64,000 nt of DNA, taken from Promethearchaeota archaeon. Its GTDB lineage: Archaea > Asgardarchaeota > Lokiarchaeia > Sigyniarchaeales > SOKP01. Below the pieces are notes generated by a model. That model did not search any database. It saw only the letters and a program-made list of their open reading frames with translations, and had not been told where the DNA came from. The position numbers were made by a program, and so were the translations under genes. Positions within the stretch are counted from its first letter, which is position 1, and every line of letters begins with the position of its first letter. Positions 1 through 64,000 of the stretch are shown piece by piece. The stretch spans positions 138,353-202,352 of the forward strand of contig JAHLWS010000070.1 of NCBI GenBank assembly GCA_019057795.1, in the 5' to 3' direction.

Positions 1-74
1 ATCTTCCTTTTTACAAACATATTAAATATTAATAACTTTATTTTTATGTAAATAGTTGTAGTAATTAATTTAAA

Positions 75-566
75 ATGGAAAACAAACTATTCTTTGCTTT
101 AAGAAAAGTAAAGGCTATTTCTGATTACCAATTTGGACAAACAGTAACAAATATTCTATTTGAAAATGATAATAATATCCATATTGAATTTTCTAAAAAG
201 ACGGATAAAATAAAGCATATATATTACGATGAGAAACTTTTGCTAAATTTGAGACCAACTAATGGATTCTTTACATTAAGTTTATTTGCAGCTAATAAAA
301 TAATTAAAAACATTTCAACACCGAGATTGAGAGCAGTCGTGTTGAATGACATATCTGACTTTATTAAAAAAGGTCGTAACGTGTTTTGTAAACATGTTTT
401 GGATATAGACGATAATTTAAGACCCTTAGATGAGATTATTGTTGTTAATCAAAAGAATAACCTTTTAGCAATTGGAAAACTAGCGATCCCCATCCCTTAT
501 GTTCGAAGTTTTAAAACTGGAATCGCAATAAAAGTTCGGAAAGGAATCGATAAATCAAAATTATAA
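75..566 (+). CDS. PUA-domain RNA-binding protein (resembles the C-terminal region of archaeosine TGT, stand-alone)
   Basis: DYQFG motif, then PUA signature 'GRNVFCKHV...LRPLDEIIVVN...LLAIG...KTGIAIKVRKG'. Confidence 0.85.
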   Translation: MENKLFFALRKVKAISDYQFGQTVTNILFENDNNIHIEFSKKTDKIKHIYYDEKLLLNLRPTNGFFTLSLFAANKIIKNISTPRLRAVVLNDISDFIKKGRNVFCKHVLDIDDNLRPLDEIIVVNQKNNLLAIGKLAIPIPYVRSFKTGIAIKVRKGIDKSKL

Positions 567-616
567 GCCTTAATAAATTTTAATAATATATATAGTTAGG
601 AGTTATTGAGAAAAAA

Positions 617-1096
617 ATGGTAAAATTACCAAAAGAGATGCAAAAAAGAGAAAACAGCAAACCTAAGCGCCCTCAAGCAACAAAAAAGAGAGAAGGGCAA
701 CAAATTGCTTCAAGACAAATGCGTCGCCGAATGCAACAGCAAGGAGTTGAAATGGATCAAATTAACGCTACTCGAGTAATAATAGAAGGAGTAGAAAAGA
801 CGCTCATAATTGATCAACCAGAGGTTGTTTTATTGAAGCAAATGGGACAAGAAATCTATCAAATAATTGGTGAAGCACAAGAGTATTCTCCAGGGGATAT
901 TTTAATTGGAGAAAAGGAAGATGTTGAGACTACGGAACTTGTTGAAGAATCTGAAACAAAACCAATTATTACTGAAAATGATATAATGCTAGTAGCAGCT
1001 CAAGCAAATGTCAATAAAGAAGAGGCGAACGCAGCATTAATTGATAGTGAAGGAGATATAGCAAAAGCTATTTTATTTCTGAAAAATAGACCTTAA
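617..1096 (+). CDS. nac: Nascent polypeptide-associated complex protein (aNAC)
   Basis: 'RQMRRRMQQQG' NAC-domain start, YQIIG, C-terminal UBA-like 'DIMLVAAQANV...GDIAKAIL'. Confidence 0.92.
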   Translation: MVKLPKEMQKRENSKPKRPQATKKREGQQIASRQMRRRMQQQGVEMDQINATRVIIEGVEKTLIIDQPEVVLLKQMGQEIYQIIGEAQEYSPGDILIGEKEDVETTELVEESETKPIITENDIMLVAAQANVNKEEANAALIDSEGDIAKAILFLKNRP

Positions 1097-1181
1097 TTTA
1101 CTATCAAATAAAATTAGTAAAAAAAAAGAATTAAGAATCATAAATCATTCACTATTTTATAAACAATTTGGTAAGAATTAT

Positions 1182-1535
1182 ATGTCAAAAGTAAAGAAAA
1201 AACCTACTGGGCTACATGGAGGCTTATCCGAAGAAGAAGTAAAATTCGAAAAAATTATGCAATTTTCAGGTTGGATATTTTTAATCGCTCTAATTTTAGT
1301 AATGGGGGCGTTGATTATTTTCGATTCTGTATTAGGGTTAATTGAATTAGAATTAAATGCATCAACATTTACGTTAATTATTTTTTTCGGGACTAATTCT
1401 GCAATTAGTTTTGGATTAGCTACAAGAATTAAAAAAAATAGAGATCAAAAGAAGAAATTGTACTTTGATTGGTTAAAAGGCGAATTTCTATTTGGCATAA
1501 TTGCTATTTTTGCTGTAGCTGTTTACCAATGGTAA
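1182..1535 (+). CDS. Small membrane protein (about 3 TM), unknown function
   Basis: ATG ORF with three hydrophobic segments. Confidence 0.7.
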   Translation: MSKVKKKPTGLHGGLSEEEVKFEKIMQFSGWIFLIALILVMGALIIFDSVLGLIELELNASTFTLIIFFGTNSAISFGLATRIKKNRDQKKKLYFDWLKGEFLFGIIAIFAVAVYQW

Positions 1536-1569
1536 TCATTTTTTATTACATTTCGATTACCAACTATAT

Positions 1570-1899
1570 TTATTTATAATCTTCTCTTGCTGGACTAAAT
1601 ACATCTATAACATCCGTATCTTCCAAAATTATCGCCCCGTGTTTTTCGTTAGAATCAAAAACATAACTATCTCCTTCTTTTGCTATAAATTCTTCATTTT
1701 CAGTAATAAATTTTAATTTGCCCTTTAACACATATCCAATTTGATGTTCTTTATGTGAATGTAAGGGAATTTGTGAGCCCTTAATTAGATTAAAATGGCA
1801 TAACATCATATTCTTGTTATAGGCTAAAGTTTTTCTATATATTCCGTGTAAATTTTCTACTGAATCAACAGAATTTTTGCTTACGAGGTTTTTTCTCAT
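1570..1899 (-). CDS. Cupin-domain protein
   Basis: 'PLHSHKEHQIGYVLKG' and 'GDSY...NEKHG', ending 'DVFSPAREDY'. Confidence 0.9.
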   Translation of the reverse strand: MRKNLVSKNSVDSVENLHGIYRKTLAYNKNMMLCHFNLIKGSQIPLHSHKEHQIGYVLKGKLKFITENEEFIAKEGDSYVFDSNEKHGAIILEDTDVIDVFSPAREDYK

Positions 1900-2323
1900 C
1901 TAAATAACACTTTTAATTTGATTTCATCGATTTTTTATTTAAATATACTCATAGTCTTTAATTTTTAAATTTTATATATTCAATTGAAAATTACAAAATC
2001 AGTAAAGACGACATTAATTTATTTAAGGATAAAATAACGAGATTAAATATGGTTCTTTCGAATTTTTCTGAAAAAGTATGGTGTTTTCTGCGGTTTAGTT
2101 AACTGGTGTTTTAAATTTCAAATCAAGAGTTAATAAATTAAGTTTATATTAGAAAAAAAAATACATTTTTATATCAAAAGAGGTAAAATATAAACGATAA
2201 CAAATAATTATTAAGGGTATTGTTTCAGTTCATGGTGCCGACAAAAACATTTAGTTTTTAACCTGATAGTATACCTTTATCTCTTATTAGAATATTATAA
2301 ATTAAAATTTGTGATGGATTGCT

Positions 2324-4453
2324 ATGGTCTTGATTCCAAAATCTGAAACAACTGTTGTTAATAAAGGTTTAAGAAGTGGTTTTTTAAAAAATTTATTACC
2401 AAGAGTTTCCCGAACTGAAGGTGATGTAGTCCCTTTTGATCCTCTAAAAATAAAACAGAGTATTGTTAAAGAAACAGGGTTAAACGATAAAGTCGCTGAT
2501 AGCATTACTGAATTAGCGGTTAGAAGAATTATATCCTCCGGTATAATGTTTCTTTCTGGTCCACACATTAGGGAAATAGTCTGTTCAATATTATCTGAAC
2601 AACATTTTGAAGATGAACGAAAGCTATATACCAGAATAGGTATGCCGTTGATGGATTACGAAGCAATTTTAGAGAAGGGTGTGAATGAAAATGCTAATCA
2701 AGATATGAATCCTGAGAGCATCCATCATTGGGCTGCTAATAGAATATCTGACGAATATGCACTTTTAAGAATTTTAGATTCAGAAGAAGCACACGCTCAT
2801 CTATATGGAGATATTCATGTACATATGCTCAGGTATTTTGATTTACGGCCTTTCTGCCAAGAATGGGACCCTCGTATGATTCTTGAGCATGGTCTTCCCC
2901 CTGTCGATAGTTGGGCTCATTGTAGCAAATCTGGTCCTGCAGGAAGTTTGCGAGTAGCTGTGACTCATCTTGCTAAATGGCTTGGGATTATTCAGGGCGA
3001 ATTTAGTGGAGGACAGGGATATGATTATATAACCACTTTTTTAGCACCATATGCTCGGGGCATTTCTAATAGAGAGATTGAGCAATCAATGCAATGCTTA
3101 ATTTTTGAAACAAATCAAATTTTTGCTGCTCGGGGAGGACAGGTACCATTTACATCAATATCGTGTACCCCAACTATACCTGATGGTTTATTAAATATTC
3201 CTGCTATTGGCCCTCATGGAAAAAATATTGGGATATATGGAGATTATAGAGAAGAATGTCTTAAACTTTTTGATGCTTTAACAGAAGTTTATATACAAGG
3301 AGATTATAACGGAAAACTATTTGCATTTCCAAAACATGAGGTAAAAATAAAAAAAGAGTGGCTTAAAGAATTCGAACCATCTTACATTAAAATAATGGAA
3401 GAAGTAGCTACGATGGGGACTCCATATTTTCTAAACATGTGCCCAGATTGGATGCCAGACGAAATTCATAGTCAATGTTGTAGAAAATTTCTAAGTGGCA
3501 ATCAAATTATAAGTCAATGTATTGTAGATCCTGAAAAAAGGAAAAACTTCAACATATGGGAAAATTACGTTACCATTGGCTCACTTCAAAGTGTTAGTCT
3601 AAATTTACCTAGATATGCATATATGTCCAACAATGAAGACGATTACATTAGGATTTTAGGGGAAAAAATGGAGCTTTCAGCTAGAATCCTAAAAAAAAAA
3701 TGGGATTTAATGGAAAGGCGATTAAAAACAGGGCATCTACCCTTATGTAGTGGCAAAATTAATGGTGACCCAATTTTTAAATTGCGAGAGCAAAATCTTT
3801 CAATAGGTTTTACTGGCCTGAATGAAGCCGTAAAAAGTATGAGCGGCTTTGAATTGCATGAAAATGATACGGCATATAACCTCGGAAGAAGAATATTAGA
3901 ATACATGGTTGCTAAGTGTAATACCATGACAGAAAGAGATGGGATTTCCTATTCACTTTGGGAACAGCCCTCAGAATCCAGTTCTGGGCGCTTTGCTAAA
4001 TTAGATTTGAAACATTTCCCAAAGAAAGCCATACCTCAGTCATCAGGTAAATCTGCTTATTATACAAACTCAGGTCATTTTCGGTATGATGCAGATATAC
4101 CGTTATCTGAAAGAATTCGAAAACAGGGAGATTATCATCCTATTGTAAATGGAGGAGTAATTACACACATTTGGTTAGGAGAACAAAAACCGGACATTCA
4201 TGCTCTTTGGGAACTCACGAAAAATATTTGTCTTAATACAAATACTGCATATTTTGCATATACTACAGATTTTATATATTGTCCATCCTGTCGTAAGATG
4301 TATCGAGGAAGTCAATTTACGTGTCCTCAATGTTATTCTGAAGATGTGAAAGTATATTCAAGAGTTACGGGATATTACAGTGAAGTAAATAGATATAATT
4401 TAGGAAAAAGAGCAGAATGGGAAGCAAGAAAACGAGAAAATTTATTTATATAA
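2324..4453 (+). CDS. nrdD: Anaerobic (class III) ribonucleoside-triphosphate reductase with N-terminal ATP cone
   Basis: ATP cone (VVPFDPLKIK), 'AHLYGDIHVH', 'FSGGQG', CCR catalytic finger, CPSC/CPQC Zn site, glycyl-radical loop 'SRVTGYY'. Confidence 0.95.
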   Translation: MVLIPKSETTVVNKGLRSGFLKNLLPRVSRTEGDVVPFDPLKIKQSIVKETGLNDKVADSITELAVRRIISSGIMFLSGPHIREIVCSILSEQHFEDERKLYTRIGMPLMDYEAILEKGVNENANQDMNPESIHHWAANRISDEYALLRILDSEEAHAHLYGDIHVHMLRYFDLRPFCQEWDPRMILEHGLPPVDSWAHCSKSGPAGSLRVAVTHLAKWLGIIQGEFSGGQGYDYITTFLAPYARGISNREIEQSMQCLIFETNQIFAARGGQVPFTSISCTPTIPDGLLNIPAIGPHGKNIGIYGDYREECLKLFDALTEVYIQGDYNGKLFAFPKHEVKIKKEWLKEFEPSYIKIMEEVATMGTPYFLNMCPDWMPDEIHSQCCRKFLSGNQIISQCIVDPEKRKNFNIWENYVTIGSLQSVSLNLPRYAYMSNNEDDYIRILGEKMELSARILKKKWDLMERRLKTGHLPLCSGKINGDPIFKLREQNLSIGFTGLNEAVKSMSGFELHENDTAYNLGRRILEYMVAKCNTMTERDGISYSLWEQPSESSSGRFAKLDLKHFPKKAIPQSSGKSAYYTNSGHFRYDADIPLSERIRKQGDYHPIVNGGVITHIWLGEQKPDIHALWELTKNICLNTNTAYFAYTTDFIYCPSCRKMYRGSQFTCPQCYSEDVKVYSRVTGYYSEVNRYNLGKRAEWEARKRENLFI

Positions 4454-4499
4454 TTTTTCTTTTTTAATTTCTTAAATATTTTTGAATCTTACTAAATAT

Positions 4500-4817
4500 A
4501 TGAACAAAAAATTATCGCTTAAAGAATTTCAACAACAAATTGACGAGTGGATTCTCAATCACGGTGGTTATTGGCCTCCTCTTTCTATGCTCGGTGCAAT
4601 TATAGAAGAAGTAGGAGAATTAGCAAAAGAAATCAACCATCTTGAAGGGTTCAAACCAAAGAAGTCTGACGACGCAAAATTAGATATTGGTGAAGAGCTC
4701 GCAGATGTCATTTTTGCGACAATCTGTGTTGCTAACCATTACAAAGTAAATATGAATTGGGAATTAGCTAAGGTTATTGAAAAATATGCAACAAGAGATT
4801 CAAAGAGATTTTTATAA
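4500..4817 (+). CDS. MazG-like (YpjD-type) NTP pyrophosphohydrolase
   Basis: 'GGYWPPLSML..IIEEVGELA', 'EELADV', 'KYATRD'; ATG at 4500 preferred over TTG at 4482. Confidence 0.9.
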   Translation: MNKKLSLKEFQQQIDEWILNHGGYWPPLSMLGAIIEEVGELAKEINHLEGFKPKKSDDAKLDIGEELADVIFATICVANHYKVNMNWELAKVIEKYATRDSKRFL

Positions 4818-4955
4818 TAAAAAAGAAGAGCACAAATTTTTAAACAATTTTATTGAGAAAACTCTTTCAATTTGAAAAATTTTAATCCTTTTATGCGTTT
4901 TATTTTTTTAAAACATCGGTAATGATAATAATAACTATTAATTTATAATAAAAAG

Positions 4956-6131
4956 ATGCTAGAAGAAGGATTAGAGAAACAAGAAATACTCAAATTACTT
5001 GAGAAAAAGTTAGAGAAAGATCTTTCGTACGATTCAGGCTTTATTTTAGGGTCTATGTGCACAGAACCTTTAGATTTCGCTAAGGAAATTTATATTAAAT
5101 ATATTTCTAAAAATTTAGGAGATCCCGGATTATTTTTAGGGACTGCAACCTTAGAAGACGAATTAGTACTTGAAATTGGTGAGTTATTTGGAAATAAAGA
5201 TATAATCGGAACATTTACTACTGGGGGTTCAGAAGCTAATTTAATCGCCATGAGGATTGCTAAAAAATTACGACCTGAAATAAAAAATCCCGAAGTTGTA
5301 GTTTCGACTTCAGCTCATATTTCTTTCGATAAAGCAGCCGATATATTGGACATTAAACTTAGGAAGGTACAATTAAGAGAGAATTTTGAATTAGATTTAA
5401 ACCATTTCGAATCTCTTATCAATAAAAATACTTGCGGAGTTGTTGGAATTGCAGGTACAACCTCGTTAGGTTTAATTGACCCAATCGAAGATATGGGTAA
5501 AATTATCGAAGGAGAGAATATTTTCTATCATATTGATGCCGCTTTTGGGGGATTTGTGTTACCATTTCTAAAAAAACTAAAGTATAAAATTCCTCCATGG
5601 GATTTCTCAGTAAAGCCTGTAAGTTCAATTACAGCGGATCCCCATAAAATGGGTTTAGGTGTAATACCTTCCGGGGGATATTTCGTTAAAGATGCGTCTA
5701 TATTACAAAAAATTGGTTTTGAGATTCCTTATTTAGCAGGAGGAAATTTTAAGCACTTTCATATGGTTGGAACTAGACCAGGAGGTCCAATTATCGCATT
5801 TTGGGTAATTTTGAGAGCTTTAGGTATTAACGGTTTTATTGAGATGGTAAAAAAATGTATGGATAATACTAAATATTTAGTAAAAAGAATATCTGAAATT
5901 AATGGGATAACATTAGCGGCTAACCCCGTTATGAACGTAGTAGGGATAACAACAGAGAATGGAGAAAGTATATGTGAAATTGATGATGCATTACGTAATA
6001 ATAAGTGGATGTTAGGTAAATTTATAGATTTTAATTTAATTAGAGTTGTTCTAATGCCACATGTAAAAAGAGACCATATATCTAATTTTACTTCTGATTT
6101 AGAAAAAATAGTAAAAAAACTAAATTTATAA
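4956..6131 (+). CDS. mfnA: PLP-dependent tyrosine/aspartate decarboxylase (MfnA family)
   Basis: 'LGSMCTEP', 'NLGDPGLF', 'GGSEAN', 'HIDAAFGG', PLP Lys in 'DPHKMG'. Confidence 0.92.
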   Translation: MLEEGLEKQEILKLLEKKLEKDLSYDSGFILGSMCTEPLDFAKEIYIKYISKNLGDPGLFLGTATLEDELVLEIGELFGNKDIIGTFTTGGSEANLIAMRIAKKLRPEIKNPEVVVSTSAHISFDKAADILDIKLRKVQLRENFELDLNHFESLINKNTCGVVGIAGTTSLGLIDPIEDMGKIIEGENIFYHIDAAFGGFVLPFLKKLKYKIPPWDFSVKPVSSITADPHKMGLGVIPSGGYFVKDASILQKIGFEIPYLAGGNFKHFHMVGTRPGGPIIAFWVILRALGINGFIEMVKKCMDNTKYLVKRISEINGITLAANPVMNVVGITTENGESICEIDDALRNNKWMLGKFIDFNLIRVVLMPHVKRDHISNFTSDLEKIVKKLNL

Positions 6132-6252
6132 TAAATTTAGTTAAATAAAAATTTTATAATATCCATCAGAAATATATTTATAAACCAAAAAGTAATTTAA
6201 TAATTTATATAGATTTATTAGGGTTTAATCTCTCTTAAGAAATGAAATAGGA

Positions 6253-7125
6253 ATGGGAAAAGAAAAAAAAAAATCACTTGGAATAAAGACAACAAGATAT
6301 TTTACTAAAACTTGTACTAAATGTAAGTTTGAATACCCAAATTGGTTTACGAATTGCCCTAAATGTGGTGCTGCTTGGGATTCTGTAGAAGCAGAAAAGA
6401 CTACTGGTGCAAAGGAGGCGCTAAAGAAAACAATAAAAATTGTTGTTAAAATAACAGAAGAAGATTTTAATAATACATTAGAGAGAGTTAAATTAATTTT
6501 TAGCGCTGATCAAGGCCGATCTTGGTATCAAATGGAAATGGAGAACCAATTGGACTTTTTTATAGCAGAAATCACTGATGTTCCTGTTGGATCTGTTATT
6601 ATTTATTACATTGAAGTTATATTAATTCATGGTGAGCAAGTTATTGAAAATAATGAGGGCAATTATTTTCATTATAAAGTTGGCGTACCTATCGAAGATT
6701 TAGAAAAAGATCAACAAATTTCTAAAGGAAAAATCGTAAATCATGCGAAAAAACAACTAAATAAAGCTGTAAATGAATATAACGAGGTTTTAGAAGATTT
6801 TACTATAGCGAAAACACAAAACACAAATGATTTAGTCCAAAAACCACCGAAACCACAACCTGAATATTTTAAACCTAAATCAGAATCGAATGCAAATTCA
6901 AAAAAGGAAATGATTGACAACTCAACTGGAATCTCTCAAATTTTTATTAATAAACCTAGTATGCAACCATCTCAGCATCCAAAAGAATATAGAGCTGAAG
7001 ATAATATTACTATCTTTGGAAAACTTCAGACTAAAATTGATCCAGATTTAAAAATATGTCCTCATTGTAATTCTAGAATCAAAATAATATGGAGCACATG
7101 CCCCATCTGTGGTAAGAATCTTTAA
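6253..7125 (+). CDS. Hypothetical protein with N- and C-terminal zinc ribbons, a central beta-rich domain and a low-complexity linker
   Basis: CTKC..CPKC at the N-terminus and CPHC..CPIC at the C-terminus. Confidence 0.8.
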   Translation: MGKEKKKSLGIKTTRYFTKTCTKCKFEYPNWFTNCPKCGAAWDSVEAEKTTGAKEALKKTIKIVVKITEEDFNNTLERVKLIFSADQGRSWYQMEMENQLDFFIAEITDVPVGSVIIYYIEVILIHGEQVIENNEGNYFHYKVGVPIEDLEKDQQISKGKIVNHAKKQLNKAVNEYNEVLEDFTIAKTQNTNDLVQKPPKPQPEYFKPKSESNANSKKEMIDNSTGISQIFINKPSMQPSQHPKEYRAEDNITIFGKLQTKIDPDLKICPHCNSRIKIIWSTCPICGKNL

Positions 7126-7151
7126 AATATTATTTTAAAATTAAATAAAAA

Positions 7152-8915
7152 TTACAATTTACTACCACACTTATTACAAAACGCATAATCAGAGGATAAA
7201 ATTGCCCCACATTGTTCGCAAACTAAGAGATCTTTAGATTTTGGCTCTTTTTTCTCTTCTTGAACAGTTTGGGTAGAAGTAATAGTTGTAAACTTACTAT
7301 GTTCGCTTTCAATATCCGCAACATTAGGGATTATTCTCAGTTTAGATTTTTCTTCTTCTTCAGATTTTTTGGTTGCACTAAATAGTATGAAGGGAGTACT
7401 TTGATCAATAGAATTTTCTTCAAATTTTTGAGTGAGTGTTTGAAATAGTGAACTTGCTTCAGGTGTCGTGTCTAAAGGAGGAGTGGGAGGGATTGATTTT
7501 GAAGTTTTATGTTCAATTTGTTTTTCTTTCTTTTCCTTCTTTTCTTTCTTTAATGTTTTCATATCCTCAAGTAATTTTTCTTGCTTCTCCCGAGCTTCGA
7601 GGATTTTCTTTTCTTTTTCTTGTTTCTTTTTTTCTTTAGCAAGTTTTTTCATATCTTTTTTAGATAAAATAGTTTGAGGCATATAATCGATTAGTGATTC
7701 TGAAGAGGGTTGAGTAAGTGAAGTTTGAAAAAGTGGAGTTACGCTTGTTGGTTCTGCTTTTGATTCCGGAGTAGGCTCAAATGTCATAGAAGCAGGTTGA
7801 GGTTTGGGTGGTTCCTCTCTTTTCATTACGCGAAATGGTGTCTGAGTTGAAGGAACTACTTCCGATTTTTCAGATTTAATTGTTTGAAATTCCTTGGGTG
7901 GAGTTGCCGGCACTGGAATATTTGACGAAAATGGTATTGTTTGGGGTTTATAAACTTCACTTTCAACAGTTGAGGATTCTGGAAATATTGAAGGAAGTAT
8001 TTCAGGTTCTGATTTCTCAGTTTTTTGAAGCAAAATTTCATCAGGCGTTTTAAATTCAATTTCTGTTGGTTCGGGCATTGATATTTCTGGTTCTGGTTGA
8101 GGTTCAAATGTTGGAAAAGGTTCGGGAACGGGGGGCGCCTCATATTCAACCTCTGGTTCTGATTCGAAGGATGACATTTGTTCTGTCGATTTTATAGAGG
8201 GGGGTTCTGGAACAGGTGGAGCCTCAAATTCAATTTCAGGCTCGGGTTTAAAAGATTGTATTGGCTCAGGAACGGGTGGTGCTAAATATGCGTCTGTAGG
8301 TTCAGAAGGAGTTTCGCTAGGCGGAGGTGAGGGGGCGTCTCCTGGTGTAAAGACAGTTGCATTGGCGAGAAATTGTTCAGGTACACCTTGTCCTATCATT
8401 AGACAAGCAAGAATATAAAAACAATCTCCAACTCCATCACCTGTTTTAGCTGAAGTCTCCATATAATACAAGTTAAAATCTCTTGTAAACTTACTAATTT
8501 CTTCAATTGAAACTGCTCTTTGATCAATCAAATCACTCTTATTCCCAACAAGTAATATAGGGATGTCAGTTTTGATATTAGCTCTAACTTCTTCAATCCA
8601 TTGAGGTAAATGTTCAAAACTTGCAGAATTAGTAAGATCAAAAACTAATACCGTACCTAATGAACCTCGATAATACATTGGTCTTATGGAACTAAAACGT
8701 TCTTGACCGCCTGTATCCCAAAGTTGAAGTTTACACTTAATAAGCCCTTCCGCCGTCTCTATTGCTATTGTTTTGACATGAAAATCAACACCAATCGTCA
8801 TCTTGTAATCTTCTGTAAAGAATCCCTTTGAAAATCGAAGAGTTAGAGCAGTTTTACCAACTCCACCATCTCCTACCACGATTGATTTAAAAAGATAATC
8901 ATACTCTTCAACCAT
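7152..8915 (-). CDS. Rab-like small GTPase with long Pro/Glu-rich tail, Lys/Glu-rich helix and C-terminal zinc ribbon
   Basis: GDGGVGKT, WDTGGQ, NKSD, ETSAK; RabF motifs IGVDF/KLQLW/RFSSI/YYRGS/LVFDLT; CEQC..CNKC at the end. Confidence 0.93.
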   Translation of the reverse strand: MVEEYDYLFKSIVVGDGGVGKTALTLRFSKGFFTEDYKMTIGVDFHVKTIAIETAEGLIKCKLQLWDTGGQERFSSIRPMYYRGSLGTVLVFDLTNSASFEHLPQWIEEVRANIKTDIPILLVGNKSDLIDQRAVSIEEISKFTRDFNLYYMETSAKTGDGVGDCFYILACLMIGQGVPEQFLANATVFTPGDAPSPPPSETPSEPTDAYLAPPVPEPIQSFKPEPEIEFEAPPVPEPPSIKSTEQMSSFESEPEVEYEAPPVPEPFPTFEPQPEPEISMPEPTEIEFKTPDEILLQKTEKSEPEILPSIFPESSTVESEVYKPQTIPFSSNIPVPATPPKEFQTIKSEKSEVVPSTQTPFRVMKREEPPKPQPASMTFEPTPESKAEPTSVTPLFQTSLTQPSSESLIDYMPQTILSKKDMKKLAKEKKKQEKEKKILEAREKQEKLLEDMKTLKKEKKEKKEKQIEHKTSKSIPPTPPLDTTPEASSLFQTLTQKFEENSIDQSTPFILFSATKKSEEEEKSKLRIIPNVADIESEHSKFTTITSTQTVQEEKKEPKSKDLLVCEQCGAILSSDYAFCNKCGSKL

Positions 8916-9154
8916 ATCAGTCTACCATAACTATAATTAATAATTATTTCTTTATCCTATTGTTATTTATTCAAATTTCAGTGTATTATTATAATTAATA
9001 AAAATTTAATTAATTATACTTTTGGAAAAATTTCAAATATTCAGTTAAATTTACTATAGAATTAGTGTTGGTTAATAGATTGATCTGAATAAGGATTTAT
9101 TAGATATAATATTCTAAACATAAAAAATTAGGTATTTACCTAAAAAATAAATAA

Positions 9155-10042
9155 TTATTCCTGTATTTTATTAGATTCTTCTTCGATTTCAACACTTTCA
9201 AACCATTTATTAATCTCATCCAAGTTTTGCTGCGGAAAGTCGTAAGAGTGTTCTATATCGGGGTATAATCCCTTTTCTACCTCATTTTTATAACTTTCTA
9301 AAGCATTTCGGACTGAGCTTCCAATATCAGCAAAGTATTTGAGAAATTTTGGCTTAAAGTCAGTAAAAAGCCCTAACATATCATTTATAACTAAGATTTG
9401 ACCATCACAATAAGACCCCGCACCAATACCAATAGTAGGGACATTCACAGTTTTTGTTATTAATTTGGCAATTTGCCAAGGAATGCTCTCTAACACTATA
9501 GAAAAAACACCCGTTTTTTCTAAATTTTTAGCATCAATTATTAACTTTTTTGCGGTTTCTACTGTTTTTCCTTGAACTAAGAAACCGCCAAATTCATATA
9601 TAGCTTGAGGAGTAAGCCCAATATGCCCCATCACTTGTATATCTGCATCAATAATTGCTTTTATCGTAGGACAAATCTTTGTTCCGCCCTCAACTTTGAC
9701 GGCTTCAGCGCCACCTTCTTGAATAAACCTTCCAGCGTTTTTCACAGCTTCTATAATATCAATCTTATACGATAAAAAAGGCATATCCGCAACTATCATA
9801 GCATTCGAAACTCCACGTGCCACTGCTTTAGTATGGTGAATCATTTCGTCCATCGTAACTGATAATGTATTCTTATACCCAAGCACTACCATGGAAAGAG
9901 AATCGCCTACGAGAATTAAGTCAATTCCGCAATCATCAACGATTTTGGCAAATGAATAATCATATGATGTAATAGTTACTATTTTTTCCCCGCTTTTTTT
10001 TTTTTCAATTATTTTTTTAGCAGTTATTTTTTGTAGCGCCAT
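9155..10042 (-). CDS. panB: 3-methyl-2-oxobutanoate hydroxymethyltransferase
   Basis: 'ILVGDSL', 'VADMPF', 'VKVEGG', 'MGHIGLTPQ', 'IGIGAG..CDGQILV'; ATG at 10042 preferred. Confidence 0.96.
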   Translation of the reverse strand: MALQKITAKKIIEKKKSGEKIVTITSYDYSFAKIVDDCGIDLILVGDSLSMVVLGYKNTLSVTMDEMIHHTKAVARGVSNAMIVADMPFLSYKIDIIEAVKNAGRFIQEGGAEAVKVEGGTKICPTIKAIIDADIQVMGHIGLTPQAIYEFGGFLVQGKTVETAKKLIIDAKNLEKTGVFSIVLESIPWQIAKLITKTVNVPTIGIGAGSYCDGQILVINDMLGLFTDFKPKFLKYFADIGSSVRNALESYKNEVEKGLYPDIEHSYDFPQQNLDEINKWFESVEIEEESNKIQE

Positions 10043-10263
10043 ATATGAAGTAACCCCATAATTTAGAAAAATGTTTTGTTTATTTATAAGCATATGATTA
10101 GAAAGTATAAAAATATTAGGGACAGAGGGGAGTTTTGAATGCCTAATAACAACTGTACGGGATGTCGCTCCATCATTCTACAACTCAAACAATTTAAAAA
10201 TTAAAAAGGAGCAAAAAAAGGGTTTATTTGAAATAAGATAAAGTTATAATATCTTCTTTTAAA

Positions 10264-11208
10264 CTACATGAAAGTAGATTGTAGGATCTTACGAAATTTT
10301 TCTAATTCTATCTTGATTTCATTAATTTTACTTGTTGGAGTACTTATTCCTATATAAAATGTATTTTCTATATTACCAGAGATTATTGAATACCTTTTTA
10401 CATATTCCGTTCTATCCTCGGACAACGCTACTCTATCGTCTATTTTAACATCTTCATCTTTTAATCTCTGAAAAAATTCAAGATCTTCGTTAATTCTATT
10501 ACTAATTTTCTCTTCAAAAGCTCTTATATCCATAACATCCATGTAATGATCAGATATGATAAGTCCTGATGCGGTGTATAAAATTGCATAACTACAACTA
10601 AACTGATTAACAATTTTACTTAATCCTATATCAATTACATCTAAATTTAATAATTTATCCAAAGAATAAGAAATTGCTTTCGAAATTGACGAAATGTCGT
10701 AGTAAGATGTGTCAAAGAATTTAAATTTCATATCTTTATTTTGGGATAAAATTAAATTTTTAATCATTTCTGCTCGATCGAAAAAATCTTCACTATTTTT
10801 AAATTTTGGATCATATTTATTGAAACATATTATCACTTCGTTGGAATAATCTAAATCTCTATAAATATCTAACAAATCATGAAGATATTTTACAGATTCT
10901 TCGAATTTGATTTCATCCTGAATATCTATAAGATAATAAATATAATTTGTTTCAGTAAAATATATGGGATTACTTACGTATATTTTTCTGAATTTCTTCT
11001 GACCACCCATATCCCAAAGATTAATTCGATAGGTTTCTAGGAATTTAAAAGAACTATAATCTATTTTTATTGTAGGCTTTAGATTTTTCACCCGTTCGTA
11101 AAAGTTATATTTTTTTCTTAAAGCAATTAACGCACTACTTTTTCCGGCATTGTCTAAACCAGCGATAACTAATTTAAATTCATTTTTTTCGCGCTTATCT
11201 ATCGTCAT
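10264..11208 (-). CDS. Arf/Rag-like small GTPase with C-terminal roadblock-like domain
   Basis: GLDNAGKS (Arf-type G1), WDMGGQ, NKYD, DTS; C-terminal 'YAILYTASGLIISD' roadblock-like strands. Confidence 0.85.
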   Translation of the reverse strand: MTIDKREKNEFKLVIAGLDNAGKSSALIALRKKYNFYERVKNLKPTIKIDYSSFKFLETYRINLWDMGGQKKFRKIYVSNPIYFTETNYIYYLIDIQDEIKFEESVKYLHDLLDIYRDLDYSNEVIICFNKYDPKFKNSEDFFDRAEMIKNLILSQNKDMKFKFFDTSYYDISSISKAISYSLDKLLNLDVIDIGLSKIVNQFSCSYAILYTASGLIISDHYMDVMDIRAFEEKISNRINEDLEFFQRLKDEDVKIDDRVALSEDRTEYVKRYSIISGNIENTFYIGISTPTSKINEIKIELEKFRKILQSTFM

Positions 11209-11400
11209 ATTTACTAAATTTTTAATATTTTTTTATTAATTAACAATCTCTAAAATTAAATTATAAATCTTATTTTTTTTATTTATTTTTATGCTAATTG
11301 TAAAAAAACTCAAATTTGAAATTACAATTATATTTTCAATAAAATTTTTTAATAAACAAATCATTAAATAAATCTGATAAAAACTAACTAGTATATGATG

Positions 11401-12429
11401 TATATGGACGCTAAAGATATAGATTATTATTCTCTAGGTTTTGAATATATTGAAACTAAAACTATGTTTGTTTCAGATTACAACGACGGAAAATGGGACG
11501 AAGGAAAATTAGTCCCGTTCGGAAAATTTGAAATTTCACCTGCTGCTTGTGTATTGAATTATGGACAGGGAATATTTGAGGGTATGAAAGCGTTAAGAAC
11601 TAAAAATGGAGAAAAAGTCCTCTTTAGACCAAAGGAAAACGCGAAAAGATTTAACGAAAGTGCTAGTAGAATGTTAATGCCAAATTATGACGTAAGCAAA
11701 TTTGTTGATGCGGTTAAAGATGTGGTGAGAGCAAATGAAGAATATATACCACCTTATGATAGTGCTGGAGCACTTTACCTTCGTCCTTTAATGATTGGAA
11801 ATGGACCGATAGTTGGTGTAAAACCAGCAAAAAGTTATAAATTTATAATTTTTGCGATTCCGGTAGGACCGTATTTCCCAGAAGGATTTAGGGGTATTGA
11901 TTTAGAGATTACGAAGAAGTATACAAGAGCCGCTCCAGGTGGGACTGGTGCAACCAAAACATGTTGCAATTATGCCGGATCTATGTTAGCTGGAAAGGAA
12001 GCTAAAGAAAAGGGCTTTGCTCAAGTCATTTTTTTAGACGCAGTTCATATGGAATTTATTGAGGAGGTTGGAGCGGCAAATTTTTTTGCTGTGATTAACG
12101 GAACCCTTGCAACTCCAAAAACAACTGGAACAATTTTGCCCGGTATTACGCGTAAATCAATTTTAGAATTAGCTTCAAAGAAAATGGGAATAAAAATTGA
12201 AGAGCGAGATATTTCCTATAAAGAATTGTTTGAAAATTCTTGTTCTGAAGCTTTTTGTGCAGGAACTGCTGCAGTTATTACTCCGATTAAATCTATTGTC
12301 CTTGAGGATAAAAAAAGGATTTTTAGTGAAGGTGAACCTGGCGAAATTACAAGAAAGATTTATGAATTGCTGGTGGGTATTCAGCGTTTAGATATTGATG
12401 ATGAATTTGGTTGGGTTGTAAAGATTTGA
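11401..12429 (+). CDS. ilvE: Branched-chain amino acid aminotransferase (bacterial-type IlvE); exact start among ATGs 11395-11404 uncertain
   Basis: 'LNYGQGIFEGMKA', 'ALYLRP', 'GTGATKTCCNYA', 'ILPGITRKS', 'GTAAVITPI'. Confidence 0.93.
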   Translation, partial: YMDAKDIDYYSLGFEYIETKTMFVSDYNDGKWDEGKLVPFGKFEISPAACVLNYGQGIFEGMKALRTKNGEKVLFRPKENAKRFNESASRMLMPNYDVSKFVDAVKDVVRANEEYIPPYDSAGALYLRPLMIGNGPIVGVKPAKSYKFIIFAIPVGPYFPEGFRGIDLEITKKYTRAAPGGTGATKTCCNYAGSMLAGKEAKEKGFAQVIFLDAVHMEFIEEVGAANFFAVINGTLATPKTTGTILPGITRKSILELASKKMGIKIEERDISYKELFENSCSEAFCAGTAAVITPIKSIVLEDKKRIFSEGEPGEITRKIYELLVGIQRLDIDDEFGWVVKI

Positions 12430-12482
12430 AAAAAATAAAGTCTAGCAATAGAATTTAATTAAACTCTTTTTTTATGTGTTTT

Positions 12483-13673
12483 TTAATTAACCAATAACAT
12501 TAAAGAAAAAACTGCATACAGAATTCCAAAACAGATAAGTGTTGGTATAACTATATGTTTAAACGATTTTATATAATTAGTTTTAAAATAATTAATATTA
12601 TAGGCTAAACAAGGATGAAGTGGGGTAATTAAATATCCTAAGTAAATTGCAAAATAAAGAAAAACAAAATCGATTATGGGCATTGATAGGACTAAGTTTT
12701 GAATCAAATAAATCGGGATTAGAATTGAACTCGGTAATTGTACTCTACCAGTAGTAAATCCAAGGATAAACCCAATACTGATGAATAAAGCAAAGTGTAG
12801 ATTTAAAGCGCCAATCTGTTCAGGCACTCCAGATTCTAAGAAAATACTCAGAAACAAAAACATTGAGATGATTAGTAGAGGAAATCTCCATACTTTCATT
12901 TTTCGCGAAATTTCTTTTATATTAAATACATTCATTTTAGCAAACTTTAATGCGATGGAAATGCTTATGATTAAACCTATAAAAACAAACAATTCAGGAA
13001 AACTTATTGGGAAAAAGAGTCTTCCTAAGAAATCTATAATGGGAGCGATGATGAGGGGAATCAAATTATGGAAAACTAGTTTTAAGTTTCGGTTTGTTGA
13101 TTCTTTTGATTTATCTACTGGTTTAAGTAAAGTAAAATATCCTACAAAAACCATTAAAATAAATGGAATTAATAAAGCTAAAACAATTAAATAAAGTGAT
13201 ATCCCAGATAGGACACTTGCCACGAGAATAGCAGATGAGAGAGGATAAATTAAAAGTAAAACATGTCGATACCAGACATTAATTGCGACTTTTCGATTAG
13301 AATCTAAAGCCGGATCTATTTGGTCTACTATTGGTGCCGACATTAATGCCCCTCCTGCCACAGGTAATAAGCCAAATAATGCTGGACTGACCATTAAAGC
13401 AACTTTCTTAGAAACTTTCATATTTTGAATTAATTCAAGCATGAGTCCCGATTCTTCCATTATACCGCCTAAAATTGGTATTAACAAAACTGAAAGCGCT
13501 AATAAAACAATTGAAGGATTAATAATAACTTCAATCATGGAATTAATAATGTTTACTTGAGTTAAAAGTCCAAAAATGATTGCGCTAATGCCTAAAACAA
13601 CACTTAGCTCTTTCTTTGAGAAAATTAAGATCAAAGCAATAATAAGAAGAAAGCTTAATAACGGGGGAATCAC
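12483..13673 (-). CDS. DUF401-family multi-pass membrane protein (IT-superfamily-like transporter)
   Basis: 'PALFGLLPVAGGALMSAPIV', 'NVWYRH', 'GYLITPLHPCL'. Confidence 0.85.
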   Translation of the reverse strand: MIPPLLSFLLIIALILIFSKKELSVVLGISAIIFGLLTQVNIINSMIEVIINPSIVLLALSVLLIPILGGIMEESGLMLELIQNMKVSKKVALMVSPALFGLLPVAGGALMSAPIVDQIDPALDSNRKVAINVWYRHVLLLIYPLSSAILVASVLSGISLYLIVLALLIPFILMVFVGYFTLLKPVDKSKESTNRNLKLVFHNLIPLIIAPIIDFLGRLFFPISFPELFVFIGLIISISIALKFAKMNVFNIKEISRKMKVWRFPLLIISMFLFLSIFLESGVPEQIGALNLHFALFISIGFILGFTTGRVQLPSSILIPIYLIQNLVLSMPIIDFVFLYFAIYLGYLITPLHPCLAYNINYFKTNYIKSFKHIVIPTLICFGILYAVFSLMLLVN

Positions 13674-13773
13674 ATTAAAGAAAATATTTAATTCCTTAAA
13701 AATTACGCTATAGCATCTTTGTGGGAGAATAGAAGATCATTTAAAAATTTCGCAAAGTCATTAAAAAATAGAA

Positions 13774-14283
13774 TTAAAAGGATAGTTTTTCTATCAAAAT
13801 TTCGAAAGCTGTTTTGATGTTTTCCCCTGTCTTTGACGAGATCTTTACATAACTTATAATATTTTCATATTCTTTCTTAATTTCTGAGATAAATTCATCT
13901 ATAGAGAGGGATTCATAAGGATTAACCAAATCTTTTTTAGTTCCTATCAATAATATAGGAATATTTCCAAATTCTTTTAATGTAACTATCCATTCTTGAA
14001 CATTTTCAATTGTATTTATTCTCGTTAAATCAAAAAGAATAAAAGCTGCGAGAGAACCGTCAACAAAACCATTCAAAAATGTTTTGAATTGATCTTGTCC
14101 AGCAAAGTCCCACATTATAAAATTAAATTCAGTTCCATTAACAGCAATAATTTTTGAGTAAAAATCAACGCCTCTGGTTAATCTACGATTAGCTTCAAAA
14201 CTATCATGAACAAGCCGATTTAGAAATGAGGTTTTTCCTACTCCGCCATCACCGGAAACAATGATTTTTATCGTTTTCTTCAT
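13774..14283 (-). CDS. Rab-like small GTPase (minimal G domain)
   Basis: GDGGVGKT, TRGVDF, WDFAGQ, divergent G4 TKKD, ISSK. Confidence 0.9.
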   Translation of the reverse strand: MKKTIKIIVSGDGGVGKTSFLNRLVHDSFEANRRLTRGVDFYSKIIAVNGTEFNFIMWDFAGQDQFKTFLNGFVDGSLAAFILFDLTRINTIENVQEWIVTLKEFGNIPILLIGTKKDLVNPYESLSIDEFISEIKKEYENIISYVKISSKTGENIKTAFEILIEKLSF

Positions 14284-14428
14284 GATTATTAATATCTGTT
14301 TAGCTAAAGATTTAAAAACTTATATTTAAAATTAAATTTTGTAATATTAGAACATAAAAAAAAATTATTAGAGCATTTAATATGCTTTTACAAAAATGTC
14401 CAGGTAAACTAACGGTAAAACAAAAAAT

Positions 14429-14941
14429 ATGTCAGTTAAAATAATAATTATAGGTGATACACACTTAAATTCTTTTAAAAAATTGCCAAAAGAAATGGCC
14501 CAAGCTATAAAAGAAGGGGAGTGGATTATTCATGTAGGGGACTATACGTCAATAGATACGGTAGAAGGTTTAATAAGGTGGAAAGGCGATAAATTTAAAG
14601 GAGTGTTTGGTAATGCCGATCCTTTGAGTATTAGGAAGATATTACCAGATAAGATTATATTAGAGATAAAGGGTAAAAAAATAGGGATTACGCATCCATT
14701 CTGTGGAGGCCCTGAAACATTTATTAAGGCAAGGGTGAAAAGAGAGTTTAAGGACTATGATGTTGATGCAATTGTATTTGGGCATACTCATGAACCTGAA
14801 ATAATAGAGGTGAATAAAATTTTACTGATAAACCCCGGGAAAGGGTATTTAGAAAAAAATTCTTTTGGAACTACAACTTCTTTTGCAATTTTAACAGTAA
14901 CTGAAACGTTACAAGCAGAAATTATTAAAATTGCCCTTTAA
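14429..14941 (+). CDS. YfcE/MJ0936 (Vps29-like) metallophosphoesterase
   Basis: GDTH, HVGD, GNAD, GHTH, NPG motifs. Confidence 0.9.
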   Translation: MSVKIIIIGDTHLNSFKKLPKEMAQAIKEGEWIIHVGDYTSIDTVEGLIRWKGDKFKGVFGNADPLSIRKILPDKIILEIKGKKIGITHPFCGGPETFIKARVKREFKDYDVDAIVFGHTHEPEIIEVNKILLINPGKGYLEKNSFGTTTSFAILTVTETLQAEIIKIAL

Positions 14942-15250
14942 AATCATAATCAATAATTTTCAACAAATTTAGAAGATGTGTGTAAAGATATTAAGCAGCA
15001 TGGGGGATTCAAGAGGGTTTAATACTATTTTTACCATCCTATTGAGCACTCATAATTTCTACTCACATTTCGACACTCTTTGATACAAAATTCATCCTTG
15101 CTAAAATTCTTTTTAAGTTTAATTCAGAATAAAATACATAAAAAAAAATAGGGTTTAAAAATCAATTTTATAAAATAATGATTAGAATAGATAAATAATT
15201 TCAATTAAAATTAAATTTGAAATTGAATTGAACTTTAAAGGTAATGAAAA

Positions 15251-16090
15251 TTGGAAGGAAAAAAGAGAACCTATTTGTATGGCATTCTAATAGTTATTTT
15301 AGCTTTAATAATATCGTTTACTATGTTGTTTACTTTTTACTGGTCTGTTTTGGTTTGGACTCTTGCTGCTAACGAAGACTTTTTGTTAGGTTTGGTTGTT
15401 ATTATTAGCAGAATCTTGATATTAGGAATTATGTCGTTCTTTCTCTATCGCAAATGGTTAAAGCAAGAAGCAATATATACTTCAGATGCTTATTTTTTAT
15501 TCGGATCCTTTTTCGGTATACTATCATTTGGAAAAATCTACGACATCTTTTATAACCTAGCGTTTATGTCCATGGAGTTTGATGCGGAATTTATTTTACT
15601 TTTGTTAAAAATACGGTTTTTTATAATAGTTGTAAATGTAATGCCAATTTTATATATAGGATTAGAAGTAATCATTACATTTTTTAACATGTATAAGAAT
15701 AAAGAGATGAATAAGAAGCAATTTAACAAGTTAAGATTGAGGATCATTTTAATTTTTATCTTGATATTAGTATTAATCATAAGCTTGGCTCCAACACCTG
15801 ATTTTCTCAGCAAAATTCTTCCGTTCATCACACTGGTAATGTTTTTAGGAATTGCTATCATGTTCTTGTTTATGTACAAAAATGAACGTTTATCCCAAGC
15901 AAATGGTTTAATTATTGGAATCGCTTTTATTTGTTTTATCGCTTCTAATTTGCTTCGAGCAATTCTACTAAGCACAGAGCTCTACTACATTGTTTTCGTT
16001 GAATTAATTGACATTGGTGTTACTCTACTTATATTTATTGGATTTGTTACTAAACCTAAATATGCTAAAATAAAAAGCAAATCTAAATGA
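15251..16090 (+). CDS. Multi-pass (about 8 TM) membrane protein, unknown function
   Basis: Long ORF with repeated hydrophobic helices, TTG start after AAGGT. Confidence 0.75.
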   Translation: MEGKKRTYLYGILIVILALIISFTMLFTFYWSVLVWTLAANEDFLLGLVVIISRILILGIMSFFLYRKWLKQEAIYTSDAYFLFGSFFGILSFGKIYDIFYNLAFMSMEFDAEFILLLLKIRFFIIVVNVMPILYIGLEVIITFFNMYKNKEMNKKQFNKLRLRIILIFILILVLIISLAPTPDFLSKILPFITLVMFLGIAIMFLFMYKNERLSQANGLIIGIAFICFIASNLLRAILLSTELYYIVFVELIDIGVTLLIFIGFVTKPKYAKIKSKSK

Positions 16091-16217
16091 TTTGTATTTT
16101 TTAATATTCCTATTATTTTTTTTTCATGAGTTTTTACGATTAATTTCGAGCTTTAAAAACTTTAATTTAAATAAATTGTTAGAAATTATATAATTGAAAT
16201 ATTATTTAGTGGTTTTA

Positions 16218-16904
16218 ATGAAGATTTCTAAAAATTGGAAAAATTTTGCCTCATTATTTATAATATTTGGTCCGGTTCAATATGTAATATTTACCGCAGT
16301 AGCTATGATATATTACGCTGGAGGAACAATTGTAAATCCTCTTAGTTTAGGATATAATTTTTGGGGTAATTTTTTTAGTGATTTAGGTCGTGTTACGGCA
16401 CTTTCAGGGGCTTCGAATGTTATTTCCTTTACCATATTTACAATAACTGCGTTAATACTAAGTTTTTCCTTTATTCCTTTTGCTTTTGCTCTTCCGACAT
16501 TTTTTAAAAATGACAAAAATCAATATCTTATCGCCAGAATTGGTTCTTTAACTTGTTTAATTTCTATCTTCTTTTTAATTACTACTATTTTAACGCCATG
16601 GGATATTTTTTCTACAACCCATTTGATGTTTGCTAATTTGTTCAACATCACCGGAGCTATAGGAGTAATATTTTTTGCCGTTGCTGTTTTATACAACAAA
16701 AATTACCCAAATATTTACGCTTTCACATATGGAGTGCTGTTGATCATCGCTATTGTTTATACTGTAGTGTTGGTATTTTTACCAAAATCTATAACACCAG
16801 AGGGTTTAATAATACAAGCGTCCATGCAAAAGATTTCTCAATATTCGTTTCTATTTTGTTTCTTAATCCAAGGTTACGGTGCTTGGAAACTCCAAAAAAG
16901 CTAA
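16218..16904 (+). CDS. DUF998-like membrane protein
   Basis: 'YYAGGT...GYNFWGNFFSDLG' and a conserved His in the TM region; ATG at 16218 preferred. Confidence 0.7.
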   Translation: MKISKNWKNFASLFIIFGPVQYVIFTAVAMIYYAGGTIVNPLSLGYNFWGNFFSDLGRVTALSGASNVISFTIFTITALILSFSFIPFAFALPTFFKNDKNQYLIARIGSLTCLISIFFLITTILTPWDIFSTTHLMFANLFNITGAIGVIFFAVAVLYNKNYPNIYAFTYGVLLIIAIVYTVVLVFLPKSITPEGLIIQASMQKISQYSFLFCFLIQGYGAWKLQKS

Positions 16905-16953
16905 GTAAAAGCAGTAAATTCTATCTAAAACTTTATTTTTATTTTAAATAAGA

Positions 16954-18426
16954 TTAAAACTTATTGTTTGACTCTTGTACTAAAATGCTAAAATTTTTGA
17001 CCATTTCTTCCAAACTGGGAAAATCTGGAAGATTATTCTCGCCTAATACTTTTGAAACTCTACGAACTTCCTTGTCTTCACCAACTAACCAAAAGAATAT
17101 TGGTTTTGAAGAGTGTTTAACATTATCTATTATTTGATCTATATCGTTCATAGCCCTAAATTGTCTCGAACAGAACATCATATTAAAAATTCCTTCGACA
17201 TTGGGCTCACTTAATAATGTTTTATAAACATGGGTTGTTACAACATCAGGTCTTACTTTGTTCATCATAGCTTTTTCCATTGCAGGCCAAATATCTATAA
17301 AAGCAAACCTATTCGGAGGCATCCAATCAGGAAACACATCTACGAGTGCATCGTACGCTTTATTTCCTAAAATAGGATAATTTAAACCATATTTCATAGT
17401 TAGATCTGCCGTTATTGTACCAGCACCTCCCGAACCGGCTACGAATGAAACGTTACCTTTTTTTGGTAGAATTTTACCCGTCTCATAAATAATTGAAAAT
17501 GTCCGAGCAAATTGAAATAACTCGTAAAAGCTATTGGCGTAGATTACTCCTGATTGTTTGATGATTCCATTGATCAAACGCGAGTTTTCAGCTAAGGAAC
17601 CTGTATGACTAAGGGACGCCTTCTGACCTTGTGGAGTTGTCCCACCTCTTAATAAGATTATTGTCTTATTAGGCATAGATCTTACCTTCCTACAAAGTTC
17701 AATAAATTTTCTCGAATTTTTAAACGATTCTAGATATATTGCAATAACATTAACGGAATTATCTTTTATTAAGTACTCTAAGAATTCTATTTCGCTCAAA
17801 TCCATTTTGTTCCCAATAGAACACGCATATCTAAATCCTAGATTGGGATATTTTGTCATAACATGCATTAGATATCCGCCATTTAACATCCCCGATTGGC
17901 TAATTATTGCAATATTGCCCCTTTTAAAATTAGAGAAAACACCAAAACCAGAAAAAAAGCCTTCTTTTTCCTCACCATCGCTATCTCCATCAATAGTACT
18001 AAGACCCATGCAATTAGGTCCAACAATTCTTATTTTGGAAAAATTTTCGGTAATTTCGACGATTTTATTTTTTAATTCAATACCTTTTTCACCGACTTCT
18101 TCGAATCCAGATGCTTCAATAATCGCCCCTTTTACGCCTTTTTTAATGCAATCCTTTAAAATGTCAGGAATAAATCGATTTGGAATGTAAAAAATCGCAA
18201 TTTCGACATCATCTTCAACATCCAAGATGCTTTTTTTGAATTCTAAATTATATAGTTTACCTTCTGCATTAGGGTTAATAAGATGAACTTTTCCTTTAAA
18301 ATTGTTTGTTATAAGATTAGTAGCGATCCGAAATCCACCTTTAGTTAACTTTTTTGAGGCACCTATAACAGCTACAGATTTTGGATGTAAAAACACATCT
18401 ATTATGTCCGTATTTACCAATACCAT
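16954..18426 (-). CDS. Acyl-CoA synthetase (ADP-forming), alpha subunit / CoA-binding protein
   Basis: 'PKSVAVIGAS', 'RIVGPNCMG', 'ISQSG', 'SIGNKMD', phospho-His 'SHTGSLA', 'SGGAG'. Confidence 0.9.
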   Translation of the reverse strand: MVLVNTDIIDVFLHPKSVAVIGASKKLTKGGFRIATNLITNNFKGKVHLINPNAEGKLYNLEFKKSILDVEDDVEIAIFYIPNRFIPDILKDCIKKGVKGAIIEASGFEEVGEKGIELKNKIVEITENFSKIRIVGPNCMGLSTIDGDSDGEEKEGFFSGFGVFSNFKRGNIAIISQSGMLNGGYLMHVMTKYPNLGFRYACSIGNKMDLSEIEFLEYLIKDNSVNVIAIYLESFKNSRKFIELCRKVRSMPNKTIILLRGGTTPQGQKASLSHTGSLAENSRLINGIIKQSGVIYANSFYELFQFARTFSIIYETGKILPKKGNVSFVAGSGGAGTITADLTMKYGLNYPILGNKAYDALVDVFPDWMPPNRFAFIDIWPAMEKAMMNKVRPDVVTTHVYKTLLSEPNVEGIFNMMFCSRQFRAMNDIDQIIDNVKHSSKPIFFWLVGEDKEVRRVSKVLGENNLPDFPSLEEMVKNFSILVQESNNKF

Positions 18427-18632
18427 ACCACTCTTTTTTTTTGTTTAAGCTAGAATCTTATTAATTAACTCTGAGTAAACTTGTTGCTAAAGTAAAATCA
18501 ATTTTGTTAGAAAAGGTATAGGAAAAGTTAAACTATTCGAAATTAAACTATAATTTATTTATTAATTCGTATAAATAATAGAAAACTCTCATAGTCATCT
18601 GTTATATATTCAAGATAAAATATTCCAAAAGT

Positions 18633-18857
18633 ATGATGCAAAATATCGATTGGCAAAATTATAGACATCCCAAATTTCTACAATCGTTAAACTTAACATT
18701 AGACGAGCTTAAGCTTTTAAACTTATTTTTAAAGCAAAGAAAGCTTGATAAGGTTGATGAGATAGAAAATAGGGAAATTTCAAGGCTTCTTACCACTAGT
18801 AATAACCCAAATTCTTCAAAATATTACGCTAAAGAAAAAGTTGGTATAGATATATAA
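18633..18857 (+). CDS. Small hypothetical protein
   Basis: ATG ORF of 74 aa in an intergenic gap; no motif recognised. Confidence 0.5.
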   Translation: MMQNIDWQNYRHPKFLQSLNLTLDELKLLNLFLKQRKLDKVDEIENREISRLLTTSNNPNSSKYYAKEKVGIDI

Positions 18858-19010
18858 TAAAAACTCACGGTTCTTAATAATTAAATTATCCTATCTTTAA
18901 ATTGGGTATTGTTTTTATCTTATTAATTGTACGAGAAATAGAGAACATTTATATCTATGTTTATTTATTATGTTTTCAGTGTTTAAAATAATCCTTATAA
19001 ATTTAATAAA

Positions 19011-19262
19011 ATGACTGAAAGCAACGAAAAGATAAGGGAAAGGATTAATATCGCAGCTTACTATTTAACCCAAAAGAAACACCCTTACGACACGCTCTGT
19101 TGGATGCTTGCTGAAAGACAACTGTATTTTCAGCAAAATTTTCAGACACCTGAAAAAAATTTAATTAAAAAAAAGGCTGCTGAAATTTTTTTCTCAACCC
19201 CACCATACGATATTCTATGCTGGTTGATATCAGAATTTGATATAATCCTGAAGACTAAATGA
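19011..19262 (+). CDS. Small protein with tandem DUF2934-like helical repeat
   Basis: Internal duplication 'INIAAYYL..KKHPYDTLCWMLAE' / 'IKKKAAEI..STPPYDILCWLISE'. Confidence 0.7.
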   Translation: MTESNEKIRERINIAAYYLTQKKHPYDTLCWMLAERQLYFQQNFQTPEKNLIKKKAAEIFFSTPPYDILCWLISEFDIILKTK

Positions 19263-19414
19263 ACTAAGAAGACTTCTAAACCGTATTTTTTAATATAGGT
19301 TTCAAATTTAAAATTAATTTAAAAATAAATTTTTAGGGTAGATACCTAATATTCTTCTTTTTGCTCAAAATTAGTTAATAATAAGTTATAAAAAGTCAAT
19401 TTTCAATACAAGCA

Positions 19415-19471
19415 TTTAAATAGAAAAAGTAATAATTGTTTTTATAGTAAAAAGGATTTTTACAGTAAAAA
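19415..19471 (+). promoter_or_regulatory. TATA box (TTTAAATA, 19415-19422) followed by a tandem palindromic operator TTTTTAYAGTAAAAA (19439-19453, 19457-19471)
   Basis: Two near-identical 7-1-7 palindromes, 18 nt apart, directly upstream of an ArsR-family gene and over the expected transcription start. Confidence 0.55.
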
Positions 19472-19485
19472 TATTGTGATTTTTT

Positions 19486-19902
19486 ATGCCTGAAAAAAAA
19501 GAAAAAAAAAAGCCAATCTTTGAAAAGGTGGGTCTTGTGTTTCGAAATCCTATGAGAGTAGAAATACTTAGGGAGCTTTCCTTAAGTTCTCAACGACCTG
19601 TAGATTTAGCAAATAAATTGGAAGTTGAACGCCAAAACATTAATTATCACATAGGTGCGCTAAAGAGAGGAGGAATAATTAAGACACAGAAAATGGAAGT
19701 CTCAAAAGAGGAAGCGTCAAAAATGAAAGGTGCTATAGTTAATAAAGTGACTGAGAATGGAAAATTAAAAATCTCTTATGGGGTTGAACTTACAAAAAAC
19801 GGCAAAGAGATAGCTAACCAATTTATAGACCCTCTTTATGAAGAAGAAAATTTGGAAGAAGAGCATAAAAATGAACGCACAATAAAAAAAGGAGGAAAGT
19901 AA
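19486..19902 (+). CDS. ArsR-family winged-helix transcriptional regulator
   Basis: 'NPMRVEILREL...RPVDLANKL...QNINYHIGALKRGGII'. Confidence 0.88.
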   Translation: MPEKKEKKKPIFEKVGLVFRNPMRVEILRELSLSSQRPVDLANKLEVERQNINYHIGALKRGGIIKTQKMEVSKEEASKMKGAIVNKVTENGKLKISYGVELTKNGKEIANQFIDPLYEEENLEEEHKNERTIKKGGK

Positions 19903-19905
19903 ATT

Positions 19906-20937
19906 ATGAAGAATGTAAGCGTTCAAATTGTAGAAATGTTGTTCGAAAATCCGTTAGAAATTTTGGAATTTGAAAAACCTCAATCTCACGGTAATATGAC
20001 AATTATCCCGATTATCTATAAGGGTAAAACCTTAGAATTTATTAGTGTACAAGAAGCCGAAGAACTTGGCTTAATAAGTATAAATGAAACAGATACGGTT
20101 AGCCAATTGGAAGTTATAAACAATAGCGATAAACAAGTCTTAATCCCTTTTGGTGTAACCGTTCACGGTGGAAAACAAGATAGAACTATATGGGAACCGA
20201 TCCTTTTGGCAGCAGGAGGAAAACAAAATATTTCTGGTACCAATAAAGGAGCACTGGAACAAAAATACACGATCCCAGCGAAATGCGTAGAACAATCGAG
20301 ATGGAACTATCGCAAGGGAAAAGGGTTTAAATCTTCCAGTACAAGGCTACATCCCAATGTTGCTTACGAAGCCATATCTTCTGCGGGTCAAGGCTCAGTT
20401 TGGAACGAAATCCAAGCTTATAGAACAGAAATGATATACAACAGTAATATTGCCCCAACTCAGAGTTACCTAGAAATGACCGAGAATATTGAAAAAGAAA
20501 CGGAAAAAATTGTAAAATCGTTTAAAAATCTAGAAGATCAGTGCGGTATAGCTACTTTTATCAATGGCGAGTTTATAGGTATAGAATTTTACGCAAACGC
20601 ACAAGTATGGGAAGCAATGAGTAAAGATATCCTGAAAGCGTTTACCATCGAATCGTTGAGATTTAAAGATAAACCCTTTAATAAGAAATCAGAAATAAAT
20701 AAGGCGCAATTGATTACGGCTTTGCAGAGTTTAAAATTAAAATTCACTACAAGAAAGGGCATTGGTCTTGGCGAAGTGGTCGAATTTGAATCGCAAGATA
20801 AAAAATGGCGAGGCAATACTCTTGTGCACGAGAACTCGTTAGTTCAGTTTTATATCGTGTCGAAAAGAGGAGGAAGCAGCAGTTCTGATAGGCAAGAACA
20901 ACTTTTTCAAACAAATATAAGCCAAAGATATATATAA
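19906..20937 (+). CDS. ARPP-1 / DUF6569-family protein
   Basis: 'HGNMTIIPI', 'GGKQDR', 'CVEQSRW', 'QGSVW' pattern; 3 nt after the ArsR stop. Confidence 0.75.
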   Translation: MKNVSVQIVEMLFENPLEILEFEKPQSHGNMTIIPIIYKGKTLEFISVQEAEELGLISINETDTVSQLEVINNSDKQVLIPFGVTVHGGKQDRTIWEPILLAAGGKQNISGTNKGALEQKYTIPAKCVEQSRWNYRKGKGFKSSSTRLHPNVAYEAISSAGQGSVWNEIQAYRTEMIYNSNIAPTQSYLEMTENIEKETEKIVKSFKNLEDQCGIATFINGEFIGIEFYANAQVWEAMSKDILKAFTIESLRFKDKPFNKKSEINKAQLITALQSLKLKFTTRKGIGLGEVVEFESQDKKWRGNTLVHENSLVQFYIVSKRGGSSSSDRQEQLFQTNISQRYI

Positions 20938-21116
20938 TATCCTAAAAGTAAGCATTAGATGTATTGAAACACAATATTTCAATTTTAATTATTTTTTTTA
21001 TTTTTCTTCTCATTTTTCACTCTACAAATTTGTAAAAACTTAAATAGAATCTGATAAAATTATAAATTACTACGAAATCTAAAAGTAAAAATTGAAAGAA
21101 TAAGGAGGTATAGAGC

Positions 21117-21440
21117 ATGCCATATATTATTGTACAAATTTGGTATCCTACTGACATAAATACTGAGGTTACCGAAAAATTTTTAGAAGTTGTAAAAGAA
21201 TTTCCCTTTGATAGATCACTTGGTAAAGAAACGATAACAGTTGCTTCAAATACTAATAAAAATGGAACAGAAGTTATGAGCGTAATGGAAGTTAAACAAG
21301 GGAAATTAGAAGAAGCTTGGGCTTGGGGCCGTAATAGAATGGGGCCTTTCCAGAGCATTAAAGGATTAGAATATGATATGAGGCTCTGGACAACGCTAGC
21401 TGAAGCCTTCGAGGGAAGTGAGTATTCTCTTCCAGAGTAA
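21117..21440 (+). CDS. Small alpha/beta protein, paralog of 21643..21972
   Basis: Strong SD (AGGAGG); shares 'FP.D.SLG', 'GKLEEA' and 'GLEY...W..LAEA' with its neighbour. Confidence 0.8.
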   Translation: MPYIIVQIWYPTDINTEVTEKFLEVVKEFPFDRSLGKETITVASNTNKNGTEVMSVMEVKQGKLEEAWAWGRNRMGPFQSIKGLEYDMRLWTTLAEAFEGSEYSLPE

Positions 21441-21642
21441 GTTAAACAAAATTATTTCTTTTTTTTTTTTAATTCTATTTATTAAAAAAGTGTTAACTTT
21501 ATAATCCGGAACACAACCCCCAACCTAATTACTTATCATCTCGCTTCTTAACTCTCAATTTCCCTAAAGGAAACTAGGAATTTTTTCTTGTAAAATGAAA
21601 AAAAAGAAGGTATAATTTGAAATTTGCTAAGTAGTCTTGCGT

Positions 21643-21972
21643 CTATTCCGGTGGTTTTTGTCCTATCGACGAATAAGCCTCGTCTATATTGGACCAAACC
21701 TCTATTGTATATTCAAATCCTTCAATGGAGAGAGCAAAAAAATTTCCTATCGCTTGTGAACGGAGATATGCTTCTTCAAGTCTTCCTTTGCTTACTTTCA
21801 ATACAGATATGGTTTTTACACCCTCTTCAGTTGCTTTAATAGCATTTCCAGGTATAAGACCTTCTCCTAACGACTCGTCTGGAGGGAATTTTTTATTTGA
21901 TTCGATACCTTTTTTTACAACTTCAGCTGTTTTGTCGCTCGGCCATTTCGTGAAACTAATTAAATATGGCAT
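21643..21972 (-). CDS. Small alpha/beta protein, paralog of 21117..21440
   Basis: SD GAGGTG before the ATG of 'MPYLISF'; clear similarity to the convergent neighbour. Confidence 0.8.
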   Translation of the reverse strand: MPYLISFTKWPSDKTAEVVKKGIESNKKFPPDESLGEGLIPGNAIKATEEGVKTISVLKVSKGRLEEAYLRSQAIGNFFALSIEGFEYTIEVWSNIDEAYSSIGQKPPE

Positions 21973-22158
21973 ATTTTTCACCTCTATTTTAATTTTTAAT
22001 TTAAATGTGTTTTTGAGCTGGTTTTTAAATTAGATTTCGATGTGATGAATAACTAGTCTAGTAGGTATTTAAATCTTGCACGTTTTTGTCAGAAAATGAT
22101 AATTATTTGGAATTTTAAAAAATAAATATAAAAAATAAAAATAGGAGTTATAAACTCC

Positions 22159-22270
22159 AGAACATACCCCCTCTACAATATAATTAACTCATCTCACCTC
22201 TCAATTTCGAAACTAATTATAGTCTAACATTCTACACAAATCTCACTCACTCTAAGCCTGAACCTTGAGC
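22159..22270 (-). repeat. 3' arm of the long imperfect inverted repeat (pre-23S processing stem), pairing with 25625..25745
   Basis: AGAACATAC/GTATGTTCT, ATATAAT/ATTATAT, TTATAGTCT/AGACTATAA and TACACAA/TTGTGTA blocks occur in reciprocal order on either side of the 23S gene. Confidence 0.8.
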
Positions 22271-22284
22271 TCCTCTTTCGAATG

Positions 22285-25610
<3,326 letters not shown>

Positions 25611-25624
25611 GCGTCTACTTAAGG

Positions 25625-25745
25625 AAAGATTCAGATTGCTTGTGAAAAGACTTGTGTATTCAGAGACTATAAATATTTGAAAATTGAAATTTAAATTTTA
25701 TTGAGACGAAAATATTCTATATTATATCTATGGGGAGTATGTTCT
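25625..25745 (-). repeat. 5' arm of the pre-23S processing stem
   Basis: Complementary to 22159..22270. Confidence 0.8.
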
Positions 25746-25753
25746 TATGAGCA

Positions 25754-25820
25754 CGTTTTTCGTTTTTTTTCGTTTCAGTTCGTTTTTTTTCGTTTCAGTT
25801 CGTTTTTGTTCGTTTCGTGT
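25754..25820. repeat. Tandem 20-nt repeat (CGTTTTTTTTCGTTTCAGTT, about 3 copies, built from CGTTT-initiated 10-mers) in the rRNA leader
   Basis: Two exact copies at 25761-25800 plus a degenerate third. Confidence 0.9.
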
Positions 25821-26200
25821 TCGTGCTTGGTCCGGAGCCCTTAAACAACCGAGGAATTGGTCGTTTTAGGCACTCATTTCCTGTAGCATCAGGCATATTG
25901 ACCGAAGTCACTTCTGATTAACTTCCATGAGGCCGGTACCTGTTATTGATGGTATTTCATCGATTTTCGATGAGATAATTTTCTCAGCCAATAACGCGAC
26001 GATGTTAATAGGGATAAATTTAGATCACAAATTAAAAATCCATCGACGAAATATTAGAGTAATTTCTTGATTAAAAATTTTATGGTCGGGATTGATAAAC
26101 TTTAAAAGGAAGGAGCGGTCTTTCATTTGACTAATAATAAGATCGTAATGGATAAATAAGCAGAAGTTTAATAATTTTTTTAACGATAGTTATATTGGAA

Positions 26201-26228
26201 AAATCATAAATCATAAATCATAAATCAT
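26201..26228. repeat. (AAATCAT)x4 microsatellite
   Basis: Four exact heptamer copies. Confidence 0.9.
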
Positions 26229-26379
26229 AATAAAATAAAATTCAAAAATGAATAAAGAAATTAAAAATTCAGTTAAGGGCTCTTTTAAAAGAAATGAGTA
26301 ATATTAAAGGGGTTGTCTAAAATATATTAAAAATCTGAGTATCTGACTAATAATAATCAATATTTTTGTTTTATTAATA

Positions 26380-27276
26380 ATGGAAAAAATGGAAAAAATG
26401 GAAATAATGGACAAGAAGATTTTGATAGGAACTTCGGGATGGGGGTATGATGAGTGGGTAGGGCCATTTTATCCTAAGAGTTTGAAAAAGGAGGATTATC
26501 TTTCATATTATTCGGAAATATTTTACACAAACGAAATAAATACTACTTTTTACAACATTCCTTCGAAATTAGTGGTAACTCGCTGGAGAGACAAGACTCC
26601 CTCAGATTTCTTGTTTACGGCGAAGCTTCACAGAAAGATTACTCACGAACATAAGTTAGATATTAGTTTATGTTTAAACGATTTGAATTATTTTTTAGAA
26701 GCGATGAGTCCTTTATTAGAATCCAAAAAGTTATTAGGGTTTTTAATACAGTTACCTCCTTCCTTTAATAAAGAGGAGCATTACGATAATTTAAAAGATT
26801 TTATTGAAAATTGGCCGGGTAATCCAGAACAAGAAGGTTATAATTTGATTATAGAATTTAGGCACGAATCTTGGATGGATGACGATGTTTTTAAGTATTT
26901 AAAAAGAAATTCGCTTACATATTGTGCCGTTATTGAGCCATTATTGCCTCCTAGAATGGACGTTACAAATCCAAAATTTGCGTATATTAGGTTTCATGGT
27001 TATGGGCAAAATATTTGGTTTAATTATTATTTCAAAGAAGAGGAGATTAAAAAATGGGCAATTTCAATAAGAGATGTAGTTCAAAAAGCCGATAGAGTAG
27101 GGATATATTTTAATAATCATTTTTCGGGATATGCTACTAAAAATTCTTTAATGATGATGCGAGAGTTAAATCTAAATCCCAGAAAAGAACCTAAACAAGT
27201 TAGAATATTAGATATAAAGAAAAAATCTGGTACTTATTCAAGAGGACAAACAGGTTTAGATAAATTTTTAAATTAA
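26380..27276 (+). CDS. DUF72 (YecE/YunF) family protein; start uncertain among four ATGs
   Basis: 'IGTSGWGY..W.GPFYP', 'EINTTFY', 'QLPPSF', 'IEFRHESW', 'YIRFHG', 'YFNNH'. Confidence 0.93.
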   Translation: MEKMEKMEIMDKKILIGTSGWGYDEWVGPFYPKSLKKEDYLSYYSEIFYTNEINTTFYNIPSKLVVTRWRDKTPSDFLFTAKLHRKITHEHKLDISLCLNDLNYFLEAMSPLLESKKLLGFLIQLPPSFNKEEHYDNLKDFIENWPGNPEQEGYNLIIEFRHESWMDDDVFKYLKRNSLTYCAVIEPLLPPRMDVTNPKFAYIRFHGYGQNIWFNYYFKEEEIKKWAISIRDVVQKADRVGIYFNNHFSGYATKNSLMMMRELNLNPRKEPKQVRILDIKKKSGTYSRGQTGLDKFLN

Positions 27277-27328
27277 AACACAAATTTAACTTGTTAGTAA
27301 GCATAATAGATTCTGTTGCTAAAAGAGG

Positions 27329-28363
27329 TTGGTTAAATTGAAAAAATTGAATCACAACTTATTAAGAATTGGTTTCATTGGTCCAGGAGCTATTGGTAGT
27401 TTATTCGGAGGATGTCTTGCTTCTGTTCATACTGATGCTAACCCATTAGAGATTATTTTTTTTTGTAGAAGGGGTCATGCTAAGGTAATAAATAAGCGTG
27501 GAATAAAGATATACAGCGATAAATGTAATAAAACGCTAACTAATATTAAAGCTTTCGAGAATGCTGAGGATTTTACTGAAATATCTATAAATGACAAGAA
27601 ATACAAATTAGATTATTTATTTTTAACGACTAAAACATACGACAGCGAGAGAGCGATGATTCAATATAAAGAATTGATTAATTCGAGTAATTGGTTAATA
27701 ATTCTACAGAATGGTATAGGTAACGAGGAATTAGTGAAGAAATATTGCGATGAAAATAAAATTATAAGAATAATTACTTCGCATGGTGCATTACTGAAAG
27801 AATATGGTCATGTGTATCATACAGGCGTAGGATTTACAAATATGGGGTTTGTCTATTTAAAACCCCCAGAACAAAATCATAGTCGTAATAAGAGCGGTTA
27901 TATAAAATTAAACATGTTAAAAAATCGTCTAGACGCGGGAGGTTTAGAAACTGAAATTGTTGACGATATTATTAAGCACACTTGGGAAAAGGCATTTGTA
28001 AACATTGGAATTAACGCGTTAGGGGCGTTAACTCGTTTAAATAATGGAAATCTTTTAGAGAATGAAAAAATGAAACAATTAATGAGTGCCGCGGTTAAAG
28101 AGGCGTTAGAAGTAGCTAAGTTAAAATGCATCGAACTTTCAGATAGGGATTATGTTAGGTTAATGTATTCTGTTGCCGAAAAAACATGTAATAACAAAAA
28201 TTCAATGCTACAAGACATATTAAAAGGAAATCTTACAGAAATTGACTTTCTTAATGGTAGAATTGTAAGTTTAGCAAAAGAAGTAGGAATAAAAGTCCCG
28301 ATAAATGAAATGCTCACTTTTTTAATAAAAGGATTAGAGGAATCTTTTAGACAAGAAAATTAG
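27329..28363 (+). CDS. panE: 2-dehydropantoate 2-reductase
   Basis: 'GPGAIGSLFG', 'LQNGIG', 'WEKAFVNIGINAL', 'SMLQD..KG..TEIDFLNG'. Confidence 0.93.
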   Translation: MVKLKKLNHNLLRIGFIGPGAIGSLFGGCLASVHTDANPLEIIFFCRRGHAKVINKRGIKIYSDKCNKTLTNIKAFENAEDFTEISINDKKYKLDYLFLTTKTYDSERAMIQYKELINSSNWLIILQNGIGNEELVKKYCDENKIIRIITSHGALLKEYGHVYHTGVGFTNMGFVYLKPPEQNHSRNKSGYIKLNMLKNRLDAGGLETEIVDDIIKHTWEKAFVNIGINALGALTRLNNGNLLENEKMKQLMSAAVKEALEVAKLKCIELSDRDYVRLMYSVAEKTCNNKNSMLQDILKGNLTEIDFLNGRIVSLAKEVGIKVPINEMLTFLIKGLEESFRQEN

Positions 28364-28884
28364 GCTTTTAGGGTCATATAGTAGGCATTCTCCCCATCTC
28401 GATAATATTTCTCTTTTATGTTATGGGCGATAAAATTAAATTTTTTGTATAAATTAATAGCAATATAATTACTCACTCTTACTTCTAGGACAAACTTGTC
28501 TACTTTATATTTGTTTAATTTTTTCATAGAGTTTGATAACAAAATTGCTGCTATACCTGACCTCCTATAGCTCGTTAAAACTGCTATTGAGACCAAATGT
28601 CCTTTATTCATCAATTTCAAACTATTTATCGCGGGAGCTCGTTCAACCCTCCACATTATATATCCAATAATTTTTCCATTGCTATTACAAGCAACTTGAA
28701 AGGATTCTGGATAATTATCTAATATGCTTTTGTAAAAAAAATAAGGATAATCTTCGGGTAATTCTTTTTCGTTTACTTCGATAACGCCTTCTAAGTCTTC
28801 TAAGGAGCAATTTCTTACAACGATTGGTTTTTTATCATTGAAAATATTGAAGTAATTAGTCCGCGTATCTTTTTCTGTACCCAT
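28360..28884 (-). CDS. rimI: Protein N-alpha-acetyltransferase (Ard1/RimI family)
   Basis: 'LPEDY', 'KGHLVSIAV...RRSGIA', 'LEVRVSN..AI.LY', 'YYRDGENAY.M'. Confidence 0.92.
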   Translation of the reverse strand: MGTEKDTRTNYFNIFNDKKPIVVRNCSLEDLEGVIEVNEKELPEDYPYFFYKSILDNYPESFQVACNSNGKIIGYIMWRVERAPAINSLKLMNKGHLVSIAVLTSYRRSGIAAILLSNSMKKLNKYKVDKFVLEVRVSNYIAINLYKKFNFIAHNIKEKYYRDGENAYYMTLKA

Positions 28885-28989
28885 AGTTGTATGAGCTCAA
28901 ATTATAGTTCTTGATATTTAAAATTATAGCTATATAAAATATTATTTTAGAACTTTTTAAGTTTTTTTAAATAATAAAAAGGTTTAAAT

Positions 28990-29787
28990 TCAATTTTTTA
29001 CAATTTTGAAAGCAACTTTTTTTTGTCTTTTAACATATCGAATTATAGTTTCTAAAGATAAAAGAATGTTTTTTCTGTTATTAAAATTATCAATAATGCT
29101 TTGCAATTCTTTCTTATCAATTTGTTTTAATTTTTTAGCGATCTCAATCATTACAGGTAATGTTCTGACAATATTATCTACAATCGTAATATCTGCCCAT
29201 ATTGAAGTTCTACTAATTGGATTTAAATCAACTGCGATTACTTTTTTTCCGATCCTTTTTAATGCTTCTGTTCGGTCTCCATCTTCTAAAGGGACAATAA
29301 TTACATCAGAATTTTGAATTGATTCTACCAACCTTCTATTACTATCCAATCCTTCAATTTCGACTATTTTTTCATCATTAATACCTCGAATATCAATAGC
29401 TCCTGCCTTTTCTAATACATTCTTAATAGCCTTGATTCGTCCTGTTTTCCTATAAAATAAATTTATTTCGAGTGGAGCATTTATCACATTCGAAAGTTTA
29501 ACGAGTTCATGAGGTACTAGTGCCGCAACATTGCCATTAACGCTAATCACTGGCTTTTTAGCAAGCAGAAGCATTGCTACTGCAGCTTTAATGGCTCTCT
29601 TAGCAGCTTCATTTGTTTTTTCACCTAAAATGTAATCAAAACATTCACCTCTCCCATGAGCTATTAAACCTGCCTCAGCTACAACTAGTTTTTTCATCCC
29701 TTCTATAATTCTATGACGATATTTTAAGCTCTCATACCGGGGATGAGTTTTAGGAACATCAGAATTATTATTTTTATTGGTAACCAT
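28990..29787 (-). CDS. 4-phosphopantoate--beta-alanine ligase (phosphopantothenate synthetase)
   Basis: 'HPRYESL', 'GLIAHGRGECFDYILGE', 'SVNGNVAAL', 'VPLEDGDRTEAL'. Confidence 0.95.
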   Translation of the reverse strand: MVTNKNNNSDVPKTHPRYESLKYRHRIIEGMKKLVVAEAGLIAHGRGECFDYILGEKTNEAAKRAIKAAVAMLLLAKKPVISVNGNVAALVPHELVKLSNVINAPLEINLFYRKTGRIKAIKNVLEKAGAIDIRGINDEKIVEIEGLDSNRRLVESIQNSDVIIVPLEDGDRTEALKRIGKKVIAVDLNPISRTSIWADITIVDNIVRTLPVMIEIAKKLKQIDKKELQSIIDNFNNRKNILLSLETIIRYVKRQKKVAFKIVKN

Positions 29788-29881
29788 AAAACAACAATTA
29801 TTATTACATAGGCCTTTATATAGGTTGAAATGGAAGAAAAATTATTAATCTTTTGTTAATTTTATCTCATTGTTGTTGATT

Positions 29882-31156
29882 ATGGCTCCAGTAGAACATA
29901 AAAAAAGCGAGGATTTAAAAGTTTACAAGATAAAAAAGCTTTTAGACAAGCTTAAATCTAAAAAAGGTTTTCATACAGAGCTGATATCTTTATATATACC
30001 TCATGATCGAAAACTTTCGGATGTTACCAATTATTTAAAGAACGAAGTAAGCGAAAGCCAAAACATTAAATCAAAATTAACTCGTAAAAATGTATTAGAT
30101 GGAATTTCAACACTTATAGGGATGTTGAAGAATTATAAAGAAGTTCCAGGGAATGGATTAGTTATGTTTGCTGGAGCAATCCCTCAAAACAATACTCCTG
30201 GTACAGAAAAAATGGAAAGATATATCGTAGATCCCCCAGAAAAGGCAAAAACATTTAGATACCACTGTGCGAGCGAATTTTTACTATGGCCATTAGAGGA
30301 CATGCTCAAATCAAAGGAAACTTATGGATTGCTTGTTATCGGCCGAAAGGAATCAGCAGTTGGGTATATCACGGGAAATCATGTAGAAATTGTGAGAGAA
30401 TTTACCTCTGGGATTCATGGAAAGCATAAAGCTGGTGGTCAATCGCAGAAAAGATTTGAAAGATTGATTGAAGAGGGAGAAAAGAGGTTTTATAGAAGAA
30501 TATCTGAAGAAGTTAACGAATTATTTTTAAAAATAGAGGATTTACAAGGAATTTTTATTGGAGGGCCTGGTCCTTCTAAAGAAAAGTTTGTAAACGATGA
30601 AAGTTTAGATTATCGATTACGAGATAAAATTTTAGACGTTGTAGACCTTGGTTATGGGGGAACTGAGGGAATTCGCGCTTTGATTGAAAAGATTAAAAAA
30701 AAAATATCAAACGTAAAATTCATTCGGGAAAAAGAAGTTGTCCAAGGATTTTTAAAGGAGGTATCAAATGAATCGGGTTTAGCTGCTTACGGTCTTAAAG
30801 AAGTAGAAAAAGCTTTAACTATGGGTGCTGTGAAAAAATTAATTCTTTCTGAAAAATTAGATATTTATCAATTAAAAATTGAATGTTCGAATTGTGGCCA
30901 TAAAGAATCTCGTATTGCAAGGGAGTTAGAATTGAACAAAGTAGAATTATCCATCCAAGAAGAAAGTTGTCCAAAATGTAGTTCAAGCACATACAACCTT
31001 GTAAACACGGTATCTATAATTGAAGAGCTGGGTTCCATAGCAGAAACTATGAACACTGATGTGGTACTTATTTCTCCAGAAACAGAAGAGGGAGAAATGT
31101 TATATAGTACTTTCGGAGGAATTGTTGCAATTCTTCGTTTCAAACTTACTTATTAG
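29882..31156 (+). CDS. prf1: Peptide chain release factor aRF1
   Basis: TELISLYIP, NIKS, YHC, GGQS motifs; Zn-finger insert; ATG at 29882 preferred. Confidence 0.97.
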   Translation: MAPVEHKKSEDLKVYKIKKLLDKLKSKKGFHTELISLYIPHDRKLSDVTNYLKNEVSESQNIKSKLTRKNVLDGISTLIGMLKNYKEVPGNGLVMFAGAIPQNNTPGTEKMERYIVDPPEKAKTFRYHCASEFLLWPLEDMLKSKETYGLLVIGRKESAVGYITGNHVEIVREFTSGIHGKHKAGGQSQKRFERLIEEGEKRFYRRISEEVNELFLKIEDLQGIFIGGPGPSKEKFVNDESLDYRLRDKILDVVDLGYGGTEGIRALIEKIKKKISNVKFIREKEVVQGFLKEVSNESGLAAYGLKEVEKALTMGAVKKLILSEKLDIYQLKIECSNCGHKESRIARELELNKVELSIQEESCPKCSSSTYNLVNTVSIIEELGSIAETMNTDVVLISPETEEGEMLYSTFGGIVAILRFKLTY

Positions 31157-31201
31157 TATAAAACCCATAACTCTTAATTCAAAAAAAAAGGGTTGATTAG
31201 T

Positions 31202-32185
31202 ATGGAATTAAAAGAAATGTTATTAAATTTAAAAATAATCATGTTTGGTGGTAAAGGAGGCGTAGGTAAAACAACTTGTGCCTCAAGTTCAGCAATCTGG
31301 GCAGCAGAGCATGGTAGAAATACCTTAATTATTAGTACAGATCCTGCACATTCACTAGGAGATAGTTTAGGAATCAATCTTCCTCCAGGTGAGCCGACAC
31401 CTATACCCGGAATAAATAATTTGACTGCCTTAGAAATCGATCCAAAAAAAAACTTGGCAGAATATAAAGGTTTAACGAGTGTAAATCCCATGGAAGGGAT
31501 GAAAATGCCTGGTTTAATGGAAGGTATTCCAATGATGGAGGATTTGCAAGATTTGACTTCGATGAATCCACCAGGTATCGATGAAGCTTTCGCATTATTA
31601 AAAGTATTAGAAATTATAGAGACAGAACATGACTATGATTTAGTTATATTTGATACAGCCCCAACAGGACATACTCTTAGGTTTTTAAGCCTTCCAGAAA
31701 CGCTATCGGGGTGGATAGGTAAACTACTGAAAATGAGATTAAAACTTGGAAGCATAATGGGTCTAATGAAAAGTTTATTTTCTAGTAATGAAAAAGAAAA
31801 AGATAACTCTTTAGAAGTTTTAGAAAGATTAAAAAACTCTATCATTAATGCGCGAGAGGATCTCACAAATCCTCTGAAAAATTCTTTTGTTGTTGTGATG
31901 ATACCGGAAGAGATGGCTATTTCAGAAACAGGTCGCCTTTTAAACGAATTATATAAATATAAAATTCCTGTTTCAAACATTATAATCAACCAGTTATATC
32001 AAGCTGAAGAAGAATTATGTGATTTTTGCAAAGCTCGACGAAACATGCAACACCGTAATTTATTAAACATTTATAAAATTTTTAAAGAAAAATTGGGAAA
32101 GAATTTGATTGAAGTTCCTCTTTTTAGAGAAGAAATTAGAGAATATAACAGATTAAAGGAATTTAGCGAATATCTTATCAAATAA
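31202..32185 (+). CDS. GET3/TRC40-type ArsA-family ATPase
   Basis: GKGGVGKTT, STDPAHSL, DTAPTGHTLRFL, CxxC (CDFC), Met-rich substrate-groove helices. Confidence 0.92.
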   Translation: MELKEMLLNLKIIMFGGKGGVGKTTCASSSAIWAAEHGRNTLIISTDPAHSLGDSLGINLPPGEPTPIPGINNLTALEIDPKKNLAEYKGLTSVNPMEGMKMPGLMEGIPMMEDLQDLTSMNPPGIDEAFALLKVLEIIETEHDYDLVIFDTAPTGHTLRFLSLPETLSGWIGKLLKMRLKLGSIMGLMKSLFSSNEKEKDNSLEVLERLKNSIINAREDLTNPLKNSFVVVMIPEEMAISETGRLLNELYKYKIPVSNIIINQLYQAEEELCDFCKARRNMQHRNLLNIYKIFKEKLGKNLIEVPLFREEIREYNRLKEFSEYLIK

Positions 32186-32187
32186 AT

Positions 32188-33147
32188 TTATCTATTAAAT
32201 TCTTTTAAATATTTGCAATATAAACATAGATTTGTATTTCCACATGGATATCCACACTCTTCACAAGAATTATATTGTTTTGCTTTATAATGGTTATAAA
32301 ATATTTCAGACGTTTCTAAAAAACCATTGAGTAAATTGAATTCTATTTCTGGGCTAAATTTTTTACATTCTAAAATAAAATCTAAAACTCTTTTCCTTAG
32401 AATTGGATCTTTTTCTCTGTAGGGGCAATGCGAGGGATAATAGTCAAATTTTTTCAAGTTTGAATAAAGAAAGATTTCTTCTTCAGGAATTCTCATCAAA
32501 GGAGTAATTTTTCTTATGAAATACTTGCTAATTTCTTTACTCTCCCTTTTAAAGAGATATTGATTAGAGATTGTTCGAAATCTCTTAAATAAAATGTTCA
32601 TAAGGTATGTTTCTGCGATATCTGTTAGGTTATGCCCCATTGCGAGAACATCAGCGCCTAATTCTTTTGCTATTGCATTTAACAATCTTCTCCTAAATGT
32701 TGCACAATAATTGCAGGCATATTTATAATCTATAGATTTACTTTTTAATTCTATAATCTCATCTAAAGTCTTTCCTGTTTTTTCTTTAAATGAAACAATC
32801 TTATGCTCAATTCCATATTTTTTACAAAATCTATTCGCATTCTTTATACTTTCGCTCCTATAATCTTTGATACCCTCATCAACGGTTATAGCGATAATAG
32901 GTTGAGAGTGAAAATTATTTTCTTGAATTTTTTTAAGATTATACAGTAATGCTATAGAATCCTTTCCGCCAGAAAGTCCCACAACAATTTTATCTCGAGG
33001 TTTTAGCATTTTGTATTTGGATATTGTCTTATAAATGTTTTTCTCTATTCTTTTTGTGAAGCATTCAGTACAAATTAGTTCACCAGAATATTTTCTGTGG
33101 ATTACTAATGCATTTTTATTACAATAATCACATGTACTTATTTTCAT
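32188..33147 (-). CDS. ttuA: tRNA 2-thiolation protein (TtuA/Ncs6 family)
   Basis: N- and C-terminal Zn fingers, PP-loop SGGKDS, CNYC, GHN, CPY; ATG at 33147 preferred. Confidence 0.88.
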   Translation of the reverse strand: MKISTCDYCNKNALVIHRKYSGELICTECFTKRIEKNIYKTISKYKMLKPRDKIVVGLSGGKDSIALLYNLKKIQENNFHSQPIIAITVDEGIKDYRSESIKNANRFCKKYGIEHKIVSFKEKTGKTLDEIIELKSKSIDYKYACNYCATFRRRLLNAIAKELGADVLAMGHNLTDIAETYLMNILFKRFRTISNQYLFKRESKEISKYFIRKITPLMRIPEEEIFLYSNLKKFDYYPSHCPYREKDPILRKRVLDFILECKKFSPEIEFNLLNGFLETSEIFYNHYKAKQYNSCEECGYPCGNTNLCLYCKYLKEFNR

Positions 33148-33202
33148 AAGCACCTTATAACTATTTTCATGATTGCTTATGAAGATCACATCAACTAATT
33201 AA

Positions 33203-34996
33203 TTAAATCCAAAAAAGATCAAATCCAAATTTTATAAAAGATAATAGGAAATTACCAACTATAAGAATTAATGCGATAATTCTGATTGTATTCAATACAA
33301 TACTTTTAATTCTTTTTTTGTCGTCATACAAATACTCGTAAGAGATTTCGAAAACAGTATTTTCTTTAAGTTTAGTATTTTCGGGCAAATTTACTAATAC
33401 AGTATCTTTATATCCATCGCCTATTTTATCCACTAGTTCATAGTTATCTTCTCCTAAGATTATTTCACCATTTTGATCCTCTCTAAGATTATCTTTTAAG
33501 TATATTTTCACAGATTCTATTTTTTCCACACGATATTCGGTCAATTGACATTCTGTATCAATTCCTTTATATATTAGCCTATCTTTTTTCTTCTTTTTAG
33601 ATTTGTAATTTTCACCAAAAATCCAATCTACCAATTCTTTCACGAATCTATCTCCATCAAATATTGGTAAAGGCATCATGTTGAATAATGTTATACTAAA
33701 TGCTATAATAAAAAGCCACATTATTTCCCTAAGCAAGAAATCTGGCCAGTTACCGGTAAAAAAATTTGCAAATTCGTTTAGATGCATCCAATAGTAAGTA
33801 CTTTGAACCCCCACGAAGACACCTACAACCTCGACATCTAATATATAATCAATCCCCAGTTCTGAAGTTAGGTTTATGGCTTTTAAAGTAAAACTTGTTA
33901 GTAAAATTTCTAATGTGTCGCCGTTGGATTTATTTATTGCAGTTCCATTTACTTTTGTGATTAAAATGTCTGTTTCCGTATCACTGGAATCATTATAGGT
34001 AATTCGTAATCCCATACCGTTATCCGTATACTCATAACGGATTCCTATATCGTAACGAGGTCCTAAAGTAACATTTTTTTTAGAATAGGATTCACTAAAA
34101 GGGTTATAAGTTTTAAAAGTTAAATTATCTCCAATTGAAAAATTAATTCTAGTACTTTTATTTAATATAGAAGTAAGACTAATTCCTTGGTTTAAATCAA
34201 GGTTCAAAAAATTAGCATCTGGTTCACCTGAATTTTTAATAGCAATGATAGCATCTCCAGCTTCAAGAGTCCCATTATTGAAGCCCCCATCTTGCGGTGT
34301 TAATACAGTATAAACCTGTGTGACTTGTACATAAAAAGGAGAAATTAATGTTGGAAAACTAAGAATTAGCAAGAATGCTAAACCAGCAGTTAACGCATTT
34401 ACATATGTTCCTGCTGCCGCTATTCTAAATCTTGTATTTCGATGGAATTTTGACGATCTTAATTCTCTTTCATCAACTTCTACAAATGCACCAAATCCCA
34501 CTAGGTAAAACAAGCCAACACCAAGTACACCAGTAGATTTAATTTCCACTCCATCGATACTAGCTGAAATTCCGTGAGCAAATTCGTGGGTAGTCATAAT
34601 AAATAATAATGGTAAAAATAAGTAAAATAAAATAGGTAGATCAATTGTAACTCCAGGGATGAGTAAAACAATAGCATTTTCAATACTTGGTTGAAATATT
34701 AAATTAATGATATTTATAAAAAAGAAATAGAAGCCAAAAATTATAAAACCAAACGATACAAATATTCCAATATTCCAAAATATTCTCCACAATTTTGGTT
34801 TTCTTCTTGAAATGTTTATGATAAACTTATTTAGCTTTTTAGTTTTAAATAACGCTAGTAATGGAAAAAATAAACTATATGCTTCTTTTTTATTTCTTAA
34901 TAAAAAAACAAATACGATTACGATAATCCAAAAAGCTAAGGAAATGATAAACCAAGGATTGAGTAAAAAATCTACAATAATATCGAGTAAAGTCAT
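33203..34996 (-). CDS. Site-2 protease (M50 family) with PDZ-like insert and an extra C-terminal soluble domain
   Basis: HEFAH, GAFVE, 'RIAAAG', 'FNMMPLPIFDG'. Confidence 0.92.
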   Translation of the reverse strand: MTLLDIIVDFLLNPWFIISLAFWIIVIVFVFLLRNKKEAYSLFFPLLALFKTKKLNKFIINISRRKPKLWRIFWNIGIFVSFGFIIFGFYFFFINIINLIFQPSIENAIVLLIPGVTIDLPILFYLFLPLLFIMTTHEFAHGISASIDGVEIKSTGVLGVGLFYLVGFGAFVEVDERELRSSKFHRNTRFRIAAAGTYVNALTAGLAFLLILSFPTLISPFYVQVTQVYTVLTPQDGGFNNGTLEAGDAIIAIKNSGEPDANFLNLDLNQGISLTSILNKSTRINFSIGDNLTFKTYNPFSESYSKKNVTLGPRYDIGIRYEYTDNGMGLRITYNDSSDTETDILITKVNGTAINKSNGDTLEILLTSFTLKAINLTSELGIDYILDVEVVGVFVGVQSTYYWMHLNEFANFFTGNWPDFLLREIMWLFIIAFSITLFNMMPLPIFDGDRFVKELVDWIFGENYKSKKKKKDRLIYKGIDTECQLTEYRVEKIESVKIYLKDNLREDQNGEIILGEDNYELVDKIGDGYKDTVLVNLPENTKLKENTVFEISYEYLYDDKKRIKSIVLNTIRIIALILIVGNFLLSFIKFGFDLFWI

Positions 34997-35100
34997 ATAA
35001 GTTTTTTGAGCTTTAGTTTATCGAATATCAAGGTTAATTAAGAATAAAAATTAAGTTTATTCTTTTTGCTGAAATAAGGCAATTTTCTTTTAATGAGTAA

Positions 35101-35844
35101 TTAAGGAATTAAATTATTTTTTTTTAAAAACCAATTATTAATCAAGAATTTTTGAGAAAGGTTCTTTCGAGGAAGATAATGATTATTAATAGTAGATTTC
35201 GGCACCCACATCTCCTTATTATTGAATTCAATTAAAATAGCCTTTTCTGTTTCTCCCAAGATTATTCCATCGACATTACTCAAGTCTTTTAGGATATCTC
35301 CTCGAAGTGCTATGCCAGAAAAAAGGTCGTTTTTATAACAATTAGATTCGTCATTAATTTCTTCAATTTTATTCCTATTACGAAGTTCCTCTTGTTTGAG
35401 TTTAATTACTTTATTTTCGTTGCTAGTTCTAGTTCTTTTTGGTATCGTCGAATAAACTATTTTTTCCTTAAGTAAATGAATCAATAATAACCTTAAAATT
35501 TCCGTTTGAGCAAGATTAAGCATTTTAGAATAAGTTCCAATATTAATCCACAATATGTTTGCATCTTCATCTTCCCAACTAAAAGATAACGAAGTTTTCT
35601 TATCCTTGTAAATATGATGACTTTGCCAATTTAGAGTTTGACGATTTAATACTCGCAAGATCATAACGATCTCTTCTAACGAAATTTTAATTATTTTACC
35701 TTCATTGGTAGAGGGTTTTTCCCAAATTCCATCAGGTTTTTTTTTAATGCAATGGATAAAAATAAAGGGGTCTAAGCTCGAGGGACTACTCACTATCATC
35801 CCGGTGTTCTGTCCGAAAAAGCTTTTTGAATGTGAATCCACCAT
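35101..35844 (-). CDS. Two-domain hypothetical protein (possible Whirly/PC4-like N-domain; C-domain with ETEKA..WVPKS)
   Basis: Long ATG ORF; fold call is inference only. Confidence 0.7.
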   Translation of the reverse strand: MVDSHSKSFFGQNTGMIVSSPSSLDPFIFIHCIKKKPDGIWEKPSTNEGKIIKISLEEIVMILRVLNRQTLNWQSHHIYKDKKTSLSFSWEDEDANILWINIGTYSKMLNLAQTEILRLLLIHLLKEKIVYSTIPKRTRTSNENKVIKLKQEELRNRNKIEEINDESNCYKNDLFSGIALRGDILKDLSNVDGIILGETEKAILIEFNNKEMWVPKSTINNHYLPRKNLSQKFLINNWFLKKNNLIP

Positions 35845-35999
35845 TTTTTTAAAGAGTTGTGTTTATTTTAAATAATTGTAAGATAATATATTTTGAACTA
35901 AAAAAATACCACTAATCTCCATAAAAATGATAAAAAATTAAAAGATAAAATAATTATATGATCTATAAAAAAGAGTTATTCTCGTAAGAAAAAAACCTT

Positions 36000-36106
36000 A
36001 GCGGGGTGGGCTAGCCTGGTTTATGCCGCAGGGCTCATAACCCTGAGAACACTGGTTCAAAAGATTTTGATTGATTTACAACAATCTGAGATTCCAGTCC
36101 CCGCTA
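36000..36106 (+). tRNA. Initiator tRNA-Met(CAT) with a 31-nt intron in the T-loop (36062..36092, position 59/60)
   Basis: A1-U72 acceptor AGCGGGG/CCCCGCT, three G-C pairs in the anticodon stem, CAT anticodon; perfect BHB restores T-loop TTCAAAT. Confidence 0.95.
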
Positions 36107-36274
36107 TTTTATTTCATTTTTTATCTTAAATTGATAAAATCCTTAAAAATGTAAAATGAATTAAAATAAAGAGAAAATTAATTATATTTAACAATTAATA
36201 ATCACGCCTATATTTCATAAAATTTGTTAATATAGTAATCGATTGTATAATAGAAATTTCACATGAGTTAAATT

Positions 36275-37003
36275 ATGAATGGAACTCAATCTTATGAGTT
36301 TTTTCCAGCAATTCGTTGTTGGGTTAAACATCTTTTAGAAGGGAAGTATAACGCTGAAGAAAAGTCAATATTCACGATCTTTGGAGCTCTTAGAAAAATT
36401 CGACTTGTCGCAACAATTACTAATAGAGAAGATTTCGTTAGTAATACATCAACAGGGGAATTAAGCACCAATTTAAGATTCGAACTGGATGATGGAACGG
36501 GTTTAATCTCTGCTGTCAAGTGGGATGTTGATTTAGATAAATATAACGATTTAAATCAAGGAGATATTGTAGATATTTTAGGAAGAGTGGGTTTTTATGG
36601 TGATACCGTTCAAATTAGTAATATCAAATTGATAAAAAAAGTGAAAGATCCAAATTATATCTTACTACGAGACTCTGAAATAATAAAAAAAATTAAATCT
36701 GGAGATATCCACGAGATTCCTATTGATTTTGAAACGGAGGAAGAATTCTCTTTTGATAATACTTCTGATGAAATTCGTATAGACAAAATATTTGGAGAAG
36801 ATCAGCCTTCAGAAGTTGATAAACTTAAAGAAAAGATTTTTTCGATAATATATGAATATTCTCAAGACGGAAATGGTATAAGTCTAAAAGAATTACAATT
36901 AAAGTTGCAGATTCCCGAAAATAAACTGAGGACCTATATTAACGATTTAGTGATGGAATCAAGAATTTATCCAACAGAAGAAAATATATATCAAAGTTAC
37001 TAA
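36275..37003 (+). CDS. RPA2/RPA32-like protein (OB fold plus C-terminal winged helix)
   Basis: 'FELDDGTG.I', acidic linker, WH 'GISLKEL...INDLVMESRIY'. Confidence 0.82.
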   Translation: MNGTQSYEFFPAIRCWVKHLLEGKYNAEEKSIFTIFGALRKIRLVATITNREDFVSNTSTGELSTNLRFELDDGTGLISAVKWDVDLDKYNDLNQGDIVDILGRVGFYGDTVQISNIKLIKKVKDPNYILLRDSEIIKKIKSGDIHEIPIDFETEEEFSFDNTSDEIRIDKIFGEDQPSEVDKLKEKIFSIIYEYSQDGNGISLKELQLKLQIPENKLRTYINDLVMESRIYPTEENIYQSY

Positions 37004-37128
37004 AAACAATTCTAAATAGAAGCGATTTTTTTGAATTTTCTTTTCAAATAATTTTTCAAAATCGATAAATTATTTTTGTTAGAATGATTAATACATTTAG
37101 TAGAAAAAGTAAAAAAAGGTAAACTAAA

Positions 37129-37536
37129 ATGGATATAAACAATTATCAAGAATTATTAGACAAGGGATATGAAAATATCCCCGAAAATGTAAAGAAATTG
37201 TCTAGATTTGAAATACCAAAAGTTCAGATAAGAATAGAAGCTAAGAATACTTATATTACAAATTTCAATAAAATTATCAATACTTTAAATCGCGATCGAA
37301 AACATTTCATTGTTGAGTTTTTAAAAAAAGTAGGGACAATGGGAGAAATGAGGGGACAACATCTATTTTTAAAAGGAGTTTATAAAGAACAAGTTTTAAA
37401 TCGGTTAATTGAATTATATTCTAAAACATATGTATTATGCAATATTTGTAATAAACCTGATACAGAAATTCAAAGAGAAGGGAAAAAAAAATTTCTTAAA
37501 TGCACCGCTTGCGGCGCACATGAAGAAATAAAATAA
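37129..37536 (+). CDS. eif2b: Translation initiation factor 2 subunit beta
   Basis: 'RFEIPK', 'NF..I...LNRD..H', 'YVLC..C.KPDT', 'LKCTACGA'. Confidence 0.95.
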   Translation: MDINNYQELLDKGYENIPENVKKLSRFEIPKVQIRIEAKNTYITNFNKIINTLNRDRKHFIVEFLKKVGTMGEMRGQHLFLKGVYKEQVLNRLIELYSKTYVLCNICNKPDTEIQREGKKKFLKCTACGAHEEIK

Positions 37537-37563
37537 AAATAAAAATAGTTTAATGATTGCCAG

Positions 37564-37860
37564 ATGAGAGTATATCTTAAAATCCATCGTCGAAATGGTA
37601 TCGATACGGTTGCATGTTGCGATGAGTTGTTATTAAGCCAAATTTTTATTGAGGGCAATTTGAAAATTGAAATTAACGATCGCTTTTTTGGGGGCGATCT
37701 TCTAAACATAGATAAGGCAGGAGATTTGTTAAAAAGGGCGTCGTACTTTAATATAGTGGGTGAAAATATAATCAATAAGGCAATTGCCCTTAAAATCCTT
37801 TCTAAAGAAGGAGTTAAAAAAATTAATAATATTCCAATGGCAATAAAAATGATGTTTTAA
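37564..37860 (+). CDS. DUF424-family protein
   Basis: 'VACCDELL', 'FFGG', 'NIVGE'; usual neighbour of aIF2-beta and NMD3. Confidence 0.88.
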   Translation: MRVYLKIHRRNGIDTVACCDELLLSQIFIEGNLKIEINDRFFGGDLLNIDKAGDLLKRASYFNIVGENIINKAIALKILSKEGVKKINNIPMAIKMMF

Positions 37861-38777
37861 TGCCTCATAGATTTTGTGCAATATGTGGAAAGGCTCTAGA
37901 AGAAAAAGCGCCTTATTTTGGTATGTGCCTTAACTGTTTTTTAAAAGAAAATCCATTATTCGAATTGCCAAAAAGTATCAGTTTTAAAATGTGTAGCGAT
38001 TGCAGGAAATATTCAAAAAAAGAAGAATGGATTGAACCTGTTGAAAATGAACTATTTCCTATTATAGAAGAGGTAATATCTCGATTTTTATTAAAATCTT
38101 ATTTAAAACAAGATTTAATCACCTTTTCATTCTCATTTGAAGAATTAATGTTTACTCATAAAGATTTGTTATCTTCTTTTGATCTTACAATTACAGGAAT
38201 TTTGAGAGAAGATCATAAAATAACTCATCAACAAACGATAAAAGTCAAAATAAATTACGAATTATGTAAAAATTGCTCTAATTTAAGAGGGGGAATGTAT
38301 TTTTTATCAATTATTCAATTACGGGTAAAAAATGAGAATCAATTTGAGATTATTAATAAAGTTTTGGATGATATCCTTTATCTTGTAGAGAATATCTTTA
38401 AAAAAGACGATAAACAATATATTTCAAAAATGGAAGATCAAAAACTTGGTGTGGATTTGTATTTAAGTACGAATGAGTTAATGAAACACATAGTTTCACA
38501 TTTAAAGTCAAAATATAATTTTATTTTAAAAAGAACAAAAAAGCTAGTAGGGAGAGATGCTCAAAAGGGAAGAAATCTCTATAGATTAAAAACACTTATA
38601 AAATTTTTACCAATTAAAAAAAATGACTATATTTTTATAAACAAATCCAAATATTTTGTAGAGAATATTACCAAAAATAGGGTTTTGTTAAGAGATGAAA
38701 ACCATGTTAAACTCATAAAAAACTTTTCTTTTTTTGATGGTAAAAAATCGTTTAAAAGGATTATGGATGGGGATTAA
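37860..38777 (+). CDS. nmd3: NMD3-family large-subunit biogenesis protein
   Basis: Four CxxC pairs, 'SIIQLR', 'GVDLYL', 'KLVGRD..KGR.LYR'. Confidence 0.92.
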   Translation: MPHRFCAICGKALEEKAPYFGMCLNCFLKENPLFELPKSISFKMCSDCRKYSKKEEWIEPVENELFPIIEEVISRFLLKSYLKQDLITFSFSFEELMFTHKDLLSSFDLTITGILREDHKITHQQTIKVKINYELCKNCSNLRGGMYFLSIIQLRVKNENQFEIINKVLDDILYLVENIFKKDDKQYISKMEDQKLGVDLYLSTNELMKHIVSHLKSKYNFILKRTKKLVGRDAQKGRNLYRLKTLIKFLPIKKNDYIFINKSKYFVENITKNRVLLRDENHVKLIKNFSFFDGKKSFKRIMDGD

Positions 38778-39641
38778 GTGGAGAAAAAAAACAATGGTTT
38801 TATTGATGAAGATGAGGAAGAACTTAAAAAACAAATTTCAAATGATAATTTTAATAAAAAATTTAATACAAGATTAGATGATTTGGAAAAAAAGAGGATT
38901 GATTCAATAAGAATTAAAAAAATTGATCAAACTAAAAAAAGAGCCACTGTAGATTCTGTTTTTGATGAAAGAATGTATTTACATATAAATAAATTATTAA
39001 AAACTGGACATTTAAACCGAATTGAAGGGATAATTTCTGCAGGTAAGGAAGCAAATGTTTACCTTGCTTACGGTGAAAATAATCGCGAAGTTGCGATAAA
39101 GATTTATAAGATTGATAGTAATACATCAAGATGGATGAGAAATTATATTATAGGAGATCCTAGATTTAAAAAAATACCACATAATATATCAAAAATTATA
39201 TATTTATGGGCAAGTAAAGAGTTTAAAAATCTTAAAAGGGCATATAAAGCTGGTTTGAGCGTACCTGAGCCTATCTATATAAAAAACAATATTTTAATCA
39301 TGGAATATATTGGTTTTGGACCAATTCCTGCACCAAAACTTAAAGATATAAAGTTTCCAAAGGAACCTATTAACCTATTAAATGAAGTTCTTGGTTTTAT
39401 TAAAAGCTTATATCAAAATGCAAACTTAGTTCATGGTGATTTATCCGAATTTAATATTTTATATCATAATCAAAAACCAATTGTAATTGACATCTCACAA
39501 GCAGTCACTACATATCATCCAAAAGCAGAAGTTTATTTAGTGAGAGATATTAAGAACATTTTTAATTATTTTGAAAAAATTGGAGTTGAAATTCCTAATC
39601 CAGAGGATTTTTATTACGAAGTTATAAATTTAGATAAATAA
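38778..39641 (+). CDS. rio1: RIO1 atypical kinase
   Basis: 'ISAGKEANVY', 'AIKIY', 'YIIGDPRF', 'KEFKNL', 'LVHGDLSEFNIL', 'IDISQ'. Confidence 0.95.
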   Translation: MEKKNNGFIDEDEEELKKQISNDNFNKKFNTRLDDLEKKRIDSIRIKKIDQTKKRATVDSVFDERMYLHINKLLKTGHLNRIEGIISAGKEANVYLAYGENNREVAIKIYKIDSNTSRWMRNYIIGDPRFKKIPHNISKIIYLWASKEFKNLKRAYKAGLSVPEPIYIKNNILIMEYIGFGPIPAPKLKDIKFPKEPINLLNEVLGFIKSLYQNANLVHGDLSEFNILYHNQKPIVIDISQAVTTYHPKAEVYLVRDIKNIFNYFEKIGVEIPNPEDFYYEVINLDK

Positions 39642-39687
39642 AAAAATAAACATTCATTATCGAAGGTACTAAAGTTAAAATAGAATT

Positions 39688-40245
39688 ATGAAAATAGGAA
39701 AAAATAGAATTGCGGTAATAATTGGAAAAAACGGTGAAACTAAACGAGAAATTGAAGAGTCACTGGGAGTTAAGATTAATTTGGACAGTGAATCTGGAGA
39801 TTGCGAAGTGAGGCCTGTTATAGGGCACCCAAAATATAATCCCCTTAATATCTTTATTACTCAAAAAATTATTAATGCTATAAACAGGGGATTTAACCCA
39901 ATTAAAGCTATGAAGCTTCTAGACGAAACTTTTGACATAGAAGTTTTTAATTTGTATAGCATATTAGGAAAATCTGAGAAGAAAATAAAAAGATTAAAGG
40001 GGAGGATTATTGGTAGGAATGGTGAAATGAGAAAAGCAATCGAAAGATTTGCCGAGAGCCATGTATCTGTCTATGGAAAAACAGTCTCAATCATTTCCGA
40101 TTATGAGAATTTACAAATCGCAAGAAAAGCAGTAAGTATGATATTGAGTGGGATGCCTCATCACTCGGTACTAAAGTATTTAGAAAATAAATACAACGAT
40201 AAAAAGAAGGAAGAATTTAAAAAATTATATAAGCCTCAATTCTAA
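39688..40245 (+). CDS. Dim2/Pno1 KH-domain rRNA-processing protein
   Basis: 'IIGKNG', 'AINRGF', 'KGRIIGRNG', 'SVYGKTV', 'G.PH..V'. Confidence 0.93.
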   Translation: MKIGKNRIAVIIGKNGETKREIEESLGVKINLDSESGDCEVRPVIGHPKYNPLNIFITQKIINAINRGFNPIKAMKLLDETFDIEVFNLYSILGKSEKKIKRLKGRIIGRNGEMRKAIERFAESHVSVYGKTVSIISDYENLQIARKAVSMILSGMPHHSVLKYLENKYNDKKKEEFKKLYKPQF

Positions 40246-40311
40246 TTAGCGTTTTTGGCTTTCTTTATATTCGGATGTTTGTTTCGCATTGAGTTGAAAT
40301 AGTTATGAACC

Positions 40312-40665
40312 TTAGTCTAACAATTTCTTGATATTTCCTAAAATATCTTTTCCATATATAATTTGCTTAATTTCACTTAATAGATTAGAAATGGAGTAAA
40401 TACTTTCATTAACATAAAGCTCCTTATAAGAATCATTTTTAGTTTTATCAAAATTTATCTCAAAACTTTTAATCGAAAAACTTTCCTTGTTGTAAGGTTT
40501 GAAAACCACTATACATCGAGGATACATGCTCTTTTCTCTTAGGTAGACAGCCCATCCTTCATAAAAATATTTTACCTTGATAGAAAATAAATTTTCCCAC
40601 GCAAATAGACTTTTTAAAACTGTACTTACTTCTCTTTGAGTTTTAGAGCAATATTTTGGATCCAT
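40312..40665 (-). CDS. Hypothetical protein downstream of ftsZ
   Basis: 117-aa ATG ORF, co-oriented with ftsZ. Confidence 0.7.
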   Translation of the reverse strand: MDPKYCSKTQREVSTVLKSLFAWENLFSIKVKYFYEGWAVYLREKSMYPRCIVVFKPYNKESFSIKSFEINFDKTKNDSYKELYVNESIYSISNLLSEIKQIIYGKDILGNIKKLLD

Positions 40666-40712
40666 ATAATTAATTAAAGAAATGAATTTAAAAAGGAGTA
40701 GTAAAAATTACA

Positions 40713-41819
40713 TTAATCAAAAGCAAGTTCACCGATGTTAAAAATATCATTTGATAATCCAATTTTTTTATTAGATATGTTCTTGTTACTAAATGATTGA
40801 ACGGGTGATATATTTTTTCCAAAAATCTGCGGTGATTTAATACCAGTTATAAGGAGCATAACTCTTAAATACCCCTCGTACTCATCGTTTACTCGGGCAC
40901 CCCAGATTACCATCGCATTGTTCACATCCATTTTTTCAGAAATTTTTTTTGCTACAGAATTTGCTTCTGCGAGGGTCATATCGTTCCCTCCACAAATATG
41001 AATTAAAGCACCCTTTGCGCCGTCAATAGATACATCTAGTAATGGTGAGTTGAGAGCGTCTTCAATGGCCTCTTCTACACGGTTACCTTTATTGCCGGAT
41101 TCACCCACTCCCACAATTGCTACTCCTCCCGTACTTAAAATGGTCCTAACATCAGCAAAGTCTAAATTAATTAGTGAAGGTAAAGAAATTGTTTCAGTTA
41201 TTCCCTTTACCATCGTTGCTAAAACTTCATCTGCGACGCTAAACGCCTCTATGATCGGTAAATCTGGAGCAATGTCTAAAAGGCGATTATTATCGATTAC
41301 TACTAGTGTATCCGCGTATTTCTTTAATTCATTAAGTCCCATTTGAGCTTTTTCTATTCGTCCTATTTCAGTATCAAACGGTAATGTGACTACGCCTACA
41401 ACTATTGCCCCTTCAAGTTTAGCTATTTCAGCGACTATAGGTGCGCTTCCGGTCCCAGTCCCCCCACCTTCTCCACAGGTAATAAAGACTAAATTAGCTT
41501 CTCTTAGTATCTTTGTTAAATCTTCACGAGATTCTTCTGCTGCTGCTCTACCAATGTCGGGATTACCACCTGCACCTAAGCCTCGTGTTAAATTTTTACC
41601 AATTAACAATTTTATGTGGGACTCAACGCTTTCTAAATGTTGGAGATCTGTATTTACCGCCACACATTTAGCTCCTTTTATTCCTATTTTCATTAACCGA
41701 TTAATGGTGTTGTTTCCAGCTCCTCCGCATCCAACAATTTTTATATTAGCGTAACCAAAATTTTCACGAGTTGGTCTGATTACTTCTCTCTTTCGAGCAT
41801 TTCTTATTAGAGATTCCAT
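40713..41819 (-). CDS. ftsZ: Cell division protein FtsZ
   Basis: GCGGAGNN, GLGAG, GGGTGTG, T7 loop 'INLDFADV'. Confidence 0.97.
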   Translation of the reverse strand: MESLIRNARKREVIRPTRENFGYANIKIVGCGGAGNNTINRLMKIGIKGAKCVAVNTDLQHLESVESHIKLLIGKNLTRGLGAGGNPDIGRAAAEESREDLTKILREANLVFITCGEGGGTGTGSAPIVAEIAKLEGAIVVGVVTLPFDTEIGRIEKAQMGLNELKKYADTLVVIDNNRLLDIAPDLPIIEAFSVADEVLATMVKGITETISLPSLINLDFADVRTILSTGGVAIVGVGESGNKGNRVEEAIEDALNSPLLDVSIDGAKGALIHICGGNDMTLAEANSVAKKISEKMDVNNAMVIWGARVNDEYEGYLRVMLLITGIKSPQIFGKNISPVQSFSNKNISNKKIGLSNDIFNIGELAFD

Positions 41820-41934
41820 TAAAAAACAACAGATTGTTTTGTATGTGTTATAGAAATAATATAAATGAAATTTTAGAATTAATATAATATGCTCATATTA
41901 TTTGCAAATTACAAAAAAGAACAATTTTAAATTA

Positions 41935-43164
41935 TTAAGTTAGGGAAAAATCATAATTTCTCAAAGGATCAAAAATTTCGGTAATAATCTTATTCTTAAC
42001 AACAATTATTTTAGGGAGTGTATATGGAAACCGATTAGAAAAAGTCAGAGTATACGCTCCGACATTCGTAACCATTACAATATCATTTTCTTTTAAATAT
42101 TTAGTAAAAAAATAATTTTTCGCTAATACATCTTGATCAGTAGGCATAATTCCAGCTATTGAAGTCTTAAATTTATGTGGTTCGTTGATTTTTGATGCAT
42201 TGTAAAATCTTAAAGAGCACTTTGCGAATTTGGGACAAATGTGATTTCCTATATCTAAAAAAATCCATCTATCTTCAGATACCTTAATAATTTTCGCAAG
42301 AAATATACCAGCATCTCCAATAAAATAGCGTCCTGGTTCAAAATAGATATTTTTAAAATTGAACTCAGAGTTACTTAAGGTTGAGTTTATATTATTCGCT
42401 ATTTCTCTTAATTGGGTTTCTGGCATTATAACTGCTTCTGGAAAACCGCCTCCTAAATTAATATTTTCTACATTAATCCCCGCATCTGATAAAATTTTAA
42501 TATTTTCTATGAGAGATTCTACATTTTTTTTAAACTGTCCAAAATTATTCATTTGAGTAGAATAATGAGATAAAATCGTTGTTAATTTGATGTTTTCACA
42601 TTCTTTTACTAAATTTGTTAATTTTGTTAAATTAGATTTGTCTAATACGATTCCTAATTTACTCCCATATTTTTGAGAATTAATTCTAATGCAAATATTT
42701 TGAATTTTTTGATATTTTTTAGCAATCGAGTTAATTTGAATTAAATCGTTTAAGTTATAGACAATAATTTCTTTTATATTCTCTTTTATGCATTTTTCGA
42801 TGAGATTATGTGGTAAATAAGGTCCTCCTACGATAATTTTGTTTGGAGGAAATTGCAATTTTAACGCTAAATTTAATTCAGGTAATCCGATTAATTCAGC
42901 ACCTATACCTTCCGATTGAATAATTTTACAAATTTCTGGGAGAAAATTGGCTTTAAATGAATAAAAACATTGAAAATTTTTAAAAACTGATTTAAATACT
43001 CTACAAAAGGAGTTAATATTATCTCTAACCCTATTTTCTAAAAAAATCATCAATGGAGTTGTTGAATTTCTTAAAATGTCGTTGAGTATAATCGTATCAA
43101 TTAATACATTTCCCTCTTTTTTATTTAAATAGGGATTTCCAGATATTTTCTTCAATTTAATCAA
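41935..43164 (-). CDS. Fold-type III PLP enzyme (DAP/Orn decarboxylase-like) with altered active site
   Basis: 'YSFKAN' PLP Lys, 'NLGGGF', 'EPGRY', 'VGAY'; the usual GPxC Cys is replaced (AGIMPTDQD). Confidence 0.82.
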   Translation of the reverse strand: MIKLKKISGNPYLNKKEGNVLIDTIILNDILRNSTTPLMIFLENRVRDNINSFCRVFKSVFKNFQCFYSFKANFLPEICKIIQSEGIGAELIGLPELNLALKLQFPPNKIIVGGPYLPHNLIEKCIKENIKEIIVYNLNDLIQINSIAKKYQKIQNICIRINSQKYGSKLGIVLDKSNLTKLTNLVKECENIKLTTILSHYSTQMNNFGQFKKNVESLIENIKILSDAGINVENINLGGGFPEAVIMPETQLREIANNINSTLSNSEFNFKNIYFEPGRYFIGDAGIFLAKIIKVSEDRWIFLDIGNHICPKFAKCSLRFYNASKINEPHKFKTSIAGIMPTDQDVLAKNYFFTKYLKENDIVMVTNVGAYTLTFSNRFPYTLPKIIVVKNKIITEIFDPLRNYDFSLT

Positions 43165-44461
43165 CTTTTTTTGAAATTAATTCTTGATAAGCTTTATGAG
43201 TTTTTCTAGCTACTATATCCCAAGAAAATTTTTGACGAACTCTAATTTTACCTTCTGATCCTAATTTTTTACTGAAGTTCTTCCTTTTTAGTAGCGTTAT
43301 AACTTTATTAGCTATGTCTAAATAATTATCATATTCAACTAATAAACCATCAATGTTATTCCTAATGACTTCTGGAGTTGCTCCTACATTTGCACCTATA
43401 ACCGGTTTGCCAGAAGCCCAAGCCTCTAAATATACAATGCCAAACGCATCGCTTCGGCTTGGCATTAAAAACAAATCTGTTTCGTTAAAAGCTGCTATTT
43501 TTTTTTTATCGTAATAGCCTTTTAAATTATCTGGAGTTAAATTAATAACTCGGCGAGTTATCGTTTTTTTAATTTTTGAGAGCTCTAGATTAAACGCAAT
43601 AGTGGAAGGTCCAATAAAAACAAAATATACTTTCTTATATTTATTAATAATGTAGGGAATTGCTCGTAAAATAGAAATCGCTCCTTTCTCGTAATTTTTA
43701 TAACCACAAAATAAGATCATTTTATATTTCTTTTCCCCTGGCTTGAAGTACTTTTGTTTAAATTTAAATTTGTTGTTAATTCGACCAGAAGAGAGATCAA
43801 ACTTTTTGTAGTCTACTCCCATCGAAATAACTTTAATTTTATCTTCTGGTAGGTTAAACTTTTCTACCATTGCTTTTTTTTCAAGATTCGTACACGCAAT
43901 GATTTGATCAAATTTTTTTAAAGCTTCGAAAAGGTTTTTATTGAGATATCTAGGATTAGAGAAATGAAAAAAAGGCGTACAAACAGTAGGTTTATTGATA
44001 AGTTTTCCAAGTATTAAACTTGTTATAAGATTAAAGTATGGAAAGAAGGTTGTATGAATTAAATCAAAGGAAAATTTAGTTGAGTGTGCTATTTTTTCAA
44101 TTATATCTCCTAAATAAGGACCATTTTTTAAAAACTCAATCAAACAATCATCAGATAGTCTCAAAAGATTGTAGGATGGAAGATTTTTAATTATTTTTAA
44201 TTTTTCTTCTAATAAAATATTATATTTTATAGGAAAACGCGTGATTTTTAAATTATTTACAAAACCATAATGTTTATCCCCAATATTTATTATTCTACCA
44301 TTAGGTTGTCTTAGGGCTTTAAAATCAATTGCGGTGGAGGTATGGATATCAACTTGGTAATTGTATTTCGAATTTAATATCTCTGCCATCGTTTGGATAT
44401 AAAACTCTGCTCCCGAGATTGCGGGGAAATATCTTGTCGGGAGATATAAAATCTTGTTCAA
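43157..44461 (-). CDS. GT4 glycosyltransferase
   Basis: 'YFPAISGAE', 'PSRSDAFGIVYLEAWASGKPVI'. Confidence 0.92.
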   Translation of the reverse strand: MNKILYLPTRYFPAISGAEFYIQTMAEILNSKYNYQVDIHTSTAIDFKALRQPNGRIINIGDKHYGFVNNLKITRFPIKYNILLEEKLKIIKNLPSYNLLRLSDDCLIEFLKNGPYLGDIIEKIAHSTKFSFDLIHTTFFPYFNLITSLILGKLINKPTVCTPFFHFSNPRYLNKNLFEALKKFDQIIACTNLEKKAMVEKFNLPEDKIKVISMGVDYKKFDLSSGRINNKFKFKQKYFKPGEKKYKMILFCGYKNYEKGAISILRAIPYIINKYKKVYFVFIGPSTIAFNLELSKIKKTITRRVINLTPDNLKGYYDKKKIAAFNETDLFLMPSRSDAFGIVYLEAWASGKPVIGANVGATPEVIRNNIDGLLVEYDNYLDIANKVITLLKRKNFSKKLGSEGKIRVRQKFSWDIVARKTHKAYQELISKKVD

Positions 44462-44510
44462 ACTTAATATCCTTTTTATTTATCAATTATAATTATTATA
44501 TGATAACTAA

Positions 44511-44903
44511 ATGTCTAAGGATTTATTATTTGATGTTTATTCAATTGCAAAAAAGAAAGGCGTAATCGATGATGAGTTAATAAATTTCATTGATACGATT
44601 TTTCCTAATAAGGCAGATAAGGTTTTAGATGTTATAAAAAAAGGCATAACAAAATATACTTATAAACCTTCGAATAGAGTTATTTGGCTCGCTTCAGGAG
44701 AAAATCGCGAATATTTAATATATCCTAAATTATATTGTTCATGCTTAAATTTTTATAAGGAGGTTGTAATAAATCAATCCATAGGATGTTGTAAACATCT
44801 TATAACTCAAGTAATATGTGAAGCATTAAATAAATATAAAAAAGTTGAGTTAAAAGATAAAGAATTTGAAGATTTAATTAATAATTTGGAATCAAAATTT
44901 TAA
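44511..44903 (+). CDS. SWIM zinc-finger protein
   Basis: 'YCSCLNF...CKH'. Confidence 0.85.
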   Translation: MSKDLLFDVYSIAKKKGVIDDELINFIDTIFPNKADKVLDVIKKGITKYTYKPSNRVIWLASGENREYLIYPKLYCSCLNFYKEVVINQSIGCCKHLITQVICEALNKYKKVELKDKEFEDLINNLESKF

Positions 44904-45527
44904 TACTTCTGCATTTTCTATTGAATTTTCAACTAAATCGAAAATATTGATTTTTGATTCTGAATGTTGTATTTCATGAGGTTTAGCGTGAGTTTCAGGG
45001 TATTGTGGATTAAATTTACACCCCGCTGATGGGATAGAAGATACTTCATATGACCCAATTTTTTTATTCATATTTATTACTTCTTGTTTATCACATCCTA
45101 TTAGCGGCCTTAATACTATAAAATCTTGAATTATATTATTATATGAATATAAATTATCTAAAGTTTGACTGGCTTGTTCTCCCAAAATATCTCCTGTAAC
45201 AATTATTTTTGTATTTTCTAAACTTCCTAAACGTTTTGCTGTTCGAAGCATTAATCGCTTGCATAAAACACAAGTTAATTTTCTATCGCAAAATTGTTTA
45301 AAAGCTTCCAAGTTGTTATCGTGGTTAATAATATAGATTTTTAATTCGTTATTTGTGTACTTTGATAATAATTTGACAAGATCTATAACTTTGTTTTTCA
45401 TAGAATGATTTGCATCATCTGAGGTTAAAAATGAGAGAAACACTGGAATAAAACCCCTTTTAATCATTAAATATGCTGCGATTGAGCTGTCTAAACCACC
45501 TGAAAGTAAAGATATAAATTTTCTCAT
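44892..45527 (-). CDS. thiI: ThiI-like PP-loop sulfurtransferase, catalytic domain only (no THUMP domain)
   Basis: SGGLDS, 'CVLCKRLM', 'TGD.LGEQASQT', 'RPLIG.DK', distal Cys. Confidence 0.8.
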   Translation of the reverse strand: MRKFISLLSGGLDSSIAAYLMIKRGFIPVFLSFLTSDDANHSMKNKVIDLVKLLSKYTNNELKIYIINHDNNLEAFKQFCDRKLTCVLCKRLMLRTAKRLGSLENTKIIVTGDILGEQASQTLDNLYSYNNIIQDFIVLRPLIGCDKQEVINMNKKIGSYEVSSIPSAGCKFNPQYPETHAKPHEIQHSESKINIFDLVENSIENAEVLKF

Positions 45528-45542
45528 CGTTCACTTCAAATT

Positions 45543-46145
45543 TTAATTTGTAGTTATTTCTTCTCTTTCCCATTCTTTTAAATATTTATTAAAATCCTCA
45601 AGCATAATTTGTCTGGATATTTTAATTTTGTTTTTATATTCGAGTTTTTTAATTTTTAACATAATCTTTTTATTCTTTTTTAAGTGTTCTAGAGCTTTAG
45701 GATATTCATCTCTAAAAATCTCTTTAATATCATCAAAATCCGTATTTTTTAGGAAATCGTAATATCTAATTACATAATTACATAATGGATCAATACTTAT
45801 TTCAAAATTAAAAGCATCAACTTGTTTTAAAGCCAAGGGGTAAGCCTTGCATGCTAGTGGTTTAATTTCCTGTACTTTACAACCATTTTTTTTATCATAA
45901 AAAGGGCATCCCTGAGTTTCGTTGTCCAATCGTATTTTATATGTCACAACAAGTATTTTTTTGTTTAAAATGTCTGGAAATACTAAATCCTCGATAATTT
46001 TAAAGGCAATACCTTTTTTTTTAGCGATTTCTATTAATTTATTTGCCTCTTTAGGATATATTGGTATTCTTTTTTTGGAACCAAAAATTTCATAACAGCA
46101 TATCCCGCATTTTAGACATTCATATTTTAGCTCAGTCAATTCCAA
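45543..46145 (-). CDS. YkgJ-family CxxCxxCC Fe-S/Zn protein
   Basis: 'CLKCGICC', 'CPFY', 'KPLACKAYP'. Confidence 0.88.
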   Translation of the reverse strand: MELTELKYECLKCGICCYEIFGSKKRIPIYPKEANKLIEIAKKKGIAFKIIEDLVFPDILNKKILVVTYKIRLDNETQGCPFYDKKNGCKVQEIKPLACKAYPLALKQVDAFNFEISIDPLCNYVIRYYDFLKNTDFDDIKEIFRDEYPKALEHLKKNKKIMLKIKKLEYKNKIKISRQIMLEDFNKYLKEWEREEITTN

Positions 46146-46339
46146 AAAATTACCTTTTTCAGATGATATTGAAATGAAAACCTCATTATATTTATAGATA
46201 CCTTAAAAAATTAATTTATGTGATAATATTAATATATTACTTTAACAGTAAATCATGAGTCTATTAGGATAACACATTGATTTAAAGACATAAAAAAGAT
46301 TCTAATTATATCGTATAAACAATACTTAAGGTAAAAAAA

Positions 46340-47155
46340 TTGACTGAGTCTGGGATAAGGATTATTAAACATAATGATATTAAAGAAGAAGAATTCAAGG
46401 ACCCTATTTGTATTTTAGGAATGCCAGGCATCGCTGATGTTGGAAAATTCGCTATAGATTCCTTAATTGGACAATTAGATGCCCAAAGTTTTATGGATTT
46501 TATATTTGATGATTACCCCGCTGGAGCTATAGTTGATGATAGTCTATTATCAGCACCTAAAGCAGAAATTCTTTTTTGGAAAGATCCAAGTTATCGAAGA
46601 GATATTCTTTTAATTACTGCAGATGCGCAAAGTTTAACACCTAAAGGCATATATAGAATTTCAAATTTTCTTACAGAGATAATAGATCAATGTAAAATTA
46701 AGTTGATAATTGCTTTGGGAGCGTATCCCGTAAATAGTCGCAAGATAGATTCAAAAATTCCAAAAATATTTGCAAGTTCAACTAACCGAGAACTGTTAGA
46801 TAATTTTTTATCAAAAAATAACTGTGAAAAAATCCAAAAAGGGGTTATTATTGGTGCTAATGGGTTAATCCCAACTTTAGCAAAAGCGAGATTTAATATA
46901 GATGGGATTGTTCTTTTGGCAGAAACTGATAATATGGCAATGCTTAATGAAGATATCACCGATTTAAAAGCTTCAATAACGCTCTTAGAAATGATTAAGA
47001 AATCTTTTATGTTACCAATTAAAAAGAAATATTCCCTTGATAATATTGAAGATATTACAAAAAATCTTCAAAGTAAAAGAGATCAACTAGAAAAAGATCT
47101 CGGTACATTTCAATTTGTTGATATTGACGATAAGAGAAAGTCATTATACATTTAA
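46340..47155 (+). CDS. PAC2-family proteasome assembly chaperone
   Basis: 'GMPGIADVGK', 'IIALGAY', 'IIGANGL', C-terminal HbYX-like 'LYI'. Confidence 0.88.
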   Translation: MTESGIRIIKHNDIKEEEFKDPICILGMPGIADVGKFAIDSLIGQLDAQSFMDFIFDDYPAGAIVDDSLLSAPKAEILFWKDPSYRRDILLITADAQSLTPKGIYRISNFLTEIIDQCKIKLIIALGAYPVNSRKIDSKIPKIFASSTNRELLDNFLSKNNCEKIQKGVIIGANGLIPTLAKARFNIDGIVLLAETDNMAMLNEDITDLKASITLLEMIKKSFMLPIKKKYSLDNIEDITKNLQSKRDQLEKDLGTFQFVDIDDKRKSLYI

Positions 47156-47255
47156 AATTATTTATTTTTTTTACATGATTTATGTTTTTAGGAATTCTAC
47201 TAACAACTTTAATTATTTGCGAAAAATATTTTAACAATAATTCATTTTAAAAAAT

Positions 47256-47405
47256 ATGAAGTATGTTTGCGCTAGAAAAAGTTGTGGAAAAGAAGTCTCT
47301 AAAAAAGAATTAAACGCTCTTCCTGGAATAAAATGTTCCCACTGTGGATTTCGCATCTTATACAAAAAACGCCCTGATGTTATAAAAAGAATTAAAGGGA
47401 TATAA
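47256..47405 (+). CDS. rpo12: RNA polymerase subunit Rpo12 (P); 49 aa, absent from the ORF track
   Basis: Translates as MKYVCARKSCGKEVSKKELNALPGIKCSHCGFRILYKKRPDVIKRIKGI, with the 'C..CG.RILYK.R' signature. Confidence 0.95.
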   Translation: MKYVCARKSCGKEVSKKELNALPGIKCSHCGFRILYKKRPDVIKRIKGI

Positions 47406-47435
47406 AACTTTATTAATTTGAAAGTAAGATTTTTT

Positions 47436-48371
47436 TTAAACGCGATCTATGGATTCATATCTCATATGATTTACAAGTTCTTTATATCTGTTCCGTATAG
47501 TAGCTTCAGTTACACCTGCTGCTAATGAGATCTCTTTTTGAGTCCGGCGTTCTCCTTCTTGTATCGCCGCTACATATAAAGCAGCACCCGCTAGACCAGT
47601 GGGTGCTTTTCCATCAGTAATATGATATTTTTTTGCTAATTTTAATAATTCTGCTGCTCGATTCTGAGTTCTTCCTGAAAGTTTTAATTCAGCACAAAAT
47701 CTAGGGATAAAATTTATTGGAGAGGAAACTTGAATATTTATTTTTAATTCGATTAGAATTAACCTATAACAACGAGCAATTTTTTTTTTATCGACTAAAG
47801 CAAATTCGATAAAATCATCCAAAGTTTTCGGAATATTATTCAACCTGCATGATAAATAAATGGAAGCTATCAACATTGCCTCAATAGATCTTCCTCTTAT
47901 TAGATTTTTATGAGCCATTTTTCTGTAAATATGAGCAGCCGATTCTTTTAAGGCTTTGGACAGATTCAGTTGAGAAGAAAAGCGATCTAATTCGTTCATA
48001 GCATAAGCTAAATTTCGATCTATTGATTTATTTGTCCTCGTTCTTACATGCCATTTTCTTAAGCGATATACTTCAGCTTTCATTTTTGGGCTGATACTTT
48101 TGCCGAACGCGTCTTTATTTTTCCACCCAATCATAGTACTTAATCCTTTATCATGAATTGTCAAAGTTGTTGGCGCTCCTACTCTAGCTTTTTTATTGGC
48201 TTCTTCTGAAGAGAAAGCTCTCCATTCAGGACCAGAATCAATGAGATTTTGGCTCAAAACTAAACCGCATACATTGCAAATTAACTCACCACGGGTGCTA
48301 TCAGAAATCAGATTTGTATTCCCACATTCTGGGCATAAATTTAAATTATTTTGAAGCATTGAAAGATCCAA
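47436..48371 (-). CDS. tfb: Transcription initiation factor IIB
   Basis: Zn ribbon, 'DSGPEWRAF', 'HDKGLST', two cyclin repeats, 'VTEATIRNRYKEL'. Confidence 0.97.
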   Translation of the reverse strand: MDLSMLQNNLNLCPECGNTNLISDSTRGELICNVCGLVLSQNLIDSGPEWRAFSSEEANKKARVGAPTTLTIHDKGLSTMIGWKNKDAFGKSISPKMKAEVYRLRKWHVRTRTNKSIDRNLAYAMNELDRFSSQLNLSKALKESAAHIYRKMAHKNLIRGRSIEAMLIASIYLSCRLNNIPKTLDDFIEFALVDKKKIARCYRLILIELKINIQVSSPINFIPRFCAELKLSGRTQNRAAELLKLAKKYHITDGKAPTGLAGAALYVAAIQEGERRTQKEISLAAGVTEATIRNRYKELVNHMRYESIDRV

Positions 48372-48539
48372 TTACTTATACCCACACATATTTCAATTCC
48401 TTAATTTCTATAATTAAAGTCATACTTTTAAATGTTTGCGTTTTTAGGATTTATCAGTTAATAAAAATCACATTTTAAAATTTTTGTTTTTAATATTTCA
48501 CCGAAAAATTTTAATAATTTATATTTTTCTGATTATATA

Positions 48540-48986
48540 ATGCGACATTTTTATAAAAGTCATGGTAAGCATTGTTATCTTCGATCTTTTCAGACATCTT
48601 GCAGAAAGTGTGGTGCAGATGTGTTATATTGGGAATGCACTCATGGAAGTAAAATTTTTTTTGAGTACCCACCTTATGGAAAATTGCGAAGACATTATTG
48701 TCGGAACCTTAATAGAATATCACATAAAAGAAAAATTTTTCCAGTTGTTGTTAAAAAACCTAAAGGTCTTTTGGAGAACCCTTATTTCAGTTGTCCAGTG
48801 TGTGGGAAATTGTTTAGAAAAGAAATATATTTAAAAGATCATCTAAATGAACTAAAAAAAAATGATTCCAAGCATAAATTATTTTTTCAAAATAAAATAA
48901 TATTTAAAAATAAATTTAACGATATGAATAAATTTCGTGACAAACCTAGGTTTGGGAGAATTAATATAAGGGCATCAAAAAAATAA
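48540..48986 (+). CDS. Cys/His-rich protein with a C2H2-like zinc finger
   Basis: 'CRKC...CTH' and 'CPVCGKLF.....LKDH'. Confidence 0.72.
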   Translation: MRHFYKSHGKHCYLRSFQTSCRKCGADVLYWECTHGSKIFFEYPPYGKLRRHYCRNLNRISHKRKIFPVVVKKPKGLLENPYFSCPVCGKLFRKEIYLKDHLNELKKNDSKHKLFFQNKIIFKNKFNDMNKFRDKPRFGRINIRASKK

Positions 48987-49093
48987 AATTCAAACCCATA
49001 ACATTTTAATAAAAATTTTATAATTATATTTATACTAATATATTATTATTAATTCTTCACTAGGATATATAAATCTAAAAAATTGAGGAAAAA

Positions 49094-49702
49094 ATGACAA
49101 CTGATCCAGCAACCGTTATTTATAATTTATTGCAAAAAGATCCCAGTATTATTGCTGCTGCTGTAGTTCAAGGAAGAGATAACATTCTTCACTCAACAGA
49201 TAACTGGGACATTAGCCCTGATATTGCTAAAGTTAGTTCAAGTTGGAACAGCTTAAACGCTCAGTTTATCATGATTTCTGGTGTAAAATATTCTGTGCTT
49301 CAATGTACATCAGAAAGGATAGTAGCTACTTCAATGCGGGGCGAAGGACATATAATTGGAGCAAAAGATGGAGAACACAAAGTAATAATATACCTTGAAC
49401 CAGATGGTGAACCTATGGGAGCAACGATGGACACATCAAGAGCAGTTTCAGAGTTAAGTGCAAAACAAGCTTATGTGGGTGCTGATACTCAATTTAGTGG
49501 AAACGGTGTAACCCCTGCACCTGTTGCAGGAAAAAGTATAGACCCTCAATTAAAAGGGGAAATTCAGTCTTTCTTAGAATGGATTAAAGATGGCGAGGGG
49601 CTTTCAGGATATATTAATTATTATCTTCAACAAAATAACGCCCATATCATATCTGAACTTTCAAAAATCTATAGCGAGTTAAGGCAAATATTTGGAGTGT
49701 AA
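49094..49702 (+). CDS. Asgard profilin-domain protein with a C-terminal helical extension
   Basis: 'STDNWDI', 'ISGVKYSVLQCTSERIVATSMRGEGHII' match the Loki profilin pattern; about 70 extra C-terminal residues. Confidence 0.85.
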   Translation: MTTDPATVIYNLLQKDPSIIAAAVVQGRDNILHSTDNWDISPDIAKVSSSWNSLNAQFIMISGVKYSVLQCTSERIVATSMRGEGHIIGAKDGEHKVIIYLEPDGEPMGATMDTSRAVSELSAKQAYVGADTQFSGNGVTPAPVAGKSIDPQLKGEIQSFLEWIKDGEGLSGYINYYLQQNNAHIISELSKIYSELRQIFGV

Positions 49703-49787
49703 TTTGACTTTTAACTATAGTGATATTATTGGAAAGCTCTCAGAAAAAACATAAAAACAATCAAAAATCTTCAAAAAGTAATGACAA

Positions 49788-50243
49788 ATGCCTCTTTCCA
49801 ACAAATTACCTTCCAAAAATCAAAATTCTCAAAATAGCGACGAGCGAAAAAAAGTGGTTAAACAACCAAAAAAAAAGTTTGAAAAAAGAAAATCAGTGTA
49901 TATGACTGATGAGGATTTAGAAATGGATATACCCTTAGTTCCTGAAGCACCAAAAAAGTTAACGGTTAATTCTCGAGGTCTTTCTACTGACTTGCTTATT
50001 GAAATGAAAAAGCTTGAATCGGAAAAAATAAAAGTAGTTTTAGTTAATTGTGAACGGTGTAAAAAAATAATCCCCGTGCCAATTCCAAAGAAATTTATAT
50101 CAAAATCAAAGCTACCTGTTGTTCCCATAAGTTATATTCACAAAAACCCTCAAAATAAAGATCAACATTGTATAACTCTTCATGTTGATCATGATTTTGA
50201 TATACGTCGGCAACGTATATCAGATGTTGTTTTTTCTCCTTAG
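49788..50243 (+). CDS. Hypothetical protein, disordered N-terminus plus CxxC...H...H domain
   Basis: 'CERC..IPVPIP...ISYIH...HCITLHVDHDFDIR'. Confidence 0.72.
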   Translation: MPLSNKLPSKNQNSQNSDERKKVVKQPKKKFEKRKSVYMTDEDLEMDIPLVPEAPKKLTVNSRGLSTDLLIEMKKLESEKIKVVLVNCERCKKIIPVPIPKKFISKSKLPVVPISYIHKNPQNKDQHCITLHVDHDFDIRRQRISDVVFSP

Positions 50244-50252
50244 TAAATATAT

Positions 50253-50474
50253 TCACATTAAATAAGTAACGACCACGATAATAAAAGGAATTAAACATAA
50301 TAGACAGATAAAAGCAATAAAACTATTTCTCCATTTCAAATCGTTAGGATTAAGAATTGCATTGCAATTTTCACAATATTTCTGGTTTGGGTCAATTATT
50401 TCACTATCACAGTTATAACATCGTGTTAGCGCATTATTCTTTTTATTTGTAGAATTGTGTTTAGACCTAGACAT
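50253..50474 (-). CDS. Zinc-ribbon protein with a C-terminal TM helix (tail-anchored topology)
   Basis: CYNC..CENC followed by a terminal hydrophobic helix; ATG at 50474 preferred. Confidence 0.75.
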   Translation of the reverse strand: MSRSKHNSTNKKNNALTRCYNCDSEIIDPNQKYCENCNAILNPNDLKWRNSFIAFICLLCLIPFIIVVVTYLM

Positions 50475-50587
50475 TAAATTCAAAGACTTATATTATTTAA
50501 TAGAATTAAAAAAATGCTGTAAGCTATATTATATAATTCTCAATTTAAATAAAATTATAAATTCATTGTTTAATTGGTGAATAATCG

Positions 50588-51400
50588 ATTTCTGGTTATA
50601 TAGGCAAAAGAATTAGATTAGAACGAATTTTTAATAGGGAAACAAATAAGACGATCATAGTTCCTATGGACCATGGATTAACTGTAGGGCCTATTAAAGG
50701 AATTAAAAGAAGTTTAGGAGAAATGGTAAATAAAATAGCATTAGGGGGCGCAAATGCCGTTTTAGGGCATATTGGGATTCCATTATACGCCCATAGAGGA
50801 TATGGTCCAGATATTGGCTTAATTTTACATTTATCTGGTTCAACCTCTCTAAGTCCCAAGTCAAATTATAAAGTTTTAGTAAATAATGTATTAGATGCAG
50901 TAAAATTAGGAGCCGATGGTGTATCTTTGCATATTAATATTGGAACAAAGGCAGATCCAGAAATGCTAGAGATTCTAGGAGCAGTTTCACGTGAATGCCG
51001 AGAGTTTGGAATGCCCCTTTTGGCTATGATGTATCCTAGAGGGGAAAATATCGAAAACGAACACGATGTTGAGGTCGTTAAAATAGCAGTAAGAGTCGCT
51101 GCGGAACTAGGGGCAGATATTGTGAAAACTAATTGGACGGGAGACCCAGATTCTTTTAATGAAGTAATTGAGGGGTGCATGGCACCAGTAATTATCGCGG
51201 GAGGGGTTAAGGCGGGGATTAAAGAACTTTTGGAAATAACTAAGCAATCCATAGATGTTGGAGGCGCTGGAGTTGCCTATGGAAGAAATGTATTTCAAGC
51301 GGATAATCCTACAAAAGTTGTGAAAGCGCTTTATCTAGTTGTTCACAAAAATTATGAAGTAGAAGAAGCCATTAAAGAAACAAACATAAAAGGTCTATAA
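50588..51400 (+). CDS. 2-amino-3,7-dideoxy-D-threo-hept-6-ulosonate synthase / class I (DhnA) aldolase; probable ATT start at 50588
   Basis: MDHG, 'MYPRG', 'AAELGADIVKT', 'IAGG', 'GRNVFQ'; conserved N-terminus GKRIRLERIFNRETNKTIIVP lies upstream of the first ATG. Confidence 0.88.
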   Translation: MSGYIGKRIRLERIFNRETNKTIIVPMDHGLTVGPIKGIKRSLGEMVNKIALGGANAVLGHIGIPLYAHRGYGPDIGLILHLSGSTSLSPKSNYKVLVNNVLDAVKLGADGVSLHINIGTKADPEMLEILGAVSRECREFGMPLLAMMYPRGENIENEHDVEVVKIAVRVAAELGADIVKTNWTGDPDSFNEVIEGCMAPVIIAGGVKAGIKELLEITKQSIDVGGAGVAYGRNVFQADNPTKVVKALYLVVHKNYEVEEAIKETNIKGL

Positions 51401-51439
51401 AACGCAAATTTATTAAATCAAAAATAGTATTTATAAGAA

Positions 51440-51808
51440 ATGAGACCCATAATCGAAAAAACTAAAGAGATTGATAAGGCTAAGATTTATTTATCGCTTT
51501 TTAAATTGCATAAAAGTTATCTCTTGCTTATCTCTGATCAAGAAAACAGAGGTATCGGAAATGTAACTTTAGGAAGCCCACCTACAATTGAAGGAATGAA
51601 AGCGTCATCAGTTACACATCAGTTATTCGGAGTCCAAAGAAAATTATTAAGCAAAATTATTGTTGAAAAGACATCTTCTTATCTTAATGCCCCAGTATTA
51701 TTATTGTTGTTTTTAAAATCAGTAGAAAACGAAAATGAGATCGTAAAAACGCTGATCTTATTCTTAAATGAAGCGTTAAATGAAATCTCTAACAATACTG
51801 ATAAATAA
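51440..51808 (+). CDS. Probable PAC4-like proteasome assembly chaperone
   Basis: Size and 'LLLISD...IGNVTLGSP...S..LFG...LSK.I......PVLL' pattern resemble the PAC4 family. Confidence 0.55.
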   Translation: MRPIIEKTKEIDKAKIYLSLFKLHKSYLLLISDQENRGIGNVTLGSPPTIEGMKASSVTHQLFGVQRKLLSKIIVEKTSSYLNAPVLLLLFLKSVENENEIVKTLILFLNEALNEISNNTDK

Positions 51809-51848
51809 TTAAAGAGGTTGAAATGAGCCCTATTTTGAAGAGGAAAAA

Positions 51849-52012
51849 TGCAGAGAAGGGGATTTGAACCCCTGTAGACCTATGTCAATGGATCTTGAGT
51901 GTGGTTCAAAAACGCAAAAGATTACGGTTTTTGAAAATGTCCATCACCGGTTGCCGCTTTATTATTCCTTATGGAAATAATTCTTGCTTTGACCTGGCTT
52001 GGTTATCTCTGC
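51849..52012 (-). tRNA. tRNA-Leu(CAA) with two introns: D-loop (51950..51988, about position 21/22) and anticodon loop 32/33 (51899..51938)
   Basis: GCAGAGA/TCTCTGC acceptor, AGGGG-TTCAAAT-CCCCT T arm, long variable arm; removing both hairpin inserts gives ATGGA-CTCAAGA-TCCAT. Confidence 0.92.
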
Positions 52013-52101
52013 TCTATTTTAATTCTTTATTATCTCTTATATATTTTGTAATGATAAGTATAATTTAGTAATTTTTTGAAGATGAGGTGATATTCGCATT
52101 A

Positions 52102-52329
52102 TCATCCCATAAGGAACATAAATACAAAAAGGACTGCCATCATCCCGAACATAAAAATCATTTGAACCCTTCCTTTTTTCTTTTTCTTTTTTTCATGGGT
52201 GAGATAATTATCTCGACAAGTTTGACTGCAAAACTGCTTATCCGTTGGCATTGCCTTTCCGCATACTGGACAATGACCATGTGGCCCCCATTTCTTTTTA
52301 ATTTGGTCTTTCCATGAAGCTTGAGACAT
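52102..52329 (-). CDS. DUF2116-family zinc-ribbon protein with C-terminal TM helix
   Basis: 'HGHCPVCG..MP.D..FCS..C', basic stretch, terminal TM; ATG at 52329 preferred. Confidence 0.85.
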   Translation of the reverse strand: MSQASWKDQIKKKWGPHGHCPVCGKAMPTDKQFCSQTCRDNYLTHEKKKKKKGRVQMIFMFGMMAVLFVFMFLMG

Positions 52330-52410
52330 TTTTATTTCATCTATATATTGACTGTTTAGAACTATGTTAGTAAAATGTTGCAAATTAAAATAATTTATTA
52401 TAAAAAAATC

Positions 52411-53118
52411 TTAGTTTGATATAGTAGTACCAATAATCTCTTTTTCATTATCCCAAAATTTTTTAAATTGAATTAACTTTTTTCCTGAAATTACCATTAT
52501 TGTAATTTTACTTCTTTTTAATATTTGTAAAGAAACTGCATCAAAAATCCTATACTCTCCCGCAGCTGCTTGCTTATCTCCTGATGAATGTATAATAATA
52601 TCTCGTAATTTATTATAAGAAAGATTTTTAATCAATTTTGCATCTTTAAAGAGTTTTGGATCTTTATCAAATATACCTTCTACATCTGTGAGGATTATTA
52701 ACTTGTTTGCATTTATATATTCTGCAACTTCGATAGCTACAGAAGTTGTCGATTGACCCAGTTGTAAACCACCCATTACTACAATTTTATGAGTTAGAAT
52801 AGCAATTGATAACTCTTCAATTGATTTTGGTACTTGGGGGTAAGCAAATTCTTTCAAATTAGTAATAATTAATCGAGAATTTATACGCGAAATATCAATT
52901 CCAATCAAATCACATAAAGCCTCATTCTGAGTAAAATCTCTTATAACATCAATGTATTCCCTCGCTATTATTCCTCCTCCACAGACAACAACAATGGAAT
53001 CGTATTCTTTATTGTTTTTAACTATATTGCAAAATTCAGTAATTCTTTTAGAATTTATCGTTCTCCCTTCAGAAAATAAAAGAGACCCCCCAATCTTTAT
53101 CACAATATTCTTATTCAT
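52411..53118 (-). CDS. pyrH: UMP kinase (archaeal type)
   Basis: 'VIKIGGS', 'GGG..AREYI', 'MGG...GQST', 'TDVEG.FDKDPK', 'AGEY..FD'. Confidence 0.94.
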   Translation of the reverse strand: MNKNIVIKIGGSLLFSEGRTINSKRITEFCNIVKNNKEYDSIVVVCGGGIIAREYIDVIRDFTQNEALCDLIGIDISRINSRLIITNLKEFAYPQVPKSIEELSIAILTHKIVVMGGLQLGQSTTSVAIEVAEYINANKLIILTDVEGIFDKDPKLFKDAKLIKNLSYNKLRDIIIHSSGDKQAAAGEYRIFDAVSLQILKRSKITIMVISGKKLIQFKKFWDNEKEIIGTTISN

Positions 53119-53194
53119 AATAAAATATAATTGATTTTTATTTTTTAATAATATATATTATAATTGAATTGATAAATTTGATTATTCAAGGAAT

Positions 53195-54148
53195 ATGGCT
53201 AATACGACAAATAAAATTACAGTTAAAGTTCCACATCGTATTTCTGGCTTTTTTGAGATTGTAGATAAAAAGAATGGCAATCAAATTAACAACCCTGTAC
53301 AAATTGGTTCTCGAGGAGCCGGATTTAACGTAAGTGGGAAAGGAAGAACAGATTTATCATTTGAAAACTTAGAAAAGGGAAAAGAAAGTTGTTGTACAAT
53401 TTATATTAATGACGAAAAGTTTGATAAAAAAGCAGAAACAACATGTTTTATCTTTGATTATATTAAAAAATTGATAAAAGATCCCGTTAAAGTTAAAATC
53501 GAACATTTTTTCGATTTACCCGTTGGATGCGGATATGGCGCAAGTGGTTCAGGTGCATTAGGAACGATTTTTGGGTTGAACAAACTATTTAATCTAAACT
53601 TGGACGATTTAGAAAACGGAAAGATTGCCCATATTGCAGAAGTTGTCAAAAAAACAGGATTAGGAACCGTTTGTGGCCAATTAGGAAGAGGTCTATGTAT
53701 ATTAAAGGAACCGGGTTATCCTTGCACCTATGAGCGCTTAAAAAGTCCTAATGATCTTTTAGTGATTTGTGGTTCTTTTGGAAAGATAAAAACAAAATCA
53801 ATCTTATCAGATGCAAGTTTGAGTTCAAAAATAAAACGAGCTGGTAAGATTGCCTTAAATAAATTAATGTTAGAGCCTAATTATAGAAATTTTATTAAGG
53901 TTTCATTTCAATTTGTAGAAGAGTCAGAGATATTGAATATTTTACATTTAGATAGAATTAGGGAATTATTAAATGATTTACACAAATTAGATATCATAGG
54001 TGCCAGTATGAATCAATTAGGGCAGTCAGTTTATATTTTTTGCAAAAAAGGAAAAGAAAACAAGGTTCTTGAAGTTTTAAATACATATAAACCAGAAATA
54101 TTAATATTTAAATTAACTATTAATAACAAAAATGCAATCTCTTTTTAA
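53195..54148 (+). CDS. Pantoate kinase (GHMP family)
   Basis: 'VPHRISGFF', 'GSRGAG', 'PVGCGYGASG', 'AHIAEV...TGLGTV'. Confidence 0.92.
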   Translation: MANTTNKITVKVPHRISGFFEIVDKKNGNQINNPVQIGSRGAGFNVSGKGRTDLSFENLEKGKESCCTIYINDEKFDKKAETTCFIFDYIKKLIKDPVKVKIEHFFDLPVGCGYGASGSGALGTIFGLNKLFNLNLDDLENGKIAHIAEVVKKTGLGTVCGQLGRGLCILKEPGYPCTYERLKSPNDLLVICGSFGKIKTKSILSDASLSSKIKRAGKIALNKLMLEPNYRNFIKVSFQFVEESEILNILHLDRIRELLNDLHKLDIIGASMNQLGQSVYIFCKKGKENKVLEVLNTYKPEILIFKLTINNKNAISF

Positions 54149-54153
54149 AACAA

Positions 54154-54978
54154 TTAATTTCTATTTTTTGCAGAATTTAATGATTTTGATTTTATTGTAG
54201 CTGATTCTACTGCCCTAATCATGGTTGTTCTCAATTTAGCTGATTCAATTTCATGTATTGCAGTGATCGTCGTTCCTCCAGGAGTGGCTACCATATCTTT
54301 TAGTTCCCCGGGGTGTTTACCTGTTTCTAATAATAATTTTGCTGAACCCAAAACAGTTTGAGCAGCTAATTTTAGAGATACGGCTCTAGGTAAGCCCATT
54401 TTCACGCCACCATCAGCTAATGCTTCAATAATAATAAAAATATAAGCGGGACCGCTTCCAGATAGTCCTGTAACCGCATCTAAATGAGTTTCATCTAATT
54501 CTACTACTATACCGACAGCATTAAAAAGTTTTTTAACAAAGTCTATTTGGTAATCTTTGATGTTTTCGTTGTATGCTATTGCCGTTGCTGCAGCACCTAT
54601 AAGTGCTGGAGTGTTTGTCATAATTCTTATTAATCCTATTGGGTTATTAATAAATTTAGTAATGTGAGTAAGAGAAATTCCCGCTGCTATAGAAATAATT
54701 GTTTGTTGTTCTGTAATAATTGGCCCAATTTCACGCAAAACGGTATCTATTACTTGAGGAATAACAGCAATTAAAACATATTTGGATGAGCGCACTAAAT
54801 CCACATTGCTTTCAGCAATCTCAACATTAAATTCCTTAGAGCGTATATTTCTTTTGTCTTCATCTATATCAAAAATAATAATTTCATTTTTATTAAGAGT
54901 ATTCGTAGAAATTAATCTCTTTAATAAGGCAGAACCGATTTTTCCAATTCCGATAATTCCTAATTCTTTATTGTACAT
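54154..54978 (-). CDS. proC: Pyrroline-5-carboxylate reductase
   Basis: GIGKIG, 'SIAAG', 'TGLSGSGPAY', 'V.TPGGTT'. Confidence 0.96.
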   Translation of the reverse strand: MYNKELGIIGIGKIGSALLKRLISTNTLNKNEIIIFDIDEDKRNIRSKEFNVEIAESNVDLVRSSKYVLIAVIPQVIDTVLREIGPIITEQQTIISIAAGISLTHITKFINNPIGLIRIMTNTPALIGAAATAIAYNENIKDYQIDFVKKLFNAVGIVVELDETHLDAVTGLSGSGPAYIFIIIEALADGGVKMGLPRAVSLKLAAQTVLGSAKLLLETGKHPGELKDMVATPGGTTITAIHEIESAKLRTTMIRAVESATIKSKSLNSAKNRN

Positions 54979-55064
54979 AAATTCAGTTTATTAATGTAAC
55001 CAAAATAATGTTATTAAATAGAACGATTATTTAAAAAATTTAAAAGGAGTTTCTCAGATAATAT

Positions 55065-55588
55065 TCAATTAAATACATCACTAAGATTATTTGCTATAAA
55101 TTCAGAGGATCTAATTCCTAAATCGTTCCATAAATTAATTTCTAAAATAATTTTATCTTTCACTTTACTAATTTGATGAAACTTATTATATTGAAAAAAT
55201 TGAATCCCTTTTTTATATTTATGAGGTAATTCTACAAAAATAGAAGCAATTCCTTTTTTTTTTGAATGGTTAAGTAGTTTATTAATATTTTTTTTCCAAT
55301 ATGCTTTTTCCTGAAATTTGGATTTACATATATTAAATAGAGATTCGTTTTAGGTACAATTTTTTCTAATGAATCGACCTTGTGATTTTTTTCTTCCGCA
55401 ACTAAAATTCCCACTAAAAGTTTCTTATAATATGCCGTTAATGTAAAATATTTGCGATTTAAAAAATTGATATTAAAATCTTCAATTAGTTGTAAAAATT
55501 CTTTAGCACACAGATTCAAGTCAATTAAATCTTCTTTATTTGCTTCTTTTATACTGATATCTGAATCATCTATTTGAAATTCTCTCAT
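55065..55588 (-). pseudogene. GNAT acetyltransferase interrupted by a frameshift in an A10 run (55254..55263)
   Basis: Motif A 'YVNPNFRKKHIG' in the 5' part; one extra A continues into GIASIFVELPHKYKKGIQFFQYNKF... for 62 codons to TGA at 55065. Confidence 0.8.
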
Positions 55589-55595
55589 AAACGGC

Positions 55596-56330
55596 TTAAT
55601 TATATAATTCCGATTTTAATTCTTCAATAAGATACCCTTTAATCATTCCATGATTTCTGTCATATCCTTCACAAACCACGCTCCTAACGCCAATTAAATC
55701 GGGTGAGATCTCTTTTATTTTAGGGATTGAGTCTTTCAATAAGTTTCCAGCTAGAGCAACTTCAAGGTTTAAATCTTTTGATTTATCTCTAAATTGTTTT
55801 AATTGTTTAACATTTAAAAAATCGAACAAATTTTTTCCATCTTTGATGTATGTATCAAGCATTGCAATATCAGAACCAGATTTTTCTGCGATAGTGGGGA
55901 TGGATAAAAAATCTGGGGATGAATTCATCCGTATTCTATCGGCATAACCCGCTACAACGATTTTTATATTCATATCATAATCTTTTACAGCTTTTACAAC
56001 TTTAGTCATTAAATTAATGCCTTCTTTTTCGGTATTTGGCCCTTTAAGCCCCACTTTAATAATATCTGCCCCCGATACTGCAGCACCTAGAGCTGCTAAG
56101 GAAGCTGAACCAGGTAAATTAGGAAAATCTCCAATAGTCGCGCTCAATAATTGAGAGCTATTAGGAGGAATTAGGCTCTTCATTTTTTTTATAATCCAAG
56201 GAAAATTTGCTCCAAGAGAACCTTCGCTTGGATTTTTGCAATCGATATAATTCACATCTTTATATTTAACTATAACCTTTGCTTCCTCAATATTTTTAGG
56301 GCTTATCAACAATTTGATTCTTTTTTGCAT
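55596..56330 (-). CDS. mfnB: (5-formylfuran-3-yl)methyl phosphate synthase (methanofuran biosynthesis)
   Basis: 'LLISP', 'IDCKNPSEGSLGANFPW', 'SATIGD', 'MLDT..KDG', 'ALAG', 'GVRS'. Confidence 0.93.
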   Translation of the reverse strand: MQKRIKLLISPKNIEEAKVIVKYKDVNYIDCKNPSEGSLGANFPWIIKKMKSLIPPNSSQLLSATIGDFPNLPGSASLAALGAAVSGADIIKVGLKGPNTEKEGINLMTKVVKAVKDYDMNIKIVVAGYADRIRMNSSPDFLSIPTIAEKSGSDIAMLDTYIKDGKNLFDFLNVKQLKQFRDKSKDLNLEVALAGNLLKDSIPKIKEISPDLIGVRSVVCEGYDRNHGMIKGYLIEELKSELYN

Positions 56331-56552
56331 AATCACTCAAATTTAAATGTAATTTTGAATGGAACGATTAGAATTTACTCATCTTAATAAACAATTGAGT
56401 TTAATAATAGATCTTTTACGTTATCAAGCTAAAATATTTTTTTATTTTTTTTTTAGATATTTGTAATTAAATTAAAACAAATAAAGAACAAATGATATAA
56501 AAATTTAAATTAAATAATTATTATTAAATATCAAAAAAATTATGAATTTATT

Positions 56553-57083
56553 ATGTCCCCAAAAGAAATCACAAAAGTAGATATAACAAACGAAGTATTT
56601 AGAGAGCCATTTGAAGTTATTAAACAAATATCATTAAATTTAGGTTGGTTAAAATATACTAAAGTTATTCAAACATTTGTAATGGAAGATCGAAGATTGA
56701 ACCTCTCTTTAGAAAATCAAGGATCCAGTTATTTTAAGGGTAAGGTTGTTTGGATTGGCAATAAAAAGGATGATAGCGAAGGAACTATCTTTTGCGTTGA
56801 TACTAAAACGGAATTAAAACAGATTAATCCTACTGCCGAAAATACTGAAAACGTTGTGCTTGATATAAAAAAGGAAATTATTAGAATATCTACTGCATCA
56901 AAAACGAAATGTACAGTTTGTGGAAAGAACATTGAAATTTTCGATGAAGTGACTGGTTGTCCAATTTGTGAAGCGAAAGCCCATAAAGGACATTTCATAG
57001 ATTGGGTTAGAATGAAACACGCTTGTCCAGTTTGTAAAAAATCTTTAAATGTATCAAGTTCTGGTGTGATTTTTATTGACTAA
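56553..57083 (+). CDS. RING-finger protein (candidate E3 ligase)
   Basis: C-terminal CxxC-x11-CxxC-x3-AHxxH-x2-W-x6-CPVC. Confidence 0.82.
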   Translation: MSPKEITKVDITNEVFREPFEVIKQISLNLGWLKYTKVIQTFVMEDRRLNLSLENQGSSYFKGKVVWIGNKKDDSEGTIFCVDTKTELKQINPTAENTENVVLDIKKEIIRISTASKTKCTVCGKNIEIFDEVTGCPICEAKAHKGHFIDWVRMKHACPVCKKSLNVSSSGVIFID

Positions 57084-57823
57084 CTTTGATTAAACTTTCT
57101 TATTTTATCAATATTAATAGTTCCATCGTGTAATGCGGTCCCTATTAGAACTCCTGAGAAATTATGCTGATTATATAATTTAATATCATCCATATCCTTA
57201 ATTCCTCCTCCAACTATTATATTGCCCTTAAATTCATCCCTTATTTCTTGATATAACTGCGGGATTCCACCTAACTTTTGTCCTACTTTATAAAGATCAA
57301 GTAGTATTATTTTCTCAACACCTAAATTTTCAATCTTCTTTATAATTTCAATTGGTTTCTGATTTTGTAATTCTTTTATATTGGTTTGAATCAATTCATT
57401 GTACATATCTATACTTACAATGGTTTTACTCTTACCATAAATTTTTAAACATTTAGATATAACTTTTAAATTTTTTATCGTCTCTAATCCTAAAATTAAT
57501 GTATCTATGTTATATTTAAAATATATTTTAACATTCTTTATAGACAAAATTCCTGGATCAATAATGATATTAACATTTGGTATGGTTAAAATTTTTTCTA
57601 ATAACTTAAAATTAGGTTCTTTTTTGATAATTGCATCTAAATCGGCAATATATATATCATTGATTTCATAATCATCTTTCAATTTTTTAACTATTTTTAT
57701 TGGATCACAATTATTTATCCAAACCGCCTTTAACGGTTTATATCTCTCTCGCACTCCTTTAATTGCATGGACTGCTTCAGAATTTAACACATCAATTACG
57801 GGTATGATCTTAAAATTACTCAT
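57080..57823 (-). CDS. HisA/HisF-related protein (H4MPT/methanofuran-linked family)
   Basis: 'IIPVID', 'VHAIKG.R..YKP', 'YIADLDAI', 'VGGGI', 'GTALH'. Confidence 0.85.
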   Translation of the reverse strand: MSNFKIIPVIDVLNSEAVHAIKGVRERYKPLKAVWINNCDPIKIVKKLKDDYEINDIYIADLDAIIKKEPNFKLLEKILTIPNVNIIIDPGILSIKNVKIYFKYNIDTLILGLETIKNLKVISKCLKIYGKSKTIVSIDMYNELIQTNIKELQNQKPIEIIKKIENLGVEKIILLDLYKVGQKLGGIPQLYQEIRDEFKGNIIVGGGIKDMDDIKLYNQHNFSGVLIGTALHDGTINIDKIRKFNQS

Positions 57824-57996
57824 CTTTTCGACTTAAAACTTTTATTTTTTCTAAGATAAAATCAACAAATTACCAATATGAAATACCCTTTTTTTTTTAA
57901 AATAGTGATTAATTAATTATTAAATAGTTTTATTTTTAAAGTATTAATTCTAAAATTATCTTTGAATAAACAAACCTTTTTAAAATAGTGAAAGAA

Positions 57997-59712
57997 ATGA
58001 AAACGGAAGCATATATTAATAAAATTATTGAGGATACGGGTCTATCTAGAAGTGATATTCAAAACTTAGTAGAAGAAAAAAAAGAAGAACTTAAGGGTTT
58101 AATCTCAGACGAAGGAGCTTTGTTTGTAATTGCTAAAGAGTTAGGAGTAGATGTGACGAGTGAAAATAAGGAACTCTTGAATGATATTGAGTTAAATATC
58201 TCAGATATTACATTAAATATGAAAAATATAGTGATAGTTGGTAGAATTAAGGATATCTATCATGTTAATAGTTTCAAAAAAAGTAGTGGAGAAATTGGAC
58301 ATGTAGGATCGTTTTTGTTGCGTGATAATACCGGCGACATTCGAATTGTTTTATGGGATGACCAAGTGAGCATTTTTAAAGACGATCGCTTTGAAAAAAA
58401 TGAAATTGTTAAAATTTTAAATGGTAATGCAAAAAAAGGAAGATTCGATGGAATAGAGATTCATGTTGGAGGATTTAGTAAAATAATTTTGGCACCAGAG
58501 GATGTTGACTATAAAAAGTATCCAAAAATTAAAGAAGAGTTTAGACAAATACAGAATATCAATGCTGATTTAGGATCTATATCAACTGAAGGAAAAGTAA
58601 TGAATAAATTCCCGATAAAGGAATTTATTAAGAAAGATGGGCAAAGCGGTAGGGTTGGTTCCTTAACATTGAGAGATTCGACAGGACAGATTAGGATAAG
58701 TTTTTGGAACGATGATATTGAAAAAATAGAAAATGTTGTAGTTGGTGATTTTATTTCACTTACCAACATAACACCTAGGAAAAGTAACTATGCACAAAAT
58801 GCAATTGATTTGCACGCTACGCCTAGGACAGTTATTACGAAAAAAGATAAAGAAATAGATCTAAAGGCAAAATTTATTGATAAGATCGAAAACCTTCAAA
58901 AAGAAAAGGGCTACATATCGTTTCAAGGAATTATAATGACTATAGATGATTTAAGAAAAATATCATTAAAAACCGGAGATGAAGTGTCTTTATTAAGTTT
59001 AAATGTAAGCGATGATACAGATACAATAAGGGTTAATGCTTGGCGAGAAAAAGCAGATGAATTATCGAAGACTTTAAAAAACGGAGATGGCATTTTATTT
59101 AAAAATGTAGAGTTAAAATTCAGTAGTTATTGGCAAAAAATCGAAGCAACAATTCAAAATGACTCTAGTATAGAAAAAATTGATTTAAACATCCCCAATC
59201 TAAAAATCTCTGAAACTCCATCAAAAGAAAAGCGTCGAACTTTTTCAAGAAATTTTACTGAAATTAATTCGATACAATCATCTGGGTTTTTTGAAATAAA
59301 GGGAATTATTTCTAGTGATTTAAAAAAAATCCATTTCTACGAAGCCTGTACTACTTGTAGAAGAAAAATTGATAATTGTAAATGCGACCAAAAAGGTAAT
59401 ACTAAACTTACAATGATTGTTAGTCATTTTGTTGAAGATGAAAGCGGTAAAATAAGGGCTACATTTATTGGAGACGCAGCAGAAAAATTAATTGGAAAGA
59501 ACGCTGACACAATTATAAAAGTTAAAGATACTCCAGATTATGAAAAATTATTAGAAAAATTCTCTGCTGAAATCGTTGGAAGAGATATTATGATTAGAGG
59601 ATCAGTAAAATTTAATGATTTTAGTGATTCCTATGAAATAGTTGCTTCAGATTTTAAGGATATCAATGTGGAAGAAGAATTAGATAATAGTATGAAGGAA
59701 ATCTTAACTTAA
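57997..59712 (+). CDS. Replication protein A large subunit-like (N-terminal helical domain, multiple OB folds, Zn finger)
   Basis: 'LISDEGAL..IA.ELG', repeated 'D.TG.IR...W' OB motifs, 'YEACTTC..K...C.C'; GTG at 57988 is an alternative start. Confidence 0.9.
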   Translation: MKTEAYINKIIEDTGLSRSDIQNLVEEKKEELKGLISDEGALFVIAKELGVDVTSENKELLNDIELNISDITLNMKNIVIVGRIKDIYHVNSFKKSSGEIGHVGSFLLRDNTGDIRIVLWDDQVSIFKDDRFEKNEIVKILNGNAKKGRFDGIEIHVGGFSKIILAPEDVDYKKYPKIKEEFRQIQNINADLGSISTEGKVMNKFPIKEFIKKDGQSGRVGSLTLRDSTGQIRISFWNDDIEKIENVVVGDFISLTNITPRKSNYAQNAIDLHATPRTVITKKDKEIDLKAKFIDKIENLQKEKGYISFQGIIMTIDDLRKISLKTGDEVSLLSLNVSDDTDTIRVNAWREKADELSKTLKNGDGILFKNVELKFSSYWQKIEATIQNDSSIEKIDLNIPNLKISETPSKEKRRTFSRNFTEINSIQSSGFFEIKGIISSDLKKIHFYEACTTCRRKIDNCKCDQKGNTKLTMIVSHFVEDESGKIRATFIGDAAEKLIGKNADTIIKVKDTPDYEKLLEKFSAEIVGRDIMIRGSVKFNDFSDSYEIVASDFKDINVEEELDNSMKEILT

Positions 59713-59801
59713 ATAAAATTTTCAAAAAAAAAGCTTTTTTATTAATTTTTGTTTCTATTTCATAAATTATCTTAAAAATTATTAGTTTTTAGATATGAAA
59801 C

Positions 59802-60737
59802 ATGAGGCATGTTGATATTGTTGGGTTAGGCGAAGTGGTTTTAGATTGGGTTGCCGAAATATCACACTTTCCAAAACCTGATGAAAAGATTGATGCATTA
59901 AGCGAGAATTATTTTTCGGGCGGTGTTACAGCTAATTATTTAGTAGCAGTAGCTAGATTGGGGGGCTTATGCGGATTTATAGGTGCTGTTGGAGATGATT
60001 CGTATGGTCATTTCTTGGTTGATGATTTCGTTAAAGAAAAGGTAGACATAACTTTTCTTGTAAAGAAACCAAATAAAAAAACGCCTGTTAATTTTATATT
60101 TATTGCTAAAGGGGAAAAGTCAATAATTCAATCTCCTCACATGCAAACAACAAAAATAGATGTTAATGATTTAAATGAATCTTTTATAGCAGAATCTAAG
60201 CTATTACATACTACAATGATTCATCAGGAAGTTACTGAAAAAGCCATTGAAATTGCTAAAAGAAATGATGTTAGAATTAGTATTGATTTAGAATCTCAAA
60301 TTGCGCAAAGAGGTTGGGAAAATTTAAAAAATCTACTTTTAAATGCTGATATTTTAATTCCAAATAAAGAAGGGGCAAAATCAATAACGAACAGCGATAG
60401 TCCTGAAAAAGCAGCTAATATTTTAGTGAAAAAAGGGATACCTATTGTAATTATTACATTAGGAAGTAAGGGGGTGTTAATAACCACAAATAACTTTCAA
60501 AAAAGGATACCTACTTACGATATTAAATATATTATTGATACTACAGGGGCAGGAGATACATTCAATGGTGCGTTTTCTCTAGCTTACTGGATTAAAGGCT
60601 GGGATTTGGAGAAAGCCTGTAAATACGCTAATGCGGCAGCTTCTTTGAAGATCCAAAAATTAGGTGCGAGATCTGGTATGCCTAAAGAAACGGAGCTACT
60701 AGATTTCTTAAAGAAGAATGATGATACTTTCTTATAA
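59802..60737 (+). CDS. PfkB/ribokinase-family carbohydrate kinase
   Basis: 'GG..AN...A.ARLG', 'PN..', 'ITLG..G', 'DTTGAGDTF'. Confidence 0.93.
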   Translation: MRHVDIVGLGEVVLDWVAEISHFPKPDEKIDALSENYFSGGVTANYLVAVARLGGLCGFIGAVGDDSYGHFLVDDFVKEKVDITFLVKKPNKKTPVNFIFIAKGEKSIIQSPHMQTTKIDVNDLNESFIAESKLLHTTMIHQEVTEKAIEIAKRNDVRISIDLESQIAQRGWENLKNLLLNADILIPNKEGAKSITNSDSPEKAANILVKKGIPIVIITLGSKGVLITTNNFQKRIPTYDIKYIIDTTGAGDTFNGAFSLAYWIKGWDLEKACKYANAAASLKIQKLGARSGMPKETELLDFLKKNDDTFL

Positions 60738-60764
60738 AGTTTATAAGTTTAATAGTAGATTGTT

Positions 60765-61202
60765 TTATGAATAAATTACACTTATATTTCTAAAATTCTC
60801 GCTACAGATTAGTACATCTAACTTTTCTAATATCATTTCTGATGTAAGTTGAGTATACTGTTGATTAAATGGCCAAATACCAATTAGAACATCTCCTAAC
60901 TTTTTTACATTACCAATTAAAAAACCTTCCTTTTTTCCATCTGATAAATATGTGTAGAGAATAACGATATAATAATTAAAATTATAATTAATAGTTACAT
61001 CTCCACTTTTTATTACTTCTCGAATGTTTTGAAAATTTATTACATTTTTACGCTTTTGAGTTAATATTTTTAGAGACGAAAAATATTGAGAAGGAATATT
61101 AATCGGTTTATCAGAGATTATGCTTTTAAAAGTTAATGAAAGCGATTTATTTTCATCTCCTTTAGTCCCCTTAAAAATTACCTTGTAAAATATCGCACTC
61201 AT
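60765..61202 (-). CDS. Hypothetical protein
   Basis: 145-aa ATG ORF, no motif recognised. Confidence 0.65.
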   Translation of the reverse strand: MSAIFYKVIFKGTKGDENKSLSLTFKSIISDKPINIPSQYFSSLKILTQKRKNVINFQNIREVIKSGDVTINYNFNYYIVILYTYLSDGKKEGFLIGNVKKLGDVLIGIWPFNQQYTQLTSEMILEKLDVLICSENFRNISVIYS

Positions 61203-61270
61203 CGAAATCTAATTTATCTCTTTTTTAATATTAAAATTAAAATAGAATAAAAAAAATGCAAATGAACTTA

Positions 61271-61618
61271 TTAATATTTTTTATATGGTTTCTTCATCAT
61301 TCCCTGTCGAATGATAATATTTTCTTCAGGGAATCCCAAGTCAATTAAAAATTTTTTCAATTTGAACTTGTGGTCGCCTTGGAGTTCGATTAAATTTCCC
61401 CTAACAGTTCCTCCAGAAGCACATTTCTTTTTGGCTTGTGTAAGGATATCCTTTAAATTAGCGTCTATATTTCCTTCGAAGGTGATAACTGTAACCACAC
61501 GCCCCCATTTCCTTCGATCGTTAGAGATAATAATTTGTTGTTCATCTGCGCTTAAACTATCGCATATACATAGGTCTTTCGGAAAACTACATACCGGACA
61601 AATGTCTTCTTCTTTAAT
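61271..61618 (-). CDS. sui1: Translation initiation factor aIF1 (SUI1); probable ATT start at 61618
   Basis: 'KKKCASGGTV', 'IELQGDH'; the frame extends upstream through the Zn knuckle IKEEDICPVCSFPKDLCICD and 'RRKWGRVVTVI'. Confidence 0.92.
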   Translation of the reverse strand: MKEEDICPVCSFPKDLCICDSLSADEQQIIISNDRRKWGRVVTVITFEGNIDANLKDILTQAKKKCASGGTVRGNLIELQGDHKFKLKKFLIDLGFPEENIIIRQGMMKKPYKKY

Positions 61619-61848
61619 ACTCCTTTTTCACAACCTTTATTATTGAAACTTATTAAAATACAGTACTAAAAAATAATAGAACTAAATCTTATAAAAACCT
61701 TTTTTTATTTTAGTTTTGTATAATTTTAAAAATGTTAAGTTTTTATAAGGAATTGATTAATTTGGTTTTTAGGTTTTATTATTAACAATATTGTAAAAAC
61801 AAATTCTTATTTATTATAATTAAAAAAAAATGATTCATGTATTAAAAA

Positions 61849-62373
61849 ATGATGAGTTCATGGATTTTTAAAGTGATCGTAGCAGGAGAGGGTGGTGTGG
61901 GAAAAACTGCTATGGTGACTAGATATTGCACAGGAAAATTTGAAGAAGGCTATAAGATGACTATAGGTGCGGGATTCCACACAAAGTCAGAAGTCCTTGA
62001 CACAGGAGAGTCCGTAAAAATGCAATTATGGGACTTCGCAGGAGAAAAACGCTTCCGAGAGCTTTTACCAGACTATTGTAGGGGGGCTAGTGGAGCACTG
62101 ATTTGCTTTGATATAACGGATTACGACACTTTCAGAGAAATTCCAGGTTGGCTAAAAATTATTCGCAAAAAAGCAGGTTTTGTACCTATAATTCTTATGG
62201 GTATGAAGTGGGATTTATCGAACCACGAAGTTGATTTCGAAATCGCGAATGAATACGCCCAAAATGCTAAATGCAATCAATGCGTTTTCACTTCTTCAAA
62301 AGAAAATATAAATGTAAACGAATCGTTTCAAGCCATGGCAAAGTGGCTTATATTTTATGCTAATCAAGCGTAG
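61849..62373 (+). CDS. Rab-like small GTPase with divergent G3/G4
   Basis: GEGGVGKT, 'YKMTIGAGF', WDFAGE, MKWD, TSSK. Confidence 0.9.
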   Translation: MMSSWIFKVIVAGEGGVGKTAMVTRYCTGKFEEGYKMTIGAGFHTKSEVLDTGESVKMQLWDFAGEKRFRELLPDYCRGASGALICFDITDYDTFREIPGWLKIIRKKAGFVPIILMGMKWDLSNHEVDFEIANEYAQNAKCNQCVFTSSKENINVNESFQAMAKWLIFYANQA

Positions 62374-62444
62374 TTTGCCCTATTTTTAGAAAATGCCATT
62401 TTAACCGCAAGAAAGAAACATATTTAAAATTAATTAGAATTATT

Positions 62445-62627
62445 TTGATAGCAAGTATCAATACTTTTATCCTAGATTCCATCCCGTATCTTTATATAAA
62501 CATTTTTGATATTCCAGTAGAAAATGTAATTCTAAGCAATATTTTTCTTCTGCTTGTTGGCATATCTTCTATAATATACGAATATATAGATATAAAGGAT
62601 AATATGAGCTCAAGAAAAGACCTATAA
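62445..62627 (+). CDS. Possible small single-TM protein
   Basis: 60-aa TTG ORF with one hydrophobic stretch. Confidence 0.4.
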   Translation: MIASINTFILDSIPYLYINIFDIPVENVILSNIFLLLVGISSIIYEYIDIKDNMSSRKDL

Positions 62628-62684
62628 ATTACATTGGTAAATTAATCTGTAGAATTTAAATAGGTGATTTTAAATAAAATATAG

Positions 62685-63311
62685 ATGATCACTTATCTTT
62701 TTCGTGTAAAATTTTTAAGCATAATTAACCAATTTTTACCCAACTTTGACGGCCTGTTTATCGAGATCAATTCGTTTATAGAATTGGTATTTGGGTATAT
62801 TAAATACGTTTTTTTTGGTATACTTCTCATTATCGGAATCTTAACCTTGTTGAGTTTAAGAGGGAAGTACTTTTTAGAGCGGATCAGATACAGCGAGGAA
62901 AAAAAATTAGCAGACAATCCTATGACGAAGCCTCGTTTGATTCTGGGGTCGTTATATATCGTTTTCGCGTTCGGAATTCTATTCGATTGGTTCACGTACT
63001 TCTTGCTTGCTGTTTTAGACCCTCTACCAGATCGACTCGTTTTTAATTTTATCTCTCTTTCAGGTATAATCGATCCGTTTACTACCAATAACATTTCGGA
63101 TATAAATAAGGCAGTGTATCCTTACGAGAAAACTATATATTACGGAATGGCAATCTGCTCGTTTCTAGCTCTCTTGACGATTACAATAAGTCTATGGCAG
63201 ATAATTAATAAGGAAGGAAGGATTACAAAAAAATCAATAAGCTCTTTAATTACTGGCGTCATAGGTGGATTAATTGCGGGATTTACAACCTGTCTTCCTT
63301 TGTTCCTCTAA
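62685..63311 (+). CDS. Membrane protein (about 4 TM), C-terminal hairpin similar to 63468..63686
   Basis: Two TM hairpins; SD-like AGGTGA upstream. Confidence 0.75.
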   Translation: MITYLFRVKFLSIINQFLPNFDGLFIEINSFIELVFGYIKYVFFGILLIIGILTLLSLRGKYFLERIRYSEEKKLADNPMTKPRLILGSLYIVFAFGILFDWFTYFLLAVLDPLPDRLVFNFISLSGIIDPFTTNNISDINKAVYPYEKTIYYGMAICSFLALLTITISLWQIINKEGRITKKSISSLITGVIGGLIAGFTTCLPLFL

Positions 63312-63467
63312 GTTGGAAAAAACTTATCTTCCATATTGAAAAACTATTTATGATAAAGCCACTATTAGGGGGAGGACAGTCATCCTTTTCCTTTTTCTTT
63401 TTCCTTTTATATATAACGAATTTATAATTTTATTAGAAAAAATAATTAATTAAAGGTAGTAAAAAAA

Positions 63468-63686
63468 ATGGATGTTGATACGTATTTTTCAAGTGTGGTG
63501 GCTGGTTTTGAGTTCCTAATAGCTTTAGGCTCACTTATCGGTTTATTTGGATTGGTAGTGGGAGCTCTTTTGCTATTCTTTGGAGGAAGACCTTTCAAAA
63601 GCAAAGGATTAAAAATTCTGCTTATTAGTATATTATTAGTGGTCGTTTGCGGTTTCAATGTGGGGATTAAATATTTTCGCCTTTAG
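63468..63686 (+). CDS. 72-aa two-TM hairpin protein (VirB2/CedA1 pilin-like architecture)
   Basis: Amphipathic N-terminus, TM, basic loop GRPFKSKG, TM. Confidence 0.7.
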   Translation: MDVDTYFSSVVAGFEFLIALGSLIGLFGLVVGALLLFFGGRPFKSKGLKILLISILLVVVCGFNVGIKYFRL

Positions 63687-63991
63687 TAAAAAAAATGATA
63701 ACCTCTTTTATTCGACCCTCCAGTAAAAAAGCTAAATAAATTTAAAGGATTACTGAGAAATAACCCAATCACTACCATTAGAATTCCTATTAATAATATT
63801 TTAATGGCACGTCTACTAGACAAAAACATGCAAATTATACCTAAAACAGTAATTAATAAACCAAGGGTTTGAAGAAGAGTTCCAACGCTTTTTAATGGAG
63901 ACAAACTAGAACTAATAAGATATCTCAGGTTACTCCCAAAATAAGGGAAGACAAACAAAGCGAAAACAAATATTCCTATTGTAATCCACAT
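63683..63991 (-). CDS. Small membrane protein (3 TM); may be truncated at the window edge
   Basis: TM, amphipathic helix, TM-SSRRAIK-TM. Confidence 0.65.
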   Translation of the reverse strand: MWITIGIFVFALFVFPYFGSNLRYLISSSLSPLKSVGTLLQTLGLLITVLGIICMFLSSRRAIKILLIGILMVVIGLFLSNPLNLFSFFTGGSNKRGYHFFY

Positions 63992-64000
63992 TATTTTAGA

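Follow-up and report, generated by a model that had tools for sequence, protein, structure and literature searches.

The window, a stretch of 64,000 nucleotides of archaeal DNA, harbours an ORF whose 587-aa product (ORF list and translation) joins a Rab-like G domain to a tail of ~390 residues with a zinc ribbon at its end (Table 1). A Rab fused to a repeat tail and a terminal zinc ribbon is what the original prediction had read from the DNA letters, and this architecture is confirmed by the ORF, its motifs and the alignment of orthologs. The gene is a real and conserved one of Loki-type Asgard archaea: among the matches listed, full-length orthologs measure 546-604 aa and are 55-92% identical, and RNA-library contigs from three studies span the junction between G domain and tail. 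It is present in a single copy according to a tail profile search of the genome. Small GTPases number about 90 there, in line with reports on Loki genomes. Besides the convergent gene for a double-zinc-ribbon protein, its neighbours encode NrdD, MazG, a decarboxylase, PanB and a Rag-like GTPase.

Table 1. Features of the Rab-like gene and its convergent neighbour (nucleotide positions within the window; residues refer to the Rab-like protein).
Feature	Position	Strand	Basis
Convergent neighbour, 290 aa, N- and C-terminal zinc ribbons, conserved central domain, variable Pro/Lys linker	6253-7125	+	Pfam DZR; alignment of 18 orthologs
Whole gene, Rab-like GTPase with long tail (stop codon 7152-7154)	7152-8915	-	ORF translation, orthologs, RNA-library contigs
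Ras/Rab-type G domain, residues 1-174	8394-8915	-	Pfam Ras, E 8e-53; PDB matches; AF2/Foldseek
Post-alpha5 conserved segment GQGVPEQFLANATVFTPG, residues 175-192	8340-8393	-	Alignment; AF2
Three [YF]xAPPVPEP repeats in acidic Pro/Glu-rich block	8118-8288	-	Alignments; unique in proteome
EIEFKTPDEIL, residues 285-295	8031-8063	-	F288, P291, I294 invariant in 70 sequences
YKPxTIPFSSNxPxPAPxPKEF, residues 322-343	7887-7952	-	Y322, P324, P328, F329, P336, P340, F343 invariant
PFRVxKREEPxKPxPASMTFEP, residues 360-381	7773-7838	-	Block mean identity 0.80
SLxDYMPQTI, residues 407-417	7665-7697	-	L408, D410, P413 invariant; found in divergent genera
Lys/Glu-rich helix, residues 419-467	7515-7661	-	AF2 helix, pLDDT 83-88; segment 407-470 net basic
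SLFQTLTQK, residues 489-497	7425-7451	-	L490, F491, Q492, L494 invariant
SKLRIIPNVADIE motif, residues 524-536	7308-7346	-	LRIIPN invariant in 70 sequences; unique in proteome
Four-Cys zinc ribbon DLLVCEQCGAILSSDYAFCNKCGSKL, residues 562-587	7155-7232	-	Alignment; Pfam sub-threshold; AF2

The protein starts with MVEEYDYLFK and carries the hallmarks of a small GTPase of the Ras superfamily, namely G1 (GDGGVGKT), T40 of switch I, G3 (WDTGGQE, with Q71 intact), G4 (NKSD) and G5 (SAK). All five RabF-like motifs by which eukaryotic Rabs are recognised are present as IGVDF, KLQLW, RFSSIR, YYRGS and LVFDLT; the consensus set out by Pereira-Leal and Seabra in 2000 reportedly reads IGVDF, KLQIW, RFrsiT, YYRGA and LVYDIT. 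The EYDYLFK N-terminus, the five RabF motifs and the switch II glutamine pointed out beforehand are thus all found in the translation, and in the alignment of 70 ortholog sequences on which calls of invariance are based, G1-G5 and the RabF-like motifs are invariant or nearly so. RabF motifs have previously been applied to archaeal Rab-likes (Surkont and Pereira-Leal 2016, PMC4915359).

A sequence search of the PDB returned, as its best 60 matches, eukaryotic Rabs with the sole exception of the Thorarchaeota Rab 7EZB, the top ones being Rab30, Rab8A and Rab1 (E about 1e-44). The AF2 model of residues 1-200, built on a more diverse alignment than the full-length model discussed below, reached a pLDDT of 89.8, and its best 50 Foldseek matches were all eukaryotic Rabs. 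Rab8A, Rab30, Rab1 and Ypt1 are the best counterparts by sequence and fold (40-44% identity in fold alignments). Within these two sets of matches the closest similarity is to Rabs as against Ras, Rho, Ran or Arf; judged by sequence and modelled fold, the G domain is strongly Rab-like. The model stays confident past the last core helix (pLDDT 93-94 at residues 171-190), where the segment GQGVPEQFLANATVFTPG keeps G177, V178, P179, P191 and G192 invariant or nearly so; the same segment also forms the C-terminal end of 196-aa short paralogs.

The original prediction had called this Rab highly eukaryote-like. The G domain is strongly Rab-like, but the wording needs moderating: paralogs of the same genome are almost as Rab-like (131-143 bits versus 156 bits in comparison with PDB Rabs), and a published phylogeny (bioRxiv 10.1101/2024.02.28.582541) does not recover Asgard RasL proteins as the specific sister group of eukaryotic Rabs, earlier trees on the relationship having been inconclusive. 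The protein itself belongs with the Asgard RasL proteins (nomenclature of Klinger 2016, as cited in the same preprint) or archaeal Rab-likes: it matches 7EZB with an E-value of 1.5e-40, its orthologs among the matches listed occur only in Asgard-labelled records or in genomes from within its phylum, and the best 120 matches of two homolog searches were Asgard proteins only. A quick tree of Asgard sequences placed it in a clade apart from the paralogs of its own genome (SH-aLRT 93). The terminal branches of this tree are unusable as evolutionary rates because close relatives of the paralogs are absent from it, and a reading of the protein as slow-evolving was dropped for this reason.

Conservation amounts to 0.92 in residues 1-195 versus 0.63 in the tail, where it clusters in about ten islands that hold invariant aromatic, Pro and Leu positions: [YF]xAPPVPEP in three copies, EIEFKTPDEIL, YKPxTIPF, PFRVxKREE..MTFEP, SLxDYMPQ, SLFQTLTQ, LRIIPNVADIE and CxxCG-x10-CxKCG. 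The full-length AF2 model, which was built on a shallow alignment of 70 close orthologs and is read for the tail only because its G domain came out badly (pLDDT 33-43 at the N-terminus), predicts disorder throughout the tail except for the Lys/Glu helix and the four-Cys zinc ribbon; a short helix is predicted at residues 291-300, at the EIEFKTPDEIL motif. The patterns APP[VIL]PE, LRIIPN and YKP..PF[ST] occur in no other of the 10,914 ORFs of the genome and hence are not chance matches. When the tail profile was run against 1.84 billion representatives, only the protein's own family and fragments were retrieved, followed by generic zinc ribbons; neither a tail on its own nor one in a different fusion was encountered. 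The C-terminal ~100-120 residues, which include SKLRIIPNVADIE, are the part of the profile still matching genus g4 and the sister family f2, and both this motif itself and YKPxTIPF were read in genera g4, g5 and g8. Conservation of the tail and its repeats in relatives had been set beforehand as a test of their significance, and the islands are indeed kept across orthologs within a region of predicted disorder. This pattern supports the earlier suggestion that the tail is a multivalent scaffold of short linear motifs, in which the islands would be putative binding motifs.

The three [YF]xAPPVPEP repeats, previously located at about 8119-8288, were found at nt 8118-8288 and occupy residues 210-218, 230-238 and 258-266. 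Orthologs carry two to three copies, and other genera show the variant forms FSAPPVPEP and DFSAPDVPEP. The DNA encoding the units contains no tandem repeats, which indicates that a repeated peptide has been kept and not that DNA was recently duplicated. The core APPVP fits the phi-P-x-phi-P core of MIM2 (defined in PMC8970359), a motif of the ESCRT-III proteins CHMP6/Vps20 and CdvB. A MIM2-like repeat could attach to the Vps4 MIT domain, the GTPase then recruiting, or being recruited to, ESCRT-III/Vps4 for membrane remodelling. The genome encodes a Vps4 with a MIT domain, and its Vps20/32/60-like ESCRT-III protein has MPEVP close to the C-terminus; an oligomeric Vps4 would be well matched by three copies of the repeat. 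The fit, however, extends to the five-residue core alone: the extension xxP-phi-P forming the second half of MIM2 is absent, the strict definition wants a charged x where the repeats have Pro (PMC8970359), and the repeats sit in the tail of a GTPase instead of at the C-terminus of an ESCRT-III protein. As APPVPEP is also missing from the orthologs of the sister family and so short a motif may match by chance, an ESCRT link of this kind seems very unlikely.

Of 68 genomes sampled from family f1, 59 were matched by the tail profile; the family of Rab-like GTPases studied here was found in 63 of the 68 and in all seven sampled genomes of f2, including a single-contig complete genome. Orthologs in f2 measure 475-648 aa, and in the three that were read out a G domain is again followed by a long low-complexity tail and a zinc ribbon, the motifs being different ones. 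The tail of one f2 ortholog (L035) contains 12 xPF against 2.4 expected by shuffling, five of them being NPF, whereas the protein studied here has no NPF and no enrichment of PF (4 observed versus 2.6 expected). Disordered arrays of repeated short motifs are characteristic of the eukaryotic endocytic adaptors epsin, Eps15 and AP180; the resemblance, a long disordered region with repeated Pro/Phe motifs, is one of functional analogy without homology. In addition, an ortholog from family f3 and a group of ~296-302 aa (one member labelled Helarchaeota) combine a G domain, a helical domain and a zinc ribbon. Relatives of 185-240 aa (74-81% identity) bearing NCBI labels of Hodarchaeota or Heimdallarchaeota were not accepted as evidence of presence in these groups, since genomes of the source's genus possess this short form as their second copy. 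Identity is no higher than 53-60% in families outside the order. Given that tail motifs differ between families, the function of the tail may not be uniform.

At the far end of the tail, CEQC..CNKC (residues 566-583) contributes C566, C569, C580 and C583, which are invariant in 70 orthologs and follow the zinc-ribbon pattern CxxCG-x10-CxxCG; the match to Pfam PF13240 (Zn_Ribbon_1) scored 22.5 bits with a cut-off of 25, and AF2 predicts short strands here with a pLDDT of 73-77. The chain terminates in ...CNKCGSKL with its last Cys at -5, and because GSKL follows that residue there is no prenylatable ending of the CC, CXC, CCXX or CaaX type. The Lys/Glu helix, the cysteine-bearing end and the absence of CC/CXC noted in the original prediction correspond to residues 419-467, residues 566-583 and the GSKL terminus, respectively. 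In the genome, scored 100% complete, PF00996 for GDI had no match and the prenyltransferase alpha repeats (PF01239, PPTA) gave sub-threshold matches only; neither REP/GDI nor a Rab geranylgeranyltransferase was found with these two models. In the genome, 39 ORFs end and 35 begin with a zinc ribbon of this type. Two further Rab-like paralogs of the genome end in zinc ribbons, and the module recurs C-terminally in related Rab-like GTPases with quite different linkers. Being this frequent among the ORFs, the module is generic and need not be a Rab-specific anchor.

The lack of a prenylation signal in the protein and of a detected GDI in the genome would also suit a lipid-free membrane anchor, in which the net-basic Lys/Glu helix and the zinc ribbon bind anionic archaeal lipids and the remaining tail acts mainly as a spacer, allowing the G domain to explore the vicinity of the membrane. 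A polybasic stretch occurs in all orthologs examined; its position varies, being immediately ahead of the zinc ribbon in genus g4 and in genus g11 of f2, and in g8 it reaches as much as +19 in 30 residues. The hydrophobic helix positions L448 and M452 are conserved as well. Nevertheless, the helix is nearly as rich in Glu as in Lys, with a net charge of +9 over the 64 residues 407-470, and looks more like a soluble single helix than a membrane one; moreover, about eight other invariant motifs would be left unexplained. Membrane anchoring of this sort therefore appears rather unlikely.

The opposite charge of the tail's first part, -25 over residues 196-320, could be taken together with the basic helix and the repeated motifs as a sign of self-regulation or self-assembly, the acidic block and the helix folding the tail onto the G domain in autoinhibition or gathering the GTPase into condensates. 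Invariant aromatic and Pro positions, however, suggest specific recognition over charge alone, and the full-length AF2 model, in which the G domain itself is poorly modelled, does not dock the tail onto that domain with confidence, so that self-regulation is considered quite unlikely. Zinc ribbons accompanied by a polybasic segment commonly bind nucleic acid, and the end of the tail might likewise tether the switch to RNA or DNA, coupling it to ribosomes or the chromosome. Since NrdD, MazG, the decarboxylase, PanB and the Rag-like GTPase next door offer no pointer in this direction and the tail's acidic half would work against contact with nucleic acid, a nucleic-acid tether has hardly any likelihood.

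Wherever the places of both genes are listed for an f1 genome, that of the double-zinc-ribbon protein directly adjoins the Rab-like one, and the two are linked by position only. A complex prediction with the whole Rab-like protein, this neighbour, GTP and Mg gave a score of 0.29 (mark 0.32), which speaks neither for nor against binding. When Atlas features were searched with the neighbour's central domain, unnamed clusters alone came up.

The interpretation favoured here, and on balance probably the correct one as far as sequence and models can tell, is that of an Asgard RasL switch equipped with a disordered, multivalent docking arm whose far end is fixed by the zinc ribbon. The G domain would work in a Rab-like manner, GTP and GDP altering the switch regions and Q71 being available for hydrolysis, and the long intrinsically disordered tail joined to it would provide the flexible arm. 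The acidic Pro/Glu block with its three APPVPEP repeats, the further motifs, the Lys/Glu helix and the zinc ribbon might each engage a different partner. At its far end the arm would be held to a site or receptor by the zinc ribbon, perhaps assisted by the basic helix, and such anchoring would take the place of prenylation and the hypervariable region of eukaryotic Rabs. The original prediction had likewise proposed the zinc ribbon as the localisation module, in what might be a pre-prenylation way of targeting a Rab. An extension of this docking-arm interpretation, in which the zinc ribbon, being of a type common to the neighbour, docks both proteins at one site and APPVPEP and the other motifs recruit membrane-remodelling machinery such as Vps4/ESCRT-III, is regarded as unlikely. 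Were it true, it would amount to an archaeal counterpart of Rab membrane recruitment and effector scaffolding, built from short linear motifs that predate prenylation.

With eukaryotic Rabs the protein has in common the EYDYLFK-type N-terminus, the RabF-like motifs, the switch II Gln and a non-globular region after the G domain; it differs from them in a tail about ten times longer and in a zinc-ribbon end in place of CC/CXC/CaaX. With the Asgard RasL proteins and archaeal Rab-likes described so far (PMC4915359; 7EZB, PMC10933270) it shares the type of G domain, RabF-like motifs and the absence of a terminal prenylatable Cys. Those archaeal Rab-likes, however, possess short C-termini with neither a polybasic region nor a membrane signal, in contrast to the ~390-residue motif tail with basic helix and zinc ribbon reported here, and they stayed diffuse on expression in human cells (PMC4915359, PMC10933270). 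Tran 2024 (PMC10933270) marked MK-D1 GTPases with domains of unknown function by "?", a motif and zinc-ribbon tail not being described there, and a literature search found no paper describing a family of Rab-like GTPases with a motif tail and a zinc ribbon.

The present family is a clear exception to the tail-less Rab-likes. With some ten defined peptides and a zinc module, all directly usable as baits, its tail offers a handle on how Asgard small GTPases may be positioned without a lipid anchor, and as Loki-type strains are in culture, tests of localisation and interaction are feasible. A positive result would show that a eukaryote-style network of short linear motifs surrounds an archaeal Rab-like switch.

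The Rab-like gene lies on contig C70 of a 4.95-Mb genome (87 contigs, scored 100% complete), in a window with a G+C content of ~30%, and its product consists of a small GTPase domain and a tail of ~390 residues ending in a zinc ribbon. Pfam analysis assigned residues 10-170 to the Ras domain (E 8e-53), and the zinc ribbon at residues 566-587 remained sub-threshold (22.5 bits vs a cut-off of 25). In the translated ORF all five G motifs can be read and, as stated in the original prediction, the five RabF motifs are recognisable and the switch II Gln is intact. The absence of a CC/CXC ending was likewise borne out, the C-terminus being CNKCGSKL and not a prenylation box. Profile searches of the genome yielded no match to GDI and only sub-threshold matches to prenyltransferase alpha repeats. 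Metatranscriptome libraries from three studies contributed contigs that match the gene. One contig (~97% identity) spans nt 7672-8887 and crosses from the G domain into the tail, which fits a single expressed product, DNA carry-over into RNA libraries being possible.

The 60 PDB sequence matches listed for residues 1-190 are eukaryotic Rabs led by Rab30, Rab8A and Rab1 (E ~1e-44, 156 bits), with the archaeal Thorarchaeota Rab 7EZB (1.5e-40) as the sole non-eukaryotic entry. The best 50 Foldseek matches of the AlphaFold2 model of residues 1-200 (mean pLDDT 89.8) are all Rabs as well (target-length normalised TM-score ~0.85-0.89). The 18 residues past helix alpha5, GQGVPEQFLANATVFTPG, are near-invariant in a 70-sequence alignment and modelled with a pLDDT of 93-94, suggesting that the folded unit extends to ~residue 192. 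The genome encodes ~90 small GTPases, two further Ras/Rab-like ones within the window. The best same-genome paralog scored 141 bits against the same query, below human Rab30 and Rab8A. Three such paralogs searched against PDB also matched Rabs first, at 131, 143 and 108 bits; the protein is therefore the most Rab-like of those tested and not a lone exception, so that its initial description as "highly eukaryote-like" has to be toned down. Since no Asgard sequence is placed as the specific sister of eukaryotic Rabs in a published tree (bioRxiv 10.1101/2024.02.28.582541), and an earlier published study judged the phylogeny inconclusive, the protein is filed as an Asgard Ras-like (RasL) or Rab-like GTPase, not as a Rab.

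Among the 120 homologs listed, most are 546-604 aa long, with whole-query coverage and 55-92% identity. In the 70-sequence alignment the commonest residue has a mean frequency of 0.92 over residues 1-195 vs 0.63 over the tail, where alignments of orthologs place the conservation in islands: [YF]xAPPVPEP (two or three units), EIEFKTPDEIL, YKPxTIPFSSNxPxPAPxPKEF, PFRVxKREEPxKPxPASMTFEP, SLxDYMPQTI, a K/E-rich stretch, SLFQTLTQK, SKLRIIPNVADIE and DLLxCxQCGxxLSSDYAxCNKCG. Hence both elements singled out earlier, the APPVPEP repeats and the zinc ribbon, are kept among orthologs in the 70-sequence alignment. Outside a short helix (291-300), a long helix (419-467, pLDDT 83-88) and the zinc ribbon (pLDDT 73-77), the tail is modelled by AlphaFold2 with a pLDDT below 50. 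It is a blocky polyampholyte, with a net charge of -25 at residues 196-320 and +9 at 407-470. The tail is single copy and, across the genome's 10,914 ORFs, its motifs occur in this protein alone; no DNA-level repetition underlies its repeat units. Zinc ribbons of the pattern seen at its end are frequent in the genome, 39 ORFs ending and 35 beginning with one. Against 1.84 billion representative proteins, the tail profile retrieved only its own family and fragments and, beyond these, only generic zinc ribbons. Archaeal Rab-like proteins are described in the literature found with short C-termini devoid of a polybasic region or membrane signal (PMC4915359, PMC10933270), and only unspecified extra domains were noted in some MK-D1 GTPases (PMC10933270), whereas the present protein bears a long tail with a basic helix and a zinc ribbon, of which the literature search found no published description.

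When 300 sampled genomes of the phylum were searched, the tail profile matched 59 of the 68 genomes of the window's own family (f1), 2 of the 7 of its sister family (f2), there confined to the last ~120 residues, and almost none elsewhere. The G domain (E <= 1e-55) was found in 63/68 f1 genomes (ORF length mostly 541-665 aa, and 446-484 aa in genus g4), in 7/7 f2 genomes (475-648 aa, 52-64% identity), in one genome of a further family (f3; 323 aa) and, as short forms of 183-219 aa with 53-60% identity, in three other families. Motif variants in divergent f1 genera include FSAPPVPEP (twice), DFSAPDVPEP (three times) and LRIIPNAE, and the polybasic run reaches up to +19. Three f2 orthologs that were read out follow the same plan with tails unlike those of f1; the one at locus L035, in a 4.36-Mb genome on a single contig, contains 12 xPF motifs, five NPF, vs 2.4 expected by shuffling, and has a zinc ribbon at its end. 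NPF is a ligand of eukaryotic EH domains. In the f3 ortholog and a group of ~296-302 aa proteins (one member labelled Helarchaeota), the G domain is accompanied by a helical domain and a zinc ribbon. In two other Rab-like paralogs of this genome a short linker leads straight to a terminal CxxC..CxxC zinc ribbon, so that they are short versions of this architecture. What stays constant is thus the Rab-like G domain together with the zinc ribbon at the end, and the linker between them is a lineage-specific motif array. A tail-less short paralog (~196 aa, 74-80% identity) occurs in some genomes of the window's genus and is absent from the window's own. Public records of proteins of this kind carry Hodarchaeota or Heimdallarchaeota labels, which may mislead.

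The gene order NrdD, MazG, PLP decarboxylase, double-zinc-ribbon protein and Rab-like gene is common to three orthologous loci, the last two genes being convergent. Beyond the Rab-like gene lie PanB, a Gtr1/RagA-like GTPase, a class IV aminotransferase and a small Ras-like GTPase. The most distant locus is devoid of PanB and the Rag-like gene, and the zinc-ribbon gene is adjacent still. The Rag-like gene, two genes away, keeps its synteny in 2/3 distinct loci. The zinc-ribbon neighbour, detected in 59/68 f1 genomes, has a zinc ribbon at either end and, between them, first a conserved central domain (~residues 55-145) of no assigned family and then a variable Pro/Lys linker; DLK stands before its C-terminal ribbon, which resembles the DLL before the ribbon of the GTPase. 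Genomes without this neighbour and those without the tail are largely the same set, and in f1 both genes lie side by side in every genome where both places are listed; their association is by position within the syntenic family only. Elsewhere in the window lies a solitary archaeal 23S rRNA gene: no other Rfam family reached the gathering score within the window, and neither a 16S nor a 5S gene was detected beside it.

Coordinates of the Rab-like gene, its relatives and other features of the window
Feature	Location	Strand	Length	Remarks
Double-zinc-ribbon neighbour	6253-7125	+	290 aa	convergent, 26 bp between stop codons
Rab-like GTPase	7152-8915	-	587 aa	
Gtr1/RagA-like GTPase	10264-11208	-	314 aa	Pfam Gtr1_RagA E 1e-20; C-terminal extension
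Small Ras/Rab-like GTPase	13774-14283	-	169 aa	
23S rRNA gene	22281-25614	-		
Profilin-like ORF	49094-49702	+	202 aa	
Small Ras/Rab-like GTPase	61849-62373	+	174 aa	
Zinc-ribbon paralog, same genome (G000)	C60:15732-16352	-	206 aa	
Zinc-ribbon paralog, same genome (G000)	C31:7923-8375	-	150 aa	
f2 ortholog, locus L035 (G213:C1:811900-814200)	122-1939	+		
Tail-less paralog, locus L038 (G104:C14:7000-8000)	206-796	-	196 aa	~80% identity; ends ...PGQITL

The APPVP units fit the core of MIM2 (as defined in PMC8970359), the match being confined to these five residues. The MIM2 motif binds Vps4 MIT domains, and in the present genome the ESCRT-III protein has MPEVP and Vps4 a MIT domain. As a lead, the APPVP units may be regarded as a candidate MIM2-like motif for the MIT domain of Vps4. 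A sub-threshold profilin family match (E 2e-4, 23.3 bits), the sole one to that model in the genome, was noted in another ORF of the window. The analysis shows how the protein is built, that this build is conserved and that disorder is predicted for the tail. In the best-supported reading, the GTP switch sits on a docking arm that is flexible and multivalent and has a zinc knob at its far end; the tail islands would act as binding motifs and the zinc ribbon would anchor the GTPase.

Follow-up and report, generated by a model that had tools for sequence, protein, structure and literature searches.

In the window, by which we mean the whole 64,000-nucleotide stretch of Loki-type Asgard archaeal DNA that was analysed, the gene for the initiation factor aIF1 (SUI1) appears to begin with an AUU codon, and we interpret this weak start as part of a self-limitation of aIF1 synthesis that is maintained by selection. 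We put the probability of this combined reading at about 0.6; the feedback in it is inferred and no experiment supports it. Translation very likely begins at AUU 61618 and would yield a protein of 115 aa, an assignment made from sequence alone, without an N-terminal peptide, a ribosome footprint or a mapped 5' end. As re-defined, the CDS occupies 61274-61618 on the minus strand (115 codons, M-KEED-ICPVC...), with the ATT initiation codon at 61616-61618 and the TAA stop at 61273-61271. The evidence for this codon is comparative, ATT or ATC being constant in 46 aligned sequences of the family.

The aIF1 frame is open on the minus strand between a TGA at 61630-61628 and the TAA. Along this strand, a TTG (61633-61631) is followed by the TGA, by AAA AGG AGT, by the ATT (61618-61616), by AAA GAA GAA GAC and by a second ATT, after which TGT CCG GTA TGT leads on to the stop. 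No ATG, GTG or TTG occurs in this frame of the minus-strand sequence between the TGA and a GTG at 61498-61496. The ORF list starts the gene at that GTG and thereby gives an aIF1 of only 75 aa without its zinc knuckle. The sequence-only reading had extended the frame upstream of GTG 61498 through the knuckle to the TGA, and all of its coordinates hold. Its further claims that canonical starts are lacking and that ATT 61618 is the first plausible codon were confirmed in the sequence, with the same layout in 50 of 57 family genomes, and the in-frame TTG that it placed immediately before the TGA is present.

The protein (P0001) matches the Pfam SUI1 domain (PF01253) over residues 29-100 (61328-61543, minus strand) with 55.5 bits against a cut-off of 25.5, so that it belongs to this domain family, and the gene is present in a single copy in the genome. 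The N-terminal zinc knuckle, CPVC-x6-CIC (61562-61600, minus strand), is of the archaeal aIF1 type and lies upstream of the GTG chosen by the ORF caller. M. jannaschii aIF1 (PDB 4mo0) matched with an E value of 3.9e-23, and 5jb3 and 5jbh also matched; the fold can be assigned clearly from this match in the PDB. In the alignment with 4mo0, CPVC-x6-CIC falls on CPRC-x6-CVC, which identifies it as the zinc knuckle, and residue 3 of 4mo0 falls on the Asp preceding Ile-Cys; four residues precede the first Cys in the M. jannaschii protein and five in the aIF1 here. Among relatives the knuckle is constrained at the protein level, with synonymous changes present. The N-terminal peptide expected from the AUU start is (M)KEEDICPVCSFPK, and that of relatives is (M)KDDDICxICSFPK.

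The sequence-only reading had also raised the alternative that one spurious A in the A5 run (61628-61624) hides an in-frame GTG, which failed, as DNA contigs from other studies and RNA-library contigs show A5 and no indel. The contigs from two other DNA studies span 61527-61743 with zero indels, one of them (X5) being identical to the window at a depth of 242 and another (X3) coming from a related strain. Two contigs from metatranscriptome libraries are likewise free of indels (X15, 61436-61693; X16, 61501-61666). The RNA evidence consists of assembled contigs only, from which neither transcript ends nor strand can be read, and 61150-61435 is without RNA cover. In 16 other species of the genus, the arrangement of TGA, nine bases and ATT is preserved and the nine bases differ, with variants that include AAAAAGAGT, AGAAAGAAC, ATAAAAAGT and AACAAGAGT. 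Since relatives hold this frame relation although the spacer bases differ, a homopolymer miscall is excluded. The aIF1 gene of S. solfataricus was formerly annotated as frameshifted, and this turned out to be a sequencing error (PMC8211752); an explanation of that kind is excluded here.

The 75-aa product from GTG 61498 is what ORF callers give, and database entries seem to speak for a short protein. These entries (P0002, P0004-P0031, P0045, P0080) are inconsistent and many of them are 69-91 aa long; two inspected JGI/NCBI calls, of 74 and 84 aa, lack the zinc knuckle. The NCBI pipeline itself puts the start at ATT in relatives, whose proteins begin with MKDDDIC and bear the bacterial name YciH. 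One further entry begins with MWKKSIKDDD, which fits a call that may have read the TGA as W, as we infer. The knuckle, which a start at GTG 61498 would leave out, is constrained at the protein level and belongs to the solved aIF1 structures, and the same frame relation is found in independent assemblies and in 50 relatives. That the AUU start is an artefact, with a masked in-frame GTG or a true product of 75 aa, is therefore barely credible. Gene finders restricted to ATG, GTG and TTG remove the zinc knuckle from aIF1 and shorten dozens of other proteins in these genomes.

To survey the family, 121 genomes were searched; the gene was found in 103 and its 5' end was read in 57. In 50 of the 57, the interval from the upstream in-frame stop to the first Cys contains no ATG, GTG or TTG, and the open stretch before this Cys is mostly just 7-10 codons long. 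Six genomes carry an in-frame GTG four codons upstream, within the SD-like element, and a single one has a plausible canonical GTG. The recurrence of the layout in 50 of 57 genomes is far beyond chance. The position of the ATT or ATC is fixed at six codons before the first Cys. Conservation statistics were computed on the 46 family sequences that align without gaps, the consensus of which is AAAGGTTGTGA, nine bases and ATT AAA GA. The ATT is constant in them save for an ATC in three g15 genomes. Over codons +2 to +5 after the ATT, the entropies at the three codon positions are 0.28, 0.29 and 1.33, so variation is nearly confined to third positions; in the spacer, tabulated in the aIF1 frame, they are 1.17, 0.94 and 1.37, with all three positions varying. 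Furthermore, 14 of the 46 sequences contain an additional in-frame TAA, TAG or TGA within the spacer. As codon periodicity sets in right after the ATT, coding starts at this codon, neither before it nor much after it.

The case that would have spoken against an AUU start, an ATG, GTG or TTG at this position in close relatives, was not met: none of them carries one, and ATT or ATC is retained across nine genera of the family, canonical codons appearing only at the distance of family or order. Sister families of the order have TTG, GTG or ATG where the ATT aligns (for example TTG CCG AAA GAT, GTG CCA AAA AAA GAT and ATG CCC AAG), with GGAGTGA or GGAGAAG 8-10 nt ahead of this codon. Judging by the complete genomes of relatives that were sampled, cultured strains of the Loki type have TTG. 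Two genera of the order have ATA at the homologous codon and no canonical alternative. Some g1 and g21 genomes of the family also hold a second aIF1 copy (L127-L131) of 56-63% identity, for which the choice between a paralogue and bin contamination is unresolved; these copies have a perfect GAGGTGA, an 8-nt spacer and ATT or ATA followed by AAA GA., and the GTG of their SD is in frame.

Besides AUU 61618, the open stretch has just one near-cognate codon, the second ATT (61603-61601), which is the Ile codon just before the first Cys. Initiation there would give M-CPVC..., and NCBI annotates one protein of a relative in this way, beginning with MCPLCSF. This ATT lies 24 nt from the SD, beyond the range used in the genome. 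The four codons that precede it vary in a coding manner, at third positions and with acidic residues retained, and known aIF1 proteins carry residues ahead of the Ile. We thus consider the second ATT a very improbable start in comparison to AUU 61618.

Upstream of AUU 61618 lies a conserved SD-like element, AAAGGTTGTGA (61628-61638, minus strand), which holds the in-frame TGA, the TTG and the GTG, and the two are separated by a non-coding spacer of 9 nt, AAAAGGAGT (61619-61627, minus strand), whose length is fixed and whose sequence is free; among relatives it is constant in length, without indels. The organism's own 16S rRNA ends in ...GGATCACCTCCT at its 3' end. Seven of nine positions of AGGUUGUGA (61636-61628) pair with this anti-SD (AGG..GTGA), with two central mismatches. 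Within the family, AGGTTGTGA occurs in 37 of 46 sequences with entropies of 0.3-0.8, and the variants are AGGTAGTGA, CCGTGA and AGGAAGGAA. In this genome, SD motifs are over-represented at distances of 4-10 nt ahead of starts and most frequent at 6-7 nt; the aligned spacing of 9 nt, which belongs to an enriched long tail, accounts for 45 cases against 112 at the peak of 6 nt. We infer that AGGUUGUGA may act as the SD of aIF1, as an element split by mismatches and placed at a long spacing.

Further upstream, a block TTATAAGATTT..TCTATTATTTTTTAG (61661-61697, minus strand) is conserved in several genera, 60-80 nt upstream. In it, a TATA-like stretch TTTTTATAAGA (61687-61697, minus strand) is followed by the conserved TCTATTATTTTTTAG; the conservation is seen in the alignment and the promoter role is inferred. 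The block probably comprises the aIF1 promoter, whose TATA-like element would be at 61697-61687, and the start of the leader. From the promoter geometry that is typical of archaea, transcription is predicted to start near 61666, and the SD would then lie within a leader of about 48 nt. RNA-library contigs extend to 61693-61718; the end of one of them at 61666 is only a weak hint at a transcript start. An RNA structure hiding the start was not supported by single-sequence folding (z = -0.9), and alignment folding of 30 relatives gave 0 pairs of conserved structure around the start.

The out-of-frame micro-ORF described in the sequence-only reading, GTG AAA AAG GAG TAT TAA, does exist at 61614-61631 on the minus strand, and its stop, TAA 61616-61614, overlaps the AUU. 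Ribosomes could in principle start at GTG 61631, translate five codons, terminate at this TAA and reinitiate on the overlapping AUU, and both elements recur in the family, the GTG in 42 of 46 sequences and the stop overlapping the start codon in 37 of 46. However, the GTG is itself part of the SD-like element, and no separate SD precedes it at a usable distance. It does not occur in g19, and in g15, where the start codon is ATC instead of ATT, the stop disappears. Moreover, the second aIF1 copies with 8-nt spacing have this GTG in frame and hence lack such a uORF. Because the GTGA belongs to the SD and the ATT precedes an AAx Lys codon, both the micro-ORF and the TTG-TGA pair are best regarded as by-products. 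The micro-ORF is probably no more than that; a role in reinitiation is not excluded and seems improbable to us.

A recoding event would be another way into the aIF1 frame, whether by a +1 frameshift in the style of prfB or antizyme at TAT TAA A, by slippage on the A-run or by read-through of the TGA from the TTG. In this genome, an A5 run does follow the GTG, a 0-frame stop lies at the junction and AGGAG stands ahead of it. A superficial likeness to the autoregulatory +1 frameshift of prfB (RF2), limited to this one genome, thus extends to a short upstream frame, a stop by an SD-like AGGAG and a gene for a translation factor. Relatives conserve neither a shift site nor the A-run or the AGGAG (AGAAAGAAC, AACAAGAGT and ATAAAAAGT are among the variants), and the comparison with prfB was rejected. 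In the aIF1 frame, which alone was tabulated, the spacer is without codon periodicity, some genera have TAG, TCG, CCG or AAG instead of the TTG, the extra in-frame stops after the TGA in 14 of 46 sequences rule out read-through, and the RNA-library contigs contain no indel. Recoding is accordingly highly improbable. As a candidate in its own right, a programmed +1 frameshift did not qualify, given the free spacer, the upstream GTG without an SD, the absence of this GTG in g19 and the loss of the stop with ATC. Read-through of the TGA, or its reassignment to W, was also rejected: 345 of 2512 long ORFs end in TGA, and relatives have a further TAA or TAG after it.

To see how an AUU start fits this organism, we scanned the genome for in-frame codons that follow a stop and stand at least 10 codons ahead of the first canonical start, with an SD 5-mer upstream of them at an aligned spacing of 5-9 nt. 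Behind an SD, the one-mismatch codons ATT (53 observed, 27 expected), ATA (29 and 19), ATC (13 and 8), CTG (6 and 1.6) and ACG (11 and 3.2) are enriched, and AAG (6 and 8.2) and AGG (2 and 3.2) are not. Twenty near-cognate candidates were examined against Pfam. For at least 12 of the 20, the domain begins at profile positions 1-4, 2-21 residues from the near-cognate codon (eleven within 15), and 16-117 codons before any canonical start. The domains are DAO (CTG), AFOR_N (ACG), DNA_methylase (ATT), GD_AH (ATA), Ras (ACG), Gtr1_RagA (ATA), IF-2B (ATA), PFL-like (ATT), Abhydrolase_1 (ATT), Creatinase_N (ACG), FAA_hydrolase (ATT) and Fer4 (ATT). Near-cognate loci in the genome (G000) include CTG at C15 (-) 40464, ACG at C42 (-) 27407 and C27 (-) 13659, ATT at C69 (+) 103164 and C79 (-) 28393, and ATA at C42 (+) 42354, C82 (-) 38566 and C49 (-) 42008. 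In these near-cognate genes GGTGA stands mostly 6 nt ahead of the codon. Near-cognate initiation behind a strong GGTGA, predicted for dozens of genes, is on this evidence a general trait of the organism.

NCBI translation table 11 lists ATT, ATC, ATA and CTG among its alternative starts, and pcnB of E. coli starts at AUU. The frequency here, with dozens of genes including that of uS4, seems much above that in model bacteria and archaea. The principle would be that of SD-led near-cognate starts in general, in which the SD positions a one-mismatch codon for the initiator tRNA, as in many genes here. Because other genes have domains beginning right after an SD-led ATT, ATA, CTG or ACG, initiation at AUU is feasible in this organism. 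By the same token, as near-cognate starts are common in the genome, the AUU start alone is no proof of regulation and is possibly just tolerated. The SD of aIF1 is imperfect and distant, whereas the other near-cognate genes have a perfect GGTGA at optimal spacing. Elsewhere in the window, a gene for a DeoC-family aldolase (50576-51397, plus strand) has an ATT at 50588, 7 nt after GGTGA; position 1 of the Pfam DeoC profile corresponds to residue 22 and the first ATG lies 26 codons in, and this is likely a second ATT start within the window. ARAGORN found no tRNA at 35800-36300 of the window.

As a control gene we used that of ribosomal protein uS4 (G000:C5:39799-40299, minus strand), which begins with ATC GGA GAC CCA (M-G-D-P) where relatives read ATG GGA GAT CCA. 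Within the family, only this genome and those of two sister species show the ATC start; ATG is found in 27 of 30 genomes. Across 40 genomes sampled from the phylum, uS4 starts with ATG in 32, TTG in 4, GTG in 2 and ACG in 2, and the two ACG cases have an in-frame GTG nearby. Near-cognate aIF1 starts occur in at least five other families of the phylum sample (f6, f9, f11, f16 and f17). They comprise CTG in f9 (L093, L095, L100, L102) and f6 (L112-L113), closely preceded by an in-frame stop, ATA nine bases after AGGAGG in f11 (L085) and f17 (L106-L107), and ATA in one of three f16 genomes (L114). AGGAG-type SDs stand ahead of these codons, close relatives have GTG, TTG or ATG there, and in many others of the phylum sample aIF1 starts with GTG or TTG. 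Counting our own order, the predicted near-cognate starts on aIF1 amount to at least six origins, a number not corrected for kinship.

These data bear on the possibility that AUU is the start without regulatory meaning, either an ATG or TTG that drifted to ATT under the tolerance of this organism or a codon that just keeps output low. Dozens of genes here start at ATT, ATA, ATC, CTG or ACG, and uS4 itself went from ATG to ATC inside the genus. The near-cognate start is shallow in uS4 (3 of 30 family genomes) and, by contrast, fixed in aIF1 over nine genera without reversion, and weak aIF1 starts arose repeatedly in other families whose uS4 begins with ATG. Within the family the weak aIF1 codon never reverted, although a single substitution gives ATG. 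Weak starts are thus found on aIF1 in 50 of 57 family genomes and in five further families, versus 3 of 30 and one ambiguous family for uS4, again without correction for kinship. This contrast is suggestive of selection for a weak start on aIF1 specifically; relatives are not independent, and the contrast is not a statistical one. We regard an AUU start devoid of regulation as doubtful without dismissing it. AUU is not unique to aIF1, and what is special is the depth and frequency of its retention.

In the self-limitation that we favour, the aIF1 mRNA would be leadered, and its imperfect but conserved SD AGGUUGUGA would position the 30S subunit so that the initiator tRNA can pair with AUU 61618-61616. 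Initiation at this AUU, 9 nt downstream of the SD, would produce the 115-aa aIF1 with its N-terminal zinc knuckle. If this factor destabilises initiation complexes on non-AUG codons, more aIF1 would lead to less initiation at its own AUU and less aIF1 to more, which would constitute a negative feedback. In S. solfataricus, aIF1 blocks 30S complexes on AUU and permits those on AUG (Hasenohrl et al. 2009, via PMC4705826). Work on P. abyssi ties aIF1 to start-site selection and recalls the feedback loop of eIF1 (PMC6237735). If the aIF1 here disfavours AUU at all, as in Sulfolobus, the feedback follows automatically; the argument therefore leans on the biochemistry of a distant archaeon. Judged by its sequence and by comparison, the aIF1 initiation site is of the kind that the factor disfavours. 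While the start-codon assignment, its conservation and its recurrence are borne out by these comparisons, the discrimination against AUU by this aIF1 and the resulting feedback are inferred.

The closest bacterial counterpart in expected logic is infC, encoding IF3, which has an AUU start under translational autocontrol that is abolished by changing AUU to AUG (Butler et al. 1987, as cited in PMC4705826). In both cases, an SD-led AUU opens the gene for a factor that rejects non-canonical starts, this weak codon is conserved, and a rise of the factor is expected to lower initiation at its own AUU. The two proteins are unrelated and bind at similar places on the small subunit. Autocontrol was established genetically for infC and is only inferred for aIF1; moreover, the SD of aIF1 is imperfect and distant, and AUU-type starts in this genome are not limited to a few genes. 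In eukaryotes, eIF1 is autoregulated via the poor context of its AUG (Ivanov et al. 2010, as cited in PMC4705826 and PMC6237735). eIF1 and aIF1 are orthologues (Pfam SUI1), each with a suboptimal initiation site of the kind that its protein discriminates against. For eIF1 this is an AUG in a weak Kozak context during scanning, whereas for aIF1 it is a near-cognate codon behind an SD, and there is no experiment.

With infC and eIF1, a start-codon proofreader limits itself in bacteria and in eukaryotes, and an AUU, AUA or CUG start retained on aIF1 across many Asgard lineages would fill in the missing archaeal case. We infer that the AUU start of aIF1 represents an archaeal form of a regulatory principle that is already known, in a lineage where near-cognate starts are unusually frequent, and that self-limitation is likely. 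A full-text literature search, which left most subscription journals outside its scope, yielded no account of an archaeal aIF1 gene with a near-cognate start and none of general near-cognate starts in Asgard archaea. As a more speculative extension, which we consider possible but unlikely, the level of aIF1 in Loki-type and other Asgard archaea might serve as a global rheostat, its AUU, AUA or CUG start setting a homeostatic and permissive stringency of start selection and co-regulating the near-cognate genes. If this were true, a near-cognate set of perhaps 1-2% of the genome (uS4, small GTPases, metabolic enzymes) would follow the aIF1 level, and the feedback of eukaryotic eIF1 and near-cognate initiation would descend from, or parallel, an archaeal state.

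As for the neighbourhood of the gene, a 145-aa ORF without a Pfam match lies directly downstream of aIF1 (60765-61202, minus strand), a PfkB-family sugar kinase is encoded at 59802-60737 (plus strand), and a gene for a Ras-family small GTPase is divergently oriented at 61849-62373 (plus strand).
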